22,878 nt of DNA from Nitrospirota bacterium (GTDB lineage: Bacteria; Nitrospirota; Thermodesulfovibrionia; Thermodesulfovibrionales; Dissulfurispiraceae). The notes beneath the pieces were generated by a model. That model was given only the letters and a program-made list of their open reading frames with translations, searched no databases and had not been told where the DNA came from. Both the position numbers and the translations under genes were made by a program. The DNA lies in the NCBI GenBank assembly GCA_040758355.1, contig JBFLWF010000033.1:1-22878 (forward strand), given 5' to 3'. Of the stretch, positions 1 to 22,878 are shown one piece after another (positions within the stretch are counted from its first letter, which is position 1; each line of letters begins with the position of its first letter).

Positions 1-185
1 TTTCCCATACGGTAATCATACGGATTTTCTCGCCCCTTTGAAAGCTCTTTCCCCATTATTTGAAGCCATGTTATACCGCTTCAAGTCCATCGGTTTACCC
101 ACTCTCTTCCACGATGAGCCTATTTTTTTATAGCCTCTCTGAGTATTATTTTTATATAATTTTCGCCATTATAGACGAACACCTG

Positions 186-1202
186 TTATTTCTTTCGTCT
201 GTCTGGCCCCTTTAGTTCTATTACCTCGCACATTTGTTGAATGCGCGAACTTATTCTCTCATCAAGCCGAGACCGGAGCCCGTCTGGGTTGATATTTGAA
301 GTGTAGATCGTTTTCAGGTACTTATTGTTCCTGAAATAGATGATCGTATTCAGCTTCTCTCGCACCCATTCCGTAGGCCTTTCCGCCCCTATGTCGTCCA
401 GAACGAGAACAGAGATATTAGAGTATTCGTCGATGACAGCCTGCTCTGTTCTGCCGCTGTTTTCGTCATACGAGGATTTAATTTCACTAAGGAGCCCTGG
501 CACATAAATAAAGCGATATAAATCCCTAAATACGGTAACATCGTTAACAACCCGGCGGGCAATATCCTCATGTAGCCGAGTTGTTTTAATCAATTCCTTT
601 AAAAGTGCCGCCGCCAGCCATGATTTTCCTCTTCCAACATCACCATGCACATAAATACCTTGTTTTCCACTCTGTGCTCGTCTACATACCTGAACGACTT
701 CGTTTGGAAAGTTATCATACGATGCTTTCATGAGCAATCCCTCTACCCCTACAGCTTTTAGAATTTGCTGCATATTCCGGTCTACAAATTCTGTAAAGGA
801 CCGTTTCTTCCTTTCCTGCTCCTCCTTTTCCTCTTTCGCTTGACATACATCGCAGAGACGCGGATTGCGCCATGTAAGATTATTATGATTGAAACCTACT
901 CCCTCTATTTTATTGCTGCATATATTGCAAACAAAATATTGAGGCTTCGATTTGAACAATTCGATGATCTCAGAAAAGACCATAGTGTCGGAAAGCTCCA
1001 TCGCCATTTCTCGGGCGATATCGTAATGTCCAGCAGTAAGTTGCATCTTGATTTCATTGAGCTTATCGCTGTACTTTTCACGCGCTTCTCTTTTGGCTGC
1101 CTCCCTGCGGCGTTCAAGCTCCGTCTGCGCCTCCCTAAGAGTTTTTTCTCTCCTATGCCATCCTGCTTCATGGCCGACTCCCTCCTTCAAGAAATATCTC
1201 AA
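186..1202 (-). CDS. DnaC/IstB-like AAA+ ATPase (helicase-loader type) with N-terminal coiled coil and Zn-finger; start uncertain
   Basis: Walker A GDVGRGKS, Walker B LVLDDIG followed by AERPTEW, sensor YTSN, RISSRI arginine-finger box, and CNIC...CDVC zinc-finger pair. The ATG with the best SD (1171) is in another frame (see findings). Confidence 0.8.
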   Translation of the reverse strand: MRYFLKEGVGHEAGWHRREKTLREAQTELERRREAAKREAREKYSDKLNEIKMQLTAGHYDIAREMAMELSDTMVFSEIIELFKSKPQYFVCNICSNKIEGVGFNHNNLTWRNPRLCDVCQAKEEKEEQERKKRSFTEFVDRNMQQILKAVGVEGLLMKASYDNFPNEVVQVCRRAQSGKQGIYVHGDVGRGKSWLAAALLKELIKTTRLHEDIARRVVNDVTVFRDLYRFIYVPGLLSEIKSSYDENSGRTEQAVIDEYSNISVLVLDDIGAERPTEWVREKLNTIIYFRNNKYLKTIYTSNINPDGLRSRLDERISSRIQQMCEVIELKGPDRRKK

Positions 1203-1226
1203 TATATCTCAATATATCTCAATATA
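1193..1226. repeat. Tandem 10-bp repeat AATATATCTC (two exact units flanked by partial units)
   Basis: The sequence reads aatatctc-aatatatctc-aatatatctc-aatata, immediately upstream of the ATPase SD sequence. Confidence 0.8.
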
Positions 1227-1357
1227 ACAATGCTGCCGATATACTGGCAATAGAAAAAACTTATGATAGCATCGCAGCAAATGCCTTTCCCTGCAAGCTC
1301 AAAAAATAAATGCACTGACTGCGAATATAGGATTTCTGCGGAGATGTTTTTTGAAAA

Positions 1358-2278
1358 TTATATACTGCCGAGGGCTTTATACAATCCTATGACAAGTTCT
1401 GTCATTTTTTCATAATCAAGTGTTTCTGCAGTATCTCCAGGAGCATGATAATTGGGGTTCCTGTAGAATGCTGTGTCTGTGATCATGAATGCAGAATAGC
1501 TGAACTCCCAGAAATTAAGGTGGTCGGAGAAATTAACGCCGGGAACAATGGAAACAGCATTGAGGGATTCTACAGGTATAGCTGATACTGATTTAAATAA
1601 ATTTTTGACCCTTATGGTAAATGATCTTGATGAGAGGTTTCCCACAAATGCAATAAAATTGCCCTTTTCAGGATAGAACCATTTGAAGATAGGCAAAGGG
1701 TAATACTGAGAATTTTTCTTGTCAGAGTAATATCCGAGCATTTCGAGTGAAATCATACCATAGACTTTTATTCCTTCTTCCTTGAGGCTTTTTGCGTAGA
1801 TGTAGCTTCCCATATTTTTCGTCATGAAAATGGGAGGCTCCTCAAGAGTGAATGCAACGAAACGGACTGTCCTTTGCAAAGGCTTTAACACGGTTAGTCT
1901 CGCCAGTTCAAGAAGTCCTGCCACTCCGCTCGCATTGTCGTCTGCGCCTGGCGTGTCGATGACAGTGTCATAATGCGCTCCGATTACAAGTATTCCGTCT
2001 TTAGATTCTTTTGTGCCTTTTATTTCACAGATTATGTTGTAGTATGTACTGCCTCTATAATTGAAAGGCTGCCTTTTTACATTGCAGCCATAGGAGCGGA
2101 GTTTGCCTTCGATGTAATCGGCAGTCCTGTTCAGCCTTTCCACATCGAGATAACTCCGCTGACCTATGTCATGGGAAAGATATTTTACAGTCGAAATAAG
2201 ATTTTGCTTTAACTTATCCATTTCAAAGGCTTCTGAAGTAAGCAATATCAGAAGCAGCGGTAAAATATAAACGATCAT
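1358..2278 (-). CDS. M28-family Zn metallopeptidase with signal peptide
   Basis: Motifs IGAHYD, PGADDNASG, FTLEE, SLEMLG, SDH and YH; hydrophobic N-terminus. Confidence 0.9.
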   Translation of the reverse strand: MIVYILPLLLILLTSEAFEMDKLKQNLISTVKYLSHDIGQRSYLDVERLNRTADYIEGKLRSYGCNVKRQPFNYRGSTYYNIICEIKGTKESKDGILVIGAHYDTVIDTPGADDNASGVAGLLELARLTVLKPLQRTVRFVAFTLEEPPIFMTKNMGSYIYAKSLKEEGIKVYGMISLEMLGYYSDKKNSQYYPLPIFKWFYPEKGNFIAFVGNLSSRSFTIRVKNLFKSVSAIPVESLNAVSIVPGVNFSDHLNFWEFSYSAFMITDTAFYRNPNYHAPGDTAETLDYEKMTELVIGLYKALGSI

Positions 2279-2280
2279 TG

Positions 2281-3198
2281 CTACTTTTTCATATACTTCA
2301 TCTGAATATTCCAGAGTATAAGCCCTGCGCCTTCGGGTCTCGGAGGCAGCGATTTTTTGATTTCAGAGGCAATATGTTCGGCATTGTCAGATTTAGCCGC
2401 GAGTTCTCTGGCTTTTTTATCAAAGGCAATAAGATAGTCCTTCATTTCTTCTATATCTTTCTTTGTTGAGACCGGCCCGTGTCCCGGAATGATCTTCTCG
2501 ACATCCATTGTCATAATGTAATCGAGCACCTTAACCCATTCTTCAATGTTTCCTTCTCCAAGGAAAGGATGATAATTTGTAAATAAAATGTCCCCTGCAA
2601 ACAGTACCTTCTTATCAGGCAGATAAACAAGAACGCTTCCATCCGTATGCGACGGCCTTAAATAAATCAGCTCTATTTTCCGGTCGCCGAGATCTATTTC
2701 CATCCTGTCAGTAAAGGCCAGAGCAGGATAGGCAATCCTTGTCCCCTTCATATCCTTTTCAGTAAGGCCATAGTTTTTTGCATTCTTCAGGGCTGTTTCA
2801 CCATGAGCCTTCAGATTTTTACTGTCATTGGTGTGCGAGATAATTAGTGCCCTGATTTTCTTGAACTCGGAATTGCCGAAAGTATGATCGAGGTGATAAT
2901 GGGTGTTGATAACATATTTTACAGGTTTCTTTGATATTGCCTTAATATCCTTGATAAATCTCTTTGCTTCTTTTGACGATATGAGAGTATCCACAACAAC
3001 AATTCCGTCCCTGCCGATAATAATCCCCGCATTTGCGCCATAGCTGTTTTGGGGAGTGCTGCTTTTCGTGTCAACATATGAGTAAACATTGTCTGCTATC
3101 TTTGTCAGCTTCTCTGCAGCAAATACATTTCCGCATAATACGACATAAACTATAAAAACCAATACTGCCAGCCATTTGATGCTACTGTACTTTTTCAT
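2281..3198 (-). CDS. Secreted MBL-fold metallo-hydrolase (cyclase-like)
   Basis: THYHLDH (HxHxDH), HTDG, LFAGD and IPGHG motifs; signal peptide ending VFA-AE; SD AGGAG. Confidence 0.9.
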   Translation of the reverse strand: MKKYSSIKWLAVLVFIVYVVLCGNVFAAEKLTKIADNVYSYVDTKSSTPQNSYGANAGIIIGRDGIVVVDTLISSKEAKRFIKDIKAISKKPVKYVINTHYHLDHTFGNSEFKKIRALIISHTNDSKNLKAHGETALKNAKNYGLTEKDMKGTRIAYPALAFTDRMEIDLGDRKIELIYLRPSHTDGSVLVYLPDKKVLFAGDILFTNYHPFLGEGNIEEWVKVLDYIMTMDVEKIIPGHGPVSTKKDIEEMKDYLIAFDKKARELAAKSDNAEHIASEIKKSLPPRPEGAGLILWNIQMKYMKK

Positions 3199-3224
3199 TT
3201 TGATTTCTCCTTTTTATATATATG

Positions 3225-4640
3225 TCACAACCTGTCAGCAAGAGTGCCGATGGTTTTAACAGCGGTTTTTATGTCTTCATTCCATGTTGCGGCATTAAAC
3301 CTGAGAAAATTTCGATATCTCCGTCTCGATGAAAAGATGGGCCCGGGAGCGAAGCTGATTTTTTTCTTCAGAGCCTTTTCGTAAAGGTCGAGAGAATCGA
3401 TATCCTCAGGCATCTCGATCCAGAGCACATGCCCTCCTGACGGCCGCGATACCTTTGTCCCTTCAGGGAAATACTTAATGACAGCCTCTGACATCATACT
3501 TATGTTCCTTGCGTATATACTTCTTATTTTTCTTAAATGATGGTCATAGCCACCGTTGGAGAGAAAATCCGCAATGGCCAGTTGTATTGGCGTAGCCGTT
3601 GCAAGATTGGTTATGGACTTAAGACGCTCAACTTCCTGTTTATATCTTCCCGGAATTATCCAGCCCACCCGGTATCCCGGAGCGATGGTCTTGGAGAATG
3701 ACGAACACAAAAGCGCTATTTCATTTTTGTCAAATGCCTTTGCAATCTTTGGCCGATGGTATGAATATGCAATATCTCCGTAAATATCGTCCTCAATAAG
3801 AGGGATGTCGTATTCTGAAAGCATTTCCACCAGTTCTTTTTTTCTGTCATCAGGCATGCAGCTTCCGAGTGGATTGTTGAAGTTTGTGATAAACAGACAT
3901 GCTTTTACAGAGTTATGTTCTATGGCATAGCGGAGCGTATCGAGATTGATACCATCCCGCGGATGAGTCGGTATTTCAAGGGCTTTGAGACCGAGCATTT
4001 CAATTGCCTGAAGAAAGTTATAGTATGTGGGCGATTCTACGGCGATGGTGTCACCGGGCTTGCAGATGACCTTGAGGGCGAGCATTATAGCCTCCTGACA
4101 TCCTGCTGTGATGACAATGTCATCAGGCGTTACAGTACATCCCGTAGTTAGGGCGCGGCGGGCAATCTGAACACGCAGTTCCATACATCCCGGCACAAAT
4201 TCATATTCGATATTTCTGAGTCTGTAGCGCCTTGTTACTGAGGAGAGTGAGCGATTTATTTTATCGGCAGGCAGCAGTTCAGGATTTGGAATGGCAGCTC
4301 CAAGTTGAATGAGATTTGGATTGCGGTTTGCTTTAAAGACCATCATGACAAGGTCGTTAATGCTCACCTTTGTTGGCTTTGTTGACGGCTGTGATACGGC
4401 AATTTCCGGCTGCTTATCTGCCGGAGATGAGATTACATAATATCCTGACTGTGGACGGCACTCTACCAGCCCCTGGTCTTCGAGGAGACGGTATGCCTCC
4501 ATGACTGTGGAGATGCTGACTTTTAATTGTCTGCTGAGCTTGCGAACAGAGGGTATCCTGTCTCCCGGGCGGAATGTGCCGCTCTCTATGAGATGAGAGA
4601 TTTCATGCGCTACCTTTTCATAAAGTGTCAGGCTTTTCAT
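3225..4640 (-). CDS. MocR/GabR-type GntR regulator with PLP-dependent aminotransferase domain (YdcR/YjiR-like)
   Basis: N-terminal wHTH (GDRIPSVRKLS...VSISTVMEAY), EDDIYGD, and PLP-lysine motif SFSKTIAPGYRVGW. Confidence 0.95.
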   Translation of the reverse strand: MKSLTLYEKVAHEISHLIESGTFRPGDRIPSVRKLSRQLKVSISTVMEAYRLLEDQGLVECRPQSGYYVISSPADKQPEIAVSQPSTKPTKVSINDLVMMVFKANRNPNLIQLGAAIPNPELLPADKINRSLSSVTRRYRLRNIEYEFVPGCMELRVQIARRALTTGCTVTPDDIVITAGCQEAIMLALKVICKPGDTIAVESPTYYNFLQAIEMLGLKALEIPTHPRDGINLDTLRYAIEHNSVKACLFITNFNNPLGSCMPDDRKKELVEMLSEYDIPLIEDDIYGDIAYSYHRPKIAKAFDKNEIALLCSSFSKTIAPGYRVGWIIPGRYKQEVERLKSITNLATATPIQLAIADFLSNGGYDHHLRKIRSIYARNISMMSEAVIKYFPEGTKVSRPSGGHVLWIEMPEDIDSLDLYEKALKKKISFAPGPIFSSRRRYRNFLRFNAATWNEDIKTAVKTIGTLADRL

Positions 4641-4695
4641 GCTCTAATGTCTTCTCCTCTTGATTCTCATTTTAGCTCTTTGCAGACAGCCTTAC

Positions 4696-4785
4696 AAGAT
4701 ACAGTTTCCCATTTCGCAAACCATAACAGTTTATTGTTTTATGGACTGTTATGGAAACAAAAGTGATTTTTTGAATCTGTATCTT
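4696..4785. promoter_or_regulatory. Nested inverted repeats, probable MocR operator
   Basis: AAGATACAG (4696-4704) pairs with CTGTATCTT (4777-4785), enclosing CCATAACAGT (4721-4730) and ACTGTTATGG (4745-4754), in the divergent mocR-DUF2917 spacer. Confidence 0.7.
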
Positions 4786-4811
4786 TTTCATTGCTCCATT
4801 TAGACTTAAAC

Positions 4812-5099
4812 ATGAGATTAAATTCGTGCAATATTAAGGCAGGTTCAAACTTCTCAGGAACTATAGCACATGACGGGGATAATCCCATCAAAATCTGCAT
4901 GAATGAAGGCTCAATAGTGAGACTGGAAAGAGACGCCCGCGGTGTCATCATCGGATGCACTGAAGGAATCTTATGGATCACGCAGCAAGATGATTTCATT
5001 GATTACCTCCTCCATTCCGGAGATCACTTTACTATAAACAAAAAGGGGCTTGTCGTAATAACAGCCTTTTCGGATGCAAGGGCAGAACTGCTTCTTTAG
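4812..5099 (+). CDS. DUF2917-domain small cupin-like protein
   Basis: CTEGILWITQ...DYLLHSGDHF signature. Divergent from a MocR/GntR regulator, a common context for this family. ATG lies 5 nt after a TAGACT -10-like box. Confidence 0.8.
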   Translation: MRLNSCNIKAGSNFSGTIAHDGDNPIKICMNEGSIVRLERDARGVIIGCTEGILWITQQDDFIDYLLHSGDHFTINKKGLVVITAFSDARAELLL

Positions 5100-5250
5100 T
5101 GATTTCGTCATTTTGAGCCCAATTCTTTGACATCTTATCTAAATCACGATTATTGAATGCATCATAGAATTCGATTAAAGCAAGCATAGGGCCTGAAAAC
5201 TTTTTCTTGTCCTCATTGCCTGTGATAGGTGTCTGTCCATGCATCATCAA
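5100..5250 (-). pseudogene. 5' fragment of an NTF2/SnoaL-like protein
   Basis: ALIEFYDAFNNRDLDKMSKNW is a typical first NTF2-fold helix. Similarity stops at about 5100, where it meets the DUF2917 stop codon. Confidence 0.65.
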
Positions 5251-5722
5251 CTAATCTCCCTTCTTTTGATTAAAAGCTACGCAGTAAAACTTCCTTTCAT
5301 TAATAGCAGCGCCAAAGCATTTATTACATGATATGCATCTTGCCTTCTTCCTGTCGCCGGACTGCCATCTCTTTATAAGATCAGGTTCTGATATGAGCGG
5401 TCTGGAAATGCTGAAAAATTGCGCTGCTCCGTCGCGATAAATACTCTCCATCACATCAAGTGAACGGAGGCCGCCAACGAGGATCAAGGGACATTTCAGA
5501 TGATGTCTGAATTGCCCTGCATAATCCCTGAAATACGCCTCCAAATGAATAGCCGGTCAGTATAAGACCGACTCCGCCTTTTGCAAGGTCTCTGTAGATT
5601 TCAATCAACGGTTCGGTTACTTCACCGTTTTCACCAGCCATCCCTTCCCACGTGGCCGACCTCACAAAGTGGTTTCTTAGCTCCATGCTTCCAATAAATG
5701 CCTTCTGAAAAAGCTCGCTCAT
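5251..5722 (-). pseudogene. NADH:flavin oxidoreductase (Old Yellow Enzyme family) with a large internal deletion
   Basis: The N-terminus (LRNHFVRSATWEGMA...GGVGLILTG) is joined out of frame at about 5543 to the C-terminus (EAYF...PLILVGGLRS...SRPLISEPDL...CISCNKC). The central part of the TIM barrel is absent. Confidence 0.85.
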
Positions 5723-5748
5723 CGTTACTCCTCCTTTTAAGGTTAATA

Positions 5749-5784
5749 TTGACAAACAATATCAGCATCAGTATACTTTGTCAA
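5749..5784. promoter_or_regulatory. Overlapping divergent sigma70 promoters (hxlR and oxidoreductase)
   Basis: Plus strand: TTGACA(5749-5754)-17 nt-TATACT(5772-5777). Minus strand: TTGACA(5784-5779)-17 nt-TATTGT. Confidence 0.75.
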
Positions 5785-5836
5785 GTAGTTACATTTAGGT
5801 TATACAGTTTCAAAAAATATACTATTGGAGGAGAAT

Positions 5837-6154
5837 ATGGCTTATAAAACCTGCAGCGATAAGGAATGTTCGGTGGTAAAAACCCTGAAGATCATCGGCA
5901 GTAAATGGACCATTTTAATCATCAGGGACCTTCTTGACGGCAAGAAGAGATTCGGTGAACTGAGAAAATCCCTCGATGGGGTCAGCCCCAAAACCTTATC
6001 AGAGCGTTTGAAATCACTTGAGAAGGAGGGGATAACTACAAAAAAGATTTATCCCGAAGTCCCGCCGAGGGTTGAATACTCTTTGACCAAAAGAGGACAG
6101 AGCTTTGCTGCGATTATCAAAAGCATGAAGGAGTGGGGGGAAAAAATGAGATAA
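5837..6154 (+). CDS. HxlR/DUF24-family winged-helix redox-sensing regulator
   Basis: C-S-V...IIGSKWTILII...RFGEL...SPKTLSERLKSLE...YPEVPPRVEYSLT; SD GGAGGAG. Confidence 0.93.
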   Translation: MAYKTCSDKECSVVKTLKIIGSKWTILIIRDLLDGKKRFGELRKSLDGVSPKTLSERLKSLEKEGITTKKIYPEVPPRVEYSLTKRGQSFAAIIKSMKEWGEKMR

Positions 6155-6255
6155 GATTCTTATCAGCTTTCAAGGCTCCACTCTGAGGTTTTCATTACCT
6201 TGCTGAACCGCATAGCCTGAGTTACCAATATTGCCTTTTTCATAAGTGCCTCTAC

Positions 6256-6579
6256 TTATAAATAATCCTCCCTTATCGGATACCACGCATCAACTGCCCT
6301 TGTTGGCTTATCAAGAACCCTTGCGCTGTGCTCTTGATTGGAATAAATCACAACACCGTCGCCATTTTTCAAAATCCTTGTCTCGCCCTCAACGGTAAAC
6401 TCCATCTCTCCTTCGATAACATATGTTATCTGCTCATGAGGATGCTTGTGTGAAGGAATCACTGCATTAGGTTTAAACTCAAAAAATGTCATCATGGTCT
6501 TATTGCCAGAGACAGCCCTTAGTGTGATGCCTTCAAGGACTTGTTTTGCCTTTAAATCTGATTCTTCAAAGAAATTCAT
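6256..6579 (-). CDS. Cupin-2 domain protein
   Basis: PSHKHPHEQITYVIEGEM and H...DAWYPIREDY motifs; SD GGAGG before MNFF. Confidence 0.9.
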   Translation of the reverse strand: MNFFEESDLKAKQVLEGITLRAVSGNKTMMTFFEFKPNAVIPSHKHPHEQITYVIEGEMEFTVEGETRILKNGDGVVIYSNQEHSARVLDKPTRAVDAWYPIREDYL

Positions 6580-6597
6580 CGTTCCCTCCAAAATTAT

Positions 6598-7296
6598 TTA
6601 TAAGTATAGTTTTATCATCTTATTTGCCCCTTTCTGGAACTCAAAAGGCACTTCCATTATCTCTACCTTTATCCTGTTAGAATCAAGAGATGATAATATG
6701 TCGTCCAAATAAGGATAAGGCTTAAAATCAAGACCGATGAGCGGAAATATCCTGACTTCGCCTGAACACACTCTGATAAGTTCTTTTATACATGCCACAT
6801 GAAAGTCGGAATCAAGTCTGTCGCCATAGAGAAACAGAAAATTTCCTGATAACACAAGCGAAAATCTTTTATCAGAAAATGGCAGATGCGGAAGCTCTGC
6901 CTGAACATAACGCCCTTCTTTTGAGCCGACGGGGAAATCATTTGCAAATATTTTTAAAGCCCTACTTCTCAATGCCATAACCTCATCCTTGCTTTTGTAA
7001 TATTTCCAGACATAGAGATGCGTTACCTCATCAAACTTTTCAAAGACATGCTGTATATCTTTTTTGCCTTTCTCCATAAGTTTATCAGCAGTCAGGTCAT
7101 ACAAAATATCGCACGCTGTAACATTAAAGCCTTTTTGATGTGCCTCTGCCGCAAATGAAGATGCACCGGCAGGGCAGTCAAGTATTTGGCCTTGCCTTAG
7201 CAGAGACTCATCAAGACCGAACATGTCCATATATTCCGCATATGTCCTGCCGAAAAAGGCAATGCGGTCTATGTCTAAGTGGTCGCTGTCTCTCAT
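6598..7296 (-). CDS. Class I SAM-dependent methyltransferase
   Basis: GRTYAEYMDMF, ILDCPAGASSF (motif I), LPFSDKRFSLVLSGNFLFLY and EVRIFPL. Confidence 0.85.
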   Translation of the reverse strand: MRDSDHLDIDRIAFFGRTYAEYMDMFGLDESLLRQGQILDCPAGASSFAAEAHQKGFNVTACDILYDLTADKLMEKGKKDIQHVFEKFDEVTHLYVWKYYKSKDEVMALRSRALKIFANDFPVGSKEGRYVQAELPHLPFSDKRFSLVLSGNFLFLYGDRLDSDFHVACIKELIRVCSGEVRIFPLIGLDFKPYPYLDDILSSLDSNRIKVEIMEVPFEFQKGANKMIKLYL

Positions 7297-7300
7297 GTGA

Positions 7301-8071
7301 CTATTTCTCTGCAAATGCAAAGAGCCTTCTAAAACTAAACTCTATGCCCTTTTCATTCCTGTAGTTTTCAAAGCCCATTGCAAATGCATATTTGAATCGC
7401 TCCTGCCTGTTCTCTGGCAGATGAGCAAGAAACGGCCTTAAGGTAGCAGATACGCCCCACTCAAGCACATCATTGATGCTTTCAAATACAAGCGTGTAGT
7501 CTTTATAAAAGACATTTATGTTTACAAACCCTGCGTCTTTAAGAAAGCCTGCCATCTCTTCCTTTACCGGAAACCTCCACGGCGATTCCATCTTTTTGTA
7601 TTTTGACTCAAGACCGAGGAAGGCTATCGCACTGTTGATGTTTTCCATTAATTCCCAGCAGAAATCCTTTGCAGGGAGTTGAACGGCAATTCTTCCATTT
7701 TCCCGAAGTGCATTATACGATCTTGCCATTACATCTTCCTGCTCTTTTACCCATTGGAGTGCAGAATTGGAGTATACGAGGTCGAACTCCTCTTTTAAAT
7801 CAAGCTTCTGCGCCGGAATGTTTATCAGGGCGACATTACCTGCAGACAGAGTTTTTTCTCTTGCCCTTTCAAGCATCTCGATAGACGGATCTATTCCGAC
7901 TACTTTCCCTTTGTGTGCCAGACGCGCAAGTTCGATTGTAAGGGTTCCTGTACCGCAGCCGATGTCCAATATTGAGTCGTCGGCCTTTACACGGGACATA
8001 GCAATAAGCTCTCTGCCCACATCAGTCTGCGGCGAGTGTGTGACATCGTACATTCCGGCATCCCATTTCAT
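7301..8071 (-). CDS. Class I SAM-dependent methyltransferase (Tam/BioC-like)
   Basis: ILDIGCGTG, GIDPSIEML and FDLVYSNSALQWV; SD GGAGGT. Confidence 0.9.
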   Translation of the reverse strand: MKWDAGMYDVTHSPQTDVGRELIAMSRVKADDSILDIGCGTGTLTIELARLAHKGKVVGIDPSIEMLERAREKTLSAGNVALINIPAQKLDLKEEFDLVYSNSALQWVKEQEDVMARSYNALRENGRIAVQLPAKDFCWELMENINSAIAFLGLESKYKKMESPWRFPVKEEMAGFLKDAGFVNINVFYKDYTLVFESINDVLEWGVSATLRPFLAHLPENRQERFKYAFAMGFENYRNEKGIEFSFRRLFAFAEK

Positions 8072-8082
8072 AACGCACCTCC

Positions 8083-8121
8083 AAAAATAAAAAGGCCACG
8101 GAGTTTGTTTCCGTGGCCTTT
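8083..8121 (-). terminator. Rho-independent terminator in the 5' leader of the methyltransferase operon (attenuator terminator)
   Basis: The minus strand reads AAAGGCCACGGA-AACAAAC-TCCGTGGCCTTT-TTATTTTT, ending at the SD of the 8071 gene. Confidence 0.85.
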
Positions 8122-8150
8122 GAGTTTTTCTGCTTATCTTCTGCTAAAAG

Positions 8151-8237
8151 CTAATAGAATCCCCCTCCAGCCACGGCATTGACATGCCATGCTGTTTTAT
8201 TAAGGAGCCTATTTGCTATAAGCAGATTGCAAAACAT
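8151..8237 (-). CDS. Putative 28-aa leader peptide MFCNLLIANRLLNKTAWHVNAVAGGGFY
   Basis: ATG 6 nt after the -10 box, open to TAG at 8151. The ORF overlaps the alternative hairpin segments. Confidence 0.6.
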   Translation of the reverse strand: MFCNLLIANRLLNKTAWHVNAVAGGGFY

Positions 8238-8243
8238 GTTTGA

Positions 8244-8272
8244 AGTATAGATAGTTTTCATTTCCATGTCAA
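8244..8272 (-). promoter_or_regulatory. Near-consensus sigma70 promoter
   Basis: TTGACA(8272-8267)-17 nt-TATACT(8249-8244). Confidence 0.85.
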
Positions 8273-8287
8273 GCAAAATTTTTGATG

Positions 8288-8404
8288 CTATTTCTTCTTG
8301 ATTTCAGGAGCACAACCACAACCGCATCCACAGCCGGATGTCTTGATCTCGCGCACAACATTGCCTAATGTCCCGATTTTCTTGTCTTTTTTGGTATCTG
8401 ACAT
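8288..8404 (-). CDS. 38-aa Cys-rich peptide MSDTKKDKKIGTLGNVVREIKTSGCGCGCGCAPEIKKK (putative metal-binding)
   Basis: Strong SD GGAGGTG; starts 2 nt after the upstream stop codon. Absent from the ORF track because it is under 60 aa. Confidence 0.7.
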   Translation of the reverse strand: MSDTKKDKKIGTLGNVVREIKTSGCGCGCGCAPEIKKK

Positions 8405-8406
8405 GC

Positions 8407-8589
8407 TTATTCACCTCCTTTCTTGCTTGCCTCTATAATCTTCTCCTCTATCCCTGCCATCTCGGCCTCAAGGCATCTCTTATACTCCTTTAATCTTTTA
8501 ATCTCTTCCTCTCTTGTTAAAACCACCCTCTTGAAAGTTGGCGGACATTCACAAGCCTCCTCAGTCCTTATAACGCAATATTGACACAT
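8407..8589 (-). CDS. 60-aa protein with CxxC and CxC motifs and a coiled coil (DUF5320-like)
   Basis: MCQYC...CECPPTFKR..LTREEEIKRLKEYKRCLEAEMAGIEEKI; SD GGAGGTG before ATG 8589. Confidence 0.75.
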   Translation of the reverse strand: MCQYCVIRTEEACECPPTFKRVVLTREEEIKRLKEYKRCLEAEMAGIEEKIIEASKKGGE

Positions 8590-8729
8590 AAAATTCACCT
8601 CCTTTCTCACCGGAACTTTCTCCTCTTCCTCTCCGGCTTCCTCCAATTCCAATATGTTTTCTGATCACTACATGCCCAATTATTTGTATAAGTCTATTAG
8701 TATATACTTATATATTGCTAAAAAATAAA

Positions 8730-9128
8730 TTACTCCTTCTCTTTTTCGATCTCCTTTATTCTCTTTTCCACCTCTTTTATTTCTTTCTCAAGCCTCTTTT
8801 TGTATTCCAATAAAGCCTCTCTCGTCTCCGAGATTTTTTTTCTTCTTCTACCGAGTTCACAACCGCAAGTGCAGACCTTTATCAGTTCCTGCTGGTATTT
8901 ATTCAATTTATCCTTATTTAATGAATAGTAGATGTGATAGCCCTTTCTTTCATCTGCAACCAACCCTGCCTGTTTCAGCACGCGAAGGTGCTGCGATACT
9001 GCAGATTGGCTGATGCCTAATGCCTCAGCCATCGTATTCACAGAAAGAGGCCCTGCCTTGAGCAGCTCAATAATTTTTACTCTGCTTTCTACAGAAATAA
9101 CCTTGAAAGACTCTGCCTCAAGCTTCAT
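8730..9128 (-). CDS. ArsR/SmtB-family metalloregulator with C-terminal CTCGC motif and coiled-coil tail
   Basis: FKVIS..SRVKIIELL, SQSAVSQHLRVLKQAGLV..ERKG..IYYSL; SD AAGGAG. Confidence 0.92.
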   Translation of the reverse strand: MKLEAESFKVISVESRVKIIELLKAGPLSVNTMAEALGISQSAVSQHLRVLKQAGLVADERKGYHIYYSLNKDKLNKYQQELIKVCTCGCELGRRRKKISETREALLEYKKRLEKEIKEVEKRIKEIEKEKE

Positions 9129-9144
9129 TCTTACTCCTTAAGTA

Positions 9145-9185
9145 TATTATAATTTACTTATACACTTTTAAAAACAAAATGTCAA
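9145..9185 (-). promoter_or_regulatory. arsR promoter with overlapping imperfect palindrome (putative ArsR operator)
   Basis: TTGACA(9185-9180)-17 nt-TATAAG(9162-9157). TATTATAATTTACTTATACA (9145-9164) matches TATTAGTATATACTTATATA (8695-8714) at 16 of 20 positions. Confidence 0.6.
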
Positions 9186-9266
9186 GAGATTTTTTAGGCG
9201 GCGGCGTTTCACGCCGTTAATCAACAACTACATATGCTATAATTCTAAAAAAGGAAGGCAAAACCT

Positions 9267-9638
9267 ATGGACTCGGTCGAGAAACTAAAAAATTTTCTGG
9301 ACAACGATCCCAATGTCATTTTTGCCCTTATTTTCGGCTCCGGCGCCACAGGGAAGCAGAAAAGAGGCAGCGACATCGATATAGGCATCTATTTTGTTAA
9401 ACCTCCAGAGGGGTTAGATTTGCTCGATCTCATAAATGTATTATCAGAGTTAACAGGCAGAGAAGTCGATGTTGTGGCATTGAACAATGCTTCTGCTCTG
9501 CTAAGACACCAGGTTATGAAGAACAGGGTTGCGCTCACAATTAAGGATATGGTGATTTACAGGAAATTCAGAGAAAAGACCATCTCTGATTATGATGAAT
9601 ACAAATATGTAGCGGGAATGAATGTTTATGATAGATAA
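9267..9638 (+). CDS. mntA: Minimal nucleotidyltransferase, MntA-type antitoxin (type VII TA)
   Basis: ALIFGS.ATG....SDIDIGI...EVDVVALN motif; overlaps the HEPN gene. Confidence 0.88.
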   Translation: MDSVEKLKNFLDNDPNVIFALIFGSGATGKQKRGSDIDIGIYFVKPPEGLDLLDLINVLSELTGREVDVVALNNASALLRHQVMKNRVALTIKDMVIYRKFREKTISDYDEYKYVAGMNVYDR

Positions 9639-10053
9639 GCCATTAGTTGAAAAGAAATTGCGACGAATTGAAGAGTTTCTGCGTGAGCTAAGAGACGTAG
9701 AAATAGGCACAATTGAAGAATTCAAAGAAAATATTATTACCAAAAGGTTTATCGAGAGGAATATCGAGCTCGCCATTGAGCAAATGATCGATGTCTGCAA
9801 GCATCTTGTCAGCGGATTGGATTTGAGCGAACCTGAAACATATTCAGAATGTTTTGACATACTTGCAGAGAAAGGCATCATTGTGAAAGAAAGTGTCGAT
9901 ACTTTCAAGTCAATGGTGAGATTCAGAAATATTCTTATTCACGCATATGAAGGTGTGGATGATTCCATTACCTATGGAGTTTATAAGCGGCGGCTCGAAG
10001 ACTTTAGAGCTTTTGTTAGAGAGGTAAGAGACTATTTGATTAAAGAAAAATAA
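9628..10053 (+). CDS. hepT: HEPN/DUF86 RNase toxin, HepT-type
   Basis: The Rx4HxY motif is present as FRNILIHAY. Confidence 0.9.
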   Translation: MIDKPLVEKKLRRIEEFLRELRDVEIGTIEEFKENIITKRFIERNIELAIEQMIDVCKHLVSGLDLSEPETYSECFDILAEKGIIVKESVDTFKSMVRFRNILIHAYEGVDDSITYGVYKRRLEDFRAFVREVRDYLIKEK

Positions 10054-10154
10054 ATGGACAGCCTCTTCCATCGATCATTTCTTTGTCTTTAACAACTCCG
10101 GCATCTTTGAATAATCAGTAATCCCAAGCCTATTGTCGCCTATTGTCACTTTAA

Positions 10155-10460
10155 TCAGCAGCAATTGCTGGATGCCGATTGAGATGGAGACCCTCCGCAG
10201 TCGCATGATGGCGGACCGCCCGTTATCATGCTGTTGATTATTGCCGCAGCGCAGCCCACTCCTGAATTCACGCTGATCGCACCGAATTCGCAGTTCAAGG
10301 CGCATGCGCCGCACTCCATGCAGAGGTCTTTATCCGTAATTGAGGCTTTTTTATTGTTCATGATAAACACACCGTGAGGGCAGACATCGATGCACTTTCC
10401 GCAGCCTGTGCATTTTTCAGGAGATAACTGTAGACTCGTTACATTCGTCAGGTATTTCAT
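10155..10460 (-). CDS. hgcB: Mercury methylation ferredoxin HgcB
   Basis: Two 4Fe-4S motifs (CTGCGKCIDVCP; CMECGACALNC), GVGCAAA, and C-terminal vicinal CC. ATGA overlap with hgcA. Confidence 0.96.
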   Translation of the reverse strand: MKYLTNVTSLQLSPEKCTGCGKCIDVCPHGVFIMNNKKASITDKDLCMECGACALNCEFGAISVNSGVGCAAAIINSMITGGPPSCDCGGSPSQSASSNCC

Positions 10461-11509
10461 AAAACCTTCCACTGATAAAGCTTGTGAACTAATAATAGTA
10501 TAACCGAAACAGCCGTAAATACTAAATATATTGGCAAACCTACTTTTAATTCCTTCCTGACACCTGACATGCTGGTAAAGGTAGTAGAGCCTGTGAATTG
10601 AAGCGCAATATAAGAGCTTGCAAGCGGAAAGAAAATGTAGGACGATACAGCAGGTAGAATGTCCAGACTCATCGTCTTTATTATGGCAGATGTGAATATC
10701 ATCCCTGCTATCCAGCCCTTCACAGCAAATGAGCGGAATGGGATAAAGGGAAGCAACACTGGAGTTATAAATGCACCACTGAGTATGCTTATCAATCCGA
10801 GCAACAAAAACGGCATGCCTCCTGACAGGGCATCTTTGAATAAAATGCCTGACGGTTGAAGACCAAAAAGCAGCAGAACAATCAGGGCAAAAAGCGGAAA
10901 TCTTTTCATGGCAGGATTAATCTCCATCGGAGTAAGAATAAGCCTGTCGAGCATCGTGAATTTTACAAGCCGCATTTCATCGCTCTTTTTATAACCCGCT
11001 TTTACATATTCAGGGATATCCTTTGCGTAAACAGGCCCAAAATAAACCCTGAAATCGGTTTGTTTCTGAACTGCCCTTGCATTTACGCCCACTGCCCCCA
11101 GTTGCGGGACTATTATTTTTCTGTGATTGACAACTTTGTGCAATTGGACTGCATTAATGCGTCCCACAAGTTCATCCGTGCCGAATGTCCCCTTTCCGGC
11201 AGCACACCAGACATTGATGCTTTTCGTATCGAGCACCAGTATCCATGCATTTAAGCCCTTTAATTCTTTTCTGAGTATGTCGAAACTGAGCTTATAATTT
11301 GCAGTGACAAAAACATCCGACTTGGCGTCCGGCTCGCCGAGGGCATAGAGTCCAGGTTCGACGGAATAGCGCATACGGAAATTACTGATGCGCGACCGGA
11401 TCGCTCCGATGTAGTCGTCCCTTGTCCAGTCCGATGTTGTCCTACGTACAGCAGGTTTTTGCGCTCCTGACGGTCAGCAAGAAATGGGAATATTAAGTGT
11501 ATTAGCCAT
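10457..11509 (-). CDS. hgcA: Mercury methylation corrinoid protein HgcA, 350 aa, with probable selenocysteine at codon 12
   Basis: Cap-helix NVWCAAGKG, TANYKLSFD, C-terminal TM domain with FTGSTTFTS.SGV. The frame extends from 11374 to ATG 11509 through a single TGA (11476-11474). Confidence 0.95.
11441..11476 (-). promoter_or_regulatory. UGA codon plus bacterial SECIS-like hairpin
   Basis: UGA, 18 nt, then stem CCUGC / loop UGUAC / GUAGG (11455-11441). G is the second loop base. Confidence 0.65.
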
Positions 11510-11625
11510 ATTTAATTTTAATATATCATGGCCTTTTTATTACAGTCTTGATTTTTTGCCAAATGGACAGACCTTTATACAAACTCCGCAGATGAGCGCA
11601 CCAGTGGCTATGATATAATTCTCCT

Positions 11626-12744
11626 ATGGACACCATCGAAAAACTAAAAATACTCTCAGATGACTCGCAGTACGACCTTGCGTGTGCATGCGGCACGAAC
11701 AAGGACGACCGCAGAAGGAGAGGGCTGGATGGAAAGTGGCTCTATCCCGTTACCCTTCCCAGAGGCGGATATTCAATACTTCTAAAAACACTTCTCTCCA
11801 ACGCATGTTCAAATGACTGCAAATACTGTCCTCTGCGCTCAGAGACAAATGTTCTGCGATGCACTCTCCAACCAGAGGAGGTGGCAAATATATTCATGGA
11901 ATATGTGAGGAGAAAAAAAGTTTTTGGTCTGTTTTTGAGTTCAGGTGTTATCGGCAATCCCGATTACACAATGGACAGGATAAACGCCGTTGCCCGCATA
12001 CTCAGATACAAACACAACTACAAAGGCTATATCCACTTGAAAGTAATTCCGGGTGTCTCTGACGCAGCCATAGAAGATTCCATTTCGCTGGCGAGTGCTG
12101 TTTCCCTCAATATCGAGACCCCGGGCAAGAAACGTTTCGATGTCCTTTCCAATAGAAAGGATTATATGAACGACATCATCCGTCACTGAAGCTGATGTCA
12201 AAGCTTACAGGTCAGGGCATGAGACATTCGAGGGTCAAATGCACAACGCAGTTTATTGTTGGAGCTTCGGATGAGACAGACTCGGAGATAATACAATATA
12301 TGTTCAATTTGTATAATCGCTTAAAATTCCAGCGAGTCTATTTTTCTGCCTATCAGAAAGGGCTCGGACATCCTGATATTCCGGGAGAGATGAGAGTGCT
12401 GTCCGGTCCAGATAGTATGTTCATGCGTGAACATCGTTTGTATCAGGTGGATTTTCTTGTCCGGAGATACGGTTTTTCGCAGGATGATATTCCCATAGAC
12501 ACATCCGGTAATCTGAGGCTTGATAAAGACCCGAAAGAGATGTGGGCAGAAAGCCATCCAGAATTTTATCCTGTCAGGATCAATACATCTGATAGAGAGG
12601 CATTGCTCAGGATTCCGGGAATTGGGCCAAAGACTTGGAATGATCCTGAAAATGAGGCGCGAAAAAAGAATCACCCGCCTTGAAGATTTAGGCATTAAAG
12701 GCAGGAGGCTCGAAAAGGCAAAACAGTATTTGATTTTTGAGTGA
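11626..12744 (+). pseudogene. Putative DNA modification/repair radical SAM protein (TIGR03916-like) with two frameshifts
   Basis: YDLACAC, LLKTLLSNACSNDCKYC, GLFLSSGV, YIHLK, TQFIVGA, REHRLYQVDFL, and HhH LLRIPGIGPK. Pieces are 11626-12189, 12195-12683 and about 12636-12744. Confidence 0.85.
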
Positions 12745-12771
12745 GATGAAAATCAGACTCCAAATGCCTGC

Positions 12772-13152
12772 CTATCGTTCTTCACGGGAAGGTATGCTCA
12801 AACCGGCAAGACAGTTAAGGACTGTGCTGACAATGCTCACAAGCAGGGCGCCTTTAAAGGCAGGCCAGAAGCCGCTTATATGAAATCCGAGATTCAGGGA
12901 GTCTGAAAGGTAAGCAGTGAGGCCGAGCATCAGGGCGTTGATAACGAGAGTAAAGAGGCCGAGTGTCAGGATGATGAAAGGAAAGGTGAATAGCTTGGCA
13001 ACGGGTTTTATGAAGGAGTTTACAAGCCCGAAGATGGCGCCGACGATGATCATCTTCCACCACTCGCCGGTAAAGGTTATGCCGTTAATGACCTTTACGG
13101 CTATTCCTATGGAAAGGGCATTGATCATTATCTTCAAAAGCAAATAGGCCAT
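12772..13152 (-). CDS. YvlD-like 4-TM membrane protein (phage holin family 4_2)
   Basis: GLVNSFIKP...TFPFIILTLGLFTLVINALML...ISGFWPAFKGALLVSIVS. Confidence 0.88.
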   Translation of the reverse strand: MAYLLLKIMINALSIGIAVKVINGITFTGEWWKMIIVGAIFGLVNSFIKPVAKLFTFPFIILTLGLFTLVINALMLGLTAYLSDSLNLGFHISGFWPAFKGALLVSIVSTVLNCLAGLSIPSREER

Positions 13153-13184
13153 AGATAGTTTATGATACCACAAAAGTGCTGCCC

Positions 13185-14780
13185 TTAAAACAGGCCAGCC
13201 TGCTGTTCCTTTTTTGCTTTTCTCGGCCTGTCGGGAATGGTCGTGCTTTTCATTAATTCTTTAGGTATCTCTTTCAGGAACGGTGATGGCGATTGATTTA
13301 ATCTCTGCCCGTATAGAAACCTGTTTCTTGCATGAATGAGAAAAAGCTCATCCTTTGCCCGTGTCATGCCCACATAGAACAGTCTTCTCTCTTCTTCGAT
13401 ATCGATATTGTCTTTGTTAAGAGTATATGGAACTAAGCCATCCTCAGCTCCTGCTATGAATACTACATTGAACTCAAGCCCCTTTGCCATGTGCAGGGTC
13501 ATCAAAGTAACAGCATTTGCCTTTGGATCGAATAAATCATCTTCCATAAGCAGAGTTTCTTCTAATGATGTGCTCTGTTCTCTCCCTGCTTCATACGAAG
13601 GATTAATAATGCTTTTCATATACGAAATTGTATCCTCTATTTCTTTCCTCTGCCGCAGATTTTTTCTGCCTATAACCTGATAGGGGATGCCTGATTCCAT
13701 AAAAACTTCTTCAATGGCCTTTGCCTGCGCGTTCGTCCTGAATATAACCGCAAAGTCAGAAAAGCTGTAAGAGTCCGCAGTGGGGACAACGTCCTTGCGA
13801 AATCCACCTGCATATAACTTATAATGGCTTGTGCAGCCTATCCGAGCCTCTATCTCCTTAACGATGAACTCACCTTCAGCCTTTTCATCAGGGACAGATA
13901 CCATGTTTATCGGACTGCCTAAATCTTTTGCAGGGAGGAGTTTCTTGTCTATTCTTTTTAGATTATTTTTTATCATGCTATCTGATGCGTTAAGTATAGT
14001 CCCTGTTGAGCGGTAGTTTTCTGTAAGGTTGATCCTTTGAGCATCAGTAAAATCTTTTTCAAAATTTAGGAAGTTTTCAATATCCGCTCCCCTGAATGCA
14101 TATATTGCCTGATCCGAATCTCCTACGACGCAGACATTGGCATCATTTCCCGCCAAAAGTTTCAATAATATGTATTGTGCGCAGTTAATATCCTGATATT
14201 CATCAACAATGATATGCATGAAACGCTTTCTATACTTATTCAACAATGAACTATCGTCAAACATTTCTATAGGCTTTAAGATGAGGTCGTCAAAATCCAG
14301 CGCGGATTTGTTTGAAAGGGCTGACTGATATGCTTTATAAATGTCGCTCATTCCTTTGTCTGCGTCTTCAAGAAAGTTTTTAATTCTTGATATTCTTTCA
14401 GCAGCCTCCTGCGCCTTTGTTTTTGTCCCTTTCAGGATTTCTTTAAGGATATTTCTCTGTTCATCTCTATTGCATATTACAAAATCATCCTGCATGGATT
14501 GCCGCACTATTTTAAGGCCGAGGAGATGAAATGTTCCGATAAAAGCGTTATCAGCCTTAGAGCCTAAAAACGCATTGGCTCTCTCCTTCATCTCCCTTGC
14601 AGCTCGGTTAGTAAATGTTACGGCCAAAATATTCTCAGGGTTTACGCCTTGATTGACGAGATATGCAATCCTGCAGGCAATTGTTAATGTCTTGCCTGTG
14701 CCGGGGCCTGCGACAATAAGGACATGGCCTTCATCAGCCATAACAGCCTGTTTCTGAGATTCGTTGAGTCCGTCAAGCAT
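13185..14780 (-). CDS. Compact UvrD/Rep/PcrA-like SF1A helicase apparently lacking subdomain 2B
   Basis: AGPGTGKT, VDEYQD, VGDSDQAIYAFRGA, NYRS, TLHMAKGLEF and EERRLFYVGMTRA; ends in QAGLF. Start taken at MLDGLNESQ. Confidence 0.9.
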   Translation of the reverse strand: MLDGLNESQKQAVMADEGHVLIVAGPGTGKTLTIACRIAYLVNQGVNPENILAVTFTNRAAREMKERANAFLGSKADNAFIGTFHLLGLKIVRQSMQDDFVICNRDEQRNILKEILKGTKTKAQEAAERISRIKNFLEDADKGMSDIYKAYQSALSNKSALDFDDLILKPIEMFDDSSLLNKYRKRFMHIIVDEYQDINCAQYILLKLLAGNDANVCVVGDSDQAIYAFRGADIENFLNFEKDFTDAQRINLTENYRSTGTILNASDSMIKNNLKRIDKKLLPAKDLGSPINMVSVPDEKAEGEFIVKEIEARIGCTSHYKLYAGGFRKDVVPTADSYSFSDFAVIFRTNAQAKAIEEVFMESGIPYQVIGRKNLRQRKEIEDTISYMKSIINPSYEAGREQSTSLEETLLMEDDLFDPKANAVTLMTLHMAKGLEFNVVFIAGAEDGLVPYTLNKDNIDIEEERRLFYVGMTRAKDELFLIHARNRFLYGQRLNQSPSPFLKEIPKELMKSTTIPDRPRKAKKEQQAGLF

Positions 14781-14874
14781 GTGTGATAAAGACATTTTTA
14801 TCCGTCTCTTCCATTATATGAAGTGCGTGGAGAAATTGTGGATTGAAGTCAAGGGACTTATCAGCCGATTTCAT
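14773..14874 (-). pseudogene. 33-codon relic of a second Pif1-like helicase gene
   Basis: Translates as MKSADKSLDFNPQFLHALHIMEETDKNVFITHA*. 14783-14856 matches 18775-18848 at 65 of 74 nt. Confidence 0.85.
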
Positions 14875-15021
14875 TTGTTAATTTTATCATATGTTCTAAA
14901 TTTGGCGGAAATAATTATGAGAAGGCAATATGCCATTGATTTTCCCTTTGAAAATCTTACCAGATATGCTATATTTTAGCATGAACCGGGAAGCTAAAAA
15001 TTTAATAATAAAACGCTAACA

Positions 15022-15282
15022 ATGCTGGAGATTTGCAGATTTTTTGGAATTGTCATTAGAATGTTCTTTGATGAGCATGACCCGCCGCATTTCCATGCTG
15101 AGTACCAGGGTAGTAAGGCGGTTTTTGATTTCAGCGGCAATATGATAAAGGGAAGCTTAAATTCAAAAACGGCAACAAAGCTTGTAAGAGAATGGATAGA
15201 TCTTCGTCTCTCTGAACTTGAAGAGGATTGGGCATTAGCAAAGGCAGGCAAGGAGATAAAGAAGATAGCTCCATTATCATGA
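15022..15282 (+). CDS. DUF4160-domain protein (TA-like pair with DUF2442)
   Basis: ICRFFGIVIRMFFDEHDPPHFHAEY...LVREW...EL..DW signature. Confidence 0.88.
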   Translation: MLEICRFFGIVIRMFFDEHDPPHFHAEYQGSKAVFDFSGNMIKGSLNSKTATKLVREWIDLRLSELEEDWALAKAGKEIKKIAPLS

Positions 15283-15290
15283 GGTGAATT

Positions 15291-15560
15291 ATGTGGAATA
15301 TGAATGATGTAACGGAGATCGAATACAAGGGAAAGTATATCTATCGCATTGTTTTTGATGACGGCACGAGCGGCGATGTTGACTTTTCGGAATATCTCAG
15401 TAAAGGCCCTGTTTTTGAGCCGCTGCGGGATTTAGATTTCTTTAAACGGGCATTCATTGACGGCGGAACTATTGTATGGCCGAATGGAGCCGATATAGCG
15501 CCTGAGACATTATATGAGAAGATAAAATGCGAACAGGCCGCTTCTCATGCTGCTGTTTAA
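15291..15560 (+). CDS. DUF2442-domain protein
   Basis: FDDG..G.VD...GPVFEPLRD...[24 protein letters not shown]. Confidence 0.88.
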
Positions 15561-15574
15561 CTATAACTAAAATC

Positions 15575-15943
15575 ATGAACCAGTTCGAAAAGGAAAATAT
15601 TAAACACCCCCAATTTATTGAGGGCGATTTAGCTTTTTATAACGGGATTGAACTTTCTGATAATCCATATGCGGTGGATACCGAGTTTTTTTCTGAATGG
15701 GAATCTGGCTGGAAAGCAGCATCTCAAACACGGAAGATATTTGAAGAGAAGAACAAGACTACGAAGGCATCGTCACAATTTGGAAGTAAACTCTCCGATA
15801 TTGTTTATGAAGTAATGGGGGGAGTGGGAAGCTTGCTGCTTGGACTGCTTGGATTATCGCTTGTAGCAGGCATACTTTACGCACTTTATTGGTTCGGCAA
15901 GGCAATTCTTGGGTTTGTAAAATACTACTCTCAATTCGCATAA
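15575..15943 (+). CDS. Hypothetical protein with Rmf/CrpP-like N-terminal motif and C-terminal TM segment
   Basis: EGDLAFYNG....NPY......EWESGW followed by a long hydrophobic stretch. Confidence 0.6.
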   Translation: MNQFEKENIKHPQFIEGDLAFYNGIELSDNPYAVDTEFFSEWESGWKAASQTRKIFEEKNKTTKASSQFGSKLSDIVYEVMGGVGSLLLGLLGLSLVAGILYALYWFGKAILGFVKYYSQFA

Positions 15944-15966
15944 ATACCTTACCGCCTCTCGCAGGG

Positions 15967-15982
15967 CGGACACGGCATAAAC
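15967..15982 (+). repeat. 16-bp direct repeat, copy 1 (attC-like relic)
   Basis: CGGACACGGCATAAAC is identical to 16672-16687; both copies are intergenic and followed by (AC)GCC. Confidence 0.7.
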
Positions 15983-16042
15983 ACGCCAAGATGACTTCAG
16001 GTATTTAGGAATGCAGTATACTTAATTAAGGCTGGAGGTAAC

Positions 16043-16558
16043 ATGACCAAAGACGGAATGCAAAAATACTTACGGCATGTAATGTCTTATTATGGCACTT
16101 ACCACAACCACAAAGAGACAAGTGCTTGGGCTGCTGTTTTTATTTTCGTTTTTATTTCGCTCCAGTTTCTATCTGTTGGCAGAGAGATTATTTTTGAAGC
16201 TTGTTGGTTTAAGATTTTCTGCACATTTATGCTTGTTATGATTATGATAGCAGTTATCTTATTCATACATGAACAACTGGCTCTAAAGAAACTGTCCTCT
16301 AATGTTATTGCTGCCTGTCTGTTGCTGGAAACAGAAATCTTAAAAGAATCAGAGGAGGATTTCAGCAAAAGAAGTTTCAAAATAGAACCCCGAGGTTGTG
16401 GCAAACACCAATTGGATCATGTTCTGCCAGAATTCATCATGACTAAAACAGATTGTGTGCATGGTGGAGAACCTGGGATCACTCTGGATAAAATTAAGTA
16501 CCTTCTTATAATAATAGTCTATGGTCTATTTGTGGTAAGAATATGGTGGCCAAATTAA
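16043..16558 (+). CDS. Hypothetical membrane protein (about 3 TM segments)
   Basis: 171-aa ORF with SD GGAGGT and three hydrophobic segments. Confidence 0.7.
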   Translation: MTKDGMQKYLRHVMSYYGTYHNHKETSAWAAVFIFVFISLQFLSVGREIIFEACWFKIFCTFMLVMIMIAVILFIHEQLALKKLSSNVIAACLLLETEILKESEEDFSKRSFKIEPRGCGKHQLDHVLPEFIMTKTDCVHGGEPGITLDKIKYLLIIIVYGLFVVRIWWPN

Positions 16559-16671
16559 ATTTGATATTCCCCGCAGTTTACTGATGTAGCTCTATATTGT
16601 ACCTTGAAAGAATAGAAAGAATAAAGAGGGACAGCGACCGTTAAAAGGAATGACAAAAATATTTAATCACT

Positions 16672-16687
16672 CGGACACGGCATAAAC
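16672..16687 (+). repeat. 16-bp direct repeat, copy 2 (attC-like relic)
   Basis: Context ATCACTCGGACACGGCATAAACGCC. Confidence 0.7.
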
Positions 16688-16769
16688 GCCTGAACCTCTG
16701 AACTTCACACGGTTTACAAAATTACCGATAATTGTAATAATAAAGTTAGACCATTAAGGAGGTTGTAAA

Positions 16770-16988
16770 ATGCCGACAGACACAAAGCAGATATTAAAAG
16801 AGGCACTGGAATTGCCTGCTATTGAAAGGGCAAGTCTTGCGGATCATCTATTGTCCAGCCTTGATCAGCCTGATGAACACATAGACGCCCTCTGGCGCAA
16901 AGAAGTTGAGGACAGAATCAGTGCCTATCATTCGGGTAAAATAAAAGCAGTCTCGCTTGAAGAAGTCCTATCGAAATACAAGAAATAA
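16770..16988 (+). CDS. Addiction-module antitoxin (TIGR02574-like)
   Basis: ALELP..ERA.LA..LL.SLD...IDALW..EVE.R...G; SD AAGGAGG. Confidence 0.88.
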   Translation: MPTDTKQILKEALELPAIERASLADHLLSSLDQPDEHIDALWRKEVEDRISAYHSGKIKAVSLEEVLSKYKK

Positions 16989-17278
16989 TGGAAGTCCGAT
17001 TTCTTGAGATAGCCCAGATCGAACTTGACGAAACTATCGAATATTACAATTCTGAATCTCCCGGGCTGGGAGGTTCTTTTTTACTGGACGCGTTAAATAC
17101 TATCGAACGAATCAGGCATTTTCCGAAGGCTTGGCATCCCTTCAGCAACATTACCCGCAGGTGTCAATTGCGGCACTTCCCTTATGGAATTATTTATCAG
17201 ACGCTGGATATTGAGATTCTTATTATTGCAGTAGCAAATTTGCATAGAAAACCTGACTACTGGCAAGACAGAATATAA
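16988..17278 (+). CDS. RelE/ParE-family toxin
   Basis: A..EL.E...YY....PGLG..F...FPYGIIY...IIAVA.LHRKPDYW; TAATG stop-start coupling. Confidence 0.9.
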   Translation: MEVRFLEIAQIELDETIEYYNSESPGLGGSFLLDALNTIERIRHFPKAWHPFSNITRRCQLRHFPYGIIYQTLDIEILIIAVANLHRKPDYWQDRI

Positions 17279-17303
17279 AGAGCAAAAACTAAAGGCTTTA
17301 TCT

Positions 17304-18869
17304 TTACTCAACCGTCTTTATCTCGATTATTCGCTCTATGTGAAACACCCGATTATCTTTTCGTGCGGTGCAGTAAGCCTGAACACCTGTAAATTTTCTT
17401 CCATTGTACTCCAGTTCTCCTACAAAGTGCGGAATGATAGTGCGTCTTGATTTCTCGTCCTTTGTCTTGAGGTAAACAATTTCAAGCGGCCTTTTATCCT
17501 TTATGGCCTTTTCTATGATTGAAAGTTTTTCATCAACCGGCAGGCTCTTCTGCGCCTGTTTATACTGATATTTAGTAACAAAATCCACGACACGCCAGTC
17601 CATAAAGATGTGCTTTTTTGCGATCGGCTTTTTGAGCACAATGCCGTCAAGAGTAGTGCAGCGGCTGAGGGCTACATAAATCTGACCGTGAGAGAATGTC
17701 CCCTTGCCTATATCTATTATCACCTTTTCAAATGTCATTCCCTGCCCCTTGTGAATTGTAACCGCCCATGCGAGTTTGAGGGGATATTGTGTGAATGTGC
17801 CGACAACATCGGATATTACTGTCCGCGCCCTTTTGTCATAATGGAACTCGTACATCCCCCATGTATAAGGCTCGACATCAACAGTCTCTCCATCCTGAAG
17901 CTCCACCTGGATTGCATCAGGCTCACCCTTTGTCTTTTCAATGCCAATAACCCTGCCTATGCTTCCGTTTATCCACCGTCCCATAGAGTCGTTATTCAGG
18001 AGCATTACCTGCGCTCCTGCCTTAATAGTGATATCAAGCCCTGTGGGTAGATCTTTCGCATTAAAGTCCCCCTCTATCATGCCTTGATAGCTGTAATCCC
18101 TGCCCTTTAGGTCAGCGAGCCTCCTCGTGTTTATGGAATCAGCAAGGTCGTTTGTTGTGGTGAGATGTATATAGAAGCCTTTGTCGTCGTGAAATTCAGG
18201 CATGTATCGTGCGTTGATCGTTGCAAGGTCTTCATCAGTTGCAGTATTGTTCCTGATGGCATTAAGGATATTCAGAAATCTGTCGTCACGCTGGCGATAG
18301 ACCTTTTCAAGCTCGATAAACTGCATATCAAAGCCACTGCCGAAGACCATCGAGTCAAAGAAATATGGGCTCTTGTAAAGGCTTCCGAATATCGTCTTAT
18401 CCCGGGATGTCACAACAGGCGGCAACTGGTAGAGGTCTCCTATGAATATCATCTGGATGCCTCCGAAAGGCCGTGTCTTGCTTTTGCCGTGAATGTGGAG
18501 GAAGCCGTCTATGCAGTCCATGAGGTCTGCGCGCACCATCGAGACCTCGTCAATCACAATGGCGGCAAGCTTTTTATAGATTGCCTTTTCTCTTGGCCGC
18601 ATCCCCTTCACCATATCAGGCGTAATATCGGGCTTGAAGCCGAAGAATGAATGGATGGTCTGACCTTTCACATTCACGGCTGCAACGCCTGTCGGCGCAA
18701 GCACAGCGATGTTTTTCTTCGTAGTATTCCTGAAATGCTGAAGCAGAGTTGATTTGCCCGTGCCTGCCCTGCCGGTGATGAAGACATTTTTATCGGTCTC
18801 CTCCATTATATGAAGTGCGTGGAGGAATTGGGCGTTGAGGTCGAGGGAAGAAGATTCAGAGTGTTTCAT
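17304..18869 (-). CDS. Pif1-family SF1B helicase with C-terminal WYL domain
   Basis: TGRAGTGKS, LAPTGVAA, GQTIHSFF, IDEVSM, GDLYQLPPV, QYPLKLAWAVTIHKGQG and YVALSR. The C-terminal AI......IVY......RRTIIP...AYC..RKDNRVFHIERI segment is WYL-like. Confidence 0.92.
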   Translation of the reverse strand: MKHSESSSLDLNAQFLHALHIMEETDKNVFITGRAGTGKSTLLQHFRNTTKKNIAVLAPTGVAAVNVKGQTIHSFFGFKPDITPDMVKGMRPREKAIYKKLAAIVIDEVSMVRADLMDCIDGFLHIHGKSKTRPFGGIQMIFIGDLYQLPPVVTSRDKTIFGSLYKSPYFFDSMVFGSGFDMQFIELEKVYRQRDDRFLNILNAIRNNTATDEDLATINARYMPEFHDDKGFYIHLTTTNDLADSINTRRLADLKGRDYSYQGMIEGDFNAKDLPTGLDITIKAGAQVMLLNNDSMGRWINGSIGRVIGIEKTKGEPDAIQVELQDGETVDVEPYTWGMYEFHYDKRARTVISDVVGTFTQYPLKLAWAVTIHKGQGMTFEKVIIDIGKGTFSHGQIYVALSRCTTLDGIVLKKPIAKKHIFMDWRVVDFVTKYQYKQAQKSLPVDEKLSIIEKAIKDKRPLEIVYLKTKDEKSRRTIIPHFVGELEYNGRKFTGVQAYCTARKDNRVFHIERIIEIKTVE

Positions 18870-19530
18870 TGATAATGACTTCTTTGATGCAGGCTTTAAA
18901 AAATCTTTCAATATCTTCTCTCGTTACAGAAATCCTTAACGGCAGGTTTTCAACTCCCTCCGGTATCTGCAATAGCCTGCTTTTCAAGATATGCCTGATC
19001 CCTTTGACTTCGCATTTTTGCTCTGCAAACTCGAACATCTCATTTATGTCGAGGCCTGCGGAAGTTAATGCGCAATAAACATCAGCATAGTCTTTCGCGT
19101 CAGACCTGTCTGCCATAGCGCAGAGCTTATTCACCGTGAGGTCAAGAAATCCGTCAACATGCAGCCCGTCAATTGTGACAGCGGCTTCGATATTCTTGAG
19201 CGGATAATAAGTGAATTCAGTCTTTAAGGCTGTGCCGTCCTTCAGTCTAAGGTTGAATATATTTCTGTCAAATAGCTTTGTATGTGTTATTGCATCCACA
19301 AAGCTAAGAGATTTCAGAAACCCCTCCGGCAGATAAAATGGAATCTTCTCGTGCGAAAAGAAATCAAGGTCTTCAGAAAGCCTGTGCTCCAGATAAAACG
19401 CGCTCAATGCCGTGCCCCCGGTCAGCCTGAAGGCATCATTAAGGTCTGATTTTACGAACTCCTCAAGCAACGCAACCTGTGTGGCTGTGAGTATAGCGTT
19501 ATTTCGTATGCCCTTTAGCGGCCTTTTCAT
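18856..19530 (-). CDS. AbiEii/AbiGii-type nucleotidyltransferase toxin (type IV TA)
   Basis: LTGGTALSAFYLEHRLSEDLDFF and NKL.A..DR...KDY.D motifs. Confidence 0.9.
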   Translation of the reverse strand: MKRPLKGIRNNAILTATQVALLEEFVKSDLNDAFRLTGGTALSAFYLEHRLSEDLDFFSHEKIPFYLPEGFLKSLSFVDAITHTKLFDRNIFNLRLKDGTALKTEFTYYPLKNIEAAVTIDGLHVDGFLDLTVNKLCAMADRSDAKDYADVYCALTSAGLDINEMFEFAEQKCEVKGIRHILKSRLLQIPEGVENLPLRISVTREDIERFFKACIKEVIINETL

Positions 19531-19771
19531 CCCACACCTCTTTATATAAGGCTATCAGTTTATATTTTCCCTCTTCCAGCTTTAGTTTGTCCCTGTATTC
19601 AAAAAGGAGTTCAACCGTCTCCCTCTCAGTACCATAAGCTGGAAAGAAATCAGCAATCCGCTGGAGTCTCCACAGAATGTCATCCGGCGGCTCCTTGTAG
19701 TCCCATAGGAGTTCGGGAGGAATATAAATGACTTTCCCCTCATTTTTCTTTAATTTCAATGCCTGTGCCAT
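19499..19771 (-). CDS. Small putative antitoxin partner of AbiEii
   Basis: 90 aa with a PELLWDY motif; overlaps the toxin start by 32 nt. Confidence 0.65.
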   Translation of the reverse strand: MAQALKLKKNEGKVIYIPPELLWDYKEPPDDILWRLQRIADFFPAYGTERETVELLFEYRDKLKLEEGKYKLIALYKEVWDEKAAKGHTK

Positions 19772-19901
19772 AACACCGCCTCTGTTAATTTTATCATAAT
19801 ACCTTAAAAAGAGTTCAGCCCTGCATGCCGTTGACAGGATATTAATTTGTTTATAAAATGTAAACATTCGGTGGAATAAGGATAAAAGACGATGTTAGAT
19901 A

Positions 19902-20459
19902 ATGAGAAAGACTAAACTAACAATAAATAGCCAGCCCATGCATTTGTTGGTAATCGTTGCTGCCACAATAATAGTTCTATCTCTATTATCCCCTGTTCAC
20001 GGGGAAGATACGGTGCCACAAGTGATACCCTCTTCAGTCTATATTCAACTCGATGCTCACATTAAGCGTTATATAAATAGGTACGAGAAAGAAAACTGTG
20101 AACCGGAACCGGGAAGCACGTGCAGGGGGACTGAATATAAAAAGGCAAGAAGGTTCTGTTCTGGCGATATAGACGGTGATGCTAAGGATGACATAGCGGT
20201 CTTATACACCATAGAGGGTTTCTGTTGCGGGAACAATTATCACTACTACCTCGCTGTCTTTCTAAACAGAGGGTCGAGGTTCGAACTTGTTACTTCGGCA
20301 AAAGTGGGGGGCAAGGGCGAAAGAGGTGTAGAATTCGACACAATTAGAAATGGGAAGATTTTGTTGAATACAGAAGAGTATCTTCCCGACGACCCGATGT
20401 GCTGTCCGACTGGCAAAAGTAGAACCACATATAGTCTGAAGATCGGGAAATTGATTTAG
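19902..20459 (+). CDS. Secreted Cys-rich hypothetical protein (LppP/LprE-like C-terminal DDPMCCP motif)
   Basis: Signal-like hydrophobic segment ending VHG-ED, GDIDGDAKDD loop and DDPMCCPT. Confidence 0.7.
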   Translation: MRKTKLTINSQPMHLLVIVAATIIVLSLLSPVHGEDTVPQVIPSSVYIQLDAHIKRYINRYEKENCEPEPGSTCRGTEYKKARRFCSGDIDGDAKDDIAVLYTIEGFCCGNNYHYYLAVFLNRGSRFELVTSAKVGGKGERGVEFDTIRNGKILLNTEEYLPDDPMCCPTGKSRTTYSLKIGKLI

Positions 20460-20611
20460 AGTGACCGGGTTGGAGAAGAGCCTATGTCTCTGATGGAACG
20501 TTTTCAACGTGAATCGAAGCGAAGAAAGCCATTGATCGAGGAATATCTGAAGAAAAAATCAAATTAGGACATAATCCTGTATTTATTAATGCAAAAGGAT
20601 GGTGATAGCAA

Positions 20612-21883
20612 TCAAAACAGCATTGACTGTCCTTTAATCTCTTTTCTCTCCACTGCCTCGAATATCTTTATTTTCCCGTATTCGCCATCAAAGCCCGGCG
20701 CAATATGTACATCTCCTTTGCGCATTCTCGCTATTGCCTCGCGAATAAGCGGAGAGCCGGCTTTTTCAATATCGCCAAGCGGGACGTCCATGAGTATCCT
20801 GAATTCGTTTCCTAATTTATCAAGGAGGTTTTGATATTCCTTATCCACAGCCTTGCTGTTTGGGCCGACTTTGAGAACCTCTGCAATGATTTCAGGCAAT
20901 GGAATTATCGAATGGAAAGATGGAGAACCCTTTGGCTTAAACCCTTCTTTCCTGTCAGCAAGTTTTTCAACCCTGTGCATAACGCCGACTGTAACCCTCT
21001 TAGCGCAAACGGGACAGAGATAGTTGTGCTTTAAGGTTTCTTCTGGTGTGAGGCTTACGCCGCATGTCCTGTGTCCGTCATAATGATATTTGCCTTCTTC
21101 AGGGAAAAATTCTATTGTTCCTACAAATCCCTTTTTCGTTTTTATAGCGTCTATCATTGACTGATATGATATATCGGTATCAAAGATGTTCGCCTCGCGT
21201 CCTATCTTGGCTGGCGAATGAGCGTCCGAATTGGAGATGAGCGTTATTTTGTCGAGTGCAGAGAGCCTCCGGTTCATTAAGGGGTCTGACGAAAGTCCTG
21301 TCTCGATTGCGTAGATATAAGGCGTAAGTTCTTCAAAACATTCCTCAAAGGAATCAAAGCCTGACGCTGCACCGAATACAGAGAAGTGGGGAGTCCATGC
21401 GTGAGCAGGGACGAGCATGGCATCGGGAGAAGCATCCATTACTATTTTCAGGAGCTCCTTCGCATCCAGTCCCAGTATAGGCCTTCCGTCAGCATTGAGA
21501 TTTCCTATCTTCGCAAGGACTATGTTTATCTTTGCCGCGCTTGCGAAATCAGGCACGAACAAAATTGAGTGTATCTTTCTTGTCTTCCCGTTTTTGCTGT
21601 AGATGCAGCTTATCTCTGCGGTGAGCATGAAATAAACATCTGCTTTGCACGATTCGGGGATATCATTTGTCCGAAAGTCCTTTTTTAGTCTGAAGAGCCC
21701 GTTGCCTGTGGATTCCAGTTTTTCATTCAACTCCTTGAACCATTTGGGATGTGTAAAGTCTCCTGTTCCGATTACTGAAATGCCCTTGAGCTGCGCCCAT
21801 TTCCAGATACTCTCAGGAGACATGTCCTTGCTTGTTGCCCTTGAATATTTTGAATGGATATGGAGGTCTGCAATAAAACGCAT
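20612..21883 (-). CDS. endoQ: Endonuclease Q-family protein (PHP domain, Zn ribbon)
   Basis: ADLHIHSKYSRATS, GTGDFTHP, PAHAWTP, ETGLSSD, SNSDAHS, GKYHYDGHR.C...CPVC and PGFDGEYG; ends in QSMLF. Confidence 0.9.
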   Translation of the reverse strand: MRFIADLHIHSKYSRATSKDMSPESIWKWAQLKGISVIGTGDFTHPKWFKELNEKLESTGNGLFRLKKDFRTNDIPESCKADVYFMLTAEISCIYSKNGKTRKIHSILFVPDFASAAKINIVLAKIGNLNADGRPILGLDAKELLKIVMDASPDAMLVPAHAWTPHFSVFGAASGFDSFEECFEELTPYIYAIETGLSSDPLMNRRLSALDKITLISNSDAHSPAKIGREANIFDTDISYQSMIDAIKTKKGFVGTIEFFPEEGKYHYDGHRTCGVSLTPEETLKHNYLCPVCAKRVTVGVMHRVEKLADRKEGFKPKGSPSFHSIIPLPEIIAEVLKVGPNSKAVDKEYQNLLDKLGNEFRILMDVPLGDIEKAGSPLIREAIARMRKGDVHIAPGFDGEYGKIKIFEAVERKEIKGQSMLF

Positions 21884-21890
21884 GTGAGAA

Positions 21891-22754
21891 TTATAACAGA
21901 ACTCCTCTTGCAACCTCTATGACTTTGCCGCCTACATGTATTTCAATATTGTTTTTTGTTTTCTTTGCCTTCAAAAATATCAAAGACGGCCTGCCGATTT
22001 CATATCCCTGCTCAACACGAATGTTAATATGGTCTCTGCCAAAGTAATTATGTTTTACAAGGTATCCTGCAAGGCATCCGTTGGCGCTTCCTGTGGCAGG
22101 ATCTTCTTCAATGCCGTAATAAGGCGCAAACATGCGGACATTAAGGTGATTTTCTTTCTTGTAAGTTTCAGGGCAGAAAATAAATATCGCCTTTGCTTCT
22201 GCCTCTTCAATCAATTGAAAATATTTTTCTTTAACTATGCGAGATTTCTTCACGGCACTTAGCGTCTTCAAGGGCACGATTATAAACTGCAGTCCTGTTG
22301 AAACTTCTTCTATTGGAAATCTCTTATCAATATCAGATGAATTGAGAGTTAAGACTGCTGCAAGCTTATCACTATCAAATATTCTTCCAAAGCGCGGCTT
22401 AATCTGCTTCATAGTCAGCCTTGTTATTTTGTTTCTTCTGTAACTGACCGTGACCGGTATCTGCCCGATTTTTAAATTGAGAATGATTTCTTTGACAGGT
22501 TTTTTTATTATCTCTCTCTGTATCACATAGGCCGTGCCGAGCGTAGGATGACCTGCAAACGGAACCTCATGTTGCGGCGTAAATATGCGCACATTATATC
22601 CGTCGTTTACAGCCTTCCCGGATAAGATAAAGGTTGTCTCCGAAAAATTGAACTCCTTCGCAATCCGTTGCATCTCTGCATCCGACAGGTTATTTTTAAC
22701 AGTAACAACTGCAAGCTGATTGCCTGTGTATTTCTCTTCAGCAAAGACATCAAG
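21891..22754 (-). pseudogene. PhzF-family epimerase/isomerase with its 5' end cut by an IS
   Basis: LDVFAEEKYTGNQLAV, FSETTF, RIFTP..EVPFAGHPTLG and EDPATGSA. The frame runs into the IS end at 22755 and hits a stop before any start codon. Confidence 0.85.
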
Positions 22755-22878
22755 TGAGGTAGGATAAGAAAAGTGGACACCAAAAGTTGAGGTAAAATAA
22801 GTTAACGGAGGTGTTCAGATGGAAAGGTTACCGTATGGAAGGTACACGAAGGAATTTCGGCAGGAGGCAGTAAAACTT
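22755..22878 (+). mobile_element. Left end of an IS3-family insertion sequence (IR plus start of orfA), truncated by the window
   Basis: Begins TGAGGTAGGATAAGAAAAGTGGACAC. SD GGAGGTG precedes ATG 22819, giving MERLPYGRYTKEFRQEAVKL, a typical OrfA HTH start. Confidence 0.85.

Follow-up and report, generated by a model that had tools for sequence, protein, structure and literature searches.

In the accessible part of Haft and Gwadz (bioRxiv 10.1101/2022.07.06.499078), most HgcA proteins are described as selenoproteins with a CU motif ahead of the predicted start, and the 20 examples given there all contain PCUGP and measure 363-400 aa. A 2026 review (PMC13188914), in the portion available to us, also lists HgcA (NF040863) as a 'CU' selenoprotein family. 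Selenocysteine (Sec) in HgcA has been in print since 2022-2023, and the gene that we describe here is a further, compact example. HgcA of Pseudodesulfovibrio mercurii ND132 consists, according to the accessible text of two reports (PMC11588087, PMC7305189), of a corrinoid domain with a cap-helix Cys and a five-helix membrane domain. Lysates containing ND132 HgcAB produced in E. coli methylated Hg, the HgcA being a 37 kDa protein under the Cys93 numbering (PMC11588087, available part), and a double mutant of the Cys-Cys tail of HgcB lost 95% of the activity (PMC7305189, available part). Among the titles and abstract openings of the literature searched, which covers few subscription papers, there was neither an experimental test of Sec in HgcA nor a report of a leaderless Sec/SECIS arrangement.

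The window, that is, the whole stretch of 22,878 nt analysed here, comes from a Nitrospirota bacterium and contains an hgcA gene that shares several features with the forms in the accessible text of Haft and Gwadz: one UGA, in frame ahead of the annotated start and just after a Cys, a genome equipped with Sec machinery, an adjoining hgcB and homologues whose Cys aligns to the UGA (G030 and many Cys-Cys arms). The preliminary description of this DNA had mentioned that CU-type HgcA extensions were proposed before, as is indeed the case in that source. Unlike the 20 examples, the window protein has SCUPS and only 350 aa, although Fig. 5 and Fig. S7 of the same work may include such forms. Modest peculiarities set it apart: the motif SCUPS, an arm shortened by around 20 residues, the lack of a fallback start codon and a promoter of predicted leaderless type.

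The reading frame (Table 1) comprises 350 codons with a single internal TGA. Translation from ATG 11509 gives MANTLNIPISC-TGA (11476-11474)-PSGAQKPAVRRTTSDWTRDDYIGAIRSRISNFR-M46 (11374), continuing MRYSVEPG. The product is assigned to the HgcA family by its NF040863 score (397.5 bits against a cut-off of 275, the model beginning at residue 21), a cap helix that fits the pattern N[VI]WCA[AG]GK, five long predicted C-terminal membrane helices between residues 194 and 346, and the adjoining hgcB. It shares the domain layout of ND132 HgcA, and by homology to Cys93 of that protein (PMC7305189 and PMC11588087, accessible parts) Cys102 would be the cobalt ligand. HgcB likewise resembles its ND132 counterpart, as described in the available text of the same reports, with two CxxCxxCxxxCP motifs, a further conserved Cys and Cys-Cys at the C-terminus. 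The closest named HgcA relatives among the matches listed belong to Nitrospirota. In the PDB search, corrinoid iron-sulfur proteins were the only matches, with no HgcA structure among them.

Table 1. Features of the hgcAB locus in the window.
Feature	Position	Strand	Evidence or detail
Predicted promoter, leaderless geometry	11510..11543	-	TAAAAT at 11520-11515, 5 nt ahead of ATG; weak -35 GTAATA
hgcA, full frame, 350 aa with Sec12	10457..11509	-	sequence and NF040863 match; start ATG 11509-11507, stop 10459-10457
N-terminal arm, residues 1-20, predicted disordered	11450..11509	-	low pLDDT
Cys11 (TGC) and putative Sec12 (TGA) codons	11474..11479	-	sequence; TGY-TGA kept in 8 genomes
Hairpin CCUGC-UGUAC-GUAGG	11455-11441	-	stem-loop; 100% paired, 7/7 rows
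Ordered corrinoid-domain segment, residues 21-45, lost with a start at 11374	11375..11449	-	predicted strand 21-24 and helix 30-41
Cap-helix motif NVWCAAGK (residues 99-106) with Cys102	11192..11215	-	residues 99-105 invariant, 104 rows
hgcB, 101 aa, C-terminal Cys-Cys, no internal TGA	10155..10460	-	NF040864, 122.5 bits

Where does HgcA begin? A standard ORF scan calls a gene of 305 aa starting at 11374, so that the extension is missed, just as the preliminary description had anticipated. The frame from ATG 11509 with one stop is present as it had stated, and the stretch between the TGA and 11374 lacks not only ATG, as it had noted, but also GTG and TTG. An AlphaFold2 model computed with Cys in place of Sec (mean pLDDT 93) separates an arm of low confidence (48 at residues 1-10 and 57 at residues 11-20) from a region with values of 93-98 at residues 21-60, in which a strand (21-24) and a helix (30-41) are predicted. 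Across an alignment of 104 rows Arg45 is invariant, and Asp32 and Arg40 are at least 90% conserved. Because residues 21-45, including the invariant Arg45, are part of the fold, initiation at 11374 is implausible on structural grounds. No Shine-Dalgarno (SD) sequence was found ahead of Met46, and initiation there would leave 56 residues ahead of the cap Cys versus 92 in the annotated ND132 protein; in the accessible ND132 reports the annotated start also follows the UGA but, unlike Met46, still lies those 92 residues upstream. It is very likely that the true hgcA start is located 45 codons upstream of the one chosen by the gene caller and that one UGA is read as Sec. The annotation therefore loses 45 residues, part of the folded domain included, and surveys using hgcA as a marker need the corrected start.

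The in-frame TGA is not restricted to this contig. A scan of 317 genomes of the order for TGY-TGA-CCN followed by the same hairpin retrieved 8 genomes from 3 genera, all within the family of the window, and the reversed control pattern gave none among the matches listed. The HgcA proteins of these genomes are 73-96% identical. A protein search of 68 genomes of the family identified 30 hgcA genes; those of the same 8 genomes and of G083 carry the TGA. In addition, contigs from four out of four DNA runs, labelled biofilm, groundwater, hot spring and subsurface (one may be related to the source of the window), cover the codon with no change listed there, so that none of the codons that would have argued against Sec (TGC, TGT or TGG) was encountered; two of these contigs differ from the window at 16-24 other positions. 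RNA data contributed only one 212-nt contig of depth 2 inside hgcA.

The hairpin lies where it had been reported, beginning 18 nt past the UGA, with its loop at 23 nt. It agrees with the bacterial SECIS consensus model in the available part of PMC13188914 in having a 5-bp stem, a 5-nt loop placed 23 nt past the UGA, and GU as the second and third loop nucleotides. The energy limit of that model is -7.5 kcal/mol, compared with -4.6 to -5.7 for the bare window hairpin and -11.4 in a 60-nt context, the latter no better than shuffled sequences (z +0.22); a 47-nt segment folds otherwise. Since, among 4000 TGA sites drawn at random from the genome, 248 (6%) are followed by a stem-loop of -4.5 kcal/mol or better, against -4.6 for this one, the hairpin taken alone is weak evidence. 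What raises it above chance is its conservation across genomes. All five stem pairs hold in 7 aligned genomes, with one G-C replaced by G-U and neither compensatory change nor covariation among them, and four of the five hairpin codons are identical in all 7, compared with 11 of 113 comparable codons elsewhere in the gene (binomial p of about 4e-4, overstated because the sequences are related). The window hairpin is the weakest within its clade (-4.6 versus -6.6); a change at 11444 turns its G-U into G-C in three of the four DNA runs, the G-U being kept in the other. On a wider scale, we compared 198 distinct full-length rows, obtained from 247 loci by removing duplicates, truncated genes and rows that lack the cap-helix pattern. 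A SECIS-type hairpin of -4.4 or lower accompanies 31/31 UGA arms versus 6/82 other rows with TGA as the first upstream stop, the arms having been chosen by eye from the protein context and the cut-off set after seeing the data.

The genome, 99% complete, encodes the machinery for which the preliminary description had proposed a search, namely selA, selB and selD above their profile cut-offs and a tRNA-Sec(UCA) (selC). Its own selD carries an in-frame TGA, and so does a gene for an Fdh-type molybdoenzyme (fdhA), at CARL-U-H. Both have GUC-loop hairpins 17-19 nt past the UGA, with which the UGUAC loop of hgcA shares the G-U core. The proposed correspondence between UGA and Cys in homologues is found in G030, where TGT-TGT stands in register with the Cys-TGA of the window and IPLCCP aligns with IPISCUP, a direct Cys/Sec pair.

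The frame, the conserved TGA and hairpin, the Sec machinery and the implausible start at 11374 together make Sec12 very likely, and a Cys-Sec extension read by means of a SECIS-type hairpin, as originally suggested, agrees with all of them. In the mechanism that we consider highly probable from these sequence features, SelB would bind the hairpin located 18-32 nt downstream of the UGA and Sec would be inserted at codon 12. Were the UGA a true stop instead, it would close an 11-residue leader peptide, and ribosomes re-initiating at Met46 or a rare start codon would make a shorter HgcA. The weakness of the isolated hairpin and the retention of ATG 11374 in most relatives could be read in this way; nevertheless, we regard it as very improbable, because Met46 comes without an SD and after the invariant Arg45, inside the ordered region and too close to the cap Cys by comparison with ND132, and because the synonymous freeze falls exactly at the SECIS distance. 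It could also be thought that the TGA arose by misassembly, or as a nonsense mutation while the gene was decaying, given that broken genes occur nearby, one for a radical SAM protein with frameshifts and one for a flavin oxidoreductase that is split. This explanation, to which we assign almost no weight, is refuted by the same TGA in 7 further genomes of 3 genera and in the contigs of the four runs, and the remaining hgcAB is intact with all its key motifs. As a whole, we are fairly confident that the locus is best explained as an hgcA gene whose TGA is decoded as Sec, giving a predicted floppy Cys-Sec arm that would likely act as an accessory metal-binding tether.

Where the Sec state came from is less easily seen. 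The 8 rows with Cys-Sec-Pro-Ser (hereafter CUPS) form one branch with 96-97 support, whose sister branch consists of three HgcAs with a similarly short arm but without Cys or Sec. This clade is placed among mostly non-Sec HgcAs and far from the 19 Desulfobacterota-side Sec rows, which lie across a branch of 99 support. The 198-row tree, unrooted and with gain and loss counted alike, requires at least 10 changes of the Sec state, suggesting that the trait was gained or lost repeatedly among HgcA lineages. An independent gain in the CUPS clade was tested and not demonstrated: when the Nitrospirota-side Sec rows were constrained to group, AU tests left a single origin on that side unrejected (p 0.64 with 73 rows and a poor free search; p 0.14 with 34 rows). 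The Sec codon precedes the cap helix by 86-87 codons in the CUPS clade (87 before the cap-helix Asn in the window) and by 105-108 in most other Sec rows, 18 of the 19 Desulfobacterota-side ones among them; comparison of these sequences is consistent with the short arm being a deletion of around 20 residues from a shared layout. In this respect, the divergent HgcA of G083 has SC-U-PP, a short arm and TATACT 6 nt ahead of the ATG. Its hairpin is intermediate, with CCTGCT as in the window and GCTCAG as in the Desulfobacterota type, which fits shared ancestry.

CUPS is not a unique motif, since GCUPS, ACUPS and FCUPS occur elsewhere and CUP[PS] is also present in Desulfobacterota-side Sec rows. 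Neither the best 80 genome loci nor the best 80 metagenome loci listed contained further CUPS members outside the family. Inspection by eye of the 80 closest genome_contigs loci listed (sampled from L027-L123 and L192-L271) found a Cys-Sec arm in none. The published statement of a selenoprotein majority among HgcA does not fit this listed sample, which is rich in Nitrospirota and Spirochaetota and biased toward the query.

How hgcA translation starts bears on the role of selenium. No SD was found ahead of ATG 11509, and a sigma-70 scan did not report the TAAAAT site upstream of it. TANNNT is located 5-6 nt ahead of the ATG, without SD, in 7 of the 8 CUPS members, behind several different upstream sequences (in G002, TTGACA-18 nt-TACCAT-5 nt-ATG); in the remaining member a leader of 19 nt contains an SD. 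Across the genome TANNNT displays a modest peak at 5-7 nt (39, 47 and 43 of 964 ORFs; elsewhere mostly 12-34). The genome's own selD (G000:C13:52488, - strand) also shows TATAAT-5 nt-ATG without SD, with Sec at codon 14. The geometry in the clade and in selD, together with the genome-wide peak, leads us to predict that the hgcA mRNA is leaderless, a proposal that we somewhat favour. It is not a rule for genes with an early UGA: of the selD loci (30 fetched, 26 parsed) only 4, which share one selD subtype, had the TATAAT-type leaderless geometry, and 19 had an SD.

In the absence of any in-frame start codon between the UGA and the folded domain, a failure of Sec insertion would end translation after 11 residues, so that HgcA synthesis would need Sec insertion, and we consider it probable that selenium gates the supply of HgcA in this manner. 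Enzyme synthesis would be the most plausible route of selenium dependence and a firmer consequence than any metal role of the arm. Among the other seven CUPS members, an ATG, GTG or TTG stands in frame upstream of the cap helix in four, at a distance of 69-83 codons in three and of 65 codons in the last, and no SD accompanies any of them. The absence of a fallback is therefore not clade-wide. More tentatively, and with more doubt than confidence, we suggest a hard selenium gate in a subsurface Nitrospirota lineage: with its UGA at codon 12, a SECIS of little strength, an mRNA without leader and too short an arm for a fallback, the gene would give no HgcA unless Sec is available. If this were true, low selenium would stop methylmercury production at translation, apart from Hg-Se chemistry. 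Selenium removes Hg as HgSe; if readthrough were obligatory, it would thus have two opposing effects on methylmercury, one through the making of the enzyme and the other through removal of Hg.

What might the Cys-Sec arm do? By eye, the arms of the 30 hgcA genes of the family comprise 8 with Cys-Sec-Pro-Ser, one with Cys-Sec-Pro-Pro, 3 with Sec lacking an adjacent Cys, 14 with Cys only, 3 Cys-free and one cut by the contig end. The idea that the Sec or Cys state tracks the Sec machinery did not hold: in the first set of relatives selA was present in 25 of 26 HgcA carriers and selB in all 26. The ND132 HgcA made in E. coli presumably lacked the arm. Given Cys-free arms in the sister branch and the family, and an apparently armless but active ND132 protein, the predicted floppy Cys-Sec arm is likely an accessory, non-essential metal-binding tether. 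Relatives partly undercut the Hg-capture arm that the preliminary description had suggested. The Cys-Sec pair could hold Hg(II) or pass it to the corrinoid or to the Cys-Cys tail of HgcB, and the Cys-Cys arms of relatives would act as this pair would; by analogy with the HgcB tail we give such a metal-tethering role, the likeliest function of the pair, about an even chance.

On another reading, Sec is inserted but serves as a translational selenium gate or as a sensor of redox state or of another metal, not as a Hg site, and the native substrate need not be Hg. The predicted disorder of the arm, its variable or Cys-free state in close relatives, the UGA at codon 12 without a fallback start and the three family members with U but no adjacent Cys would all accord with this possibility, which we judge rather unlikely: a Cys stands beside the UGA in 8/8 CUPS members, and Cys-Cys or Cys-x-Cys is the commonest non-Sec state (14 of the 18 family rows that are non-Sec or edge-cut), pointing to a function as thiol/selenol ligand. 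The role of the arm could be approached through a natural series, formed by the compact 350-aa HgcA with its close Cys-Cys and Cys-free relatives.

The three genes with a TGA and no adjacent Cys (G033, G007 and G081; PGAI-U, PGTS-U and PGAT-U at L172, L183 and L185) represent a second type of Sec arm. Their TGA lies 106 codons before the cap helix and is followed by CCPGG or SCPGG, a stretch whose coding sequence forms a strong GGC-loop hairpin. No in-frame start occurs between the UGA and the core in G007 and G081.

hgcB directly follows hgcA, its ATG overlapping the hgcA stop (ATGA). Between hgcB and arsR, an mntA-hepT pair (type VII toxin-antitoxin; 9196-10154, + strand) is inserted. In the relatives G001 and G002 hgcB adjoins arsR, and contigs from two runs join 9195 to 10155. 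On the - strand, the ArsR-type regulator (8730-9128) is followed by two small Cys-rich ORFs of 60 aa (8407-8589; MCQYC...CECPP) and 38 aa (8288-8404; SGCGCGCGC), which have no Pfam match and are possible metal binders. The regulator and the 60-aa ORF are kept downstream of hgcAB in G001 and G002, and DNA of the 38-aa ORF is also matched in G002. Divergent from hgcA, a radical SAM gene (TIGR03916-like; 11626-12744, + strand) has two frameshifts relative to G002, reflecting either a pseudogene or assembly errors. Finally, two short ORFs at 5251-5755 (- strand) correspond to the beginning (59 positions) and the end (~53 positions) of PF00724, a flavin oxidoreductase family; the middle is absent, and the pair is likely a deleted remnant.
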